Shown here one piece after another: positions 1 through 64,000 of a stretch of DNA of 64,000 bases (position 1 is the stretch's first letter; the number at the start of each line of letters is the position of its first letter). The stretch is from Coprobacillus sp. CAG:826. Its GTDB lineage: Bacteria > Bacillota_I > Bacilli_A > RFN20 > CAG-826. The notes beneath the pieces were generated by a model. The model made no database searches and was not told the origin of the DNA. It was given only the letters and a program-made list of their open reading frames with translations. The translations under genes and the position numbers were made by a program. Location of the stretch: the NCBI GenBank assembly GCA_000437235.1, contig FR897046.1:155664-219663 (forward strand). Direction: 5' to 3'.

Positions 1-1328
1 ATGAGGGGTTGACACATTCCGCCTTGACATTTACCAAATCCCGTCCGTAAACGCTTTTTAACTCCTTTCATGGTGGTTGGATAAAAAGAACGTTGAAATA
101 AATCACGAATTTCTTGTTCACTCACCTTTTCGCAGCGGCAAATGATCTTACCATATAAAGGATTCTCTTTAATCATTTTTTGCGCTTTGTTACTTAAAAA
201 ATGAGGGAACTTTGGATATTTTCTTATTTTAGAGGAATAGTGTTCTTTTCTTTTCGGATGAAGAATTCTTTTCACCATACCTTCTACTTTTTTAGAAATC
301 ATCGGCGCACTGGCTAAACCTGGGGATTCAATACCCGCAAGTTCGATAAAATGAGGATTTTTTCGACTATGACGAATGATAAAATCATGGGTAGAAATGG
401 TAGGACGAACCCCAGCAAAAACGCGGATGGTTTCTTGAAAAGGAATATTCGGAATCATTTTTAAAGCTTGTTCACGAATCATCATTAACGTTTCATTATC
501 GGTACGGTTATCGTCTTCTGAACTTGGTTCACTCGATGGTCCAACTAAAAAATTCATCGAAGTCGTAGGTGAAATTAAAACACCTTTCCCTTTTTTAGAA
601 GGTAACGTAAATAAAGTGTGACGTAAGAAAAATGGATCAAAATGATCTAAAACAAAATATTCTCCCTTTCTAGGTGTCAAATGATAGCTAGGCTTTTCTA
701 AAAAGGAAGTGATTTGATACGCTCCCATTCCCGCAGCATTAATGACGACTTTTGCTTCATATTTTTGACGATTGGTAACTACTTGATATCCACCAAAAAT
801 CGGAAGAATATTCACTACTTCTTCACCAAGATGTAAATGCACGTTATGATCAATAGCGTGTTCCATTAAACGCGTACATAGTAAAAATGGATTAATAATA
901 CCAGCAGAAGGCGCTTCTAATGCGCCATAAACCGAAGAAGAGATGCTCGGTTCAAGTTCTAATACTTCTTCTTTGGTAAGTAAACGGACTATGACTCCGT
1001 TTTCTATTGCTCTTTGTTGTAATTTTTTTAATTCTTCCATTTCTTCATTAGAAAAAGCTAAAGTGAGTGAGCCAATACGAGAAAAAGGTATATCTAAGTC
1101 CTCGGTGACTTTGGTATACATTTCATTTCCTTTGACGTTATAATAGGCTTTTTTACTATGAGGAAGTGGGTCATAACCGGAATGGATAATGGCACTATTG
1201 GCCATAGAGGTTACATTTCCCACATCATCTTCTTTTTCAATGACATGAATGCTTAACTGATATTTACATAAATCATGAGCAATAAAAGAGCCAATGACTC
1301 CTGCTCCAATAATAATCACATCTTCCAT
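1..1328 (-). CDS. FAD-dependent oxidoreductase, glycerol-3-phosphate dehydrogenase/oxidase-like, with BFD-like Cys motif near the C-terminus. The C-terminus runs off the window edge.
   Basis: My own reverse-strand translation from the ATG at 1328-1326. It starts MEDVIIIGAGVIGSFIAHDL (Rossmann GxGxxG) and the last residues in the window are CRCEKVSEQEIRD...GKCQGGMCQ. It is absent from the ORF track because no stop lies inside the window. Confidence 0.75.
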   Translation of the reverse strand, partial: MEDVIIIGAGVIGSFIAHDLCKYQLSIHVIEKEDDVGNVTSMANSAIIHSGYDPLPHSKKAYYNVKGNEMYTKVTEDLDIPFSRIGSLTLAFSNEEMEELKKLQQRAIENGVIVRLLTKEEVLELEPSISSSVYGALEAPSAGIINPFLLCTRLMEHAIDHNVHLHLGEEVVNILPIFGGYQVVTNRQKYEAKVVINAAGMGAYQITSFLEKPSYHLTPRKGEYFVLDHFDPFFLRHTLFTLPSKKGKGVLISPTTSMNFLVGPSSEPSSEDDNRTDNETLMMIREQALKMIPNIPFQETIRVFAGVRPTISTHDFIIRHSRKNPHFIELAGIESPGLASAPMISKKVEGMVKRILHPKRKEHYSSKIRKYPKFPHFLSNKAQKMIKENPLYGKIICRCEKVSEQEIRDLFQRSFYPTTMKGVKKRLRTGFGKCQGGMCQPL

Positions 1329-1407
1329 TGTTGTTTCCTCTTTACTACTTATTAGTTTATCACGAAAAAAATAATAGTGCACTATAAAAGCGCACTATCT
1401 CATTTTT

Positions 1408-2274
1408 TTAAAGAAGTAAATTCATTTCTCTTTGAAATTCACTTGATAACTCTACTAATGGTAAACGAACATGCATGGATGGATATCCTTTTTGGCTTAA
1501 TAAATATTTAATCGGTATGGGATTCGTTTCTAATGATAATAATTCGGCTACAAGCTTTAAATAGTCATCGAGTAATAATGCGTGGTAACCTTCTTTATAA
1601 TCATCATAAAGTTGGCGCATTTCTTTTCCATATAGAATGCTCATCACTGAGATAATTCCATCTGCACCATGCGAAATAAAAGAATAAAATTCTCGATCTG
1701 ACCCGGCATAACATAAAAATTGTGGGAAGTTTTTCTTTAATAAAGATATGAAATTCACATCACTACTCGCTTCTTTAATACCAACGATGTTTTTCGTACT
1801 TTTTATTAATTTTCTTAATGTTGTAAATTCAATATGGCTATTGGTTCTTGAGGGTACATTATAAATAATAATAGGTCTTTTTGTATAACTTGCAGCTTCT
1901 TTAAAGAAAAGATAAATACCGCGTTGCGGTGGCAAATTATAATAAGGCACTACCATTAAATAACCATCGGGTTCTAAAGGATCAATTTGTTCCATTTCTT
2001 TTTTTAAATTCAATATTGAGTTTTGAGAAATAGAATAAATTACTTTTAGTTTTGTATGTGATTTTACATACTGAAAAAGTGCTAATTTCTCTTCTATGGA
2101 TAAGGAATGTCCTTCTCCTGTTGAACCCGCTACTACGATAGAATCATGTTTTGTTTCTTCCATTTGCTTGATGAGTTGACTTACACAAGCATAGTCAATT
2201 TCTCCTGACTCTAAAAAGGGCGTCACCATCGCCGAAATAAGCATACCAAACACGTTCAAATCCCCTCGCTTCAT
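1408..2274 (-). CDS. dapA: 4-hydroxy-tetrahydrodipicolinate synthase family (DapA/NanA-type class I aldolase)
   Basis: 288 aa. Motifs AMVTPF, GSTGEG, YNVPSRT, and the catalytic-Lys context VGIKEAS. Confidence 0.7.
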   Translation of the reverse strand: MKRGDLNVFGMLISAMVTPFLESGEIDYACVSQLIKQMEETKHDSIVVAGSTGEGHSLSIEEKLALFQYVKSHTKLKVIYSISQNSILNLKKEMEQIDPLEPDGYLMVVPYYNLPPQRGIYLFFKEAASYTKRPIIIYNVPSRTNSHIEFTTLRKLIKSTKNIVGIKEASSDVNFISLLKKNFPQFLCYAGSDREFYSFISHGADGIISVMSILYGKEMRQLYDDYKEGYHALLLDDYLKLVAELLSLETNPIPIKYLLSQKGYPSMHVRLPLVELSSEFQREMNLLL

Positions 2275-2420
2275 TATTAAGGTATGATAAACGCCTATAA
2301 GTCGTGCTATGTTTTTCTTTTTATTTTTTTAGAATATAAAACTATAATTCTACTAAAAACCAAATATTTTCTAATTATTTACTAATAAAAGTCTAGATAA
2401 GCACTTCACTTATCTACTTC

Positions 2421-3620
2421 TTATTTTAATAACCAATCAGAAATATCAACAATTTTTACGCCTTCATATTGATAATCATCATGTTTAGTTCTCGCTATTA
2501 CCATTTTGGGGTAAGCATCTTTAATTTGTAAAAGTGGGGTTACTTCTCTTTCAAAAGTTTTCTCATCACTAATGTTATCGGAAACTTGAATATATATTTT
2601 TTCATTTCTTTTTATCGCAACAAAATCGATTTCTTTTTTGTGTAAAACTCCAACATACACTTCATAACCTCTACGTAATAATTCTATAGCGACAATATTT
2701 TCAAGCATTCTTCCATAATCCATATTTTTCGTACCTAATTTTGCATAACGGAAAGTATGGTCACTTAAGTAGTATTTATCATTACTTGTAAGGTATTTCT
2801 TACCTTTTATGTCATATCGACGAACTCTATAAAAGGCAAAAGCATTGCATAGATATTGCATATAGGTACTAATGGTATTGTGATTTGTTTTTTCATTTGC
2901 ATTCGTAAGCGTATTAGCAATGCTTCTTGCTGAAGATAAATTCGATATATTATCCATTAAAAAATCAACAATTTTATCCATTAATTGGATGTTTTTAATT
3001 TTGTATTTTTTTCGGATATCTCTTACGATAAGGGTATCAAAAACTTCTTCAATATAATCGTATTTTGATTCTTGGTCTTTATAAAGATAGGACCCTGCCA
3101 TTCCGCCTTCCATCATGTATCGATCAAAAGCATCATACTTATCTTGAAGTTCAAAATATTGGACGTATTCGTTAAATGAAAAAGGATATACTTTAATCTC
3201 AAAAGTTCTTCCTGTAAACAAGGTGGCTAAATCTGAGCTTAAAAGAAAAGCATTGGATCCAGTAATATAAATATCAAATTTTTCGGTTGCATGAAGTCCA
3301 TTTATGGCTTTTTCAAAGCCGTTACACATTTGCACTTCATCAATAAAAACGAAATTATCTTTGTTTTCTTGATATTGTGAATTCACATAATCATATAATG
3401 CTTTATATTCAATAAGATGATCATATTCGGGTAAGTTGAAATTAATGTGAATCATATTAGCGTTTTCATTATTTTCTAGAATATATGATTTAAATGCTTC
3501 TAATAGTTTTGACTTTCCACTACGTCTTACACCTGTAATAACTTTAATATCTGGAGTTCCCATTACATTGATAAGTTTCTCTAAATATTGCTTTCTTTGG
3601 ATAAGTTTCATTTTAATCAC
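2421..3620 (-). CDS. AAA+ ATPase of the AAA_14 plus DUF4143 (COG1373-like) type, function unknown
   Basis: 399 aa. Walker A GVRRSGKSKL and Walker B VFIDEVQ. The C-terminal half has the usual DUF4143-like layout as I remember the family. Confidence 0.7.
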   Translation of the reverse strand: MIKMKLIQRKQYLEKLINVMGTPDIKVITGVRRSGKSKLLEAFKSYILENNENANMIHINFNLPEYDHLIEYKALYDYVNSQYQENKDNFVFIDEVQMCNGFEKAINGLHATEKFDIYITGSNAFLLSSDLATLFTGRTFEIKVYPFSFNEYVQYFELQDKYDAFDRYMMEGGMAGSYLYKDQESKYDYIEEVFDTLIVRDIRKKYKIKNIQLMDKIVDFLMDNISNLSSARSIANTLTNANEKTNHNTISTYMQYLCNAFAFYRVRRYDIKGKKYLTSNDKYYLSDHTFRYAKLGTKNMDYGRMLENIVAIELLRRGYEVYVGVLHKKEIDFVAIKRNEKIYIQVSDNISDEKTFEREVTPLLQIKDAYPKMVIARTKHDDYQYEGVKIVDISDWLLK

Positions 3621-3725
3621 CTCTCGACTATATTATACCACTTTCATTTACCAAAATTAACATTTTTTCAAAAATGGTAAATAGAAATGACTTTGCTTAT
3701 CTAATTTCTTATGTTCAAATAATCC

Positions 3726-3789
3726 AAATTCCCAAGATTGTTGAAAATAAATTCCCAAGATTGTTGAGTTTAAATTCCTAAGATTGTGA
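3726..3789. repeat. Three tandem direct repeats with 23-bp period (AAATTCCCAAGATTGTTGA)
   Basis: Copies at 3726-3744 and 3749-3767 are identical. The copy at 3772-3789 has one substitution and one deletion. A partial inverted copy TCTCAACAAC lies at 3801-3810. The array sits upstream of the ATPase gene start at 3620. Confidence 0.85.
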
Positions 3790-3811
3790 AATTTAAGAAG
3801 TCTCAACAACT

Positions 3812-3839
3812 AAAAAAGTGATGAAATTACTCACCACTT
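3812..3839 (-). terminator. Rho-independent terminator candidate after the 3867-4232 ORF
   Basis: 9-bp stem AAGTGGTGA/TCATCACTT (one G-U pair) followed by a T-run on the minus strand. Confidence 0.5.
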
Positions 3840-3866
3840 TTACGTTATTTATTGAGTATGAAGTTT

Positions 3867-4232
3867 TTAATTCTTCTTTTCTCCAATATAGGAAGTAATA
3901 ACAATTCCTAATAATGAGAAACAAGTAAAATCAATCATGTATTTTAAAAATTGTAAACTATAATCTAATTCATCCATTTTAAAAAAGTTAGATAGAATGC
4001 TAGATAATGTAAAAGAAACATCATCTGCCGGCACTAAACTTCCGACCATTCCACAATAACAACCGACATAGAAAACAACAAAGGAAAGCATTAAAACTTC
4101 AAATAAAGAAATAATGGCTAAAAGGCATCTTTTAGAAAATCTTAAATTGGATTTCTTATTTTTACCACTAATGACAGCTAATACGAAAGATAATATGATT
4201 CCAATGGTTCTAGATATAATGCGTACAAACAA
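3867..4232 (-). CDS. Small hydrophobic membrane protein, hypothetical
   Basis: 121 aa with 3-4 hydrophobic helices. TTG start. The reading frame stays open about 130 nt further upstream without any start codon, so this may be a remnant of a longer gene. Confidence 0.4.
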   Translation of the reverse strand: MFVRIISRTIGIILSFVLAVISGKNKKSNLRFSKRCLLAIISLFEVLMLSFVVFYVGCYCGMVGSLVPADDVSFTLSSILSNFFKMDELDYSLQFLKYMIDFTCFSLLGIVITSYIGEKKN

Positions 4233-4453
4233 AATGTAATATAGTGTTGTTATATTTCCTAAGCCACATTGAATCCATATGTTGGATAAAACTGATAATA
4301 GACAAGTGAAAATGTGAACTGCACGATTTTTGCGATTTTTTGCACAAAAAAATAACTTTTTTGCTCACTAAAAAACAAAAAAGTAGACAGTATCAATAAG
4401 AATGTAGACACTTAGCGTATGAAAGTAAAATTATGTTGATTTAAAAATTTGCA

Positions 4454-4490
4454 TAAAAAAAGAACGACTAGATTTTCTTCTAATCGTTCT
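4454..4490 (-). terminator. Rho-independent terminator of pnp
   Basis: Stem AGAACGA...TCGTTCT, extended by 3 more pairs, followed by TTTTTTT on the minus strand, directly after the pnp stop. Confidence 0.7.
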
Positions 4491-4498
4491 TAGTTTTA

Positions 4499-6679
4499 CT
4501 ATTTATCTTCTTTTGCAGGCTCTTCTTTTTTGCCTTCGGTTTCGTCTTTCTTTTTCATTTCTGGACGAGGCTCAAATTCTTTATGAGATAAGTTAATTCT
4601 ACCCTTTTCATCGATTTCGGTAACGATGACTTTTAATTTTTGTCCTAATTTCACAAAATCTTTTGGATGTTCAACTCTCTTCCAAGAAAGTTTAGAGACG
4701 TGTACCATGCCATCAACATTACCAAATAGGTTAACGAAGCAACCGAATGGTTCAATACGGACAACCGTACCTTCATAGACTTCACCAACTTTGGCTTCTC
4801 TTACGATATCTTCAATCATTTGAACGGCTTTATTAATTGCTTCACGGTCCATATGATAAATGATAACACGGCCATCTTGTTCGATATCAATCTTCACGTT
4901 ATCACATTGTGCGATAATATCGTTAATGACTTTACCGCCAGTACCGATAACATCACGGATCTTATCGACATCAATACGCATTTGATGGAGTTTTGGTGCA
5001 TATTTACCAACATCTTCTCTTGGTGCTGGAATAGCTTTTAACATAACGGATAAGATTTGTTGACGGGCACCATGTGCTTGCGCTAAAGCTTCACGTAAGA
5101 CTTCTTTGGTAACACCTTTAATCTTAATATCCATTTGTAATGCGGTAATACCTTCAGTAGTACCGGCAACTTTAAAGTCCATATCACCATAGTGATCTTC
5201 CATACCTTGGATATCGGTTAAAATGGTATATGGATGTTTTCCGTCTAATGGTCCACTGCTAATTAAACCCATAGCAATACCGGCAACTGGTGCTTTAATT
5301 GGGACACCAGCGGCCATTAAGGCCATACAGGAAGCACAGATGGAGGCTTGAGAGGAAGAACCATTGGATTCTACTACTTCGGCCACACAACGAATGGTAT
5401 ATGGGAATTCTTCTTCGGATGGAATGACATAAGATAATGCTCTTTCACCTAAAGCACCATGACCGATTTCACGACGACCTGGAGAGCCCATTTTGCCTAC
5501 TTCACCAACGGAGAATGGTGGGAAGTTATAATGGTGCATCCAGCGTTTAGAATCTTCATCGGTTAAGTTATCAATAATTTGTTCATCGGTGGTTGGACCT
5601 AAAGTACAAATAGAAATAACTTGCGTTTGTCCACGGGTGAACATAGCGGAGCCATGAACACGTGGTAATAAATCGACTTGGGCATCAAGAGGACGAATTT
5701 CATCGACTTTACGGCCATCTGGACGGACTTTATCTTCGGTGATTAAGCGACGCACTTCTTCCGCTACGATGGTTTCAAGTACATCATGGACTTGCATCAT
5801 GGTTTTGGCGCGTTCTTTATCATCTTTGTATGTTGCGTTTTCATATTTTTCGCATACTTCTAAGTCGATTGCGTCAATGGCGGCATATCTTTCTAATTTA
5901 TCAACGATAGAAACGGCTTTGATTAAACGATCTTGGGCTTGGTCGCGAATGGCTTTTTCTAAGTCAGCATCGACGCTATAAAGATCGACAGAGCGTTTTT
6001 CTTTACCGATTTCTTTAATGATTTCTTCTTGGAAAGCACAGAGTTTCTTAATGGCTTCATGACCAAACATGATGGCATCAAGCATATCTTCTTCTTTCAC
6101 TTCTGCGGCACCTGCTTCAACCATGTTAATGGCATCTTTGGTACCAGCAACAGCTAAGTTAATATCACTCTTTTCTTTTTCTTCTACAGTTGGGTTAATG
6201 ATGAATTTACCATCAACACGACCGACATAAACACCAGCGATAGGACCATCAAATGGAATATCACTAATGCCAAGAGCTAAAGAGCTACCAAACATAGCGG
6301 TCATTTCTGGAGTACTATCTAAATCGACAGACATCACTGTATTGACGATTTGTACTTCATTTCTAAATCCTTCCGAGAACATCGGACGAATAGGACGATC
6401 GATTAAACGAGCGGTGAGGGTTGCATGTTCACCAGGGCGTCCTTCCCTTCTTAAAAAACTACCCGGAATTTTTCCCACAGCATATTGCTTTTCGTTATAT
6501 AAAACGGTGAGGGGGAAGAAGTCCGCGTCTTTGGCCTGATCAGATGCACAGGCCGTGGATAAAACTACGGTATCATTCAAGCGAACAAGCACAGCGCCAT
6601 CGGCTTGCTTAGCAATTTCGCCTGATTCAACGATCAGTTTTTTCCCTTCGAAGTCTAGTTCAAAAACTTTTTTAGACAT
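4499..6679 (-). CDS. pnp: Polyribonucleotide nucleotidyltransferase (PNPase)
   Basis: Two RNase PH domains, KH and S1 ([18 protein letters not shown]). The likely true start is [10 protein letters not shown] at 6679, which has an upstream GGAAAAG RBS. The ORF track start at 6736 is probably too long. Confidence 0.95.
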
Positions 6680-6767
6680 ATTCTTTTCCTTTCTTTTATT
6701 AACTCCGTTATTATAACACACTTTTTTCTTTCTCATATACTATTTTAGAAACTTTATGGAGGTAATT

Positions 6768-7538
6768 ATGGGGAAAACAATTTTGTATGCCTTCTTAGGC
6801 ACCTTATTCTGCTTTATCATGACCACTTTAGGGAGTGCGGTTGTCTTTTTAAGCAAAGAAAAGAAGAAAGAAAAAATGCAATCTTTAATGATTGGTTTAT
6901 CTTCTGGTGTCATGTTAGCGGCTTCTATTTGGTCGTTATTATTACCTTCTTTAGATTACGCTTATTTACAAAAAAACCTTCGTTTTATCTATACCATTGT
7001 AGGTCTTATACTTGGTTATCTCCTTCTTGCAGTCATTGATTATTTTGCTCCAGAATGTGTAGAAGAAGAAAACTATAAAAAAAAGAACCGATTACTTTTT
7101 TTATCGATTACTATTCATAATATTCCTGAAGGAATGGCCGTAGGTTTATCCATTGCACTATCCTTATTAAGCGATAATGTGATTACTTTTGTGGGCGCTA
7201 TGATGCTAGCGGTTGGGGTCGGTATACAAAACTTTCCCGAAGGCTCTAGTGTATCCTTACCTTACTATCATCAAGGCTATTCAAAAAAGAAAGCTTTTCT
7301 CTATGGTATGTTTTCAGGTATTGTTGAACCAATCTTTGGCGTTTTAGTCGTCTTTATTGTTCAACCCATGACACAAATTATGCCACTTCTTCTTTCTTTT
7401 GCCGCGGGAACAATGATCTATGTTGTAGTTAAAGAATTAATTCCTGAAGCATATAACGAAGGAAAGTTTTCTTTAAGTACATTAGGATTTATGTTAGGGT
7501 TTCTTATTATGATGAGTTTAGATGTGTTATTAGGATAA
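6768..7538 (+). CDS. ZIP-family divalent metal (zinc) transporter
   Basis: Polytopic protein with HNIPEGMAVG and QNFPEGS motifs typical of ZupT/GufA. The start at 6768 is preferred because GGAGG lies 6 nt upstream. Confidence 0.8.
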   Translation: MGKTILYAFLGTLFCFIMTTLGSAVVFLSKEKKKEKMQSLMIGLSSGVMLAASIWSLLLPSLDYAYLQKNLRFIYTIVGLILGYLLLAVIDYFAPECVEEENYKKKNRLLFLSITIHNIPEGMAVGLSIALSLLSDNVITFVGAMMLAVGVGIQNFPEGSSVSLPYYHQGYSKKKAFLYGMFSGIVEPIFGVLVVFIVQPMTQIMPLLLSFAAGTMIYVVVKELIPEAYNEGKFSLSTLGFMLGFLIMMSLDVLLG

Positions 7539-7565
7539 AAAAGAACACCCTAAGAAGGGTGTTCT
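7537..7565 (-). terminator. Rho-independent terminator of rpsO
   Basis: 9-bp stem AGAACACCC/GGGTGTTCT followed by a T-run on the minus strand. Confidence 0.7.
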
Positions 7566-7578
7566 AGTACTTATGAAA

Positions 7579-7848
7579 TTACTTACGGATTCCCAATGAA
7601 TTGATAAGTTTCACATAAGCTTCGTGGTCTTTACCATCTAAATAGTCAAGAAGTCCACGTCTTTTACCGACGAGTTTGAATAAACCACGACGGCTGTGAT
7701 GATCGTGAGAATGCATCTTTAAGTGTGCAGTCAAATCAGTAATTTGGGCAGTTAATAAAGCGATTTGAACTTCGGTTGAACCGGTATCGTTTTCATCTTT
7801 GCCGTACTTTTTGACAATCTCAGCGACTCTATCTTTTGAAAGTGCCAT
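7579..7848 (-). CDS. rpsO: 30S ribosomal protein S15
   Basis: 89 aa. [11 protein letters not shown]...[15 protein letters not shown] is the canonical S15 sequence. Confidence 0.95.
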
Positions 7849-8185
7849 TTATTTATCCTCCTATAGCAATGATTACAGCTTATTCATAGAAAAACGTTGG
7901 AGATTCGTTAATCAAAGAATAAGTCTATTAGTATAATAAAGAAATCGGGGTGAAAAAGCAAGTATTTTTTGCTTTAAAATTCTTATTCTCATTGTGGTTA
8001 CTTCATACCATAAAAGTAATTATTAATTTCATAATAAACTTGTTTATTTTTAGGTAAAAGCATATAAAGAATTTTCTCATATCCAGTTAAAAAATTTCTC
8101 GTAACCATAAAAATTGTTATAGTTACAAGAAATAATTTAACCTATTGAACTATCTAAAATCTAAATATGAAACAAATGTTTTTTC

Positions 8186-8491
8186 TTATTTTACTTCATC
8201 CCATTTAGTTAGATCAAAACGGGAATGAGGACGATAGACTTTTATGCCTCGTTCAGTTCTTACATGAAGATAAGGAGTAAATTCTTTTATTCTAACGGAT
8301 AAAGCTAGTGGATGATCACGTATTAATTTATATAACTTCACCGGTTCTTTTTCATTCGGTATCGGTAAATCAATCACTTTTTTACCAATTTGCATTCGGT
8401 TATTGCGGTGATGATTTACTTGTATACAACCACAAAAATTACACACTACTTGTTCATTTGGAATATATTTTCCACAGTATTTGCAGCGCAT
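8186..8491 (-). CDS. Hypothetical protein with N-terminal zinc ribbon
   Basis: 101 aa. CKYC...CNFCGC at the N-terminus. No other recognisable motif. Confidence 0.5.
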   Translation of the reverse strand: MRCKYCGKYIPNEQVVCNFCGCIQVNHHRNNRMQIGKKVIDLPIPNEKEPVKLYKLIRDHPLALSVRIKEFTPYLHVRTERGIKVYRPHSRFDLTKWDEVK

Positions 8492-8585
8492 AAAGCCTCA
8501 TCTCCTTTTGAATATATCTACTTTTATTATACTAAAATTCTAATTAAAAAGCACAAATCCTATGTGATTTAACTTTTTATTAGAA

Positions 8586-9485
8586 CTAAAAGTATTTCTT
8601 TAGTTCTTTTCTTGTAGTAACTAAGTCTTTTTGAAGTTGTTCTTTTAATTCTTCTAAAGAAGCAAACTTCTTTTCATCACGAATAAAAGAAACAATTTCT
8701 ATTTCTATGTTTTCTAAATAAATATCTTCATCAAAGTCTAAAATATGAACTTCAATTAAAGGATGTTTTAAAGGTTCAATAGTGGGGTGAACGCCTACAT
8801 TTATCATACTCATGTATTTTTTTTGATGAACGTACGCTAAAGCGGTATAAACACCATTTTTAGGAAGAAAATAAGGACACGCCAAATGCATATTCGCGGT
8901 TTTAAAGCCGATAGTTCTCCCGTTTTGATATCCCTTTACTACTTCACCTTTTAAATGGTAAAAGCGGCCTAAAACGTGCGTTAAATCGCTAATATCACCA
9001 TTATTTAAATCTTCAATTAATCTAGAAGTCGATAATTTTCCTTTTTTATCTTTTAATAAAGGGACAACTGTCGTAGAAAAACTTTGCTTTAATAAATCTA
9101 CATTTCCTTTTGCTTCTTTACCAAAGGTATAATCTTCACCCACAATAAGATATTGAGGTGCGAAAGTTTTTAAATACTTTTCGATAAATTCTAAAGGAGT
9201 TAGGTTAAAGAAATCCGCATCCACTTTTTGAATGAATAAGTATTCTACGCCTAATTCTTCAAGTAATTGATTTCTAGTTTCATCATCTAAGAATTTTCTT
9301 TCTTCTAGATGTAAGAACCATTGTTTAGGTGATAGATTAAACGTATAAATTGCGATAGGAAGACCAAATTCTTTCGCTTTTTTTATGAGCACCTGATGAC
9401 CTAAATGAAAGCCATCAAAAAAACCTAAGCATAAAACAAAAGGTTTTTGAATTGAAATCGGTTCTTTGAATTCTATGATTTTCAT
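8586..9485 (-). CDS. ribF: Bifunctional riboflavin kinase / FMN adenylyltransferase
   Basis: GFFDGFHLGHQ nucleotidyltransferase motif and a C-terminal riboflavin-kinase domain (GFKTANM, PLIEVHILDF). The ATG at 9485 abuts the truB stop, so the TTG at 9527 is less likely. Confidence 0.9.
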   Translation of the reverse strand: MKIIEFKEPISIQKPFVLCLGFFDGFHLGHQVLIKKAKEFGLPIAIYTFNLSPKQWFLHLEERKFLDDETRNQLLEELGVEYLFIQKVDADFFNLTPLEFIEKYLKTFAPQYLIVGEDYTFGKEAKGNVDLLKQSFSTTVVPLLKDKKGKLSTSRLIEDLNNGDISDLTHVLGRFYHLKGEVVKGYQNGRTIGFKTANMHLACPYFLPKNGVYTALAYVHQKKYMSMINVGVHPTIEPLKHPLIEVHILDFDEDIYLENIEIEIVSFIRDEKKFASLEELKEQLQKDLVTTRKELKKYF

Positions 9486-9486
9486 T

Positions 9487-10332
9487 TTAAAAAAGTCCTC
9501 TTTTAACTTTATACGTGTGTTTTTCAACTTTTTCTAAAATGGATAACACTTCTCCATTTTCATCAAGGGTAAGAAGAATATCTTCTTTTCTTAATAAACG
9601 AATGGTTTTTCCGTTAATAATATCTTTTTTAGTCGCTTCATCCACGACTTCAGTAGGAAGAAAAGATAAAGCTTCTTTTATTGAAATAAAATCTGATGCT
9701 TCTATTTCTTTTACTTTTTTAGCGTCAAAAATAGAAACCTCTCCTATTTTAGTTCTTCGTAAAGACGTTAAATGTCCGCAGGTAGATAAATCATGAGCAA
9801 TATCTTGCCCTAATTGACGAATATAAGTTCCTTTTGAACAATGCACCGAAAAAGAAAGCTGATGGTCCACATAAGACATAAAATGGATATCATGAATGGT
9901 AATCTTTCGACTGATTTCTGGTGTCTTTTCATTTGCAAAGGCATAACGATATAATGCCTTCCCTTTATATTTTACCGCAGAATACTTCGGTACCACTTGT
10001 TCGATGGTTCCTTTAAAGGTATGAAGTGTTTCTTCTATCGCTTCTAAAGATAAATCAGGAACTTCTTTTTCTAATACGACTTCTCCTTCTAAATCTAAGG
10101 TATCCGTATCCGCACCTAATAAAAGTGTGGCTTCATATTCTTTTTCTTGCGCTTCTAAATAAGGGGCAATTTTGGTTGCTTTTCCAACTAAAACGATTAA
10201 TAATCCAGTCGCAAAAGGATCCAAAGTTCCGACATGTCCGACCTTTTTCGTTTGAAATTGATGAGAGATAAAATTGACCACATCACGAGAGGTCCAACCT
10301 TTTTCTTTGTCAATGAATAAAATTCCATCCAT
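9487..10332 (-). CDS. truB: tRNA pseudouridine(55) synthase
   Basis: GHVGTLDPFATGLL catalytic-Asp motif. The start MDGILFIDKEKGWTS at 10332 has GGAGG upstream. Confidence 0.9.
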   Translation of the reverse strand: MDGILFIDKEKGWTSRDVVNFISHQFQTKKVGHVGTLDPFATGLLIVLVGKATKIAPYLEAQEKEYEATLLLGADTDTLDLEGEVVLEKEVPDLSLEAIEETLHTFKGTIEQVVPKYSAVKYKGKALYRYAFANEKTPEISRKITIHDIHFMSYVDHQLSFSVHCSKGTYIRQLGQDIAHDLSTCGHLTSLRRTKIGEVSIFDAKKVKEIEASDFISIKEALSFLPTEVVDEATKKDIINGKTIRLLRKEDILLTLDENGEVLSILEKVEKHTYKVKRGLF

Positions 10333-10387
10333 TTTTTGTTTTCCTCCCTCTTGTTTCATATTATAATGTTAACGAGAAAAAAAAGGA

Positions 10388-11539
10388 ATGAAGAAAATGA
10401 AATCTATTCGTAAAATCCTCGCTTCTATGCGAAATGCTGATCAAAAATTCAATCTTATCATCCCTAACGACCGTATTGCGGTAGGTATTTCGGGCGGAAA
10501 AGATTCGCTTACCCTATTTTATGCTTTAACTTTATACAAAAGATTTTCAAAAAAGAATTTTGAAATTGTCCCTATTCTTTTAGATTTAGGTTTTTCTAAT
10601 ATCGATTTTACCCCTTTAAAAAATTGGTTTGAGTCATTAGGTTATACTTTATGTATTGAAGATAACCATAATGTTGCAAAAATCTTAGAATATCATAAGA
10701 AAGATAAATTGCCTTGCTCCATTTGTTCTAGAATGAAAAAAGCTGCGATTAATTTAAGCGCTCATCAACATGGCTGTAATAAAGTAGCTTTTGCGCATCA
10801 CGCGGATGACGCTATCGAAACTTTATGGATGAACGAAGTTTTTGGTGCCAGAATTGCCACTTTTTCACCCAAAATGCATTTAGAAAAGACCGATTTAGTC
10901 TTTATTCGTCCTCTCATTTTAGCGCGTGAAAGCGTTATTCGTACATGTGCAGAAGAAATGCACTTTCCTATTACTTCTTTAGGTTGTCCAAATGATAAAC
11001 ATACCTCAAGAGAAGACGCTAAAGAATGGTTATCTCTACTTTATAAAAAGTATCCTTCCGCTAAAGAAAACTTTTTAACGATGCTTTATAACTACGAAAA
11101 AGAAGATTTATGGAAAAATCATCTATTCTATGCTTTAGATGGTACCAATTTAAGTATTCGTCCAGTGATTGCGATTGATACCTTTTATAAAATGCTCCAA
11201 CTAGTTCAGTCATATAAAAACACTATGGATTTACAAGCTCCCTACCAAGACTATACTTCTTTCTTACTATATGAAGATCAAACCGCTATCGGATATATTA
11301 TGTATCAAAAAAGCGAAGAACGACATTTCCTATTAAAAGATATCGCGGTACCTTTTCATACGAAACAAAAAGAATACGAAATCCTTTTATTAAAATGGTT
11401 AGAAAATAAATTATTTTTAGAAGCGAATCCTTGTGAATTAGAAGTGGACGTAAACATTTCTTCTATTTCCCTATTTGAAAGCTATTCTTTAAAAGAAAAT
11501 GGAATTCGCTATTTATCTTTAACCATTGAAAAAAAGTAA
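10388..11539 (+). CDS. PP-loop ATPase of the TtcA/tRNA-thiolation family with an extra C-terminal domain of about 135 aa
   Basis: SGGKDS PP-loop, CSICSR and LGCPND cysteines, AHHADD. Residues from about 250 to 383 lie outside the usual family length. Confidence 0.7.
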   Translation: MKKMKSIRKILASMRNADQKFNLIIPNDRIAVGISGGKDSLTLFYALTLYKRFSKKNFEIVPILLDLGFSNIDFTPLKNWFESLGYTLCIEDNHNVAKILEYHKKDKLPCSICSRMKKAAINLSAHQHGCNKVAFAHHADDAIETLWMNEVFGARIATFSPKMHLEKTDLVFIRPLILARESVIRTCAEEMHFPITSLGCPNDKHTSREDAKEWLSLLYKKYPSAKENFLTMLYNYEKEDLWKNHLFYALDGTNLSIRPVIAIDTFYKMLQLVQSYKNTMDLQAPYQDYTSFLLYEDQTAIGYIMYQKSEERHFLLKDIAVPFHTKQKEYEILLLKWLENKLFLEANPCELEVDVNISSISLFESYSLKENGIRYLSLTIEKK

Positions 11540-11550
11540 ACTTATTCGTG

Positions 11551-11588
11551 AAAAAAAGACGATAACCTTAGCGGTTATCGCTTTTTTA
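11551..11588. terminator. Bidirectional terminator between convergent genes
   Basis: 8-bp stem CGATAACC/GGTTATCG flanked by an A-run and a T-run. Confidence 0.65.
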
Positions 11589-11596
11589 TTCATTTT

Positions 11597-12223
11597 TTAC
11601 ATTTCAACTTCTATCAAATCTTCTATTGTAAAGCTAAGTATTCTAGAAAATCTTAAAAGATGATGGGCGGGAGCGTCGTTAATATTTACTTTTCTTTGCT
11701 CATATAGTTGAATCATTTTTAAAGGAACACCACTACGAGACGCGAGTTCTTTTTGTGATAATTTTGCGTATTTACGATATTCTTCTAAATACGTTTCCTT
11801 TTGTAAAACAATCGAATTTGCAACTTCCACAAATTTTTCTAAACTCGCTTCATGTAATGGATGATAAAGAGCAAGAATTTTTGATGGAGGTAATTTATCT
11901 TGAATTTTTTTAAAGCTCAATCCAGTATACCATTGATAATAAGCTAAGACAAAACCACACCAATATTGTGGACTTCTTCCTAATTCAACCATAGGCGCTT
12001 GTGGAGCTTTTTGGTCAGTAATCATACTATATAAAACATGAGGTGGCATATTAAGAAAATAAACATTTCCTCTACCAAATTCATAGGCATATTCCTTTTT
12101 AATAAAAAGAAAAAATAATTCATCTAATGATTCTACATCTGAAACATAATTAAAAAGTTCTGCCACATTGGTCATTGCGTCATTTAAATAAAGTTCGCTA
12201 TATGCATGAATCATCATTTTCAC
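11597..12223 (-). CDS. XRE-family HTH protein with an N-terminal domain of about 140 aa and unknown function
   Basis: C-terminal LSQKELASRSGVPLKMIQLYEQRK is a typical Cro/C1 HTH. The N-terminal part carries no motif I can name. Confidence 0.6.
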   Translation of the reverse strand: MKMMIHAYSELYLNDAMTNVAELFNYVSDVESLDELFFLFIKKEYAYEFGRGNVYFLNMPPHVLYSMITDQKAPQAPMVELGRSPQYWCGFVLAYYQWYTGLSFKKIQDKLPPSKILALYHPLHEASLEKFVEVANSIVLQKETYLEEYRKYAKLSQKELASRSGVPLKMIQLYEQRKVNINDAPAHHLLRFSRILSFTIEDLIEVEM

Positions 12224-12295
12224 CTCTTAACTTACTGATCTATCGAATGGATTTCTATATTTATATTTTATATGAATTTCCTACACTATTACAAA

Positions 12296-12322
12296 TAAAA
12301 AGGATGAGTTTTTCGCTCACCC
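12296..12322 (-). terminator. Terminator after rbfA (end of the nusA-infB operon)
   Basis: 7-bp stem GGGTGAG/CTCATCC followed by TTTTT on the minus strand. Confidence 0.6.
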
Positions 12323-12329
12323 TAATAAA

Positions 12330-12695
12330 CTATTCACGATTTTTTCTTAATTTTTCTAAAGCTTCTTCTTCTCTTTTTAAGCTTTCTTCAATCTTTTGAC
12401 CTTTTTCAAAGGAATCATCAATGAAGAAATGAAGTTCAGGAACTTTACGAATATCCATTTTTTGCGCTAAAGAGGAACGAATGAAACCTTTGGTTCTTTC
12501 TAAAGCGGCTAATCTTTCTTCTTTATTACCAACGCCTAAAAAGGAAACGTAAACTTTCGCGTGAGAAAAATCATTAGAAACATCAACATCCGTTACAGTA
12601 ACAAAGCCAATGGATTTGCTTTTTACTTCATATTGGATGATTTCTGATATGTTTTTCAAAATCAAAGCAGGAACGCGTTCTTTACGATTTGCCAT
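12330..12695 (-). CDS. rbfA: Ribosome-binding factor A
   Basis: 121 aa. VTVTDVDVSNDFSHAKVYVS is the typical RbfA core. It sits in the conserved position after infB. Confidence 0.9.
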   Translation of the reverse strand: MANRKERVPALILKNISEIIQYEVKSKSIGFVTVTDVDVSNDFSHAKVYVSFLGVGNKEERLAALERTKGFIRSSLAQKMDIRKVPELHFFIDDSFEKGQKIEESLKREEEALEKLRKNRE

Positions 12696-12705
12696 TTTAC
12701 TTCAC

Positions 12706-14556
12706 CTACTTTTTGACTTCTACCATTTCATAACATTCAATGATATCATTTTCTTTTTCATCATTGAAGTTTTCAATGGTTAAGCCACATTCATAGCCCA
12801 TAGCGACTTCTTTCGCATCGTTTTGGTAACGTTTTAAGCTTGCTAATTTACCTTCATACACAACGATACCATCACGGATTAAGCGGATAGGTGCGTCGCG
12901 CTTGATGCTACCGGAAGTGACCATACAGCCAGCAATTGTGCCAACTTTAGATACTTTGAATAATTGACGAACTTCGGCTTGTCCAACGACTTTTTCTACT
13001 AATTCAGGTTTTAATAAACCTTTCATAGCAGCTTCCATTTCTTCAATTAAAGCATAAATGATACGATGTAAACGAATTTCAACGCCTTCTTCTTCCGCTT
13101 TACTTCTAACTAAAGCATCCGGACGGACGTTAAAACCATAAATAATTGCGTTACTTGCGGACGCTAATAAGACGTCACTTTCAGTAATAGCACCCGCGGT
13201 AGAACGAATAACATTAATCTTCACTTCATCACTATTTAACTTTTCTAAGCTAGCTTTAATCGCTTCAGCTGATCCTTGTAAATCAGCCTTAATAATGACA
13301 TTAATATTTTGAATTTCACCTTCGTGAATTCGGTTATATAAATCATCTAAAGACATAGCAGAACTGCCATGCATTTCTTGAGAAACACGTAAAAGTTTTC
13401 TTTTTTCTGCAATATCACGAGCTTGTTTCTCGGTAGGAAATGCCATAAAGCGATCACCTGCAACAGGGACTTCACTTAAACCAATAATACTGACTGGTGT
13501 CGATGGTCCTGCGGTTTTTAAAATCTTCTTAAATTCATTAGTCATACGTCTAACACGGCCATAACAAGCACCGACAACGACGTAATCGGAACTATTTAAT
13601 GTTCCGTTTTGCACTAAAAGTGTAGCTTTTGGTCCTTCACCTTTATCTAGTTTTGCCTCTAAAACGGTACCCAATGCGTAACGATTTGGGTTGGCTTTAA
13701 GCTCTTGCATTTCAGCGACAACTAAAACGTTCTCTAATAAATTATCTACGCCAATATTCTTCTTAGCGGAGATTTCACAAAAGATCGTATCGCCACCATA
13801 TTCTTCAGGAATTAAATCAAATTGCATTAATTCTTGTTTAACTCTTTCGGGATCAGCGCCTGGTTTATCAATTTTGTTAATGGCCACAATAATAGGTACA
13901 TTAGCGGCTTTGGCGTGATCAATGGCTTCTTTCGTTTGTGGCATAACGCCATCATCAGCAGCAACGATTAAGATAACAATATCGGTGACACTTGCGCCTC
14001 TAGAACGCATGGCGGTAAAGGCTTCGTGCCCTGGAGTGTCGATAAAGGTAATCTTTTTACCATGGATTTCTTTTTGATAAGCACCGATGGCTTGTGTAAT
14101 TGCACCAGCTTCGGACGCAACGATGTTAGATTTACGAATTTGGTCAATTAAAGTTGTTTTACCATGGTCAACGTGACCCATAATGGTAACGACTGGTGGT
14201 CTTTCAACTAAACTAGAAGGATCATCAACGATTTCTAGTTCTTCAAAATTTTCTTCGGATACGACTTTTTCTTTTTTGAAATCAAAGCCGAATTCTAAGC
14301 AAATTTGACCAATTAATTCATCATCTAAGGTTGTATTAATGGTAACCATTTTTCCTGCCATAAAAAGTGTTTTAATGATATCGGCTACGCTGATATTGAG
14401 TTCTTGCGATAATTCACTCACAGTGAGTGCTTTCGTAAAAACGAAAATGCCTCCATTCACTTTGTTAACTTCTTTTTGGCGATGGCTTGGAACATTGCTC
14501 ACGCGGTGTGCGCCATTATTCCGATTTTGGCCTTTCTTTGGTGTTTTACCTGCCAT
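12706..14556 (-). CDS. infB: Translation initiation factor IF-2 (short N-terminal form)
   Basis: [18 protein letters not shown] and NKIDK GTPase motifs, in the conserved operon context. Confidence 0.95.
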
Positions 14557-14560
14557 AACA

Positions 14561-14860
14561 TCACTCCCCTTTTTGATTGATTGTTTTTAAAATTTGTTGC
14601 GCTAACGAACGATTTTTGATTAATAAAATCGCCACTTGATTTTTTCCAGTTGCGTGCGCTAATTCTTCTTTTGAAAAATCAGTGATAACCGGAACTTTTT
14701 TCTTTTCACAGCCATGTAATACTTTATCTTTCGTGCTTTCGCTAGCGTCTTTCGCTAAAAATATAACTTGGTTAGGCTTTGCAAGTAGTAAAGCGTCTTC
14801 ACCAAAAGCGATAAAGCGTCCTCTACTTGCAAGTCCTACATAATTTAATACTTTATTCAT
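14561..14860 (-). CDS. ylxQ: L7Ae-family RNA-binding protein YlxQ
   Basis: About 100 aa, lying between ylxR and infB as in Bacillus. The ATG at 14860 is preferred. Confidence 0.75.
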
Positions 14861-15110
14861 GAATGAGTTTCTCCAATTCTTCATAGATAGAATCAGGAAT
14901 TTCGTGTTCTAAAGCTTTTCCTAAAGCGTTTTTCTTTTTCGCTAAGGCTAAAGCTTCTTTACTTCTTTTTAAATATGCGCCACGCCCATTCATTTTAGAA
15001 GTAAGGTCTACCACTATGTTACCCTCTGGTGTACGAACAATACGGATTAAATCTTTTTTTTCGCACATTTCTAATGTGGCTACACATCTTCGCATGGGTA
15101 TTTTTTTCAT
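14853..15110 (-). CDS. ylxR: YlxR/RnpM (DUF448) RNA-binding protein
   Basis: 85 aa. PMRRCVA...GRGAYL is the family signature. It lies immediately downstream of nusA. Confidence 0.8.
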   Translation of the reverse strand: MKKIPMRRCVATLEMCEKKDLIRIVRTPEGNIVVDLTSKMNGRGAYLKRSKEALALAKKKNALGKALEHEIPDSIYEELEKLIHE

Positions 15111-15134
15111 GGTATCACCTTCCTTTCTTAAAGA

Positions 15135-16787
15135 TTAACGATCATCGTCATCGTAATAAGAATCGAATTCATCGTAATCGATATCATCCTCTTCTTCGAT
15201 ATCTTCTTCTTCGTTATCTAATTCTTCTAATTCTTCATCGGTATAGATTGGCATATAAGTGGAACGATCCACAGTTGGTGTAGTGGTATCTTTTTCTTCC
15301 TCTTCATTTGCGGCATCATCCGAACGATAAGTTTTCTTTTTACGAGCAGCGTATTGTGCTTGTCTTTCTTTACGTTTCTTCTCGTCTTCAAGTTCTTTTT
15401 CTAAGTCAGCAAGTTTCACTTTGGTATGGACCACTGTGGTTTCTTCTTTTGGTTCTTCTTTCTTAGGTTCAACTTTGGTAGCTGGCTCTTCTTTTACTTC
15501 TTCTTGAACTGTTTCTGGTTCTTCTTTTGGAGCTTTAACTTCTTCTACGACTGGTTCAGTGACGGTTTCTTCAACCTCTTCTACTTCATCCATTTCTGGA
15601 AGAGGTTCTTCAAGTTCATCATTGTGGCCTAAGAGTTTTTCTTCTTCTAAGCGTAATTTGGCCATTGCTTCTTGACGTTTCATTTCTTCCACGGTTAAGT
15701 AAGGAATACCTAAACGCATCGCTTCATCTTGTTCTTTAATATCAATGTTCCAACCAGTAAGTTTAACGGCCAAACGAGCGTTAACACCTTTTTTACCAAT
15801 GGCTAAAGAAAGTTCATTGTTACGAACAACCGCAACAGCTTTCTTTTCATCTTCGTAAAGAAGGACACCTACAACGTTAGCAGGTTTTAAAGCTTCAACG
15901 ATATATAATCCTGGATTATCGGTATAAGCAATTACATCGATTTTTTCTTTTTCTTTAGTATTTCCTAATGCGGAACAAATCTTTTGAACACGTGTTCCAT
16001 TTGGACCAATGCAAGCACCGATAGGATCAACGTTTTGATCTAAGCCAATGACCGCAACTTTACTTCTTTCGCCAGCTTCACGAGCAATATCTTTAATGAC
16101 TACGATGCCTTCAATAATTTCATGGATTTCTTCTTCAAATAAACGTTTTAAGAAACCTGGATCAGTTCTAGAAACGATAATTTGTGCACCTTTAGTATTA
16201 TTTTGAACATCGACGACATATAAACGAATTTTATCGCCAATACGGAAAGTTTCTCCGGGAATCATTTGGCTCTTTGGAAGATAAATGCTGGTTTCTTCTA
16301 CGTTAACAATCGCGGAACGATCATCCACTTTTTCAATTTTTCCAGTGACCATTTCGCCTTTCTTCTCTTGGAATTTTTCATAAATTGCTTGTTTTTCTGC
16401 TTCTGAGATTTTTTGACGTAAAACTGATTTAATACCTTGGGCGGTTAATTTGCTTAATTCATCGGTAGAGACAGGAATTTCATAAATGTCACCAACGTGA
16501 TATTCTTTTCCATCTTTAGAAGCATCTTCTAAAGAAATTTCTAAGAAATCATCCTTTACTTCGTCAACGACATTCTTTAAAACATACATTTCAATCGTGC
16601 CTTTTTTCGAATCGATATCGACACGGACTTGAGCTTCTGCTAAGCCTTCCACAGGAGTAATACCTAATTGTTTAATTAATCCTTTTTCCATAGCTTCTTT
16701 TAAAGCAGAAATAATCGATTCTTTAGAGATGTGTTTTTGGGTTTCTAATTCATCAAGTGCTTTTAAAAATTCTTTTGCGTTAATCAT
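15135..16787 (-). CDS. nusA: Transcription termination/antitermination factor NusA with a charged C-terminal extension of about 195 aa
   Basis: NTD, S1 (GEMVTGKIEKVDD) and KH1/KH2 (GPNGTRVQ, IGKKGVNARLA). After about aa 355 the sequence is E/K-rich and ends in an acidic D/E/Y tail. Confidence 0.95.
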   Translation of the reverse strand: MINAKEFLKALDELETQKHISKESIISALKEAMEKGLIKQLGITPVEGLAEAQVRVDIDSKKGTIEMYVLKNVVDEVKDDFLEISLEDASKDGKEYHVGDIYEIPVSTDELSKLTAQGIKSVLRQKISEAEKQAIYEKFQEKKGEMVTGKIEKVDDRSAIVNVEETSIYLPKSQMIPGETFRIGDKIRLYVVDVQNNTKGAQIIVSRTDPGFLKRLFEEEIHEIIEGIVVIKDIAREAGERSKVAVIGLDQNVDPIGACIGPNGTRVQKICSALGNTKEKEKIDVIAYTDNPGLYIVEALKPANVVGVLLYEDEKKAVAVVRNNELSLAIGKKGVNARLAVKLTGWNIDIKEQDEAMRLGIPYLTVEEMKRQEAMAKLRLEEEKLLGHNDELEEPLPEMDEVEEVEETVTEPVVEEVKAPKEEPETVQEEVKEEPATKVEPKKEEPKEETTVVHTKVKLADLEKELEDEKKRKERQAQYAARKKKTYRSDDAANEEEEKDTTTPTVDRSTYMPIYTDEELEELDNEEEDIEEEDDIDYDEFDSYYDDDDR

Positions 16788-16804
16788 AATTTGTTCCTCA
16801 TTTT

Positions 16805-17266
16805 TTAAAACTTTATAGCAAGTCTAGCTTTATCGATGTCTTTACGGGGAATCGATAGTGTTTTGGTTCTTGTCTTTATTCGATAAGAAAGCATAATCGT
16901 ATCGTTATTTACTTCTTCCAATGTTCCCTCTAGAATGTTTTCTCCTTCAATGGGATGAGTTAGATGTAGATGAACATACTTATGGACAAACCGTTCCATT
17001 TGATGTAGTGGGATAGGTCGTTCAGCGCCCGGCGAAGATACATCTAATGTGTAACTATCATCGCTAAAATTCAACCGATCTAGTTCTTCCGATATGAATT
17101 CTGAAAGTTGAACCGTTGCTTCTAAATCCATAATGCCCTCTTTTTTATCAATGGCAAAATGCAACGTTTTTTCACCCTTTTGACTTTCAAATGTCACTTC
17201 ACATAATTCAAAGCCTTTTTCATCTAAAAGTGGGGTAAAATGTGCTACTAATTCATCGACTAACAT
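16805..17266 (-). CDS. rimP: Ribosome maturation factor RimP
   Basis: VSSPGAERPI motif. The ATG at 17266 has GGAGG upstream, so the TTG at 17284 is less likely. Confidence 0.9.
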   Translation of the reverse strand: MLVDELVAHFTPLLDEKGFELCEVTFESQKGEKTLHFAIDKKEGIMDLEATVQLSEFISEELDRLNFSDDSYTLDVSSPGAERPIPLHQMERFVHKYVHLHLTHPIEGENILEGTLEEVNNDTIMLSYRIKTRTKTLSIPRKDIDKARLAIKF

Positions 17267-17357
17267 CTTTTTTCCTCCATTCAATAGAAAGAGTGAGGAA
17301 TCTCCTCACTCATCAAGACATATCGACATTAAATCACTTGCGTCATTTAACATAAAT

Positions 17358-17387
17358 ATTATAGTCATAAACCGATTGAAATATCAA
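17358..17387 (-). promoter_or_regulatory. Sigma-A-type promoter candidate for the rimP-nusA-infB operon
   Basis: Minus-strand TTGATA, an 18-nt spacer, then TATAAT. A 9-bp hairpin at 17291-17311 lies in the leader. Confidence 0.45.
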
Positions 17388-17460
17388 TCATTTTTATAAG
17401 TTTTTTTCTTTTTTTTCTTAAAATCGCACATATGGCGATGGAAAAATGAAATTTTTCTTA

Positions 17461-17883
17461 TTAGGCAATATTTCCAATTCCTGATAAATGGAGAATGATA
17501 AATAAAACGCCTAATACTAAATTAGCAAGTCCCACCCATGCTAGATAACTAACAGAGGCTGGTTTATCTTCGTGTTTCAATAAACGATATTCATAGAATG
17601 TTTTTGGCACATTCGTATATTTCGGATTTTTTCGAAACATACGGGCGCCAAACTTCTTAAAGCTATAACTAAACATATCAAAGAAACCATCATTGCTAAT
17701 CCAAGAAAGTAAGAACACACTAATAAACACTACACTGGGGACGAAGAATGAATCGGATAGTAAGCGACTCCAATTTTTCGTAAGCGTAAGATTCAATTCT
17801 TTTATTTCAAAAAGAAGCACTCCTACCGAAAGTAAAACGGAGACGATAATACATATTCCGTATTTATTGATTTTACTCTTCAT
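17461..17883 (-). CDS. Small integral membrane protein (resembles DUF3899-type proteins)
   Basis: 140 aa with three hydrophobic helices and a central FFDMFSYSFKKF segment. The family name comes from memory only. Confidence 0.55.
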   Translation of the reverse strand: MKSKINKYGICIIVSVLLSVGVLLFEIKELNLTLTKNWSRLLSDSFFVPSVVFISVFLLSWISNDGFFDMFSYSFKKFGARMFRKNPKYTNVPKTFYEYRLLKHEDKPASVSYLAWVGLANLVLGVLFIILHLSGIGNIA

Positions 17884-17893
17884 TCTTTTTTCC

Positions 17894-19414
17894 TTACTCT
17901 GTTTCTTTTAATTCTTCTTGGAAACGAGCAAATTCTTCATCATTACAATAAATGAAGTGTCCTGGGCGAATTTCCCGCATCGATGGTCCTTGTGTAGAAT
18001 AATCGTGTGCGGTCATTGGATCATACGTAATTCTTTTACGATTCTTTTCGAAATCTGGATCTGGATGTGGGATAGCGGATAATAATGAACGCGTATATGG
18101 ATGAAGTGGATGGGCAAAGAGTTCATCCGAACTTGCAAGTTCCATAATTCTTCCATAATACATAACCGCAATACGATCGCAGAAATATTTAACAACGGAT
18201 AAATCATGAGCGACGAATAAGATGGTTAATCCTAATTCGTGACGGAGATTGTTTAATAAGTTAATAACTTGAGCTTGAATGGAAACGTCTAGTGCGGAGA
18301 TTGGTTCATCAGCAATAATGAATTCAGGATCCATAATTAAGGCTCGAGCAATACCAATTCTTTGACGTTGTCCACCACTAAATTCGTGAGGATAACGAGT
18401 AGCGTGTTCAGGAACAAGACCGACCATTTTTAAGACTTCGTTCACCTTACGGTCAATGAATTCTTTATCGTGAATTCCACGAATATGGTAACCTTCTGCA
18501 ATAATTTCACGAACCGTCATACGAGGATCCAAAGACGCAATTGGATCTTGGAAAATCATTTGCATCTTGGTCATAATACGCTCACTCTTCGCGAATTTTA
18601 AAGCCTTTTTGTATGTCTTTTTTAAAGCTTTAAAGGCTTTTAATGCTTCAGGTGTCATGGAAGAAGGTTGCCCATTCTTTTCAATAAAATCGGCAATCTC
18701 TTTCTCATAAGCTTCTTTCGTGGCTTTTACACATTGAGCAGCATAGACACGATCACAATATTTTTGGTCAAACTTAGCCTTTTTGATTTTTTCTCTTTGA
18801 ACTTCAATGATGCCGCTTAACTCTTTTTGGACAGCACTCATTAAGCCATCATATTTTTTCTTGATTTCTGAAACTTTTTCTTGATATTCTTTCGAAGCTT
18901 TGGCTTTAGCCGCATCATATTCTTCTTTAGAAGCATCTTTTAAGTCCGCTAAAGCATTATCCATATCCACTTTTGCGGCATGGATTTGTGCTTGCATTTC
19001 GCTATGTAAAGCTTTAATTTTATCATTCGCACGAATACGAGAGAATTTAATTTCTTTTTCATTCCAACGTGTTCCTGCTGAAACACGGACACCTTTAAAA
19101 TAAATATCACCAGAAGTGATGTTATAAAGTTTAATGATAGAACGACCGGTCGTGGTTTTACCACAGCCCGATTCACCAACTAAACCAAAAACTTCACCAC
19201 GATAAATATCAAAACTAATATCATGAACAGCTTTGTTGTATTTTAAATCACCTGAGCCAAATTTAAAGTATTGTTTTAAATGGCGAACCCGTAATAAAAC
19301 TTCACGAGGTCCTTCGGGTGTGTCAACCATTAAAGGTGGTATTTCAACACGGACATGATGAGGAGTAAGATTTTCTTGCTCTTCAAGAGTTTCAACTTTT
19401 TCTTTTTCTTCCAT
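17894..19414 (-). CDS. oppF: Oligopeptide ABC transporter ATP-binding protein OppF with a large internal insertion
   Basis: Walker A GESGCGKT, Q-loop MIFQDP, signature FSGGQRQR, Walker B IIADEP. About 160 extra residues lie between Walker A and the Q-loop. Confidence 0.85.
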   Translation of the reverse strand: MEEKEKVETLEEQENLTPHHVRVEIPPLMVDTPEGPREVLLRVRHLKQYFKFGSGDLKYNKAVHDISFDIYRGEVFGLVGESGCGKTTTGRSIIKLYNITSGDIYFKGVRVSAGTRWNEKEIKFSRIRANDKIKALHSEMQAQIHAAKVDMDNALADLKDASKEEYDAAKAKASKEYQEKVSEIKKKYDGLMSAVQKELSGIIEVQREKIKKAKFDQKYCDRVYAAQCVKATKEAYEKEIADFIEKNGQPSSMTPEALKAFKALKKTYKKALKFAKSERIMTKMQMIFQDPIASLDPRMTVREIIAEGYHIRGIHDKEFIDRKVNEVLKMVGLVPEHATRYPHEFSGGQRQRIGIARALIMDPEFIIADEPISALDVSIQAQVINLLNNLRHELGLTILFVAHDLSVVKYFCDRIAVMYYGRIMELASSDELFAHPLHPYTRSLLSAIPHPDPDFEKNRKRITYDPMTAHDYSTQGPSMREIRPGHFIYCNDEEFARFQEELKETE

Positions 19415-19432
19415 TTTGAATTACCTCCTTAT

Positions 19433-21652
19433 CTATTCAGCTTTTTTCTTTCTAGTCGTTGACTTAGTTTCTTTTTTAGTTGTTTCTTTTTTGGTCGTTG
19501 TTTTTTTCGTAGTGGTTTTCTTTGTGGTAGACTTTTTTGCCTTTTTATCGGTTGTTTTAGCCTTTTCCTCTACTTTTCCTTCTTCGACTGGCATTTCTTC
19601 ACCATTTTTTCTTGCTTTAGCAATACGAATACGTTCGGTTACAATCTTTGGTGCTTCCACTTTTGGAGCATTTGGATGCAATAACCAAGTTGCTGCATAA
19701 TGGGTATCACTAACTTTGAATAAAGGTGGTTCTTTTTCAAAGTCGATTTTCATTGCGTATTTGTTACGTGCTGCAAAGGCATCGCCCTTTGGTGGAAGAA
19801 TCATGTTAGGTGGTGTACCTGGAATTGCCTCTAATTTTTCTTTGGTATTTAAATCAGGCATAGAGGATAATAATGCCCAGGTATATGGATGTTTTGGATC
19901 ATAGAAGATATCTTCAACAGTTCCATATTCCACAATTTTACCAGCGTACATAACTGCAATGTCATCGGCCATATTGGCAATAACGCCTAAGTCGTGGGTA
20001 ATAAAGATAATCGATAAACCTTTTTCCACTTTTAAGCGGTTAATTAATTCTAGAATTTGTGATTGAATCGTAACGTCTAATGCCGTGGTTGGTTCGTCAC
20101 AGATTAAAATATCTGGGTTAGAACTTAAAGCAATAGCGATAACGATTCTTTGACGCATACCACCAGAGAATTGGAATGGATATTGGCTAAATCTCTTTTC
20201 CGGTTCAGGAATACCTACTTCACCTAAAAGTTCAATCGCTTTATCCTTGATTTCTCTTTTGGACATTTCATGCACGGCATTTTTATAGCAGCGATAAATA
20301 TACTCAAATAAAGTATTGGTATAAGTTGCATTATCAAATTCTTCATTTAACACTTGTTCGTAGTGAGCAATGAAGTTTACAATAATTTCTTTTGTTTTGG
20401 TAATGACTTCTTCCGGTGAAACGATGACTTCACGCCCATAGGCACGAGCACGAATATCATCATATTTTTTACCTTCTTGAAGCATTTTTTCTTTCTTTTC
20501 TTGTTCTTTACGTTGTTCTTCTAATAAATGTAAAGATGTTTTGTAATCAGCAATATAACCTTCTAATGTAGGAATTAAGGTTAATGCAATATCATCTTTA
20601 ATTTCTGCAAAGACATATTGCGAAGAAAGAATGAGTTTTTTGAGTTCTTTTAAAGAAGATTTTAAAGCATTGATATCATAGGAAGAAGCATCAACAAAAA
20701 CAGTGTTTAAAAGATTCTTCACATAGTCTAATACTTTTTCTTTTCCTTCTTTAGCGGATTGATATTCTTTTTCAACTGCTACGGATAAACATTTTAAAAT
20801 CGCTTCTTTTTCTTCCTCTAAAAGCGCCCATTCTGGATGAATGTAGTTTGCTTTCATTGAAAGTACAACTTTAACATGACGCTTACGAGCGGCTTGCCAT
20901 TCGCGCACCGCTTTTTTGTCTTTCTTATTTTCTGCTTTAGCGGCTAATTCACCTTCCGATGGTAATAAGCACTCTAAGAAGATTTTTTCTTTATCGGCAG
21001 TAATTTCAACATCACGAGAATAAGGTTGATTCAAACAAATCGTGAATAATTCATTAGCCATATCATAATCATTTGGATGTAAGTGATCAATTAATGATAA
21101 TGAACTTTCTCTATATCTCTTTAATAAATGTTGAATTTCTTTTTTCGTATATAACCCAGCTTCTGAAGCATGCTTTTCAATTAATTTTGCAAAAAGTAAA
21201 AGCGTTTTTTGTGCTTCTTTACGGGTTGCTTTTGCTTTTAAAACAATGGCTTCTGTCAATTGTTTACCAACACGCATGACTGGATTTAAGCTAGATAATG
21301 GATCTTGGAAAATCATCGAGATTTTCGATCCTCTAATTTTGGTGAAATCTTCTTCTCTTAAGGAAAGTAAGTCTTTTCCATCATATAAGATTTGACCGCC
21401 TTCAACAATCTTGTTTCCGGCTAAAATACCTAAAATAGCTCTAGAGGTAACGGATTTACCAGAACCTGATTCACCAACAATACCTAAAGTTCTTCCTCTA
21501 TATAAAGAGAAATTAATTCCACGAACTGCTTTAACATTTCCGTTGTTGGTACGGAAAGAAATTCTTAAATCTTTGACTTCAAGGATTTTTTCTTCGTTAT
21601 TAGGAGTTGAATTATTTGTGGAAGTCATCATTTCTTTATTTTCCATCATCAT
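19433..21652 (-). CDS. oppD: Oligopeptide ABC transporter ATP-binding protein OppD with a very large internal insertion and a K/T-rich tail
   Basis: GESGSGKS, MIFQDP, FSGGMRQR and LICDEP motifs. About 320 extra residues lie between the Q-loop and the signature motif. The C-terminus reads KKTTTKKTTTKKETTKKETK. Confidence 0.85.
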   Translation of the reverse strand: MMMENKEMMTSTNNSTPNNEEKILEVKDLRISFRTNNGNVKAVRGINFSLYRGRTLGIVGESGSGKSVTSRAILGILAGNKIVEGGQILYDGKDLLSLREEDFTKIRGSKISMIFQDPLSSLNPVMRVGKQLTEAIVLKAKATRKEAQKTLLLFAKLIEKHASEAGLYTKKEIQHLLKRYRESSLSLIDHLHPNDYDMANELFTICLNQPYSRDVEITADKEKIFLECLLPSEGELAAKAENKKDKKAVREWQAARKRHVKVVLSMKANYIHPEWALLEEEKEAILKCLSVAVEKEYQSAKEGKEKVLDYVKNLLNTVFVDASSYDINALKSSLKELKKLILSSQYVFAEIKDDIALTLIPTLEGYIADYKTSLHLLEEQRKEQEKKEKMLQEGKKYDDIRARAYGREVIVSPEEVITKTKEIIVNFIAHYEQVLNEEFDNATYTNTLFEYIYRCYKNAVHEMSKREIKDKAIELLGEVGIPEPEKRFSQYPFQFSGGMRQRIVIAIALSSNPDILICDEPTTALDVTIQSQILELINRLKVEKGLSIIFITHDLGVIANMADDIAVMYAGKIVEYGTVEDIFYDPKHPYTWALLSSMPDLNTKEKLEAIPGTPPNMILPPKGDAFAARNKYAMKIDFEKEPPLFKVSDTHYAATWLLHPNAPKVEAPKIVTERIRIAKARKNGEEMPVEEGKVEEKAKTTDKKAKKSTTKKTTTKKTTTKKETTKKETKSTTRKKKAE

Positions 21653-23172
21653 TCTTCCACTCCTCTCAATGAAGGATTCAAGGCATCACGTAAGCCTCGT
21701 CCAAAAATATTAAATCCGACCATCAAAATAGCAATAAATAAAGCCGGGAATAAAATAATGTGTGGATAGTTTTGTAGGCTTCCCTGACCTTCTTGTAAAA
21801 CTGTACCTACGGAAGTAATCTTCATATCAGTACTTAAATCAATAATACCTAAATAACTCAAAGTGGATTCTGAGAAGATAACACTTGGAATCATTAAGAT
21901 ACAGGAAGTAACTATTGTACCAATAGCGTTTGGTAAAATGTGACGGAAGATTAAGCGTGAATCACGAGCGCCTAGTGTTCGTGCCGCTAAAACATATTCT
22001 TGACCTTTATAACGATAGAATTGCATACGAACACGAGATGCTGTACCAATCCAACCTGTAAGAATAAAGGCGAAACCAATCGAAGGGATTACCCCGACCT
22101 TTTGTGATAAATATAAGTTAAACAATACCGCGACAATCATCATTGGAATTTCAGATAGAATATCGGAAACACGTTCCATAATTAAGTCAACAGTACCACC
22201 ATAATATCCTTCAATAGCGCCGTAACAAATACCAATAATAATATTGATTAAAGCAACGACAACGCCGAGAATTAATGAGAATCTAGCACCGGTTGCTAAA
22301 CGCGTCATAATATCTTGACCTTGGTTATTTGTACCAAACAAGTGGGTTGGCGTTTTCCCATGATGCATCATTTTATAATATTCCATATAATGGATACGAC
22401 ACTCTGCACTTCCACTAGCTTCGTTTTTACGGAAATATTCAGGATTTTCTGGATCATAAAGCGGAATAATATTGCCATTTTCATCATAGTTCGGTGCGTT
22501 ATTCACCGCTATTCTCTTTTGTTCTTCCGGTGTCATTTCATTATAATTTTCATATAAAGCCGGATCTTGCATTGTTTGATAATAGAAATTAGCGTTTTGC
22601 GCTTGCGTATAAGTATCATAATATCCTGGGATATCAAAGACTGGATATAAGATTTGAACATTCTTTTCTTTTTCATAATTTTGAATCTCTTCAATCTTTT
22701 CCATTGTGAATGTTTCATATTTAAAGCCGACTGCATAAACATCAATACGGCAAACGTAAACATTAACTTTACGACCATTTTTGACCGTTTGTTTTTTCTT
22801 CACTAATTTTACAATATAGCCAGGTTGATTTAAATAATTCAAATAGTCATTTTCATTTAAGGTTACTTCTTTGGTTCCATCTAAGAAACCTGTACCCTCA
22901 AATAAAGCAATACGAGGAATCGCTTGCTTAAATTCAATTTCAACGTCATTAATTCCATAAGGTGAAAAGATAGGTGCAAAAATAGCAAATATAACCATTA
23001 AGACCAAGATAACAAACGCTACAACGGAAGCTTTATTTTTACGGAAACGAAGTAAAGCATCTTTAAAATAACCAATAGGTTTGGTTTCAAATTTGGTATC
23101 AAAAATTGTATCATCGCGTTGCACAAGTTCAAATTGTTCCTGTGGAATATTTTCAAATTGTGATTGATCCAT
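21649..23172 (-). CDS. oppC: Oligopeptide ABC permease OppC with an extracytoplasmic loop of about 220 aa
   Basis: BPD-type permease core in the C-terminal 210 aa. A long hydrophilic segment follows TM1. The gene overlaps oppB and oppD by 1-4 nt. Confidence 0.85.
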   Translation of the reverse strand: MDQSQFENIPQEQFELVQRDDTIFDTKFETKPIGYFKDALLRFRKNKASVVAFVILVLMVIFAIFAPIFSPYGINDVEIEFKQAIPRIALFEGTGFLDGTKEVTLNENDYLNYLNQPGYIVKLVKKKQTVKNGRKVNVYVCRIDVYAVGFKYETFTMEKIEEIQNYEKEKNVQILYPVFDIPGYYDTYTQAQNANFYYQTMQDPALYENYNEMTPEEQKRIAVNNAPNYDENGNIIPLYDPENPEYFRKNEASGSAECRIHYMEYYKMMHHGKTPTHLFGTNNQGQDIMTRLATGARFSLILGVVVALINIIIGICYGAIEGYYGGTVDLIMERVSDILSEIPMMIVAVLFNLYLSQKVGVIPSIGFAFILTGWIGTASRVRMQFYRYKGQEYVLAARTLGARDSRLIFRHILPNAIGTIVTSCILMIPSVIFSESTLSYLGIIDLSTDMKITSVGTVLQEGQGSLQNYPHIILFPALFIAILMVGFNIFGRGLRDALNPSLRGVEE

Positions 23173-24131
23173 TATTTTCTACCTCCAATCCGAATTCTTG
23201 GGTCGACAAAGCCATAGCTAATATCGACGAGTAAACCAGCAACAAGTCCAATGGCTACGTAGAACATCGAAATAAATAAGAAAACGTTATAGTCTACTTT
23301 TCCTAATTGAATGGATGTTAAATAGACATTAGCAATACCTGGAATGCCAAAGATATTTTCAATAACCATAGAGCCACCTAAAATTCCAATAAATTCACCA
23401 ATAAACATTGGGAGAATTGGCACCATTGCATTTCTAAATGCATGGCGATAGGTAGCTTGACGGCGTGTTAAACCTTTCGTTCTTGCAAGTAACATGAATT
23501 CGCTCGTCAATACTTCGGCCAATTCATCACGGATATAACGAGTAAATCCAGCAATTGTACCAAATGATAAGGATAAAATAGGTAAAATCATAGAGACAAA
23601 CATTTCAGGTGACAAGAAATCTGTTCCATTTTTCACTGTATCTGGTAGAATGCCCCATTTATAGCCGAATAAATATTGAACAACGAATGCATATACATAG
23701 CTAGGGACAGAGACGAAAACCATAACAAGAACACCAATTAAATGGTCTTGCCATTTGTTCTTTTTCAAAGCCGAGTAAACACCTAAAATAATGCCAAGAG
23801 GAACACTGAAAATCATTGTGTAAACATTGACAATAATGGTTGGTGGTAATTTTTCTAAGACAACACTGGTGACAGGATTACCACGAGAAATGTGATAAGA
23901 TTTGCCCCAATCAAATTTCGTAAATAAACCAACTAAAAATTCCCAATACTGTTGTAGTAATGGTTTATTCAAGCCGATAGTTTCACGAATGGCGGCATCA
24001 ATTTCTGGATCCACACCAGGACCACGTGCGGTACTAGCGGGAAGTAAACGAACTAAGATAAAGCACATTGTCATAATAATGAAGAACGTCAATATCATGA
24101 GTCCGATTCTTTTTAAAACATACTTTAGCAT
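23172..24131 (-). CDS. oppB: Oligopeptide ABC permease OppB
   Basis: 319 aa. MLKYVLKRIGLMILTFFII N-terminus and the typical DppB/OppB layout. Confidence 0.9.
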   Translation of the reverse strand: MLKYVLKRIGLMILTFFIIMTMCFILVRLLPASTARGPGVDPEIDAAIRETIGLNKPLLQQYWEFLVGLFTKFDWGKSYHISRGNPVTSVVLEKLPPTIIVNVYTMIFSVPLGIILGVYSALKKNKWQDHLIGVLVMVFVSVPSYVYAFVVQYLFGYKWGILPDTVKNGTDFLSPEMFVSMILPILSLSFGTIAGFTRYIRDELAEVLTSEFMLLARTKGLTRRQATYRHAFRNAMVPILPMFIGEFIGILGGSMVIENIFGIPGIANVYLTSIQLGKVDYNVFLFISMFYVAIGLVAGLLVDISYGFVDPRIRIGGRK

Positions 24132-24300
24132 GAATTAAATCAACTCCTAACTATTAGCATTTTACTATATGTAAACGAATTTTAACACTTATTTTTTTAA
24201 AAAATAAAAATTTTTAATTATAAATTAAAATAGACGATAAGGGCGTCCCTACGATACTAGGAAACGCCCTTGATTTAAAAACATCAATTGAAGGGATTTA

Positions 24301-26829
24301 TTATAATCCTGAATATGTGTAATCTAATGTTTTCTTTTGTTTTGCCCATTCAGAAGCAGTAAAGTTGTAGGTTAATTCACGAATTCCGCCACGACCAACG
24401 ATTGCAAGGTCATTTTGAACTGCATATTCAACCTTGTAAGATAAAAGTTCAGCTTCTGCTCTAGAGGTAAAGCAAATGGCTTCATAACGAAGAATAATTG
24501 CTTTTTCAAGTTCAGCTAAAATATTTAAACGAACTTGGTGGCCTTCTTTTTTGCCAGCTTTTCTATCATCACGATCCATAATAGCGTATTTTCCACCAGC
24601 ACCTATGGCTTGTCTCCAACCATCATAGGTCATTTCAGTATCTCCAGCGCCTTCTTCAAGAAGTTCACCTTTAATTAATAACTTTTCATTTTCTGGGTGG
24701 AAACCATATTCACATTTGGTACTTTCAGAAGTATAAACTTGCATAAATCCGAATGGATCCATTGTCATACCGCCCCAAATAGACCAAATACAATCAAAGT
24801 CACCATTATAGGCTGTGTTGTAATAATCTTCATCTTTACGAGTTACAATTTTAATCTTGTTTTCAAGATCTGTACCTTTTGTTGCTTCATCTAAGCAATT
24901 ACGAATAAATAAGATTTGTGCTTTAGTAGCTTCAGAATCCGTATTATAAAGAAGCATTTCAATTTCAACGTTATCACTTGCAGTTAAATGGCCACTCTTT
25001 GTGCTTGCTATTTCTGCTTCATAAGCTTTTTGGAATAACTCTTTTGCCTTTTTAACAGAATATCCATTAGTGATATCACCATAAATACTTTGAGAGACAC
25101 TTTCACCTTGTTTGGTTTCACGATATATTTCGTTGTTGTTGTAATCGGAAATGTATTGGTTATTTAATAAAACAGTGGATGGTACGTGACCAGAAGTATA
25201 TTCAGCAGCGAATTTTTGACGATTCATAGCATAAGAGAAAGCTTCTCTAAAGTCATGGTTAGCAAGAATTGTTTTATTATTTGCTCCTTTTTGACGTTTG
25301 CTTAATTTCTCGTAATCCGTGTTAAATGTTAATTTTTGAGAATAGGTTGTTTGTGTTCTATAAAGACGTTCAGAGTTGCCATAGATCTTCATATCGTCTG
25401 CGGTTAAAGAAATATCATCTAAGTCACCTTTTAAGAATTTTTGTAAAGCGACAGAGTGTTCAGTAATAATGGAGAAGTTTACACAAGTAGTTTGATATTT
25501 TCCTACGTGCTTTCCATCGGTATAACCATACCATTTATCGTTTCTTTCAAGAAGAATAGATTTTCCTACTTGGAAACGAGTGAGTTTATATGGTCCATAA
25601 GACATATAGTTTTTTTGTCTTGTTGCATAATTAGTAATAACAAGTTTTCCATTTTCAGATTTTCCTGCTTCATAATATGGCTCATAAACAATCCAGTTAC
25701 TAGAAAGGTTATATTTTAAGTAATATTCTTCAATAGCGGTAGACACATAAAGTGTTAATTGATAATCGCCCGTTTTGACTAAACCAACATCATTCCAATC
25801 AAAACTATCCCATTGATAATAAACATACGTGATTTCGTTAATCATTTCGTTAATTTGAGATGGATCAGAGCTACCAGTGAGAAGCGTTCCTAAGATATTA
25901 AAAGCTGCATCATCTTCAGTTGTATACATTTTGTAGCCTTTATTATCTTCATTGATAGTAATAGATTCAATGCCATAATATTCATGTTTATCGGTTTCAG
26001 TACCTTCGGTTTTCATAATACGATTAAAGTTAACATATTTTGAAAAAGTTTTTAATAAACTTTCACCCATTTCAACTTCAGTCTTATCTTCACTCTTTAA
26101 ATATCTTTCAAAGTAAGGAATAAAGTTATCATTCATATAACCAACAAGGTTTTTGTAATCCTTATCGTTTAAATTAACGTTAGCAATTAAATAAGGGTTA
26201 TCTTCGTCAAAGCTATAAAAGCGTTGTCCATCACTTAAGACGCCCGGTTGATCATAGTACTTTGAATATTGTTCGAAAGTCTTACGGTCTGATTTAAAAT
26301 ACTTTTCAGCGTTTGCAATTTTTAAAGTATCTTGATAATAGCTTGTAGCACGATAGTTTTGCATTTTGGGATTAAGAAGTTGTTGCATAGAGTAGATGTA
26401 TGTATCCGCATTAATTGGCGTTCCATCTTCCCAACAAGCATCTTGGTTTAAATTAATAATCCATTTGAAGCCCTCCGCACCTGCATCAACAGATTTGTCA
26501 TCGATTTGATACTTTTCAATTTCTTCATCGGTTAAGTCATTACTTTCATTTTCGTCAAGACCTGTATCAATAGGATCACCGTCTGCCATCTCAGAAATAA
26601 TGTCATAACCTGTCTTTGCATCATTCAACACGAAATCGTACAAACCTGTTTCAGTGTAACCAATAATGACAGCGTCATCGTTGGTTTGCCAAGTGTGGAC
26701 ATTCCATGTGGATGGTGAACCGGCCATGTATGTATTATACTGATAATCCTTTTCTTCGCTCCCACCGCAAGAGCCTAAAAGCATTACCGAGGATAATAAC
26801 ATCAAGCCAATAACTTTGGTTTTTTTCAT
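24301..26829 (-). CDS. oppA: Oligopeptide-binding lipoprotein OppA (oversized, 842 aa)
   Basis: Signal peptide with lipobox LLGSC. Family-5 SBP-like segments. It occupies the first position of the oppABCDF order. Confidence 0.75.
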   Translation of the reverse strand: MKKTKVIGLMLLSSVMLLGSCGGSEEKDYQYNTYMAGSPSTWNVHTWQTNDDAVIIGYTETGLYDFVLNDAKTGYDIISEMADGDPIDTGLDENESNDLTDEEIEKYQIDDKSVDAGAEGFKWIINLNQDACWEDGTPINADTYIYSMQQLLNPKMQNYRATSYYQDTLKIANAEKYFKSDRKTFEQYSKYYDQPGVLSDGQRFYSFDEDNPYLIANVNLNDKDYKNLVGYMNDNFIPYFERYLKSEDKTEVEMGESLLKTFSKYVNFNRIMKTEGTETDKHEYYGIESITINEDNKGYKMYTTEDDAAFNILGTLLTGSSDPSQINEMINEITYVYYQWDSFDWNDVGLVKTGDYQLTLYVSTAIEEYYLKYNLSSNWIVYEPYYEAGKSENGKLVITNYATRQKNYMSYGPYKLTRFQVGKSILLERNDKWYGYTDGKHVGKYQTTCVNFSIITEHSVALQKFLKGDLDDISLTADDMKIYGNSERLYRTQTTYSQKLTFNTDYEKLSKRQKGANNKTILANHDFREAFSYAMNRQKFAAEYTSGHVPSTVLLNNQYISDYNNNEIYRETKQGESVSQSIYGDITNGYSVKKAKELFQKAYEAEIASTKSGHLTASDNVEIEMLLYNTDSEATKAQILFIRNCLDEATKGTDLENKIKIVTRKDEDYYNTAYNGDFDCIWSIWGGMTMDPFGFMQVYTSESTKCEYGFHPENEKLLIKGELLEEGAGDTEMTYDGWRQAIGAGGKYAIMDRDDRKAGKKEGHQVRLNILAELEKAIILRYEAICFTSRAEAELLSYKVEYAVQNDLAIVGRGGIRELTYNFTASEWAKQKKTLDYTYSGL

Positions 26830-27464
26830 ATGTTTTTCCTCCTATAAAATCCTTAATTAAACTTATCATATTTATATGATAGTTAAATAATACTCTAACA
26901 CTTTTATGAAGTCAATAAAAAAATTTTTTCATAAAAGGAAAGTGCTTACATTTCATCAAAAAATGTTTTCATATATATATGAATCTTTTTTCACGTTTGT
27001 AGCGTAAAACAGAGATAATATAAATAAAAAAACGAAACATCTTTATAGATGAAAGTTTTTTCATTATTTATTTTGACTGGAATAGAAAGTTTTATTCAGT
27101 TCTATTCTTAAAATAAAATTAATACTTGAATCATTGCCTTTTATTCATTCATAAAGCAGATTATAAACGCAATATTAAGAATTAGATAACTTTAAATCTA
27201 TCAAGCCAATCGAATCAAAAAAAGGGAGTTCTGCTATTTCTAATTTTATAATAAGCCAATTATCGTAACGACAAATCCGCTTCAATCATACTATAAAATA
27301 CTATTTAAGTTTAATAAACAAAAAAAGATATTAGTCACGATCACCTATTAAATGAGAATCCAACTTATATCATTTATATTATACATAAAATTCAAATGAA
27401 GTATATTTTTTTCATTATACTTTTGATGTGAATCAACGATTTGTATAGAAATATATTGAGCACT

Positions 27465-28103
27465 TTATTGTTCTTTTTTTCTCTTTTGATTATTCCTATA
27501 AAAATAAAAATCACATTTTTCATTGCCCCGTCCGATTGTACCATGTCTTTCAAAGGCAATTCCACACATATCTCCATAGACGCGGTCATCACTAAAGCAA
27601 AAAGTACTGGTTAGTTCTTTGCACCCTAGTAATTCGCAATATTTCATATAGGGACACTTTAAAACATTTACTCGATAATGCTTTTTGTCGAATGCAATTT
27701 CTTCTACTTTAAAACCCGCCTCTCCATCAAACATCTTACCAATCATCTTGTGAAAAATTGTGAAGAATAAAGGACAAATAAAAGAAATTTTGGTTACCAT
27801 ATGAAGACGTTTCCTATCGGGTTCTACTCCAATTTTTACCGCTTCCATTAATAACGCTAAAGCTTCTTCATGAGAAAAATATTTTATCATTTGAAGATAA
27901 ATAGCCACTCGCGGAAAAAACATTCGTTTAGTATGTACCTTTTCTTTTTTAGGAAGATCTTTATATTATTTACAAAACTCATTACAAAGCGTTACTGCAT
28001 TATCAAGTAAAGTTTCCGTTTGCTCTTTACCAATTTTCTTTCTTATTTCATCTAAGAGATAAGAAAAGCCACCCAGCCTTTTATAATATTTTTTGTCAAT
28101 CAT
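27465..28103 (-). pseudogene. L-2-amino-thiazoline-4-carboxylic acid (ATC) hydrolase-family gene interrupted by one in-frame TAA
   Basis: The ATG at 28103 opens 45 codons (MIDKKYYKRLGGFSYLLDEIRKK...CNEFCK). A TAA follows at 27968-27966, and the same frame then continues YKDLPKKEKVHTKRMFFPRVAIYLQM... into the 152-aa track ORF. The Cys-rich C-terminus is typical of the family as I recall it. Confidence 0.65.
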
Positions 28104-28184
28104 CTTTCTACGTCTCCCATTTATCTTTTAAAATTTTTAAAATGTCCACATTTTATTCACCATTGATTAGCATGAATACAAAAG

Positions 28185-28276
28185 AATTTGTATCAAGTAA
28201 AACGACTAAAACACCTGAAATTAAAACATAAAATCTTGAATAAAGAAAGTTGGTTTGTATCAAATTTGTATCAAGT
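28185..28276. promoter_or_regulatory. Three copies of TTTGTATCAA upstream of the ATC-hydrolase-like gene (operator candidate)
   Basis: AATTTGTATCAAGT occurs at 28185-28198 and 28263-28276. TTTGTATCAA occurs at 28254-28263. The last two copies are 11 bp apart. Confidence 0.35.
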
Positions 28277-28292
28277 TGAAAATTCAAGTAAC

Positions 28293-28315
28293 AAAAAAGC
28301 CCCATTTTAAGGGCT
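28293..28315 (-). terminator. Terminator after tRNA-Thr
   Basis: 5-bp GC-rich stem AGCCC/GGGCT followed by TTTTTT on the minus strand. Confidence 0.5.
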
Positions 28316-28328
28316 AAAAACAAAAAAA

Positions 28329-28402
28329 TGGTGCCCCCTGCCAGAATCGAACTAGCGACGGATCCTTACCATGGATCTGTTATACCATTTAACTAAGGGG
28401 GC
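28329..28402 (-). tRNA. tRNA-Thr (anticodon GGU)
   Basis: Hand-folded cloverleaf. Acceptor GCCCCCT/AGGGGGC, anticodon stem GATCC/GGATC with loop ATGGTAA, T-loop TTCGATT, encoded CCA. Confidence 0.9.
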
Positions 28403-28538
28403 ATCCCATGCAAAAAGAATAATAATATAGTTTTTACATAAAGTCAATGTAATTTTTAGGATTTTTCTCTTTTTCTTTTTCGCCTTCAATCTAGAAAAAA
28501 GAAAAGACATTTATTTTTTTATAAATGTCCCATCACTT

Positions 28539-29087
28539 TTAGGATAGAAAGGCAATTTGAATCGCTTTTTCTACCAATTCAATATTTTCTTTTGATAATG
28601 TAATTTTTCCATTTGCTTTTCCTGTCATACGAGCAATTCGTCTTTTAGAAATGGAACGTATCGCATCTAGCTTTAAATAACTATGCGTTTCTTGCGATTC
28701 TTTATCATCATTTAATTCTTTAATTACGCCAATATCAAAGGTCAATGTACTTCCCGGAGCGTCTCTACTTGATAAAGGAATGACTATAATATTACCTAAA
28801 TCGACTGCCCATACCAATGCATAATGGCCTCGGGTTTTGTAGTCGCTTAACTCAGTTCCTACATTAATGCCAAATTCAACCCAGACGACATCGCCTCGTT
28901 TTAAAGAATCTGGCTGTGCACCATAGCCACTTTTTTCCATTGAACTTCGAAAATAACTTGTTTTTTTATCTAACCATGTTAAGTATTCCATTGCAACTTC
29001 CTGTTCTAATGGTGCTAATTTTGATTGAATGGAACGAAAAATTTTTTGTTCTTCTTCATAAAAAGAACGTTTCTTTTTAAAAGACAT
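28539..29087 (-). CDS. PemK/MazF-fold protein with an N-terminal extension of about 60 aa
   Basis: RGDVVWVEFGINVGTE...HYALVW...IIVIPLSS...LKLDAIRSISKRRI matches the MazF/PemK core order. The start is uncertain: ATG at 29087 or 29108, or the track GTG at 29132, which overlaps a terminator hairpin. Confidence 0.6.
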   Translation of the reverse strand: MSFKKKRSFYEEEQKIFRSIQSKLAPLEQEVAMEYLTWLDKKTSYFRSSMEKSGYGAQPDSLKRGDVVWVEFGINVGTELSDYKTRGHYALVWAVDLGNIIVIPLSSRDAPGSTLTFDIGVIKELNDDKESQETHSYLKLDAIRSISKRRIARMTGKANGKITLSKENIELVEKAIQIAFLS

Positions 29088-29133
29088 ACCTATCACCACT
29101 ATTAGCATATGTCGATTTTCTTTTTTCTCCACG

Positions 29134-29157
29134 AAAAAAAGTGGAGATTGTCCACTT
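29134..29157 (-). terminator. Hairpin plus T-run immediately after the rimO stop
   Basis: 7-bp stem AAGTGGA/TCCACTT with a 5-nt loop, followed by TTTTTTT on the minus strand. Confidence 0.55.
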
Positions 29158-29158
29158 T

Positions 29159-30463
29159 TTATTCTTCGATATATTCGCCTTCTAGATCATATCCATAGCA
29201 GGCAGTAATTTTAATCTTTACCTTATCACCTAAAGCTAAATCTTTTTTAGCGGTAAAATGAATTTCACCATCGATATCATCAGGAGCATTCCAACCACTT
29301 CTTAATAAGTAGCGGTGATGGTCATGATCTACAGAAATAACTAAACCTTCCATTTCTTGACCAATCCATGATTTATTCTTTTGATAGCAAATCTTTCTTT
29401 GCTCTTGCATCAATTTTTCATAACGACGTTTTTTCGTTTGATAATGCACTTGGTTTTTCATGCCATAAGCAACCGTTCCTTCTTCTCTTGAATATAAGAA
29501 AGCGCCTAAATGGTCGAATTGCATTTTTTGAATGAAATCCATTAAGATATCGAAGTCTTCTTCTGTTTCTCCTGGGAAGCCCACAATAATTGTGGTACGA
29601 ATCACCGCATTAGGAATTATCTTACGAATTCTATTCTCAATTAAATCCACTAAGAAATCATGATTCCCACGACGATGCATTTCGCTTAATACATGGTCAC
29701 TTGCGTGTTGAATGGGTAAATCAAAATAAGGTGTTAAACGAGGATTATCGCGAATAAGATATAATAGCTCATCATCAATTTCATCAGGATATAGATACAA
29801 AAGTCGGATATATTCTATTTTTTTTAATTTTAATAATTCTTTTAAAAGGGTTGTAATACTTGTTTTATCATCTAAGTCTGTTCCATAACGCGTGGTATCT
29901 TGTGAAATGACCACTAATTCTTTAACGCCACTTGCTTCTAAAGTTTTGGCTTCGGATATAATTTCATCAAAAGGACGACTTTTAAAACCACCACGAATAA
30001 TAGGAATCGCACAATAAGTACAACGGTTATTACATCCTTCGGAAATTCTTAAATAAGCAGAATAAGAAGGTGTTGTAATCATGCGGTGACGATAAGAAAA
30101 TTTACTTTGAATCATATCTTCATTCCAAAGTTCATTTAAGAGTTGATCCATTCGTGGATAATCATGAATTGGGATAAATAAATCTACTTCTGGTAGTTGC
30201 TTCTTTAATTGCTTTAAATATCTTTCGACTAAACAACCAACGACCACTAATTTTTTTCCATATTGCGACATTTCTAAAATGGTTTGAATGGATTCTTTTT
30301 TTGAAGCATCAATAAAGCCACAAGTATTAATAATAATGGTATCTGCTTCTTCTGGTGAATTTACAAAAGTAAAATTTGAGTCACGTAGTAACCCCATAAT
30401 TTGTTCACTATCAACTAAGTTTTTCGCACATCCTAAACTAATAAATCCTATTTTATGTTGCAT
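29159..30463 (-). CDS. rimO: Ribosomal protein S12 methylthiotransferase RimO
   Basis: N-terminal GFISLGCAKNLVDSE, radical-SAM CNNRCTYC, C-terminal TRAM domain. 434 aa. Confidence 0.85.
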   Translation of the reverse strand: MQHKIGFISLGCAKNLVDSEQIMGLLRDSNFTFVNSPEEADTIIINTCGFIDASKKESIQTILEMSQYGKKLVVVGCLVERYLKQLKKQLPEVDLFIPIHDYPRMDQLLNELWNEDMIQSKFSYRHRMITTPSYSAYLRISEGCNNRCTYCAIPIIRGGFKSRPFDEIISEAKTLEASGVKELVVISQDTTRYGTDLDDKTSITTLLKELLKLKKIEYIRLLYLYPDEIDDELLYLIRDNPRLTPYFDLPIQHASDHVLSEMHRRGNHDFLVDLIENRIRKIIPNAVIRTTIIVGFPGETEEDFDILMDFIQKMQFDHLGAFLYSREEGTVAYGMKNQVHYQTKKRRYEKLMQEQRKICYQKNKSWIGQEMEGLVISVDHDHHRYLLRSGWNAPDDIDGEIHFTAKKDLALGDKVKIKITACYGYDLEGEYIEE

Positions 30464-30518
30464 GTTTACTTCTTCCCTTCTTTTTGTTTTAACGTTTTTA
30501 TAATACTCGAAATTTTCT

Positions 30519-31916
30519 TTATTTTACTTGTTTTTTTCTTCGATAAGGAAGTTCAATCAAAAGGTAGATAAATATAAAGATAACTCCAAAGAAATACTTT
30601 ACACTCCATGAACCTTGATTGCAAGAACGGCTACAAGAAGATTGGTTTTTATTTCCTTTTTTAAAGCCTAAATAGGCTGTTTTTCGATAAGCGTTATCTT
30701 CAATTTCTACTTGAAATGAAGTTGAACTTTTTTTCTTGATTTCAATCATTCCACTTTCATAAGAAACGGAATAATTTTCATCATATTCCTCATTAAAAGT
30801 AATATCACATTGATGGTAATCAATTCTTGTAAAATTAGAAAGGCCGTCATAAACATAACTAATTAAATAATTCTCTTTTTGCTGAATGATTTCTTTTTCA
30901 ATTCGTATGGGGTAAGAACATTCAAGCCGAGTAATCTGATTATTTCCTAAAAGAGGAACATCTTTATAAATTAAACAATAGTATTGTAATAAAACATCAT
31001 CAAAGAGTGTTTTTAATGACGAGAAATAGAAAGCATAAGGATTGGTTTGATTTTGATAAAGGCTCATAGCAAGATGAGACTTTAATACATTTTGCTCAAT
31101 ACCGTATGCTTCACTTTCTTTTAATGTCAAATCTTCATATGCAATTTCTTTTACTTCTATTAAACTTTCTTTATCTTCCCATAAGGAAGAATAATCTATA
31201 TTGGAATAAAAATAGGATTCTTCTGCTAAAGGGAAGGATAATGAACCGCGATAAGTACCTTTTTCTTCATTATAAGTAGTCGTCATTTCTTCTTTCACAT
31301 CGTTTAATAAGAAAAACGGCATTGATTCTTGATTGCTTGAATATTCAAAACCATATAAATTGGCATCATTATAAATAGAAGTTGGATGGACACGATACTG
31401 ATAGAGTGTGGTAGGAATTTGATCAATAAATCCCATTTCTTTTTTCATCCCTTCATAAGGAACGACTACATAATCTATTGAGGATAAAGAACGTAACATT
31501 CCATACTGTATTTCTGGTTCAATTTCTGTTGTTCTTCCATCTTGATAACAAGTTAATGTAGGCGCAATTTCATCTTTTTGATTAGAAGAAAGTAAAACGG
31601 TTTGAAAGATAGGTAATACAAATGTCACATTTTTTAAGGTTAATGCATTGTTATAAACTTCTAACGTTTGATTCACTCTTGCCTTTGAGTCTAATAAAGA
31701 TCCGGTTGGTGTTAAAGTCGATTCGTCTAAGATTTGAATTTCCGTAACAGCACTTTTTAAGGACACTCCAAATTCATTATTTTGCATAGATAAAGCATAA
31801 ATTGAGCCCTGTTCTGTCGTATTATAATAGTTATAGCGAGTCCAATCTAAAGGACAACCTGTTAAAAGCAAAGTAGAAACAAGTAAGAGACATCCACAAA
31901 TCATTCTATTTTTCAT
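30519..31916 (-). CDS. Hypothetical lipoprotein with a C-terminal transmembrane anchor
   Basis: 465 aa. Signal peptide with lipobox LLTGC and a C-terminal helix FFGVIFIFIYLLIELP followed by RRKK. No known motif. Confidence 0.6.
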   Translation of the reverse strand: MKNRMICGCLLLVSTLLLTGCPLDWTRYNYYNTTEQGSIYALSMQNNEFGVSLKSAVTEIQILDESTLTPTGSLLDSKARVNQTLEVYNNALTLKNVTFVLPIFQTVLLSSNQKDEIAPTLTCYQDGRTTEIEPEIQYGMLRSLSSIDYVVVPYEGMKKEMGFIDQIPTTLYQYRVHPTSIYNDANLYGFEYSSNQESMPFFLLNDVKEEMTTTYNEEKGTYRGSLSFPLAEESYFYSNIDYSSLWEDKESLIEVKEIAYEDLTLKESEAYGIEQNVLKSHLAMSLYQNQTNPYAFYFSSLKTLFDDVLLQYYCLIYKDVPLLGNNQITRLECSYPIRIEKEIIQQKENYLISYVYDGLSNFTRIDYHQCDITFNEEYDENYSVSYESGMIEIKKKSSTSFQVEIEDNAYRKTAYLGFKKGNKNQSSCSRSCNQGSWSVKYFFGVIFIFIYLLIELPYRRKKQVK

Positions 31917-33255
31917 TGGCGGTTCCTCCTACTTTTTCCATTTTGTTATGTTTAAAGATAATTAAAATGACAATTAAAGCAATGAAAAGAAAAGCAAACA
32001 AAAATATAAGATTGATTACTAAATTTGTATTATAGCTTTTACTTCCCTTTTTCGATAAAATTAGCATTCGAATATTATTAATTTTATATTGCCCTTCTTC
32101 TTTTTCTTCAACAGAAAAAAGCATTTCATCCTCATTAATTTCATATTTTTCTTTTACATCTCCTTGTAAAAGAACTGAAGTTTTTAAATAAGATGAATTG
32201 ATGATATCCGTAAATGGCTCAGTTCTAAATCCTTCCCAAGTAAATTCTATCGATTTTTTTCTAGTAAAGTTACTAGGATAAGAATAGATTTTTCTAAGAA
32301 CTTTTAGCGTTGTTTTTTGATTTGGATTTAAAGAAAATGAATAAAATAAAGTACTATGATGACGTCGAGAAATATATTGTTGAATCATCTCATCATGGAT
32401 GGCATAATTATCGGCTTTTCGATAGATAATCGCATCATAAACCGCTTCTTTTATCTCTTTAACTTCCACTTCAAAAGTAGAAGCTTTCTCCGATAATAAA
32501 TCAATATAAGTTTTCTTTTCTTTTTGAAGCGTGTAATTTTCTTTCGTAGAAAGAGGAGTTAAAGTCACATCTCCTAATAAATAAAAACGCACTTCTTCTT
32601 TCTTTTTCATATTGATAGATAAATATGGCTGACTGAATCCTTTTTTAAAATTGATATCTCCTTTTTCCATCCAAAAGAAACCATTCTCTAAAGAAAAATT
32701 CTCTAAAGAAAATTCTACGCTGACACTTTTATTAATTTCATTTTTAATGGTAAAACATGAGATTTCTGCATTGTCTAACCATAATTCTTGTGTGGAAGGT
32801 AAATCAATAAAAGTTGAATAAGAAGGAATATACGAATACTCCTCTTCTAAAAAATACGGATGATGAATGAGTTGTACTGGTGTCTTTTCTTCTTCATCTT
32901 GTTGGATGATTATTTCATTTTTATATTCCGTATCTTTTAAGGTATGGAGTACTGGAATATAAAAATCAATAGAAACGGATGTGGTTAAGTCTTCTTTAGG
33001 TGTAAAGACATAAATACTTTCCATGATTCCAGAAACTGAGGAAGGATGAAAAAGATTGGTAGAAGATTCGATTCCATTTAATGTAATGGTTCGATTCCAT
33101 TCTACATTTTTAACATAATCTGCGGCTATATCATCAAAATAAGGGTCATATAAGATAGGCCCTTCTTCATTCGTTATATTATTAGAAGAAATATCACAAG
33201 AGGCGCATAAAGTACTAAAAATAAGTAGTGAAAATAAAATATATTTCTTTTTCAT
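31906..33255 (-). CDS. Hypothetical secreted or lipoprotein-like protein with a C-terminal transmembrane anchor
   Basis: 449 aa. Signal peptide ending in the lipobox-like LCASC and a C-terminal helix LVINLIFLFAFLFIALIVILIIF. It overlaps the downstream gene by 11 nt. Confidence 0.6.
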   Translation of the reverse strand: MKKKYILFSLLIFSTLCASCDISSNNITNEEGPILYDPYFDDIAADYVKNVEWNRTITLNGIESSTNLFHPSSVSGIMESIYVFTPKEDLTTSVSIDFYIPVLHTLKDTEYKNEIIIQQDEEEKTPVQLIHHPYFLEEEYSYIPSYSTFIDLPSTQELWLDNAEISCFTIKNEINKSVSVEFSLENFSLENGFFWMEKGDINFKKGFSQPYLSINMKKKEEVRFYLLGDVTLTPLSTKENYTLQKEKKTYIDLLSEKASTFEVEVKEIKEAVYDAIIYRKADNYAIHDEMIQQYISRRHHSTLFYSFSLNPNQKTTLKVLRKIYSYPSNFTRKKSIEFTWEGFRTEPFTDIINSSYLKTSVLLQGDVKEKYEINEDEMLFSVEEKEEGQYKINNIRMLILSKKGSKSYNTNLVINLIFLFAFLFIALIVILIIFKHNKMEKVGGTANEK

Positions 33256-33309
33256 ATATGGCCTCCATCTTTAAGTTTTATTATAACGAAAATGATCAAA
33301 ATCTACAAG

Positions 33310-33969
33310 TTACGCAATCTCGTTATCTTGAAAATACTCCATTGCCGCTTCTAAAGAAGAATAAATTTTAGGATGATAAGATAATACTTCTTCATCTGGC
33401 ATAATTAAATCAGGTATCATTAATACTTGCATACCCGCTTTTGAAGCAGAAATAATGCCGTTTTTAGAATCTTCTAAAACAACACAGTTTTTGGGATCAA
33501 CGCCCATCACTTTTGCAGCGTATAAATACACATCCGGATTCGGCTTTCCTTCTTTTACCTCATCACCGGTAATCAAACGATCAAAATATTCAAAGACCGT
33601 GCCGTATTTTTGATATTGCGCTAAGATTTCTTTGGTTGAAGAAGTGACAACTGCTAAAGGAAGATGTTTTGATTTTAATAATTCTAGAAGCGGAATTAAT
33701 CCCTTTTTTAAAGGTAAACCATGTTCTTCCATATAGTGAAAAAGATACTCTCTTCTTTTTTCGATAAAATATTGATGATGATATTTGTCTCCAAAAAGAT
33801 GGTGATAGTATTGATCTACATTTTTTTGTGACATACCTATAGTATCTCGTACCATTGCTTCGGTAATGGGTAAACCAATTTTATTTCCTTCAATCACTTT
33901 TGCCTGAATGGTAATCGGTTCGGTATCTAGCATCAAACCGTCCATATCAAAAAATACTGCTTCAATCAC
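33310..33969 (-). CDS. HAD-IA hydrolase (beta-phosphoglucomutase/sugar-phosphatase-like)
   Basis: FFDMDGLMLDTE motif I, VTSS motif II, GKPNPD and LEDSKNG motifs. The GTG at 33969, preceded by AGGAG, is preferred over the TTG at 34020. Confidence 0.8.
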   Translation of the reverse strand: MIEAVFFDMDGLMLDTEPITIQAKVIEGNKIGLPITEAMVRDTIGMSQKNVDQYYHHLFGDKYHHQYFIEKRREYLFHYMEEHGLPLKKGLIPLLELLKSKHLPLAVVTSSTKEILAQYQKYGTVFEYFDRLITGDEVKEGKPNPDVYLYAAKVMGVDPKNCVVLEDSKNGIISASKAGMQVLMIPDLIMPDEEVLSYHPKIYSSLEAAMEYFQDNEIA

Positions 33970-34001
33970 AAATATCACTCCTAACGTTCTTACTATGAAC
34001 G

Positions 34002-34028
34002 AAAAAAAAGAAGATTGCAAGAATCTTC
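34002..34028 (-). terminator. Terminator of the 91-aa NrdD-like gene
   Basis: 7-bp stem GAAGATT/AATCTTC with a 5-nt loop, followed by TTTTTTTT on the minus strand, 10 nt after the stop. Confidence 0.6.
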
Positions 34029-34038
34029 CTTTTTTATT

Positions 34039-34314
34039 TTATAAATTTGATTTCGTCATATGTTTAACACGCGCTTCAACTTCCGCTCTTTTAGCGTCAT
34101 TAAAGCGATCTAATGTGCCTACAAGATAGCCTGTAATACGACGAATTCTTTCAAATGGTTGTGTTTTAAAATGATAAGATAAATCGACATAATCTCCATC
34201 TACTTTAATTTCTAATAAAGAAATTTCACGATCTTTATATTGTTCCTTCGCATGTTGAATATACGCGGATTTTTCTTCTTCACTTATCGCATCTCCAATT
34301 ACCCGAACTTCCAT
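34039..34314 (-). CDS. Stand-alone small protein carrying an NrdD-type glycyl-radical C-terminal motif
   Basis: 91 aa. The C-terminus ERIRRITGYLVGTLDRFNDAKRAEVEARVKHM parallels the RRxxGYLG...FNxGKxxExxxRVKH end of class III RNR. The protein contains no Cys. AAGGAGG RBS. Confidence 0.6.
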   Translation of the reverse strand: MEVRVIGDAISEEEKSAYIQHAKEQYKDREISLLEIKVDGDYVDLSYHFKTQPFERIRRITGYLVGTLDRFNDAKRAEVEARVKHMTKSNL

Positions 34315-34338
34315 GCTTTTAAGCCTCCTTGTTCTCTT

Positions 34339-34367
34339 AGTATAGTCACTTAAAAATGGAAATTCAA
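34339..34367 (-). promoter_or_regulatory. Sigma-A-type promoter candidate for the NrdD-like small gene
   Basis: Minus-strand TTGAAT, a 17-nt spacer, then TATACT, about 25 nt upstream of the ATG. Confidence 0.5.
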
Positions 34368-34377
34368 AGGATATGCT

Positions 34378-35037
34378 TTATCCATTTTCTTGAATATTTT
34401 TGCAATATGCTACAAAGTTCTTTTTCTTGTTTTTCGCTAAAAATGGGTAGATTTCAATAAGTAAAATATCTAAGTAATCCTCTAAAAAAACAATGCTATT
34501 TTCGACGATGGTATAAATTGAATCTTCTCTTTTGATATGATCATAAAGGGGCTTTTTCTCTTCATCCATTTCTTTTAAAACTTGTAGACTTTTTTTAATT
34601 TCAAATAGATATTGATAGAGTTCTTCTACATTTTTCACATAATGAACATATGCTTGATCTAAATGGTAGATTTGTAAAGTTGGTTGAAGAATATGAAGTA
34701 AATGTAAAAAATTTGCGGTGTCTCTTTCTAACTCATCATACAATTGATAAGTGAGATTTCCTTTTTCTAATGATTTTTTAACATTTTCAATACAATTTAC
34801 AAATTGATGAAAAAAGGTTTCGGAAGATAAAGCAATTTGCTCTTTTTCCTTATCCCTATCTAATTTCAACATTTCAAATTGAATCACAAAGAATGTGGTA
34901 GCAAACAAAATCACTTCTGAAGATAAAAGGATGTAGCGGACTTTTCCTACTGAAAAACAAAGTGTAATCGTTGCAAAAATCATAAAGAGTACAACCAAAG
35001 ATAAAAAAATAGAAAACAATAAATTTGTTCTTTTCAT
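34378..35037 (-). CDS. Hypothetical membrane protein (two N-terminal TM helices plus a helical cytoplasmic domain)
   Basis: 219 aa. Hydrophobic segments at about aa 5-30 and 35-58. The rest is charged and helical. No known motif. Confidence 0.5.
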   Translation of the reverse strand: MKRTNLLFSIFLSLVVLFMIFATITLCFSVGKVRYILLSSEVILFATTFFVIQFEMLKLDRDKEKEQIALSSETFFHQFVNCIENVKKSLEKGNLTYQLYDELERDTANFLHLLHILQPTLQIYHLDQAYVHYVKNVEELYQYLFEIKKSLQVLKEMDEEKKPLYDHIKREDSIYTIVENSIVFLEDYLDILLIEIYPFLAKNKKKNFVAYCKNIQENG

Positions 35038-35109
35038 GTTATCACCCTTAATTAGTCTTGCCGAATTTTAGTTTTTCAAAAGGATTATTTGTTTTTTTTT
35101 CGTATTTTC

Positions 35110-35138
35110 TTGATTTCTATCGCTTTTCTTATTAAAAT
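35110..35138 (+). promoter_or_regulatory. Sigma-A-type promoter candidate for typA
   Basis: TTGATT, a 17-nt spacer, then TAAAAT, about 30 nt upstream of the typA RBS. Confidence 0.5.
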
Positions 35139-35166
35139 AAGAAACGTTGTCAAGGGAGTGACATAT

Positions 35167-36999
35167 ATGAATATTCGTAACATTGCAATTATTGCCCACG
35201 TCGACCATGGTAAAACCACTTTAGTCGACCAATTATTAAAATCCTCAGGAACTTTTCGTGATAATGAAGAAACCACGGATCGTATGATGGACAGTAATGA
35301 TATTGAAAGAGAAAGAGGCATTACAATTTTAGCTAAAACCACCGCTATCCGATACGGAGATTATCGTATTAATATTTTAGATACTCCAGGGCACGCTGAC
35401 TTTGGTGGCGAAGTCGAAAGAATTATGCGTATGGTCGATGGTTGTTTACTTCTTGTCGATGCATTTGAAGGCACTATGCCACAAACACGTTTCGTTTTAA
35501 AGAAAGCTTTAGAAGCGCATGTAAAACCTATCGTAGTGGTCAATAAAATTGATCGTCCGAATGCGGATCCTAAAAAAGTCGTTGATGAAGTTCTCGACTT
35601 ATTCTTAGAACTAGGCGCTGATGAATCTTTACTTGATTTTAAAGTGATTTATGTCTCAGCTTTAAAAGGTACTTCTTCCTTCTCTCCAGAAGTTGAAGAT
35701 CAAAAGCCTGGCATGAATCCTGTTTTTGATACGATTATTCAAGAAATCCCTGAGCCAAATGTTGATGTGAATGGCGATTTTCAATTTCAACCTGCTTTAC
35801 TTGATTACAATGATTTCGTAGGAAGAATTGGTATTGGTTGCATTAAAAGAGGTACCGTTCACGTTAACGATATGGTAGCCTGTGCTCGTCTTGATGGAAG
35901 CGTTCGTCAATTTAGAATTCAAAAATTATATGGTTTCTTAGGACTGAAACGTTTAGAAATTACCGAGGCCCAAGCGGGTGATATTGTCGCTATTGCTGGG
36001 CTTACTGATTTAAATGTTGGTGAAACTGTATGTGCGTTAAATAATGTTGATCCTCTTCCACCTTTACATATTGATGAGCCTACCTTACAAATGACCTTTG
36101 GCACAAATACTTCTCCTCTTGCGGGAAAAGATGGAAAGCTCTTAACCGCTAGAAAAATCGAAGAAAGATTATTTAGAGAAGTACAAAGAGATGTTTCCTT
36201 ACGTGTCTCACGTGTTCCTAATAGCGAAACCTGGATTGTCAGTGGCCGTGGAGAACTTCACTTATCTATTTTAATTGAAAATATGCGCCGTGAAGGCTAT
36301 GAACTTCAAGTGAGTAAACCTGAAGTTATTATTAAAGAAGTCGATGGTATTAAAATGGAACCTTATGAAGATGTTCAAATTGATGTACCAGATGAATATG
36401 TCGGTAGCATTATGGAATCTTTAGGCTCTCGTAGTGGCGAAGTTGTCAATATGTCCAGTAGTAACGGACAAACCCGTTTACAATACATTATCCCTTCTCG
36501 TGGCTTATTAGGCTTTATGACCAACTTCTTAACGATGACCAAAGGTTATGGCATTATTAACCATACTTTTGAAGAATATCGTCCTGCTGTTAAGCAAGCC
36601 GTTGGTGAACGTCCCATTGGCGTGCTTGTATCCACCGATAGGGGCTTTGCAACGGGCTATGCCCTTCAACATATCGAAGAACGTGGTTCGCTCTTTATAG
36701 AGCCCGGAACCGAGGTTTATGAAGGTATGATTATCGGTGAACATCATTACCCCAATGACTTAGCCGTTAACCCTGTTAATGAAAAGAACTTAACGAATAT
36801 GCGGGCAGCTGGAAGCGATAAATCAGCCGTCTTAAAAGCGCCGCGTAGAATGTCATTAGAAGCTTGCTTAGACTATATCAATTCCGATGAACTCGTTGAG
36901 ATTACACCAACGACTTATCGCATGCGTAAGAAGATTCTTGATACCGTCGAAAGAAAGAAATATGACGCTCATCAAAGAACGTTAGCCAAAGAAGAATAA
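35167..36999 (+). CDS. typA: Translational GTPase TypA/BipA
   Basis: [30 protein letters not shown] and NKIDR motifs. The ATG at 35167 has GGGAG upstream. The earlier track start is an artefact. Confidence 0.95.
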
Positions 37000-37025
37000 G
37001 AGACTTAAAAAAGTCTCTTTTTTTG
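36998..37025 (+). terminator. Rho-independent terminator of typA
   Basis: 9-bp stem AAGAGACTT/AAGTCTCTT with an AAAA loop and a T-run. Confidence 0.8.
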
Positions 37026-37043
37026 TTGCTTAAAAAAGTCCAT

Positions 37044-37074
37044 AAAAAAACACTCACCAAGCGATGAGTGTTTT
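37044..37074 (-). terminator. Terminator of the 37090-38622 gene
   Basis: 7-bp stem ACACTCA/TGAGTGT flanked by A- and T-runs. Confidence 0.6.
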
Positions 37075-37089
37075 ATTTAACGAATCGAA

Positions 37090-38622
37090 TTAAGCTTTGG
37101 CTTTACTTGCCTTTTTTAAATCAACTGCGTGTTCGTGTTCAACGACTTCACCTTGGACAAGTCCTTTGCCTTGTAAGACTTGGTCGATTAAGGATTTAGC
37201 ACGTTTAACCGATAATTTGGATTTAACTTTTAAAAGGGTTGGAACTTCAGCATAAGATCCTTTGCTGGAGACATCGATGATTGGTAATGTGCTATCATCA
37301 AAGCTATGTGGATCTAAAGCGAAGAAGACTTTTAAGGTTTTACCTTGAATCGTCATTTTGATTAATAATTCTTTCTTATAGCGATAAGAATCTGCGGTAG
37401 CGGATACACGAGATTTAATTCCGTTATAGGCAAGAATATAAGACTTTAATTCATCATATTTGTGTTGAACTTCAGTTGGTGCTTTAACCATTTTTTCAGT
37501 AAAGCTTCTACGAATAATTTCTAAGTATTCTTTCATTGCCATTTTAGAATCATCAGGTACGATGTCTAAACGTTCAATACCACGAGAATCCATTAATTGA
37601 GCAATTAAAGCTTTTGCACGTTTGACGGATAAACTAGATTTGACTTTTAAAAGTGTTGGAACTTCGGCATAAATCTTTTTACCACTTACATCAATAATTG
37701 GATAAGTAGAATCGGTGAAAGATTTTGGATCTAAAGCTAAGAAGACTTTTAAGGTTTTACCTTGAATGTTAATCTTAACAAAGATATTTTTCTTCACACG
37801 ATAAGAATCACAATGTTTAGAAATTCTAGAACGGACACCTTCATAAGAAAGTAATTCACGACGGATTTCTAAATATTTTTGTTTCATATCATCATCTAAA
37901 GCTTCGAATTTTTCCATGAAGGTACGGCGAATAATTTCACCATAAATAGAAGTATCTAAAGTATCAATTTTTTTCTTTTCTTCTTTGGATTCTACTTCTT
38001 TTACTTCTTCCATTTCTGGAACGTTTTCAGTAGTTTCTTCTGCTTTAGGTTCTTCCTCTACAACGTTTTCTTCTTTTACGATTTCAACGTTTTCAACGGC
38101 AACTGCTTTGGTTTCTTCTTCAGCAGGAGCTGCTGGGCCTTCGGCTAATAATTTATCATGTTTCTTATCCATGATACGGGCAATAATTGCGTTGGTAACA
38201 ATTAACACAAATAAGTCAATCATTACAACAAGTGCTGCAACTGTAAGAGCTTTTGTATCGCTATTTGTAACTCTATACTCATATGAGCCACGATATTTGT
38301 AAGTTACAAGAGCCATATAAACCATAACAGCTAAGAAGATTGGAGCAAGATAAGAAAGTACTCCACGTTTGCGGATAATATTTCTTACGGTCCAGAATAC
38401 TGTAACAAAACCAGTAAGAACAGTAATAGCTAAAACAAAATAAGTTTTGCCATCCCATGGACGTTTAAATAAGAAGTTAATGGTGTAATTGGCAATTTTT
38501 CCACAGTCGGCAAAGAATGAATCTTTAACGAGTAATGCGATTAAGGCAACAAATGCAACAAAGAATACACCAACTAGGACATTCAATGCCTTATGGACTC
38601 GTTTTAATTGAGTGCTATCCAT
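37090..38622 (-). CDS. Membrane protein with an acidic linker and two tandem copies of an unknown domain of about 120 aa
   Basis: 510 aa. Four N-terminal TM helices, an E/K/V-rich linker, then repeats at aa 229-347 (nt 37582-37938) and aa 368-486 (nt 37165-37521). The repeats share IIRRxFxEK...SYRxKK...IQGKTLKVFxALDP...PIIDVS...YAEVPTLLKVKSxLSVKRAKxLI. Confidence 0.65.
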   Translation of the reverse strand: MDSTQLKRVHKALNVLVGVFFVAFVALIALLVKDSFFADCGKIANYTINFLFKRPWDGKTYFVLAITVLTGFVTVFWTVRNIIRKRGVLSYLAPIFLAVMVYMALVTYKYRGSYEYRVTNSDTKALTVAALVVMIDLFVLIVTNAIIARIMDKKHDKLLAEGPAAPAEEETKAVAVENVEIVKEENVVEEEPKAEETTENVPEMEEVKEVESKEEKKKIDTLDTSIYGEIIRRTFMEKFEALDDDMKQKYLEIRRELLSYEGVRSRISKHCDSYRVKKNIFVKINIQGKTLKVFLALDPKSFTDSTYPIIDVSGKKIYAEVPTLLKVKSSLSVKRAKALIAQLMDSRGIERLDIVPDDSKMAMKEYLEIIRRSFTEKMVKAPTEVQHKYDELKSYILAYNGIKSRVSATADSYRYKKELLIKMTIQGKTLKVFFALDPHSFDDSTLPIIDVSSKGSYAEVPTLLKVKSKLSVKRAKSLIDQVLQGKGLVQGEVVEHEHAVDLKKASKAKA

Positions 38623-38835
38623 TAAAAAACCCTCCCTAAAATCATTTTATTCATAAATAGCATATTTACGACACTATTATTATAACATAATAATAATCTT
38701 GCGCAATTGTTTTTTTTATTTATTTCATACAAATATGCATTATTTTTTCATAACTCGCCTGTTTTTTTCTCTTTTATCACTTCGTAGTTTCTTCTATTTG
38801 GGTTAAAGTAGACAGATGTTGGCATTTTTTAACAT

Positions 38836-38872
38836 AAAAAATCTCATTCTACGAACGGAATGAGACTTTTTT
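38836..38872 (-). terminator. Terminator of the gal operon
   Basis: 8-bp stem TCTCATTC/GAATGAGA flanked by A- and T-runs, directly after the galK stop. Confidence 0.7.
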
Positions 38873-38887
38873 GTTTCATTATTTTGT

Positions 38888-40108
38888 TTAAAGTTTTTCC
38901 ACTTGTACTGTGCCGTGATTACGAATCATAACGCGGAATGCCGAGTTTTCTCCGTATAATGCATGCATTAACTCAAAAAATGATTTAACTTGATCAAATG
39001 GTACAAAGGTTAGAATTGTGCCCGCAAAGCCTCCACCATGTACACGGAAGGCTCCACTTTTGAGGAGTTTTCTTGTTAACGTTAAACCTAATGGAATACT
39101 TTGTTGGGATTCTCCAGGAACATAACAGTTTTGGAGATATTTATAAGAAGATTCTCCTGAGCGATTCACCGCATCTAAGAATCCTGAAATATTTCCATTT
39201 CTTAAAGAGTTAAAAGCGTATAAAACACGTTTGTTTTCATCAAAGAAATGCATACCACGTAATACTGCACGTCCGCCAAGTTTACGGTAGACATAAGGAA
39301 TACGTTTAATGAATTCTTTGCTATCGACTTTATTTAAATAAGGTTGATTAAATAAAGCGGCCACTTGCAACATATCTTCTTTAATTTGCGCATAATGGGA
39401 AGTTAATTCACTATGATTGCCACCGGTATTGACTAAAATCATTTGATAGCCATCAATATGCGTTTGAATACCTTCAATACGTGGATTTTCTACATCGGCA
39501 AAGTCAATGTAATTGACGCCACCTAAAGCCACGCCTAATTGATCTAAAAGTCCGCATGGTTTGCCAAAATAGGCCGATTCAGCAAATTGACCAATCTTTG
39601 CAAGTTCCACCATATTTAAAGCGTTATCGTTATAATAATAATTTAATAATTCACAAATCAATAATTCAAAAGCAGCACTAGAAGAAATACCGGCACCACG
39701 CCAAATGTTACTACTGGATTTCACTTTTAAACCACCGATTTTATAACCGTGATCTTGGAAACCTTTTAATACGCCACGAATTAAACTGGAAGAAGTTCCT
39801 TTTTCTTTTTCTTTCATTTCTAAATCATCTAATGAAATATTCATTGGATCATAACCTTCAGAAATAAATTGAATCATGGGTTCATCCGATGCATTTGCAG
39901 CCGCCAAAATATCCATATCGATGGAAGCGACTAAAGCTTTTCCATGGTTATGATCGGTATGATTACCTAAAAGTTCTACTCTTCCACAACTCGAAAAGAT
40001 ACTATCCGCATCTTCGTTAAAGTGATAGCGAAAGGCTTTTAAAAGTTTTTCTTTTCTTTTTAAATAGCCATCAAGGTTCCCACCATATAATTCTTCTACC
40101 ATGTTCAT
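38888..40108 (-). CDS. galK: Galactokinase
   Basis: GNHTDHNHG (GHMP galactokinase signature region) and GAGISSSAA ATP-binding motif. 406 aa. Confidence 0.9.
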   Translation of the reverse strand: MNMVEELYGGNLDGYLKRKEKLLKAFRYHFNEDADSIFSSCGRVELLGNHTDHNHGKALVASIDMDILAAANASDEPMIQFISEGYDPMNISLDDLEMKEKEKGTSSSLIRGVLKGFQDHGYKIGGLKVKSSSNIWRGAGISSSAAFELLICELLNYYYNDNALNMVELAKIGQFAESAYFGKPCGLLDQLGVALGGVNYIDFADVENPRIEGIQTHIDGYQMILVNTGGNHSELTSHYAQIKEDMLQVAALFNQPYLNKVDSKEFIKRIPYVYRKLGGRAVLRGMHFFDENKRVLYAFNSLRNGNISGFLDAVNRSGESSYKYLQNCYVPGESQQSIPLGLTLTRKLLKSGAFRVHGGGFAGTILTFVPFDQVKSFFELMHALYGENSAFRVMIRNHGTVQVEKL

Positions 40109-41130
40109 TACTCATCACCATAACCTTTCGGATTCTTTTTTTGCCAATTCCAAGAGTCTCTGCATGCATCTAAAACAGTTAATTCTGCTTTCCAATGAAG
40201 TTCTTTATTAGCCTTTGAACAATCAGCGTAGCATGCATCAATATCACCAGGACGACGGGCGACAATTTGATAAGGAATATGGATATCATTCGCTTTTTCA
40301 AAGTCATGTACCATTTCTAAAACGCTGACACCTTTTCCGGTACCTAAGTTATAAATGAGTAATCCTGGATTTTCTTCCATTTTCTTTAAAGCGGCGATAT
40401 GGCCTTTCGCTAAATCGACGACATGGATGTAATCTCTAACTCCCGTTCCATCAGCGGTTTTATAGTCATTACCAAATACTTTTAATTCTTTTAATTTTCC
40501 AATGGCCACTTGCGTAATATATGGCATTAAATTATTAGGAATTCCATTAGGATCTTCTCCCATTAATCCCGTTGGATGAGCACCAATTGGGTTAAAGTAA
40601 CGAAGAAGGGTTACGTTGAGTTCTGGATGAACTTTTTGTACATCTTGTAAAATTTCTTCAATCATTAATTTCGTTCTACCATAAGGATTGGTGACGCCAC
40701 CAACTGGGCAATCTTCATCGATTGGAATACGTTTTGGACTTCCGTATACCGTGGCAGAAGATGAGAATACGAAATGATTGACATGATATTTCAACATCAT
40801 TTCTAAAAGATTTAATGTCGAATTTAAGTTGTTATCATAATACTTTAAAGGAAGAAGTACGCTTTCACCAACAGCTTTAAAGCCTGCAAAGTGAATGACC
40901 GCATCAATCTTCTCTTTTTTAAATATTTCTTCAAAGGCGACTTTATCGAGTAATGAAACGCGATAGAAGATGGGACGCTTTCCGGTAATCGTCTCAATTC
41001 GGTTGATAACTTCTTCTTTGGAATTGCTTAAATCATCCACAATAATTGGCTCATAGCCTGCATTAAGAAGTTCTACGACGGTGTGACTTCCGATATAACC
41101 TGCTCCACCAGTAACTAAAATTCTTTTCAT
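40108..41130 (-). CDS. galE: UDP-glucose 4-epimerase
   Basis: VTGGAGYIGSH Rossmann motif and YGRTK catalytic motif. 340 aa. Confidence 0.9.
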   Translation of the reverse strand: MKRILVTGGAGYIGSHTVVELLNAGYEPIIVDDLSNSKEEVINRIETITGKRPIFYRVSLLDKVAFEEIFKKEKIDAVIHFAGFKAVGESVLLPLKYYDNNLNSTLNLLEMMLKYHVNHFVFSSSATVYGSPKRIPIDEDCPVGGVTNPYGRTKLMIEEILQDVQKVHPELNVTLLRYFNPIGAHPTGLMGEDPNGIPNNLMPYITQVAIGKLKELKVFGNDYKTADGTGVRDYIHVVDLAKGHIAALKKMEENPGLLIYNLGTGKGVSVLEMVHDFEKANDIHIPYQIVARRPGDIDACYADCSKANKELHWKAELTVLDACRDSWNWQKKNPKGYGDE

Positions 41131-41149
41131 TTTGATTTGTCTCCCTTTC

Positions 41150-42673
41150 TTATAAATCTAATTTTTTAGCAAAGGACATGAAATGTTCATTGCCTTTTTC
41201 ATCTTGTTTAAATACTGCAACATTACCTAAGATATGCATACATACCGTAGAGATTTCATTACGAATATATTGAATGGCTTCTTCCTCTATTAATGTATGG
41301 TCTAGTTGCTTACGTAATCTAACAATAAAATCGCGATGAATCTTTAAGTCTTCGTGTTCTTTAAAATATTCATCTACATCCATAGATACATCATTTAAAA
41401 GAACCGCTAATTCTTTGGTTTGTCTTTCTAAACGTGCGGGTAAAATGAACATACCCATAGCTTCAATTAAGCCAATACCTTCACTTTTAATGTTATGGTA
41501 TTCAGGATGGGCATGGAAAATGCCATCGGGATAAGTTTCATTTGTACGATTATTTCTTAAAATGAGGTATAAAACATAATTGTCATCTACTTTACGGGCA
41601 ATTGGAGTCGTGGTATTGTGTTGTGCACCATTAGAATGAGGAATAATATCAATTTCTTCATCTTGATAATCTCTCCAAACTGCTAAAATGTGTTCTGTAG
41701 CATCTAATAATTCTTCTTTATTTTTTGAAGTTAATCGAAGCGTTGACGCATACCAGTCTAAATATTCAATCTTTGTATGTTTATACTTTTTATTTTCGAG
41801 TTCAATAATTGGATGTGAGAACATCATCGGCATGAGGTGACTTCCGCCTTGGAAGTGTTCGTGATTCAAAATAGAGCCGCCTACAATAGGAAGTTCAGAA
41901 TTAGAACCCACAAAGAAGCAAGGGAAACGATCGACAAACGCTAATAAATTTGCGTAGATTCTTCTTCCCATTTGCATAGGTTCATGATGTCCACAAATAA
42001 CGATGCAGTGCTCATAATAATAAACGTAAGGTGAATATTGTAAGAACCAGTGTTCATCATTTAATGAAACAGGAATCATACGAATATTTTGTCGCGCAGG
42101 GTGATCATCTCTACCCGCATAGCCTAAATTTTCTAAGCATAATAAGCATTTAGGATAAGAGACATCTTTCTTTCCAACTAATTTAGCAATATCTGAGTTC
42201 TTCTTTTCTGGTTTAGAAAGATTAATTGTAATTTCTAAATAATTGGTGGGAAATTCTGCTTTCCAATATAGATTACGATCCACTGCGGTTTTTTGAATAT
42301 AGTTGTTATAAATCTCTAACTGATACAAATAATCTAATGCGGTTTGAGGATTTTCTTGTTCTAAAGTAGTAAAGTGAGAAATTACGTCATTGGGCATAGG
42401 AGTAATCATTCCCATTACTTTTACGAGTAAGCGCTCAATTTCTTTATCATTATACGTGGTGTTCTCTTTTAAATAAGTTCTTAGTTCCTCTAATAACACA
42501 TCCGGAACTTGAAGATTTTCGATTGCTTTTTCGTCAATTGAAGTATTCTCCATGCTCGTAAGATGAAAGAGGTCTAATAATTGATTCTGTACATAAATGG
42601 AATCAAATTCTTGTAAGCCCAACTTTACTTTTGCGTAGTAAAGAAGCTTTTGAATAATATGATGCAGTTCCAT
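41150..42673 (-). CDS. galT: Galactose-1-phosphate uridylyltransferase, type 2 (long Firmicute form)
   Basis: About 507 aa with the GalT_2-like layout, lying between galM and galE. The ATG at 42673 is preceded by GGAGG. Confidence 0.85.
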   Translation of the reverse strand: MELHHIIQKLLYYAKVKLGLQEFDSIYVQNQLLDLFHLTSMENTSIDEKAIENLQVPDVLLEELRTYLKENTTYNDKEIERLLVKVMGMITPMPNDVISHFTTLEQENPQTALDYLYQLEIYNNYIQKTAVDRNLYWKAEFPTNYLEITINLSKPEKKNSDIAKLVGKKDVSYPKCLLCLENLGYAGRDDHPARQNIRMIPVSLNDEHWFLQYSPYVYYYEHCIVICGHHEPMQMGRRIYANLLAFVDRFPCFFVGSNSELPIVGGSILNHEHFQGGSHLMPMMFSHPIIELENKKYKHTKIEYLDWYASTLRLTSKNKEELLDATEHILAVWRDYQDEEIDIIPHSNGAQHNTTTPIARKVDDNYVLYLILRNNRTNETYPDGIFHAHPEYHNIKSEGIGLIEAMGMFILPARLERQTKELAVLLNDVSMDVDEYFKEHEDLKIHRDFIVRLRKQLDHTLIEEEAIQYIRNEISTVCMHILGNVAVFKQDEKGNEHFMSFAKKLDL

Positions 42674-42794
42674 ATTGAAATCCTCCATAATTATTATAAC
42701 TGAAATTTTTTAGAAAAGTAATAAACTTTATGAAAAAAGCCCTTACATAAGTGGGCTTTTTCCATATAAGCCCTTATCAAATTTGATATGAGCG

Positions 42795-43772
42795 TTATTT
42801 AACTTCTAAGACGTAACGAATCCACATTGTTTGGGTTTCAAACGCTTTAATGCGCATGGATTCCAAAGGATTCTTTTTAAATTCTACCGCTAAAGAAGTA
42901 TAAGGAACATTTTGTTTTCCGGTTGTTAAAAGAATATCTTCTGCTTCATTTTCATCATATAAATGAACCATTGGTGCATTGGAATAAATGTACATGGTTC
43001 TTGTTTGCTCTGGATTTGAAAGTGTGAAAGCAGGGCCTATGTAATCTTTTTCTAACACCCAGTCATGGTCATATTCAAATGGAATTTTTCCCTTTTGTCC
43101 AAGGGTACGTTTTTGTCTAAAATCAAAATATGGTGTAACTTTTTCTGCGCCAAGAATAATCTTTTCATGATCAATTGGTAAATAAATGGAAGAAGGAATG
43201 GTGACAAAATGGTCTGCCATTTTTGCTTCACCACCATCCATCATGAAATAAGGGTGGCTAGTAATATTCACCAAAGTATCTTGATCACAAGTTACCGCAT
43301 AAATAGAAGTAAATTCTAATTGATCATCTAAAACGGTATAGGTGGCTGTGATTTTCATATTTCCATTAAAGCCGCCTTCTCCATCTTTTGAATAATAAGT
43401 AAAGGTAATGATGGCTTTATCTTCTTCCTCTTTTACTTCGTATTGGAAATTTTTAAAGGCAAAACCTTCTTTACCGCCATGTAAACAGTTGGCGTTTTCA
43501 TTAACACCAACTTTATAAATTTTTCCATCTAGTTCATATTCAGCATTTTTTAAACGGCCACAAACACGGCCTACGGTTTTACCATAATAACGAGTGGTCG
43601 TTAGAAATGTATTACGATCTAATGGTGAAAGCGTCATTGGTTTTTCATAAAACCATTCGTAAATAGAGCCGCCAAAAGAACATAAGGTTAAGCGCATTCC
43701 TAAGCGGTTTGTGCATGTAATCCATGCAATCTCTTCATTGTTAAGTTTTGTTTTTTCAATTAAAATCTTCAT
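42795..43772 (-). CDS. galM: Aldose 1-epimerase (galactose mutarotase)
   Basis: 325 aa. NCLHGG and HPYF motifs of the aldose epimerase family. First gene of the Leloir cluster. Confidence 0.8.
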   Translation of the reverse strand: MKILIEKTKLNNEEIAWITCTNRLGMRLTLCSFGGSIYEWFYEKPMTLSPLDRNTFLTTTRYYGKTVGRVCGRLKNAEYELDGKIYKVGVNENANCLHGGKEGFAFKNFQYEVKEEEDKAIITFTYYSKDGEGGFNGNMKITATYTVLDDQLEFTSIYAVTCDQDTLVNITSHPYFMMDGGEAKMADHFVTIPSSIYLPIDHEKIILGAEKVTPYFDFRQKRTLGQKGKIPFEYDHDWVLEKDYIGPAFTLSNPEQTRTMYIYSNAPMVHLYDENEAEDILLTTGKQNVPYTSLAVEFKKNPLESMRIKAFETQTMWIRYVLEVK

Positions 43773-43890
43773 AATTCATCGCCTGTTTTAATTTTATCAA
43801 AATTTGTAGAACAATACAAAAGCATTTCACGATTTTAGCAATATTATTTTTAAAGTAATTTTTTTGATACAAAATTTTTTTCTCCCTAAA

Positions 43891-43925
43891 AAAGAAAAAA
43901 GCTATGAACGTTTTTTTTCATAGCT
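43891..43925 (-). terminator. Terminator after the RHH gene
   Basis: 9-bp stem AGCTATGAA/TTCATAGCT followed by a T-run on the minus strand. Confidence 0.7.
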
Positions 43926-43934
43926 TCCCTCATC

Positions 43935-44123
43935 TTATTCTTTTTTTAAAGTAGAGGTTTCTTCTTCTAAATGTGTCTTTTTCTTTCTTTTTTTCACGCA
44001 TTCAGTTAGAAGGTATTCAATTTGTCCGTTAATTGAGCGGAAATCATCTTCTGCCCACTTCATTATTTCGGCATAAAGTTGATTAGAAAGACGAAGAGGG
44101 ATTTGCTTTTTCTCTTCATTCAT
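43935..44123 (-). CDS. Arc/MetJ-type ribbon-helix-helix DNA-binding protein
   Basis: 62 aa. IPLRLSNQLYAEIMKWAEDDFRSINGQIEYLL fits a beta-strand followed by two helices, as in RHH proteins. It lies 2 nt after the SPFH gene. Confidence 0.6.
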   Translation of the reverse strand: MNEEKKQIPLRLSNQLYAEIMKWAEDDFRSINGQIEYLLTECVKKRKKKTHLEEETSTLKKE

Positions 44124-44125
44124 AA

Positions 44126-45136
44126 TTAATAAATGGTTCCTGAATTTACGATGGGTTGTGCATCTTTATTTCCGCATAAGACAACAAGTAAATTGGATAC
44201 CATTTGGGCTTTTCTTTCTTCATCTAAAGTAACAACATTATTTTCACTTAATCTATCTAAAGCCATTTCAACCATACCCACTGCCCCGTCAACAATCATT
44301 TTACGGGCATCAATAATCGCAGATGCTTGTTGTCTTTGTAACATTACCGCTGCGATTTCAGTAGCGTAAGCTAAATACGTGATTCTTGCTTCAATAATTT
44401 CAATACCCGCTTCTTTTACGCGTTCTTGAATTTCATTACGAATTCGTAAAGCAACGACATCGCTTGAGCCTCTTAAGCTACCTTCATCGGCTAAGCCATC
44501 ACCCGTAGTGTCCACATTAGGCGCAACATCATAAGGATAAATACGTACCACGTTTCGTAATGCACTATCACATTGTAAGGATAAATATTCCTTGTAGTTA
44601 TCAACATTGAATACTGCCTTAGCGGTATCCACAATTTTCCAAGTTACAGCAATGCCAATCTCTACTGGATTACCTAAACAATCATTAATCTTTTGACGGC
44701 TATTATTTAACGTCATAATCTTTAAAGATAAACGCTTATCACTACTAGAAAAATCAAAGGAAATCGTGCCTCCATTATTTCCCGGTAACGTAGCAGTACC
44801 AATGGTATTGACGTCACCACTTTGATTTAATTTGGTTTTGGCAGCAGGGTTAAAGCTTGAGCAAAACGGATTTACAAAGTAGAAACCATCTCCTTTAATC
44901 GTTCCCACATATTTACCAAATAATGTTAAAACTAAAGCTTCTTGTGGCTTTAAAATTCTTAATCCCAAAAGTGGAAACCAGCCAATACACATATAAACAA
45001 TAGCAATAATCGTTGGAATCATTTGTTCTTTCGTTCCAAAGTATGCACATGCTGCAATCGCTACTATATAAAGTGCGAGGGTAATCAAAAGAACAAGCAT
45101 TCCTCTCTTTTTTGTTGTATAAATTTTTTCTTCCAT
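44126..45136 (-). CDS. SPFH/Band-7 (stomatin/flotillin-like) membrane protein
   Basis: 336 aa. Two N-terminal TM helices, an SPFH core and a QRQQA coiled-coil region. Confidence 0.8.
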   Translation of the reverse strand: MEEKIYTTKKRGMLVLLITLALYIVAIAACAYFGTKEQMIPTIIAIVYMCIGWFPLLGLRILKPQEALVLTLFGKYVGTIKGDGFYFVNPFCSSFNPAAKTKLNQSGDVNTIGTATLPGNNGGTISFDFSSSDKRLSLKIMTLNNSRQKINDCLGNPVEIGIAVTWKIVDTAKAVFNVDNYKEYLSLQCDSALRNVVRIYPYDVAPNVDTTGDGLADEGSLRGSSDVVALRIRNEIQERVKEAGIEIIEARITYLAYATEIAAVMLQRQQASAIIDARKMIVDGAVGMVEMALDRLSENNVVTLDEERKAQMVSNLLVVLCGNKDAQPIVNSGTIY

Positions 45137-45163
45137 TTTTTCTTTCTCCTTTTACTTATATCT

Positions 45164-45185
45164 TAATGATATCATTATGATATCA
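45164..45185. promoter_or_regulatory. Tandem palindromic operator candidate (TGATATCA twice, 11 bp apart)
   Basis: TAATGATATCATTA (45164-45177) is a perfect 14-bp palindrome. It is followed by TGATATCA (45178-45185). The site lies 28-50 nt upstream of the SPFH start, in the region that diverges from the XRE gene. Confidence 0.4.
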
Positions 45186-45308
45186 AAAAATCAAGACATT
45201 CAATTTTCAACAAATTCAAAAATTCTGTCGAATAAGTAGACACAATGTGCGTCTTTTTTTATACGCATGGGAAAAAAATGGTAATATACAAATAGGGAGT
45301 GTGATTGT

Positions 45309-45530
45309 ATGCCCAACTTATACAAGAGATTACGTAATCTTCGCGAAGACCATGACCTCACACAAAAAGACGTAGCTGAGCATTTAAAATGCAGTCGTAC
45401 TGCTTATGAAGGATATGAACGAGGTTATAGAAATATTCCAGTAGAACATTTAATGAAGTTATCTGAACTTTATTCAGTATCAATGGAATATATTGTAGAG
45501 ATGACAAACGATAAAAAGGGAATCAAATAA
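45309..45530 (+). CDS. Small XRE-family HTH transcriptional regulator
   Basis: 73 aa. LTQKDVAEHLKCSRTAYEGYERG is a Cro/C1 HTH. Confidence 0.8.
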   Translation: MPNLYKRLRNLREDHDLTQKDVAEHLKCSRTAYEGYERGYRNIPVEHLMKLSELYSVSMEYIVEMTNDKKGIK

Positions 45531-45566
45531 TTCCCTTTTTCTTTTACTTTTTTCTTCTAATTATAT

Positions 45567-45593
45567 AAAAGAAAACGCCTCTTTCGAGACGTT
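45567..45593 (-). terminator. Terminator candidate after the Asp-hybrid-Phe tRNA cluster
   Basis: 8-bp stem with one mismatch (AACGTCTC/GAGGCGTT) followed by TTTTCTTTT on the minus strand. Confidence 0.45.
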
Positions 45594-45605
45594 CTTTAAC
45601 AATCA

Positions 45606-45681
45606 TGGTGGTCCAAGCCGGGATTGAACCGGCGACACATGGATTTTCAGTCCATTGCTCTACCAACTGAGCTACCGGACC
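45606..45681 (-). tRNA. tRNA-Phe (anticodon GAA)
   Basis: Hand-folded. Acceptor GGTCCGG/TTGGACC, anticodon loop CTGAAAA, T-loop TTCAATC, encoded CCA. Confidence 0.9.
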
Positions 45682-45686
45682 ACAAC

Positions 45687-45769
45687 TGGCGGATCTGACG
45701 GGAATCGAACCCGCGGTCTTCTCGTAATTAGCTTGGAAGGCTAATGTTCTACCATTGAACTACACCTGC
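45687..45769 (-). pseudogene. Hybrid tRNA: the 5' 46 nt of tRNA-Gly(UCC) fused to a 37-nt exact copy of the tRNA-Asp 3' end (probable pseudo-tRNA)
   Basis: 83 nt. The D-arm and the anticodon arm (loop CTTCCAA) are Gly-like. From GAGAAGACC onward the sequence is identical to 45774-45810. The acceptor stem pairs at only 4 of 7 positions. Confidence 0.6.
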
Positions 45770-45773
45770 AAAC

Positions 45774-45849
45774 TGGCGGATCTGACGGGAATCGAACCCG
45801 CGGTCTTCTCCGTGACAGGGAGACATGTTAACCGCTACACCACAGATCC
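45774..45849 (-). tRNA. tRNA-Asp (anticodon GUC)
   Basis: Acceptor GGATCTG/CAGATCC, anticodon loop CTGTCAC, T-loop TTCGATT, encoded CCA. Confidence 0.9.
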
Positions 45850-45967
45850 ATGATGAGTAGTGCGCTCATATATTATCCATGATTTACCATAAAAATGCAA
45901 TAGATTTTTTAAGTTTTTTGTTCATCAATTTTTTCTAGTCGCTCTACTCGTGTAAAATACTATTTTA

Positions 45968-46873
45968 TTAATCGTAAACATTAACGTTTCCCGCGACAAT
46001 ATCGACTGAATAATCTTCACGTGTATATAAATTCGAGAACGCATCTTCTGCCGCTTCCATAATACGAGAAGAAATTTCATCAAATTTTCTAACTAAAGCG
46101 TCTTGTGCACTATCCGCTTCTGCTTGTGAATAGAAATTTTTGGCATTATGTACGCTAATATGAACCGTAAATTTAACTTTGGGTGACCAAACACTTACCT
46201 CAACTTTGACATCTAACGACATCGTTCTCATGCCAGTAGAACAGGTTTCTCCCCCAGAAAATCTTGAAGCCACTTTACGCATGGCGCGGTCTACATCTCC
46301 TTGTGTGCTATAGCGAACGGATGGGGATGAAGATGAGGAAGAAGAACTATAACTGCTTTGGGAAGTACTTCTTCTTTGAGAGGATGTTGAGGTTCTCTTT
46401 CCTTTTCTAGGAGAACCATCCCAATATATAACGTCAATAATCGTCGCAACAATCCACAATCCACTTGCTAAAGTTAAGAAATTTTCAAAACTTGGCTTCC
46501 ATACTAATCCATAAGCGCCCAATATCATAGCAATGGGATATAAAACGCCTAAAATTCTTGAAAATGTCGTACGATGCAATCCAAAAGCGGCAAAACAATA
46601 AATTGCAAATAAAACGATAACCACCCCTGCTACAATGTACGCAATCTTTTGTGTTTGTTCTGTTGACAAGCCATTTAAGCCCACCCCGATAAGGACGATA
46701 ACCACACCTGCAGCAGCACCATATTCAAAAAAAGCATAAACGCCATATAGAATCGTAATAAATGATATAAGTCCCATTAAAACTCCTACCGCTTCGCCTG
46801 CAACTAAGGCAATAAGGCCGAACGATAGCGCTAAAAGCATGTTAATGATTGTATATAGTATTTTTTCTTTCAT
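45968..46873 (-). CDS. Hypothetical polytopic membrane protein with a Ser-rich linker and a soluble C-terminal domain
   Basis: About 301 aa. Five or six TM helices, then STSSQRRSTSQSSYSSSSSSSSPS, then a domain of about 110 aa. The ATG at 46873 has GGAGG upstream. Confidence 0.55.
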   Translation of the reverse strand: MKEKILYTIINMLLALSFGLIALVAGEAVGVLMGLISFITILYGVYAFFEYGAAAGVVIVLIGVGLNGLSTEQTQKIAYIVAGVVIVLFAIYCFAAFGLHRTTFSRILGVLYPIAMILGAYGLVWKPSFENFLTLASGLWIVATIIDVIYWDGSPRKGKRTSTSSQRRSTSQSSYSSSSSSSSPSVRYSTQGDVDRAMRKVASRFSGGETCSTGMRTMSLDVKVEVSVWSPKVKFTVHISVHNAKNFYSQAEADSAQDALVRKFDEISSRIMEAAEDAFSNLYTREDYSVDIVAGNVNVYD

Positions 46874-46964
46874 AAAAAAAGCCTCCAAATCATAAACAAC
46901 TATACATTTTCAAAAAGAAAATGTCAATTTTTGCGTCATGGTTGAAGGCGATTTTTTATAATTT

Positions 46965-47501
46965 TTAAATATTCGTCGCTTTAATTTCAAAATAAGCTTG
47001 AGGATGCTTACATACTGGGCAAATTTGTGGAGCTTCTTTTCCTACATGAATATGTCCACAGTTACGGCATTTCCAAATGACAATACCATTCTTTTCAAAG
47101 ACTTGACCTTCTTCTAAATTTTTGATTAATTGACGATATCGTTCTTCGTGTTCTTTTTCAATTTTTCCGACACCTTCAAATAGAATCGCTAATTCTTCAA
47201 AGCCTTCTTCACGAGCTTCTTTGGCCATTCTTGCATACATGTCGGTCCATTCGAAGTTTTCCCCATTTGCCGCATCTAATAAATTTTCTAATGTGGATGG
47301 CATACCATCGTGTAAAGCTTTAAACCAAAGTTTTGCATGCTCTTTTTCATTATCGGCTGTTTCTAAAAACAAACTAGCAATTTGCTCATATCCCTCTTTT
47401 TTAGCTTTTGAAGCATAGAAGGTATATTTGTTTCTTGCCATTGATTCGCCTGCAAATGCTTCTAATAAATTCTTTTCAGTTCTTGATCCTTTAAGTTTCA
47501 T
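46965..47501 (-). CDS. rbr: Rubrerythrin
   Basis: Ferritin-like EAFAGES...EKEH...EKEHE di-iron motifs plus a C-terminal rubredoxin CRNCGH...CPVCKHP. Confidence 0.9.
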
Positions 47502-47606
47502 GATGATTCTCCTTTTTCCTTTATAATATTATTATAGGCTATTTTGATGTTCATTCAAAGATGAACGAAAAAATAAACTAAATTCTTATTTTTCAAATCT
47601 AAATAT

Positions 47607-49190
47607 TTATTTCTCACTCTTTAAGACTACCTTACCATGAGTACCACCGATATAATTACCATCTAAAATAATAGGAATTCCATTAACCAAAACATGCCGA
47701 ATACCTCCAGGAGTAAAATCAGGTCTTTTTTCATCTACTCTAAGAGTGTTAGGGTCAATGACTGTGATATCCGCATAGTATCCTGGTTTTAAATATCCCC
47801 GTTTGGGAATTTCAAAACGATCAGCAGTTGCCCCTGTCATTTTTCTAATTATTTTTTCATAAGGGATTCCATATCGTTTGGCTAAAAGAAGAAATTGAGG
47901 AAAAGTTTGAAAAGCCGCAATATTTTGTAACCCTTTTTCTTCTATCCATGCATCCGTCATGAAAATAGATAAATCATCTTCCATTAAAGTCCGAACAATA
48001 TCTTCATTATAATATTTACCAAGGTAAATCCTTCCACTGCGATTGGACAAATCTACTAATTTTAAATACATATCTAAATTAGAACATTTTTCCTCTTGCG
48101 CGATTTCTGGGATTGTACGACCTTCATATTCAGGGTAATCATCAGAAATATACGCTACTAACATATCATCCCAATCTATCCCTAAAACTTTTCGATACAT
48201 AAAAATAGTCATTTCTAATTTAAAGCGATTCCATGGCTTTTTAGCTTTTTCTGGACTGAGTTTCGCATACCAAGCGGGATAAATTACAGTAATAACAGAC
48301 GCTCCATAGTGAAATGCATAATTATCAAACGTTAAAGGATAACCTTTCTTTTGCATTTGATGAAAAACAGAAAGCATTTTATTCTTCAACTTCCAACTTC
48401 TTTTTCCAACAAAAATTAAATGAGAATATTCGGTTTTACATCCTGATTTTTTTAATATATCAACAACTTCATCTAGTCCTAATTCTAAATGAGATTTTCG
48501 CGTGAAAAATGGGTAATCCGCAGAAACAGCTGAGCAAGAACGCGGATGAACTGTAAGAATACCACCATACTGCGCTATTGCTTTTGAAAAAGCAATTACT
48601 TCATCTTTTTTTGCATACCGATTTGGCTCGTACATAAATCCTAAAGAGCCTCCAAAAGCACCACCATCCATAGCTTCTTTCACAAAGTGTAATTCTTGTT
48701 CAATCTGCTCTTTTGTGAAAGGTGTAGAATCGTATCCCGCTATGCCCGCTCGAACAGATCCAAGACCGATTAATGGTACAAGGTTTACATATAATTTTCC
48801 CTCCGCTCGCATTTTGAAATCTGAAAAACTTCCAGGATGATTGGCTTCAAATAATCCTCCTCCTAATAAATCTTGAAAGGGTGTATTTGAAGACATTCCA
48901 AAAGAAGAAAAGCTACAGTTTCCCGTAATTTGGGTTGTTATGCCTTGTTCTAAAAAAGGACGAAAGAATTTTTCTGCATTAGGACGATCATAAAAAAAAT
49001 CATTATGAGAATGAGCATCAATAAATCCTGGACAAACAAAGCAGCCCGTCACATCTATGGTTTGATCAGCTTTCTCGGAAATGGTTTTTTCAATTTTTAT
49101 TATTTGACTGTTTTCTAAAAGAATATCGCCTTCCGTTGGCGCTGTTCCATTACCATCAAATAATATGCCGTTTTTAAGTAGTATTTTCAT
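47607..49190 (-). CDS. Amidohydrolase, N-acyl-D-amino-acid deacylase (D-aminoacylase) family
   Basis: 527 aa. PGFIDAHSHND metal-binding motif and a C-terminal beta-sandwich ADITVIDP...V.VNG. Confidence 0.7.
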   Translation of the reverse strand: MKILLKNGILFDGNGTAPTEGDILLENSQIIKIEKTISEKADQTIDVTGCFVCPGFIDAHSHNDFFYDRPNAEKFFRPFLEQGITTQITGNCSFSSFGMSSNTPFQDLLGGGLFEANHPGSFSDFKMRAEGKLYVNLVPLIGLGSVRAGIAGYDSTPFTKEQIEQELHFVKEAMDGGAFGGSLGFMYEPNRYAKKDEVIAFSKAIAQYGGILTVHPRSCSAVSADYPFFTRKSHLELGLDEVVDILKKSGCKTEYSHLIFVGKRSWKLKNKMLSVFHQMQKKGYPLTFDNYAFHYGASVITVIYPAWYAKLSPEKAKKPWNRFKLEMTIFMYRKVLGIDWDDMLVAYISDDYPEYEGRTIPEIAQEEKCSNLDMYLKLVDLSNRSGRIYLGKYYNEDIVRTLMEDDLSIFMTDAWIEEKGLQNIAAFQTFPQFLLLAKRYGIPYEKIIRKMTGATADRFEIPKRGYLKPGYYADITVIDPNTLRVDEKRPDFTPGGIRHVLVNGIPIILDGNYIGGTHGKVVLKSEK

Positions 49191-49388
49191 TGTTTTCCCC
49201 CATAAATAGTAAGTTAAATTAAAGTTATTAGTATATTAAAGATATCTCTTTCTTAAGATTGAACTATTATATTGCTCTACTTGTACTTACCTTTAATCAT
49301 TACTAAAAACTTTTTAACAATATGAAACATTTTAACATGTTCATTTATTTTAATGCAATATTAACACATATGATTCGTCTTATTATAT

Positions 49389-49412
49389 AAAAAAAACGTA
49401 GCCGAAGCTACG
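49389..49412 (-). terminator. Terminator after the five-tRNA cluster
   Basis: 6-bp stem CGTAGC/GCTACG with a CGAA/TTCG loop, followed by an 8-T run on the minus strand. Confidence 0.7.
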
Positions 49413-49422
49413 TGAATTTTCT

Positions 49423-49499
<77 letters not shown>

Positions 49500-49526
49500 A
49501 TGGGTAAACATATTTAAATCAAAAAC

Positions 49527-49618
49527 TGGCGGAGACAAAGAGATTCGAACTCTTGCGGGACTGTTCATCCCCTATCGGTTTTCAAGACCGACCCCTTCAA
49601 CCACTTGGGTATGTCTCC
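49527..49618 (-). tRNA. tRNA-Ser (anticodon UGA)
   Basis: 92 nt with a long variable arm. Acceptor GGAGACA/TGTCTCC, loop CTTGAAA. Confidence 0.9.
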
Positions 49619-49626
49619 ATAGAAGA

Positions 49627-49702
49627 TGGTGGACCCACTAGGACTCGAACCTAGAACCAACCGGTTATGAGCCGGGAGCTCTGACCATTGAGCTATGGGT
49701 CC
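49627..49702 (-). tRNA. tRNA with CAU anticodon, most likely tRNA-Ile2 (lysidine) by resemblance and by elimination
   Basis: GGACCC...GGCTCATAACC...GGTTCGAGTCCTA...GGGTCCACCA resembles the Bacillus Ile2 sequence as I recall it. The initiator and elongator Met tRNAs are the other two CAU genes in this cluster. Confidence 0.75.
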
Positions 49703-49718
49703 GTCCTAAATAAAATAA

Positions 49719-49795
49719 TGGTAGCTGCGGGGGGATTCGAACCCTCGACCTGCCGGGTATGAACCGGCCGCTCTAGCCAACTGAGCTACACAGCC
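49719..49795 (-). tRNA. Elongator tRNA-Met (anticodon CAU)
   Basis: GGCTGTGTAGCTCAGTTGGCTAGAGC...GGTTCATACCC. Full cloverleaf with encoded CCA. Confidence 0.85.
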
Positions 49796-49808
49796 AAATA
49801 AAACGTAA

Positions 49809-49884
49809 TGGTGGAGCCGACGAGGATCGAACTCGCTACCTCCTGCGTGCAAAGCAGGCGCTCTCCCAGGTGAGCTACGGCCCC
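49809..49884 (-). tRNA. tRNA-Ala (anticodon UGC)
   Basis: GGGGCCG acceptor with the G3-U70 identity pair. Loop TTTGCAC. Confidence 0.9.
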
Positions 49885-49904
49885 TTAGCAAGTTACGCTA
49901 GTAT

Positions 49905-49933
49905 ATTTTAGCCGTTTTCTTCTTATAGTGCAA
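49905..49933 (-). promoter_or_regulatory. Promoter candidate for the five-tRNA cluster
   Basis: Minus-strand TTGCAC, a 17-nt spacer, then TAAAAT, about 20 nt upstream of tRNA-Ala. Confidence 0.4.
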
Positions 49934-50112
49934 GTATTTTTTTATAATTTTTCGCGGTTTTTTTACAAATAATTGCTCCGCGCCTTGCCTATTTCACCTT
50001 TTCGTTCGTCATTTTATTTTTCAATAATGAAAACCTCTTTAGTTTGATGGTGAGCTATAAAGCAATCAGGGACTAAAGAGGCTATTTCTATTCTATGTTA
50101 AAAATGTAAACT

Positions 50113-50898
50113 TTATTCTTTTTTCTTTTTATCTTGTTCAATTAAGTCTTTTAAAGCCCCAATAGCGACTTTAATGGCCATTTCGGTATCATGAACTTGT
50201 TTATTTTCTAATCCACGTTTCGCTCTTTCTTGGTTCGCTACAACTAAGAAACAAGAGCCTACACGAACGTGAAGATAACTCGCTACAATAAATAAAGCAG
50301 CGGATTCCATTTCACTCGCCTTACAACCTAACGCACACCAAGCATCCCATTTCGATAAAAGTTCATCTTTGTTAGGAAGGGTTTCTGGACGATGTTGGCC
50401 ATAAAAAGCATCTTTACATTGCACTACGCCAATATGATGACGAACTTTTAAGTTTTCTGCTGAATGCTTTAAAGCGGTAATGATTTCATAATCCGCAACT
50501 GCAGGATATTCAATCGGCGCATATTCTTTGGAAGTTCCTTCAAAGCGAACAGCAGCTTGAGCGATGACTACATCGCCTCCCATAACATCTAAATCCATGC
50601 CACCACAAGTACCAACGCGAATGAATGTGTGAGCGCCATTTGCCACTAACTCTTCTAAAGCGATGGATGCAGATGGACCACCAATACCCGTTGAAGTTAC
50701 CGAAACTTTTACGCCATTTAAATAGCCCGTATAAGTAACGAATTCCCGAGAATCGCCCACTAATTTAGCATTTTCAAAATGTTCGGCAATTTTTGCACAT
50801 CTTTTTGGATCACCTGGAAGAATGACATAGTGACCAATATCTTCTGGTCCTACACCAATATGGTATTGTTTTCCGGATCCTTCAGTATAATCTATCAT
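50113..50898 (-). CDS. udp: Uridine phosphorylase (PNP/UDP-1 family)
   Basis: 261 aa. [16 protein letters not shown] and FIRVGTCGG are typical of Udp rather than DeoD. Confidence 0.8.
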
Positions 50899-51065
50899 AA
50901 TCTAACCTCTTTCTTTTCCTTTTAGGAAAGCACTTTCATAAGCATTATATCACATCTTTCTTTTTTCCAAAACTTAAAAAAATAATAAGCAGAAAAAAAG
51001 ATAAGAAATCTTCTTTAAGAAAGAAAAAAGTCCAATGCTTTTTACATTGAACTTCATTAACCTCA

Positions 51066-51142
<77 letters not shown>

Positions 51143-51145
51143 AGA

Positions 51146-51222
51146 TGGCGCGCCCAGCAAGAATCGAACTCGCAACCTTTAGATTCGTAGTCTAACACTC
51201 TATCCAGTTGAGCTATGGGCGC
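51146..51222 (-). tRNA. tRNA-Arg (anticodon ACG)
   Basis: Acceptor GCGCCCA/TGGGCGC, loop CTACGAA, encoded CCA. Confidence 0.9.
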
Positions 51223-51280
51223 ATGCTCATATATAATAGCATAATCGCCACAAAATACAAGCGAAACTTTTAAAAATTTT

Positions 51281-51354
51281 TGGAGGTTCCTGACGGAGTC
51301 GAACCGACGCTCATTGAGTTGCAGTCAATTGCCTTACCACTTGGCTAAGGAACC
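51281..51354 (-). tRNA. tRNA-Cys (anticodon GCA)
   Basis: Acceptor GGTTCCT/AGGAACC, loop CTGCAAC, discriminator U, encoded CCA. Confidence 0.9.
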
Positions 51355-51555
51355 GTTGCTTTCGCAAGCGGTATAATAATATCATACCTCATAATTTTTC
51401 GCAATACATTTTTATTCAAATAACGTGTAGAACATGAGAAAAAATCGTGAATTCAAAGAAGAATTCTATTGAATTTTGACGAATTGATTTTGTTCCATAT
51501 TCTTAAAATAACCATGAAAAAAAAGACAATTCACAAGGAACTGCCTTTTTGCTTT

Positions 51556-53232
51556 TTATTTATTGGCTAAGCGACGGCGAATCTTTAATGATTTTTGTTT
51601 TTTAATAAGCATTAATAATCCGATTACAAAAGCACCAAACACGACGATGAGTAAGAAGATATAATATGGCATCATGTTGGTATAAGCACGAATTTGTCCC
51701 CACATAATGATGACATCGTCGTTAGCGGAGCCAAAGTCATTCATAATGGCGCAGCGCGCAATGATTTCTTGAGAAGGATATTGCGTTTCTAAAAGATTCG
51801 CATTTTCTTCATAAGGATAAACGACCATGCTTCTTCCTTCACTGACATTACCACTAAATAAGTGACTTAAGTCATAAGCTTCACCTAAGCCTAATTCATC
51901 AACATCAATTTCGGTCCAATAAGTGGTATTAGTAGGAAGAATATCGGAGATTTCTTCCTCGGCTTTACATTGATAAGCTTTACCTTCATAAAGAACAATG
52001 CTACCTTCTACTTCGCCTTCTTCTTCATCTTCATATGCACCGTGATAGGTAGCGCCTTCAAAATATTCGCCCACGCCATACCAATCGGTCACTAAGTCAA
52101 AAACATCATCACAAGCGATAAATGAAGTATAGCCAATGTAGTCCATATTTCTCGCTGCATTTTCTGGACGAGATAAGAAATCAATGAATTTACAAGCTAA
52201 GTCTTTATTTCCTCCTTTTGGTATTGACCAGCCGTCATACCAAACGTTACTTCCTTCATCAGGGACATAATAAGCAAGTTCTTTATCCGCTTCTTCTCTA
52301 GCGTTATCAATAGAGAATACCGCATCGCCCGACCACGCTAAATTCATTTTGATTTTTCCAGTAACGATATCATTTTTACCATTATCTACTTCAAAACCGA
52401 AGATGTTATCTTTCAAAGAAATGAGTTCTTTTTTCACAACATCAATATAAGGAGCGTAGTTTTCTTCGGTAATCAAAATATCAAATAAGTCTTGAATGAC
52501 TTGGTTATAACTGGCCCGAACTTGTGCTTTTTCTTCTTCAGTTGTCGCGTTTTCTAACGCCGCTAAATAAGCTTCTCTAGCCGGATTTAAAATGTCTTCT
52601 TGATTGGTGATAGGAGAACCTGAATACGCATGCATTAAACCAACGACAAAGGTATCACGCATAGAGTTTTTAATGGAAATCGTATTTTTATACGTTTCAT
52701 CCCAGAAAACATTCCAAGATTTTACGTCTTCATTAATGGTATCGGAGCAATTTGGATCATAAACAACCCCTAAAGTTCCCCACATATAGCCAGCTGAATA
52801 TTGATCTAAAGAGGTTTCTTTTTCCCCATCACCATCGATATCGACCATCATGCTCGCTAATTTACTACGAACTTCTTTAGAAGCATAGGTATCATAGTTT
52901 GGACATAATTCTGAAATAGAAAAGGGTTGCACTAGACCTTCACGTACCATTTTTTGAATCATGTAATCGGAAGTACAGATTAAATCATAGGTACCTTCGG
53001 GTTGTAAAGTAAATTGGTTGTACATGGTTTCGTTTGTATCATAGGTTTGATAAGAAACTGTACAATTGTATTCTTTTTTGAACTCTTCAATTAATTCTTC
53101 ATCAATATAATCTTGGCAGTTATAAATAACGAGGTGGTTTTCTCTTTTGCTTGCTTTATCGTTACTTGAACAAGAAGCAAGTCCACCAATTAAAAGAAGA
53201 AGTCCAGGAACTAGTAAAGTGATTTTTTTCAT
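51556..53232 (-). CDS. potD: Spermidine/putrescine-binding lipoprotein PotD (oversized, with a C-terminal TM helix)
   Basis: Lipobox LASC. PotD-like SBP core. An extra acidic insert and a terminal helix YYIFLLIVVFGAFVIGLLMLI. 558 aa. Confidence 0.75.
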   Translation of the reverse strand: MKKITLLVPGLLLLIGGLASCSSNDKASKRENHLVIYNCQDYIDEELIEEFKKEYNCTVSYQTYDTNETMYNQFTLQPEGTYDLICTSDYMIQKMVREGLVQPFSISELCPNYDTYASKEVRSKLASMMVDIDGDGEKETSLDQYSAGYMWGTLGVVYDPNCSDTINEDVKSWNVFWDETYKNTISIKNSMRDTFVVGLMHAYSGSPITNQEDILNPAREAYLAALENATTEEEKAQVRASYNQVIQDLFDILITEENYAPYIDVVKKELISLKDNIFGFEVDNGKNDIVTGKIKMNLAWSGDAVFSIDNAREEADKELAYYVPDEGSNVWYDGWSIPKGGNKDLACKFIDFLSRPENAARNMDYIGYTSFIACDDVFDLVTDWYGVGEYFEGATYHGAYEDEEEGEVEGSIVLYEGKAYQCKAEEEISDILPTNTTYWTEIDVDELGLGEAYDLSHLFSGNVSEGRSMVVYPYEENANLLETQYPSQEIIARCAIMNDFGSANDDVIIMWGQIRAYTNMMPYYIFLLIVVFGAFVIGLLMLIKKQKSLKIRRRLANK

Positions 53233-53245
53233 TGTATGAACCTCC

Positions 53246-54319
53246 TTACCGTCTTTTAATCGTCATTTTAGCACGACGATTATTGTAAACTGTATTTCCT
53301 ACAACGACCACGAGTACGACTAAGAAGATAATCGTTGTTAATGCCCGTACTTCCGCAGGAATTGGGTGTTTGGCAATCATCTTTTGAATGTAAGTTGAAA
53401 TCGTTTCAAAAGATGGTTTTTTCAAATATTGAGTAATCACAAAGTCATCTAAAGACAAAGTGAAAGAAATCATAAAGCCGGAAAGAATACCGGGAATAAT
53501 TTCTGGTAAAACGACTTTATATAAAGCATAACGAGGTTTAGCGCCTAAATCTAACGCTGCTTCATAGGCAAAAGGATCCATTTGTTGAAGCTTGGGTTTG
53601 ACGTTTAAATAGACAAAGGCAATGGTTAAAACGACGTGACCTACTAAAAGCGTAAAGAAGGAGAACGATAAAGATAAAGAAACGGCTAAAACCGCTAAAG
53701 ATAAAGCGATAACAATTTCCGCATTCACAACAGGAAGTTGATTCATCGTTTCTATCCATTTTCTTGCTTTTTTAGAGGAATAGAATGCGCCTACCGCCCC
53801 TAAAGTTCCTAAGATGGTCGACACAATTGCGCTTGTAACGGCAATAAGTAAAGTATTCCATACCGCTTGCATTAAATCTTTATTTTGAAAAAGTTTTACA
53901 TACAAATTGAAGGAAAAACCATTCCAGTTTCCTACTTGAACCGTATCGGTAAAAGAGAAAATAATTAAAACTAAAATCGGTAAATACATTAAAAGAAGAA
54001 TGATGTATATATAAGACTTAGCAAATATTTTCCATCTTTTTTCTTTTCGCGCTTCTCTTTTTAATACGATAGCGCCCGAACTTAAACCATGATTTCCATA
54101 GGTTTCATTGGCTCTACGGGCAATTAAATAGAAACTCGCAAAGAATAGTAACAAAATAGCGAGTGAAAGTAAGATAGTCGCTACGGCACTGATTTGCTCG
54201 GTTAAACCTAAATAAAGCATGACATCCATACAACCGACGGACAAAAGAATCGTTAATACTAAGAAAAGCGATTGATGCTTAAAGAAGCATGATAAAAAAG
54301 AAGATTTTTTCTTTACCAT
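53246..54319 (-). CDS. potC: Spermidine/putrescine ABC permease PotC (with an N-terminal extension)
   Basis: BPD permease core with ALDLGA motif. About 90 extra N-terminal residues carry two additional TM helices. Confidence 0.8.
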   Translation of the reverse strand: MVKKKSSFLSCFFKHQSLFLVLTILLSVGCMDVMLYLGLTEQISAVATILLSLAILLLFFASFYLIARRANETYGNHGLSSGAIVLKREARKEKRWKIFAKSYIYIILLLMYLPILVLIIFSFTDTVQVGNWNGFSFNLYVKLFQNKDLMQAVWNTLLIAVTSAIVSTILGTLGAVGAFYSSKKARKWIETMNQLPVVNAEIVIALSLAVLAVSLSLSFSFFTLLVGHVVLTIAFVYLNVKPKLQQMDPFAYEAALDLGAKPRYALYKVVLPEIIPGILSGFMISFTLSLDDFVITQYLKKPSFETISTYIQKMIAKHPIPAEVRALTTIIFLVVLVVVVGNTVYNNRRAKMTIKRR

Positions 54320-55119
54320 ATAGACTCCTTTCCCTCGTCATCTTTCGAGAATTTACGAGAAATCCAAACGCTTAATAGGATTAAAAGAAGCATAATTAAA
54401 GCCATGAATGAACCAAAGTTCCAATCGGATTGATTGAAATATAAGTCGATATAGCTACCAAATAATACAACGTTATATTCAGACAATAAGTCAGAAATAA
54501 CATAGGATGAAAGCGTAGGCATAAAGACCATCGTTGCCGCGGAAATAATACCTGGCATCGTCATCGGTAAAATGACTTTGATAAAGGTTTGAAAAGAGTT
54601 CGCACCTAAATCTTTACTGGCTTCAATTTGGCTACGATCCATTTTAAGCATTGTGGTATATAAAGGCAAAATTGTAAAAGGAAGATAGTTATAAACTAAA
54701 CCAATAATGGTCACGAGTTGTGGATAACTACCACCGGATAAATTGATCCAAGAAAGTAAATCACGCGTTGCCCCTGTACGGATAACAAAGTTAATCCACA
54801 TTGGCATAATGAAAAGTGTGACTAAAACCGCAGATTTATTAATCTTTTTGTCGGCTAAAAAATAAGCGACAGGATAACCAATCAACAAACATAACACTGT
54901 GTTAATAATTCCATATGTTAAGGAAATTAATAAAACATTTAAATTCGTAGAATCAGAAAAGAATTTAGTAAGATTAGCAAAAGTAAAATGTCCCGTTCCT
55001 TTATCGGTGAAAGCGTAAAAAACAATCAAGAATAAAGGCGTAATGACAAATAAAAGAAAGAATAAAATATACGGAATGGATAGATATTTCCGCTGAAATC
55101 TAAATTTCATAACGTGCAA
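54313..55119 (-). CDS. potB: Spermidine/putrescine ABC permease PotB
   Basis: 268 aa. EASKDLGA permease motif. Overlaps potA and potC. Confidence 0.85.
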   Translation of the reverse strand: MHVMKFRFQRKYLSIPYILFFLLFVITPLFLIVFYAFTDKGTGHFTFANLTKFFSDSTNLNVLLISLTYGIINTVLCLLIGYPVAYFLADKKINKSAVLVTLFIMPMWINFVIRTGATRDLLSWINLSGGSYPQLVTIIGLVYNYLPFTILPLYTTMLKMDRSQIEASKDLGANSFQTFIKVILPMTMPGIISAATMVFMPTLSSYVISDLLSEYNVVLFGSYIDLYFNQSDWNFGSFMALIMLLLILLSVWISRKFSKDDEGKESIW

Positions 55120-56611
55120 TATCTCCTTTTAGGGTTAATTTCATCTTTTCTTTCTTTACACTGATGCTTACTTTATCAAATTCATTCCAAGTCCATTCGG
55201 TATCAACGACAAAGTCATCTTCATCTTCGGTACGTACCACTAATTGATAGTGATCACCAATATAGACCATTTCAATAATTTCACCGATTAAATTACCCGC
55301 TTCTAAATCATCGCTAATTTCGATAGCGTTCATTTCAATTTCCACGGTCACATCCGCGTCGGTAAAATCATATTTTTGTCCGGTAGATGCTACAACATAA
55401 CCATCTTCATCAATATGAGAATCTTTGACTAAAGTGGTCACATCGGCATCCCAAGTCGCTTCAGCAAAGCAAACTTGGTTATTTTTATTAATGTAGCCTT
55501 CAAATACGTTCGTAGAGATAGCTCTTTTCATAATATGAATTAAATCGGGTTCGATTTTTAAGCCGACTTCAATACCGACAGGATATTGTAAAGTGGATTG
55601 AATGGTGACTTCATTCTTTCCTACCATGATGGTGTATTGATAGTGAATACCTTTAAAAATGCAGTTGGTAATTTTTCCAACGACATTGCCTTCTTCTTTT
55701 TTCACCATGACGACGTCTTCAGGACGAACGACAACGTCCACTTTTTCATGGAGTGGGAAATCATCAACACAATCCCATACTTTTCCTAAGAAACGTACTT
55801 TCTTTGGTCCATACATTGCGCCCACATAGATATTGGATTCACCAATAAAGTCCGCAACGAAAGCATTGGCAGGTTCGTTATAAATATCGGCTGGTGTACC
55901 AATTTGTTGAATTTGACCGTCTTTCATAACGACGATCGTGTCGGACATTGTTAAAGCTTCTTCTTGATCATGTGTAACATAAATAAAAGTAATACCTAAT
56001 TTCCTATGCATTTCCTTTAATTCAAGTTGCATTTCTTTTCTCATTTTAAGGTCTAATGCCCCTAAAGGCTCATCTAATAAAAGAATTTCTGGTTCGTTAA
56101 CAATTGCACGTGCTATGGCAACACGTTGTTGTTGACCTCCAGAAAGAGTCGTAATATCACGAGATTCAAATTGCTCTAAATCAACAATGCGAAGGGCTCT
56201 TACGACTTTTTCATCAATTTCTTTTTGGGTTAAATGCACCCATTTTGTTTTTTCATGCCCATGACGATCCTTCACTACTCTTTGGACTTTCTTTAATTTA
56301 AGACCAAAAGCAATATTGTCATATACGTCTAAATGCGGGAAAAGCGCATAACGTTGAAATACCGTATTGACCGGTCTTTTATAAGGAGGAAGACTGGTAA
56401 TATCTTCTCCATTTAAAAGAATTTGTCCTTTCGTTGGGATTTCAAAACCAGCAATCATCCGTAAAGTTGTTGTCTTTCCACAACCCGATGGACCTAAAAA
56501 GGTCACAAATTCACCCTTATTGACATAAAGGTTAAAGTTTTCCACTGCTGTAAAACTGCCATATTCCTTGTTTACACCAATGAGTTCAATAATCACATTT
56601 TCTTTTTTCAT
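55100..56611 (-). CDS. potA: Spermidine/putrescine ABC ATPase PotA (with an insertion and a C-terminal extension)
   Basis: GPSGCGKTT, LSGGQQQR and LLLDEP motifs. The ATG at 56611 is preceded by GAGGT. A 25-aa insert lies before the signature motif and about 130 extra residues lie at the C-terminus. Confidence 0.9.
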   Translation of the reverse strand: MKKENVIIELIGVNKEYGSFTAVENFNLYVNKGEFVTFLGPSGCGKTTTLRMIAGFEIPTKGQILLNGEDITSLPPYKRPVNTVFQRYALFPHLDVYDNIAFGLKLKKVQRVVKDRHGHEKTKWVHLTQKEIDEKVVRALRIVDLEQFESRDITTLSGGQQQRVAIARAIVNEPEILLLDEPLGALDLKMRKEMQLELKEMHRKLGITFIYVTHDQEEALTMSDTIVVMKDGQIQQIGTPADIYNEPANAFVADFIGESNIYVGAMYGPKKVRFLGKVWDCVDDFPLHEKVDVVVRPEDVVMVKKEEGNVVGKITNCIFKGIHYQYTIMVGKNEVTIQSTLQYPVGIEVGLKIEPDLIHIMKRAISTNVFEGYINKNNQVCFAEATWDADVTTLVKDSHIDEDGYVVASTGQKYDFTDADVTVEIEMNAIEISDDLEAGNLIGEIIEMVYIGDHYQLVVRTEDEDDFVVDTEWTWNEFDKVSISVKKEKMKLTLKGDIARYEI

Positions 56612-56960
56612 TCTGTTACCTCTCATTGTGGGATTTTTATTCATCCACTTACTTGTAAAAACATGAGAAAATTTTTAGCTGTTTTTGGGCTTGCTTTTTC
56701 TTTCAATTTTCACGAGAAAAATAATAAAGAAAATGAAACAAAAAATCAACGTTTTTTTTTAAAATTTTTTTCACCCTCTTTTTTTAACGCTTTTTTTGCA
56801 AATCAAAATATTGAAAAAAGTCCGATAAACACTGGATTTTTTCATGTTTTTTTAGTTCATTTTTTCTTTAAAAATTTTTTTGTCTTTTTCTTGTTATTTT
56901 CTTTTCATTTTGCTACACTAAATCGAGAACAAAAAAGCAAGAAAAAAGGGAGGAAAAATT

Positions 56961-57941
56961 ATGAAGAAAAAATTAGGTACATTTTTATTCATTATTTCTA
57001 GCATTTTTTCATTATCAAGTTGCCAAGATAAAAAGGATAAAATCATCATTGAAAGAGAAGAAAATATTACTGACTTCATTAAGCTTTCTTCTACCGATTA
57101 TGGGACAATGATTCGAAATAAGCGTAGTTTTATTTTAACTTATGGTAGTCAATGTGTATGCTACACAAATTTTAAAGACGTATTGCGTAACATTATGAAG
57201 AATAATGACCTTCGTATGTATGAAATGAATATTAATGATCTTGATAAAGTGGTTTCTTATAAAGAAGTTAAGACATATGATCCTGGACTTCTTCTAGTGC
57301 AAAATGGCATTATTCAATATAGTTTTGATGTTAATAAAAAATGGGAAAAAGAAATCTATGCTTCGGACATGAATAAAGCCGCTCAATCCGTTAAAAAAAA
57401 TCTAGAAAAATATTGCTATTTTAACAGCCCCTTCTATGAAGTCAATAAAGAAAAAGCATTAGAAAAAATTAATAGTAAAGAAACCGTCTATATTTATTAC
57501 ATGAGGAATACTTGCTCTGATTGTAAATTATTTCATCGCTACTTCTTGAACGATTGGATTTTAAAGGGACAATACGATCCAACGAAAAAGATTTACAATT
57601 TCGATATTGACCCCTATCGTGAAGTTGACGAAGCATACAATGAAACGGAATCTTATATTGAGTTTAAGAACACTTTTCAACTCTCCGTTGCTGGTAATCC
57701 TCATTTTGGTTATAAAACCGGCGTAGTCCCAACTGTTCAAAAATACGAAAATGGTCAATTAATAAAAATGGCGGTAATTTATAACGATGATATAAATATG
57801 GAAAACATGACCGTTGTATCAGGTTATTATAAAGATGCCCCATTCTTAAATAAAGGTTTTGAGGATGAGTTAGACTATCGACAAAGTACTACTCCCTTCT
57901 ATCAAGAAAAATTTTTAGAAGTCATTGACGAAAAAAAGTGA
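56961..57941 (+). CDS. Lipoprotein with two thioredoxin-like halves (CxC and CxxC)
   Basis: Lipobox LSSC. The first half has GSQCVCYTNF and the second has RNTCSDCKLF. The fold assignment is my inference only. Confidence 0.55.
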   Translation: MKKKLGTFLFIISSIFSLSSCQDKKDKIIIEREENITDFIKLSSTDYGTMIRNKRSFILTYGSQCVCYTNFKDVLRNIMKNNDLRMYEMNINDLDKVVSYKEVKTYDPGLLLVQNGIIQYSFDVNKKWEKEIYASDMNKAAQSVKKNLEKYCYFNSPFYEVNKEKALEKINSKETVYIYYMRNTCSDCKLFHRYFLNDWILKGQYDPTKKIYNFDIDPYREVDEAYNETESYIEFKNTFQLSVAGNPHFGYKTGVVPTVQKYENGQLIKMAVIYNDDINMENMTVVSGYYKDAPFLNKGFEDELDYRQSTTPFYQEKFLEVIDEKK

Positions 57942-57961
57942 GGTTTTGCCTCACTTTTTTG
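57931..57961. terminator. Terminator hairpin shared by convergent genes
   Basis: 7-bp stem AGTGAGG/CCTCACT with A- and T-runs. It overlaps the 3' end of the amidase gene. Confidence 0.55.
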
Positions 57962-58667
57962 CATAATTGTTTACGATATATAGCACAAGTGTATTCGTTA
58001 ACTCAGTTGCAATTTCTTCATGATGGTTAACGATATAATTAGCTTCTTCTAAACGATCATGAAATAGAATTTCCATTAGCGCAACATGATCTGCAGTGGC
58101 GTTTTTAATTTCATATAAGTGGTTTCCATCTTTTACACCACGAGAAGAAAAAGGCAAAGCATCAGCTAAATGCTCTTGTAAAAATTGACCAAAACCATCC
58201 GCTTTCTTTTGATAAGTTTCAAAGCCACTTCCGCCACCAGCATTAGAATGAAGCGCAAGATGGATATCTCTTTTCTTTTGATTACTTTGTTTCACAGAAT
58301 TAGATAATGATAAATAATTTAAATTGGCTTCCACATCAATAAATTGATATTGTTGTAATTTTGCATACATAAGCTCTGCTATCTTATTCATATGCTCTGC
58401 TTCGGTTCCTAGCTGATTCGCATAAGAATTCCATGTTTGCACAGAAGGATTCAAATAGATGGATACTGTATCAATTTCTAACGTTTCTTTTTCAGCCAAT
58501 GCATTTGCCTTTATCTCAATAATTGATTTGAATTCATCAAAAGTAAAATGCTCATTGAAATGAATTTCTTTTTTACTCTTAATGGATGAGCCTGAGAATA
58601 ATAAAGAAAAAAGTAACAGGAAAGTAAAGCGACTTCTTTTCTTTCTACGTTCTATATTTGTGTTCAT
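57951..58667 (-). CDS. N-acetylmuramoyl-L-alanine amidase (Amidase_3, CwlD-like)
   Basis: DIHLALHSNAGGGSGFETY is a zinc-amidase motif. There is an N-terminal signal or anchor. The ATG at 58667 has AAGGAGG upstream. Confidence 0.8.
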   Translation of the reverse strand: MNTNIERRKKRSRFTFLLLFSLLFSGSSIKSKKEIHFNEHFTFDEFKSIIEIKANALAEKETLEIDTVSIYLNPSVQTWNSYANQLGTEAEHMNKIAELMYAKLQQYQFIDVEANLNYLSLSNSVKQSNQKKRDIHLALHSNAGGGSGFETYQKKADGFGQFLQEHLADALPFSSRGVKDGNHLYEIKNATADHVALMEILFHDRLEEANYIVNHHEEIATELTNTLVLYIVNNYAKK

Positions 58668-58747
58668 CGTTTTTTCCTCCTTTTTGTACATTTATACTAG
58701 CAGAAAGCCCATATTTAATCTACAAGTTGTGGCTGGATAAAAATGCC

Positions 58748-58777
58748 AAAAAAGAAGTTGCCTTTTTAGACAACTTC
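58748..58777 (-). terminator. Terminator of the collagen-like gene
   Basis: 7-bp stem GAAGTTG/CAACTTC followed by TTTTTT on the minus strand. Confidence 0.65.
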
Positions 58778-58785
58778 TCAATTTT

Positions 58786-59397
58786 TTAAAGTTTAGTAAT
58801 AACTAATACTGCGTTAGTGGTGCCGCTATTTAGCGTTAAAGTTCCAGTAACCGCTACTACAATGAGTTCAATTGTTGTACCAGCAGTTAAGTTTAAAACG
58901 GTTTGGTAATTGGTAATGAAACGACCATCACTTATTGCCGTAGTAGTTTGCGCATTGTTGGTTCCATTAATTCTTAATCCAATCGTAGCAGTAGTCGCAC
59001 TATTAGCGGAAACCATATAATCAATGCGATATAAGCCCGCTTCGATAATAGTTGCTATATTATTAGCAAAGTTAATGTTTTGATTTCCTACTAAAGTTAA
59101 TGGGATTACCGTATCTGCCGCTGTTATCGTCTGTGCAGTTTGATTTTGTGCATCGATATATGTGGGTGTCACAGCAGTTCCTGGTTCTCCTTGAGGAATC
59201 GTAAAGTTTAAAATCGCATTTTGGGCGGTTCCTGTATTCGTTACAGTTGCGGCAGTACCTGGCGCACCTGTCGTAGTGGTCCCAATTGTAATGGTGGCAT
59301 TTTCCCCTGCTACACCCTGTGGCCCTTGCGCTCCAGTAGGACCTCTTAAGCCATAACAACAACCACAGTTTTGGTTATAATAACACACGAATTGCAT
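58786..59397 (-). CDS. BclA-type protein: Cys-rich N-terminus, a very short collagen-like GXY run and a C-terminal beta-rich domain
   Basis: 203 aa. MQFVCYYNQNCGCCYG, then GLRGPTGAQGPQGVAGEN, then T/G-rich segments (GAPGTAATVTNTGT, QGEPGT), then a domain of about 125 aa like the exosporium BclA C-terminus as I recall it. Confidence 0.6.
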   Translation of the reverse strand: MQFVCYYNQNCGCCYGLRGPTGAQGPQGVAGENATITIGTTTTGAPGTAATVTNTGTAQNAILNFTIPQGEPGTAVTPTYIDAQNQTAQTITAADTVIPLTLVGNQNINFANNIATIIEAGLYRIDYMVSANSATTATIGLRINGTNNAQTTTAISDGRFITNYQTVLNLTAGTTIELIVVAVTGTLTLNSGTTNAVLVITKL

Positions 59398-59502
59398 CTT
59401 CCTTTCTGGTTATTTTATGTTTATGCATTTCGTTATTTTTGCTAATTTATTCTTAGAAAAATGGGTTATTGCTATAATAAAATGTGTTTTTATCCTTGGA
59501 GT

Positions 59503-60786
59503 TTATTGCTTTACACTATTTTGAATTCTTTCAGTAATCTTTTGACATCTTTCATAAAGTGCTTCTACATCTTCACCAATATGGAAGGTACCATTTTCAT
59601 ATAAAATCTTACCATGTACCATGGTTAAAATAACGTTTTGTTTTGAACCACTATAAACGATGTTTTTTTCAATATGATTAATGGGCTGCATATTGGGTTG
59701 ATGTAAATCAATCATGATGATATCCGCTTCTTTGTTGATATCTAAAACATCAGCGTCATATAAGCCCATGGCATGTGCTCCACCAACAGTAGCCATTTTT
59801 AAAACGTCGATAGCGTCCATAGCGCTTGCATCTTGTAAAGAAAGCTTCTGCAATCCAGTAACTAAAAACATTTCTCTAAACATATCTAAAGCATTATTAC
59901 TCGCCGGTCCATCGGTACCAATGGCTAAGTTTAAACCATATTTTTGCATTTCAACAATTGGTGCAATACCGCTTGCTAACTTCGTATTAGAACCTGGACA
60001 AGTAATCACAGAAACATGTTTTTCTTTTAAAATTTCTAAATCATGAGGGGTCATACTTACACAGTGATAGCAACCACCGCCATAATCAAATAAGCCCAAA
60101 TCATCAAATAATTCCGTTGGTGTTTTTTGATAACGAGATTTACATCCTTCGACCTCATGAGGCGTTTCACTTGAATGCGTAAATACTGGCTCATGAAGTT
60201 CATGAGATAATTTTGATAATTCTTCTAAAATCTTATAGTCCGTTGTATATTCCGCATGAAAACCTAATCGGTATTGAATTAAAGGCGAAAGATGGTTGAG
60301 TAACTGATAGTTTTCTTTCATAATACTCACCGACTCTGTAAAGTTATTCACGCAACCTAGAATTACGGTTTTAAAGCCAGTATCTATGGAAGCTTTAGCA
60401 ATCATATGGGGTTGCATGTACATATCAAAGTTAGCGGTAATTCCACTCGTTAAATATTCTAAAATGGCAATTTTGGAAAGTTCATAAATATCATTAGGTG
60501 TTAATAGGTCTTCTAAAGGAAAAACTTTATGAAATAGCCACTCATTTAAAGGTAAATCATCAGCGTAACTTCTAAGAAAGGTCATCGCAGAATGCGTATG
60601 GGCGTTTTTAAATCCAGGCATTAAAAGATTACCCTTACAATCAATGGTGCGATCAAAAGCTTCATCCGTATTTCTTGCTGGTCCCACATACGTAATTAAA
60701 TGGTCTTTAACCTCTAATTCACCAAAATAAATTGGTTCATTTTCTTTCATCGTTAAAATGCGTGCATTAACAAAACGGATTTTCAT
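59503..60786 (-). CDS. mtaD: Amidohydrolase, 5-methylthioadenosine/S-adenosylhomocysteine deaminase family
   Basis: PGFKNAHTHSAMT and GTDG motifs. About 427 aa. The ATG at 60786 has GGTGG upstream. Confidence 0.7.
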   Translation of the reverse strand: MKIRFVNARILTMKENEPIYFGELEVKDHLITYVGPARNTDEAFDRTIDCKGNLLMPGFKNAHTHSAMTFLRSYADDLPLNEWLFHKVFPLEDLLTPNDIYELSKIAILEYLTSGITANFDMYMQPHMIAKASIDTGFKTVILGCVNNFTESVSIMKENYQLLNHLSPLIQYRLGFHAEYTTDYKILEELSKLSHELHEPVFTHSSETPHEVEGCKSRYQKTPTELFDDLGLFDYGGGCYHCVSMTPHDLEILKEKHVSVITCPGSNTKLASGIAPIVEMQKYGLNLAIGTDGPASNNALDMFREMFLVTGLQKLSLQDASAMDAIDVLKMATVGGAHAMGLYDADVLDINKEADIIMIDLHQPNMQPINHIEKNIVYSGSKQNVILTMVHGKILYENGTFHIGEDVEALYERCQKITERIQNSVKQ

Positions 60787-60877
60787 AAACATCCACCTTT
60801 CTTTTTAAGAATTTTAACATATTTGTAACAAATTAAAAAGAAGAAAAGCCTAACTTACTGCTCTTCTTCTCTTTTCT

Positions 60878-61531
60878 TTATTTCTTTAATATATCTAAAA
60901 TCTCTTTTGGATTATCAACAATATAATCCGCTTTGCATGCTTGAAGAACTTGACGCGTTCTAAAGCCCCAAAGCACACCAATCTTATCGATTTTTGCATT
61001 GGTTGCGGTTAACATATCTACATCAGAATCACCCACAAAGATGCAATCTTTGGGTTCCACTTTTAAATCACGCATGATTTCAAATAAAGCAGTGGGATTG
61101 GGTTTAATTGGAACGCCTTCTCTTTGTCCTAAAACAACATTAAATAAATGTAATCCGTAATAGTGATCAACCACTCGTAAGGTATCTTGATGCGGCTTGT
61201 TGGATAAAAGACCAATTAAAATATTTTCTCTTTGAATTTCTTTTAAAGCATCAATCATGCCATCATAAGGACAAGTTTTTATCGATTGACGAACGGTATA
61301 TTCTTTCATATACACGTCCAACACTCTTTTCTTTTGCTCGTCGGTACAATCTAAACCTTTGGTGGCGCGTTCCACCATAATTTTAACACCGCTTCCAACG
61401 AAAGCTTTCGTTTCTTCTACACCATGTGTAGGTAAATTTTCACTTGCTAATGCGATATTTAAAGAGTCTGTAATATCTTCAATCGTATTTAATAGCGTTC
61501 CGTCTAAATCAAAAATAATGGCTTTATACAT
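60878..61531 (-). CDS. HAD-family phosphatase (phosphoglycolate phosphatase-like)
   Basis: IIFDLDGTLLNT motif I, LLSNK motif II, GDSDVD motif IV. Confidence 0.75.
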   Translation of the reverse strand: MYKAIIFDLDGTLLNTIEDITDSLNIALASENLPTHGVEETKAFVGSGVKIMVERATKGLDCTDEQKKRVLDVYMKEYTVRQSIKTCPYDGMIDALKEIQRENILIGLLSNKPHQDTLRVVDHYYGLHLFNVVLGQREGVPIKPNPTALFEIMRDLKVEPKDCIFVGDSDVDMLTATNAKIDKIGVLWGFRTRQVLQACKADYIVDNPKEILDILKK

Positions 61532-61536
61532 ATTTA

Positions 61537-64000
61537 TCACTCCGTTCTTAATGCGATAACTGGATCTTTCTTTGCTGCCATGGAAGCAGGAATAAGTCCA
61601 CTAATAAAGGTTAGCACCATACTAATTAAAAGTAAAATCAAAGCGTGTAAAGGATTTAAAATTGCTAGATTCATCGTCAAGCTTGGACCGGCTAAATTAC
61701 GGATGATTAAATTAATGGGGAAACACAAGATAAACGCTACAAACACACCTAGTAAGCCCGCCACAAAGCCAATGAGAAGCGTTTCAGCATTGAAGACACT
61801 AGAGACATCTTGCTTTCTTGCTCCTAAAGAACGTAATACACCAATTTCCTTTGTTCTTTCTATAACTGAAACATAAGTAATAATTCCAATCATAATAGAA
61901 GAGACCACTAAAGAAATCGCAGTAAACGCAATCAAAACATAGCTTATAATATCTATTAATTGTCCAATCGTCGATGAAAATACACCCGCTGCATCGGTAT
62001 AAACAATTTTTTGTCCTTTATGCGTATCTCCTTCATTCCACGCATCTAAATATTGATTCACTTGTCGTTTTGCAGGAAAACTCTTCGGATAGATAATAAT
62101 CGAGGAAGGCACATCACTTGCACCAATCTGTTGTTTAGCACTTTCTAAAACATAATCAGTTAAGAAACTCGCGCTTGGTTGATCTCCAGTAATATATGCA
62201 CTATATAATGATGTCATCACAAGCGTTGGAATTTTATAAGCATTTCCTCCATTTTTTTCAATAATTTCTTTAAACTGTGTATTTGATTCATAAATGTCTT
62301 TATAATCACCAAATAGATACATGCGATTATTATTTTGTTTATTCGCAATTTGGGATGCTTTGGCGTTATTTATGAATGTTTGTGTTAAAGAAGGAAGATA
62401 AAGAATTCCTGTATTAAATAAATCTAAAGGCGATTCTTCATTTAATCGTAACACACCCACAATTTTTAAAGTCATATCTTCATCAGTTTCATAATGAATG
62501 GATTGATAATAGTTTGCTAAATCATTGGTGACATTTTCATTGTATTTTGCGGGTAAATAATAAGAAGCCTCTCCACTAGAAGAAATGTCTTGAGGTTCAT
62601 AATACTGATCGTTAGGAATCACTTTAAATTCCACACCTGGTTTAGTTTCATCTTGGTAAATTAAATCAGCAAAAGAAATCGTAGAAAGGTTTTTGCCTTC
62701 TTCATCTAAATAATTAAGTCCTAATGCTTTTAAAGTATTTACATTAATACGATTCTTTTGATCCACGATTAGTGCCACTTCATTTTGGTTCTTCGGATAG
62801 TTTCCATAAATCACATCATAAGTATCTTGAATAAAACTTGTATTATCCATAGCTTCCTGGAACACAGTTGATGAAGTTCCCGTGAACATTTCCGTCATGC
62901 TCGGCGAGGAGGAAGAGGATGAGGAAAAATCAACAAATGTATATTTATTGCAATGTTTAGAAATAATGTTCATTCCTCCTGCGTAAGAGAATTGAATGCT
63001 ATTGGTTAAACGATTGTCATCACTTTTTGCAAGGTCTTTTTCATAAAAATCTTTGACATAATCCACATATTCTTTATCAATTAAGTTCATATGAATAGCC
63101 TGTGCTGCTGTTTCTGTAGGATCATAAATATGTAATTGATCATCATCAGGAAATTTATCTTGATTTTGATTCGTAGAAGGCACCATATTTTCCATTGCAG
63201 AATAATCCGCAGCAAAACGAGAAATCGTAACTGGGTAGCCACTTAACATATCATTTTGCATCTTATTTACATAGTTCGTAAAGCCATTACTGACGGATAA
63301 CACTAAGGCAATACCAATAATACCAATACTTCCAGCAAAGGAAATCATGAAAGTTCTTCCTTTTTTCGTTAATAAGTTTTTAAAAGAAAGAGATAAAGCC
63401 GTTAAAAAAGACATTTTTGCATCTTTTACTTTTCTAGTTTCTTCTTTTATTTCTTCTATTTGATAAGGATTAGAATCATCTTTTAATTCGCCGTCTAATA
63501 AACGAACAATTCTTGTAGCGTATTGATAAGCTAAATCTGGGTTATGAGTAACCATAATGACAAGGCATTCTTTAGAGATTTCTTTTAGAATTTCCATGAC
63601 TTGCACACTAGTTTCGGAATCTAAAGCACCGGTAGGTTCATCCGCTAAAATGATATGTGGTTCATTAACGATTGCTCGAGCAATCGCAACTCTTTGCATT
63701 TGGCCACCGGATAATTGATTAGGAAGTTTACGAAGTTGATCTTCAAGACCCACTCTTTTTAAAGCTTCAATCGCTCTTCTTTTTCTTTCTTCTTTTTTTA
63801 TGCCTGAAATCGTAAGTGATAATTCAACATTTTCTAAAACAGTTAAATGTGGAATTAAATTGTAACTTTGGAAAACGAAACCAATTTCATGATTACGATA
63901 AGTATCCCAATCTTTATCTTTATATTTTTTCGTGCTGATTCCATTAATCAATAAATCACCCGTCGTATATCGATCTAAACCACCCACAATATTAAGAAGT
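61537..64000 (-). CDS. Fused ABC transporter, ATPase plus MacB/FtsX-type permease. The N-terminus lies beyond the window edge.
   Basis: LSGGQMQRVAIARA and ILADEPTGALD motifs, then TM, a large extracytoplasmic domain and the FtsX 3-TM C-terminus. The frame stays open to nt 64000 (...LLNIVGGLD). The stop is TGA at 61539-61537. Confidence 0.85.
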   Translation of the reverse strand, partial: LLNIVGGLDRYTTGDLLINGISTKKYKDKDWDTYRNHEIGFVFQSYNLIPHLTVLENVELSLTISGIKKEERKRRAIEALKRVGLEDQLRKLPNQLSGGQMQRVAIARAIVNEPHIILADEPTGALDSETSVQVMEILKEISKECLVIMVTHNPDLAYQYATRIVRLLDGELKDDSNPYQIEEIKEETRKVKDAKMSFLTALSLSFKNLLTKKGRTFMISFAGSIGIIGIALVLSVSNGFTNYVNKMQNDMLSGYPVTISRFAADYSAMENMVPSTNQNQDKFPDDDQLHIYDPTETAAQAIHMNLIDKEYVDYVKDFYEKDLAKSDDNRLTNSIQFSYAGGMNIISKHCNKYTFVDFSSSSSSSPSMTEMFTGTSSTVFQEAMDNTSFIQDTYDVIYGNYPKNQNEVALIVDQKNRINVNTLKALGLNYLDEEGKNLSTISFADLIYQDETKPGVEFKVIPNDQYYEPQDISSSGEASYYLPAKYNENVTNDLANYYQSIHYETDEDMTLKIVGVLRLNEESPLDLFNTGILYLPSLTQTFINNAKASQIANKQNNNRMYLFGDYKDIYESNTQFKEIIEKNGGNAYKIPTLVMTSLYSAYITGDQPSASFLTDYVLESAKQQIGASDVPSSIIIYPKSFPAKRQVNQYLDAWNEGDTHKGQKIVYTDAAGVFSSTIGQLIDIISYVLIAFTAISLVVSSIMIGIITYVSVIERTKEIGVLRSLGARKQDVSSVFNAETLLIGFVAGLLGVFVAFILCFPINLIIRNLAGPSLTMNLAILNPLHALILLLISMVLTFISGLIPASMAAKKDPVIALRTE

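Follow-up and report, generated by a model that had tools for sequence, protein, structure and literature searches.

The small protein examined here is encoded in a 64,000-nucleotide window (the whole stretch of DNA that was analyzed) from Coprobacillus sp. CAG:826 and belongs to a large uncharacterized family, designated X in this study. The evidence supports X as an autonomous carrier of the glycyl radical loop (Gly loop) of NrdD, tied to class III ribonucleotide reductase (RNR). Homology to NrdD, conservation of the family, linkage through operons and NrdR boxes, and the existence of NrdD partners without a loop of their own were all observed, and X very probably acts as a donor in trans of the Gly loop for NrdD, whether it serves as a spare or is an obligate part. 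X is probably also the first autonomous glycyl radical module beyond pyruvate formate-lyase (PFL), having arisen from the NrdD loop independently of GrcA. Class III RNR is the deoxynucleoside triphosphate source of strict anaerobes, and oxygen destroys it by backbone cleavage at the radical glycine. To our knowledge, GrcA/YfiD, which serves PFL, has been the only known remedy of the spare-part kind for 25 years.

Family X and its NrdD-type loop

The features of the X gene are listed in Table 1. Its product, MEVRVIGDAISEEEKSAYIQHAKEQYKDREISLLEIKVDGDYVDLSYHFKTQPFERIRRITGYLVGTLDRFNDAKRAEVEARVKHMTKSNL, has 91 residues and contains no cysteine, both as read from the translation by the initial annotation of this DNA. 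The 32 residues quoted there as the C-terminal end correspond to residues 55 to 86, and five further residues (TKSNL) still follow them. The ribosome-binding site AAGGAGG was found as described. The promoter proposed at the same time is also present, directly after the stop codon of the upstream gene; however, eight sites of its quality were found in this AT-rich region versus 7.9 expected, and because such sites occur there at chance frequency, the promoter is not statistically distinctive. The proposed hairpin and T-run terminator is stable in RNA folding (−11.4 kcal/mol, z = −3.6, with 0 of 200 shuffles equally stable), although a simple terminator scan made no call because the hairpin stem has only two G-C pairs.

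Table 1. Features of the X gene and its flanking expression signals in the window
Feature	Position	Strand	Basis
X gene, 91 aa, N-domain plus NrdD-type glycyl radical loop	34039..34314	minus	ORF, ATG start
N-domain, residues 1-52	34159..34314	minus	alignments, AF2 secondary structure
Glycyl radical loop, residues 53-86, PFERIRRITGYLVGTLDRFNDAKRAEVEARVKHM	34057..34158	minus	homologous to last ~34 NrdD residues
GGC codon, Gly62, predicted radical glycine	34129..34131	minus	aligned with RITGY glycine of 8p23
Shine-Dalgarno AAGGAGG	34324..34330	minus	direct reading of sequence; 9 nt before ATG
Sigma-70-like promoter candidate TTGAAT-17-TATACT	34339..34367	minus	9/12 positions matched
Hairpin plus T8 tract, candidate intrinsic terminator	34003..34035	minus	4 nt past stop codon

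The NrdD models compared with X included Pfam NRDD (PF13597) and NCBIfam TIGR02487, PRK07111, and PRK14704. PF13597 matched X above its gathering score of 26.2 (29.8 bits, E = 3.3e-7), with residues 52 to 85 aligned to positions 531 to 562 of the 562-position profile. Four NCBIfam NrdD equivalogs matched by their final 30 to 40 positions only, with E values down to 2.5e-11 and scores of 16 to 43 bits against whole-protein cutoffs of 326 to 764. The only significant match among PDB sequences was the C terminus of Prevotella copri NrdD (8p23; E = 4e-5; alignment HIDKLQRITGYLVGTTDRWNSGKLAELHDRVTHI), in which Gly711, Tyr712, and Arg719 correspond to G62, Y63, and R70 of X. In the P. copri enzyme, Gly711 is the radical site, and Tyr712 and Arg719 contact the substrate and flap (PMC11226230); the three equivalent residues are invariant across the X family alignment. 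The RxxxGY...RVxH signature of the NrdD C-terminal loop is present in X, and homology to residues 676 to 739 of P. copri NrdD and to T4 NrdD covers the loop and the following helix, with the common spacing RITGYLVGTxDR(F/W)N...RV(K/T)H.

The rest of the parent enzyme is missing. The ten-stranded alpha/beta barrel with the catalytic cysteine finger loop is absent from the 91 residues of X, as is the four-cysteine Zn ribbon that precedes the Gly loop in NrdD, and a beta-alpha-beta-beta N-domain stands in the place of the latter. In contrast to the NrdD C-terminal domain, X has no structural Zn site (no Cys) and no covalent link to the barrel. The initial annotation had recognized both the order and spacing of the NrdD glycyl radical motif and the lack of ribbon and barrel, and both readings were borne out, the former by matches in Pfam, NCBIfam, and PDB far beyond chance and the latter by the absence of cysteine and the restriction of the Pfam match to the last profile positions. 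In the profile comparison suggested with them, NRDD scored as given above, and Gly_radical (PF01228) gave no match to X at E ≤ 10 or to four homologues at E ≤ 1, while it matched GrcA itself at 7e-19.

A protein search clustered at 90% identity returned at least ∼8,000 X homologues. The best 120 of these were 83 to 114 aa long, shared 58 to 99% identity over more than 90% of their length, and carried the database names "hypothetical protein" or "anaerobic ribonucleoside-triphosphate reductase"; a function for X in ribonucleotide reduction would explain the ∼90-aa proteins annotated under the latter name in many Bacillota genomes. Among the GTDB species representatives, X matched at least 599 stretches, from Ruminococcus, Oscillospiraceae, Christensenella, Lachnospiraceae, Erysipelotrichaceae, Acholeplasmatales, and others, and the exact window X sequence was found in 700 blocks of public assemblies. 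In an alignment of 35 sequences, 27 positions were invariant, 22 of them in the loop (P53, R56, R58, R59, I60, T61, G62, Y63, L64, V65, G66, T67, D69, R70, F71, N72, K75, E78, R82, V83, K84, and H85) and five in the N-terminal half (E14, A17, Y18, D39, and G40).

A profile of the 52-residue N-domain, searched against 1.84 billion representatives, retrieved at least 348 clusters at 50% identity (105 at E ≤ 1e-10), nearly all of them small proteins with the domain at the N terminus. Proteins of 172 to 305 aa containing the domain were not accepted as real fusions, as they look like frameshifts or assembly chimeras. AF2 predicted a beta-alpha-beta-beta fold for this domain, for which no relatives were found in Pfam, among PDB sequences (nothing below E = 0.27), or among PDB folds (Foldseek), and neither Pfam, NCBIfam (June 2026), nor PHROGs has a model dedicated to X. 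The AF2 model of the whole protein (mean pLDDT 76.5, pTM 0.40) drew the loop as one long helix, and its Foldseek comparison with the PDB gave nothing below E = 0.045 and no NrdD, the only hits being ribosome hibernation factors at TM ∼0.3. The comparison with the NrdD fold that had been suggested thus lent no structural support to NrdD likeness, and we regard this model-based result as uninformative.

Gene contexts of X

X was found in four contexts, namely, operons with an intact nrdD, operons with a loop-less nrdD, free-standing chromosomal genes, and lone genes of temperate phages. Window X shares 56 to 65% identity with members of all four, so that similarity does not discriminate among them. 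The window itself is a housekeeping region with a GC content of 34% and has PNPase, IF-2, NusA, TypA, and the gal operon among its genes. Its 64 kb encode neither an NrdD core nor NrdG or NrdR, and no nrdD lies within ∼30 kb on either side of X. The gene order TypA, membrane protein, X, and HAD hydrolase recurs in a relative that has an X of 74% identity. Free-standing X genes occurred in 79 of the 80 best genome loci, with neighbors that were not conserved; among the 80 species-representative genomes, no neighbor of X was conserved beyond close relatives, and only L007 had nrdD/nrdG within 10 kb of X.

Operons of the type nrdD(intact)-X-nrdG-nrdR were present in three lineages (L007, L173/L174, and L177), with one extra gene between nrdD and X in L173/L174. 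Over 32 residues, the X loop and the loop of the NrdD in the same operon differed by no nonsynonymous change in L007 and L177 and by two in L173, and the similarity stopped sharply at both loop ends. Since these nearly identical loops nevertheless differ by six to nine synonymous codons, they indicate selection for the same interaction surface rather than a recent copy. These operons show that X coexists with NrdD under selection for the same loop sequence. X accompanied three of the four intact bacterial lineages inspected, and the remaining one had nrdD-nrdG without an adjacent X. Cotranscription of X beside an intact NrdD, without stress induction, is as compatible with a routine partner as it is with an emergency spare.

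In other operons, the partner NrdD has no loop of its own. Thirteen of 80 IMG/VR loci encoded an NrdD that stops right after the Zn ribbon (for example, with the final residues CPCCGRTEYITQKETIRRLK), followed by X, whose start codon often overlaps the nrdD stop codon, and then by nrdG; bacterial chromosomal nrdD(loop-less)-X-nrdG-nrdR operons with an ATP-cone NrdD were found at L167, L169, and L171. The 120 closest relatives of a phage NrdD comprised 56 without the Gly loop and 64 with it, and the 120 closest to the L007 NrdD comprised 24 without it and 96 with it. Loop-less NrdDs, which are 84 to 85% identical to intact ones, keep the barrel and Zn ribbon and stop or diverge after ER[IL][KR]R, at the glycine position. 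Their short tails are of at least seven different kinds, suggesting repeated loop loss. All loop-less NrdDs inspected had X in the nrdD-nrdG operon, adjoining nrdD or one to two genes away, whereas in the five places examined around an intact sister phage NrdD, nrdG came directly next and X was absent. Oxygen is generally stated to cleave activated glycyl radical enzymes at the glycine (PMC13450708), and in their end point the loop-less NrdDs are natural mimics of the O2-cleavage product. X can supply the loop in trans because these conserved NrdDs with an activase would otherwise lack a radical site, and comparative genomics shows X as the apparent replacement of the missing loop in these operons. 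Splicing was considered as another route to a complete enzyme and rejected. No homing endonuclease, intron, or intein was found at the loop-less nrdD-X junctions inspected, and a split intein or trans-splicing was discarded given NrdD tails of only 1 to 30 residues, an X without an intein-like end, stop/start overlaps typical of translational coupling, and the genes that sometimes lie between nrdD and X.

Another line of evidence came from NrdR boxes. The regulon feature sought was 16-bp boxes, usually paired, with a 15- to 16-bp linker in the promoter region, and a box was called at up to three mismatches from the consensus ACACWATATATWGTGT. Of 76 free-standing X genes, 27 had a box in the 150 nt upstream, compared with none of 324 control intergenic regions (Fisher P = 4e-22), and in the positive control a box was located at about −52 in all seven nrdD operons checked. 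The commonest spacing at free-standing X genes was 31 to 32 bp, which is likewise the spacing of the NrdR operators described in PMC13584703. Together with the nrdD-X-nrdG-nrdR operons, these boxes at free-standing homologues supported the link to class III RNR that the initial annotation had claimed from the motif. Window X has no box within 200 nt upstream, where the best match had seven mismatches.

Lone copies of X in temperate phages lie between tape-measure/tail genes and lysis/integrase genes, and 3 of 66 had NrdR boxes. In a 44,072-bp IMG/VR contig that was rebuilt completely, X was the only NrdD- or NrdG-like open reading frame. A tblastn search of phage and plasmid collections yielded two unannotated fecal fragments with a full X, the other matches being NrdD C termini. 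The lone phage copies show an X that would have to work with a noncognate host NrdD. If this is true, temperate phages spread X as a plug-in for the host RNR, which would make X a newly recognized auxiliary gene of phages that targets the nucleotide supply of the host.

Proposed function and alternative explanations

A trans-acting glycyl radical domain is the best-supported function of X because the loop-less, intact, and phage contexts and NrdR control all agree with it. In the mechanism that we infer, NrdG, the radical-SAM activase of class III RNR, would abstract a hydrogen from Gly62 of X. The loop RRITGYLVGT...RVKH, with the radical on its glycine, would then enter the alpha/beta barrel of an NrdD that lacks its own loop or has had it destroyed, and there pass the radical to the catalytic cysteine. 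The N-domain, in place of the Zn ribbon, would serve docking and/or activase recognition. By this route, window X would restore an RNR cut by O2 at the radical glycine, extending to ribonucleotide reduction the principle of GrcA/YfiD; the installation of the radical by NrdG, the docking, and the repair step are all deduced. If the repair step is true, O2-damaged anaerobic RNR is repairable in gut anaerobes, which would matter for how abundant anaerobes of the human gut and rumen tolerate oxygen. Logan et al. (2003) and Luttringer et al. (2009) reportedly found that NrdD requires its Zn ribbon to form the glycyl radical. Since X has no Zn ribbon, activation of X alone is not self-evident and the NrdD core with its ribbon may be needed, so that activation may occur on the Zn-ribbon-bearing core. 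If the proposed role of X is true, NrdG is able to act on a Gly loop that has no Zn ribbon attached, and the requirement for the ribbon in cis would be questioned.

Two forms of this donor function have to be weighed for the window protein. The role of radical-domain donor or repair module proposed by the initial annotation held as far as a loop in trans is concerned, given the operons and loop-less partners. For its other part, the role in this particular genome, we see about an even chance that window X is a spare or alternative radical loop beside an intact NrdD. A spare part is favored because loop-less NrdDs have X in their operon, intact NrdDs predominate, and free-standing and phage copies fit a detachable spare. 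It is possible, though distinctly less likely, that the nrdD of this genome is loop-less and X its sole radical carrier, which would make X not a spare but an essential, obligate radical-bearing subunit in a class III RNR built of two pieces. Such an arrangement exists and is common, being found at L167, L169, and L171 and in the 13 IMG/VR loci; among the NrdD neighbors sampled, 20% of those from bacteria and 47% of those from phages have no loop; and X is highly conserved and in many species coregulated through NrdR like a core RNR gene. However, the loop-less NrdDs inspected have an operonic X, whereas window X lies at least 30 kb from any nrd gene; intact NrdDs outnumber loop-less ones by 96 to 24 in the sampled clade, and X accompanies three of the four intact lineages inspected; and a lone phage X cannot belong to a cognate split pair. 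It had also been stated that a split gene would speak against a spare part, an opposition that holds only in part, as the same family serves both intact and loop-less NrdDs.

The alternatives in which X never enters NrdD fare worse. X could act as a decoy or regulator that mimics the activase substrate and titrates NrdG or buffers radical equivalents, as had been proposed in the same annotation; X shows an activase recognition loop without a catalytic barrel, sits between nrdD and nrdG in operons, and in phages could serve host takeover. Yet the loop-less NrdDs paired with X would then be dead enzymes despite 84 to 95% identity in many lineages and retention of nrdG, and the residues of X equivalent to the barrel, flap, and substrate contacts (Tyr712 and Arg719 of P. 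copri NrdD) are invariant in addition to the activase-facing glycine. The decoy is improbable, and the claim is disfavored because an NrdD without its loop needs a catalytically competent X. Still less credible is a gene remnant, that is, a decaying partial nrdD duplicate, or an unrelated small protein with incidental resemblance to NrdD. The shortness of X, the lack of nrd genes near window X, and the weak promoter evidence would agree with this, but thousands of intact homologues of conserved length share 27 invariant positions and a specific, conserved N-domain, window X has a strong ribosome-binding site, its synteny is kept between species, and its exact sequence recurs across the 700 assembly blocks. 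A pseudogene was ruled out by the conservation of homologues, the synteny, and this recurrence.

Relation to known spare parts and split reductases

The closest functional counterpart of X is GrcA/YfiD of Escherichia coli (PF01228, IPR011140), which is likewise a small free-standing protein combining a noncatalytic N-terminal part with the radical loop of its parent. The defining feature of such a spare part, a small protein with the radical loop but without the parent's barrel, is present in X. In both cases, the parent keeps an overlapping strand, which for X is the ER[IL][KR]R strand of the loop-less NrdDs. The analogy with GrcA drawn by the initial annotation therefore holds functionally but not by homology, as GrcA is not homologous to X (BLASTP E = 2.3); moreover, the N-terminal part of YfiD is disordered, whereas that of X is predicted to be a folded domain. 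Derivation of X from the NrdD loop implies that its partners would be RNR and NrdG rather than PFL and its activase PFL-AE. A parent NrdD with its own loop stands beside X in L007, L173, and L177 and does not in L167, L169, L171, and the 13 phage loci. We know of no report for PFL in which naturally loop-less enzymes use a separate protein as their sole loop, as is the case beside X. GrcA/YfiD is proposed to be activated by the activase of its parent and then to stand in for the loop of a parent enzyme cut by O2 (PMC13450708, PMC8683613).

In 8 million full texts and bioRxiv (with subscription-only papers outside this search), no spare part or separate radical subunit of NrdD was found to be described, in agreement with the earlier claim that a characterized equivalent for anaerobic RNR is lacking. 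A June 2026 review considers spare parts to be known only for formate lyases, with others "yet to be determined" (PMC13450708), and a 2021 JBC paper treated spare parts for other glycyl radical enzymes as an open possibility (PMC8683613). The X family provides a concrete and widespread candidate, with natural NrdDs that end at the cleavage site and would depend on X.

The loop-less nrdD-X pairs are also of the same kind as the split RNRs NrdJa/NrdJb (class II, Pseudomonas) and NrdA-a/NrdA-b (Aeromonas phage Aeh1) (PMC9669993, PMC3653736), in which two genes encode an enzyme that reassembles without splicing. In X, however, what has been split off is the radical cofactor itself, to which an N-domain has been added, and X also coexists with intact NrdD and travels alone. 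Other interrupted RNRs are known as intron- or intein-interrupted nrdD, none of them with a detached radical loop (PMC9669993, PMC3653736). If the proposed role of X is true, the covalent Gly loop of NrdD is dispensable and two-piece class III RNRs evolved repeatedly in Clostridia and their phages, which would add a new architecture of two subunits to class III RNR.

Among phage proteins, T4 Y06I, a PFL spare part, resembles lone phage X as a phage-borne autonomous radical loop acting on a host enzyme. It differs in its target enzyme and sequence family, and in contrast to Y06I, some phages pair X with a loop-less NrdD of their own.

Separate genes, intervening genes and apparent fusions in nrdD loci

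In some phage loci, the genes for loop-less NrdD (which keeps the barrel and Zn ribbon without its own C-terminal Gly loop), X (the 91-aa window protein and its family) and NrdG are separated by unrelated genes, such as those of L108 and L144. Since other genes lie between them, these pieces are separate genes rather than a newly broken ORF. Some phage NrdD relatives appear to be fused to MazG, and one, without a Gly loop, to NrdG; these proteins could be true fusions or frameshifted assemblies.

Among operons with intact nrdD, L173 and L174 carry an additional gene between nrdD and X, the product of which has no match in Pfam and might belong to the system as another part. These loci represent a very abundant gut lineage, the NrdD of which (P0300) occurs in 129 blocks of the collection.

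Cys-rich tails after the Gly loop

Short Cys-rich tails after RVKH are common in the NrdDs of the sampled clade and are also present in many X proteins, with CC, CxC, and CxxC patterns (e.g., ...HFMSECNCD, ...HSLECSCAEF, and ...HSVCC). Unlike these Cys-tailed relatives, the window X contains no Cys. The tail is frequently retained in loop-less NrdDs (...THGECASLESF versus ...HDTCCSLETFDD in intact NrdD), which hints that the loop was lost by in-frame excision with the tail left behind and that the tail has a separate, possibly redox, role.

Neighbors of X and other window genes

The gene for the predicted 219-aa membrane protein, which has no match in Pfam, is separated from X by 63 bp and also adjoins X in the relative locus L290; X may be cotranscribed with it. 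Two ORFs that follow X and the HAD gene encode proteins with a lipoprotein-like signal sequence at the N terminus and a hydrophobic segment at the C terminus; no Pfam family matches either of them, and their placement is kept in L290. On IMG/VR contig 3300045988_166461 (L152, the lone-X prophage), X adjoins a gene for an acyltransferase-3-like membrane protein (recognized by eye), another typical accessory gene. Because two tyrosine-integrase-like genes were also recognized there by eye, this contig may comprise two elements or an integrase duplication.

Elsewhere in the window, the 510-aa protein has a membrane region at its N terminus, an acidic linker, and a stretch of ∼130 aa that is duplicated internally (…YEGVRSRISKHCDSYRVKKNIFVKINIQGKTLKVFLALDP… and …YNGIKSRVSATADSYRYKKELLIKMTIQGKTLKVFFALDP…). 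The PemK/MazF-like protein has a 77-residue N-terminal extension, and its gene directly follows that of a RimO/MiaB-type methylthiotransferase.

Locations of the genes and proteins described
Feature	Location	Strand	Remarks
Predicted membrane protein, 219 aa	window 34378-35037	minus	directly upstream of X, same strand
Adjacent overlapping ORFs, 465 and 449 aa	window 30519-31916 and 31906-33255	minus	
510-aa protein	window 37090-38622	minus	no Pfam match
PemK/MazF-like toxin domain protein	window 28539-29132	minus	domain at residues 78-195, E=1.5e-12
Intervening genes, L108	8752-9816 and 9818-9970		354-aa endolysin-like protein (by eye from sequence) and 50-aa ORF
Intervening genes, L144	9381-9905 and 10319-10861		proteins of 174 and 180 aa
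Gene between intact nrdD and X	L173 6333-6986; L174 6333-7067		217-244 aa
Cys-rich tails	L007 4570-4983; X genes of L167, L169, L171; NrdD tails in P0263, P0266, P0283, P0337, P0319, P0358		L007, intact nrdD operon; L167, L169, L171, loop-less nrdD-X-nrdG-nrdR operons
Apparent fusions (MazG-NrdD, NrdD-NrdG)	P0156, P0181 (742 aa); P0174 (789 aa)		
Noted genes of contig 3300045988_166461	L152 8890-9864, 11942-13045, 15900-17027
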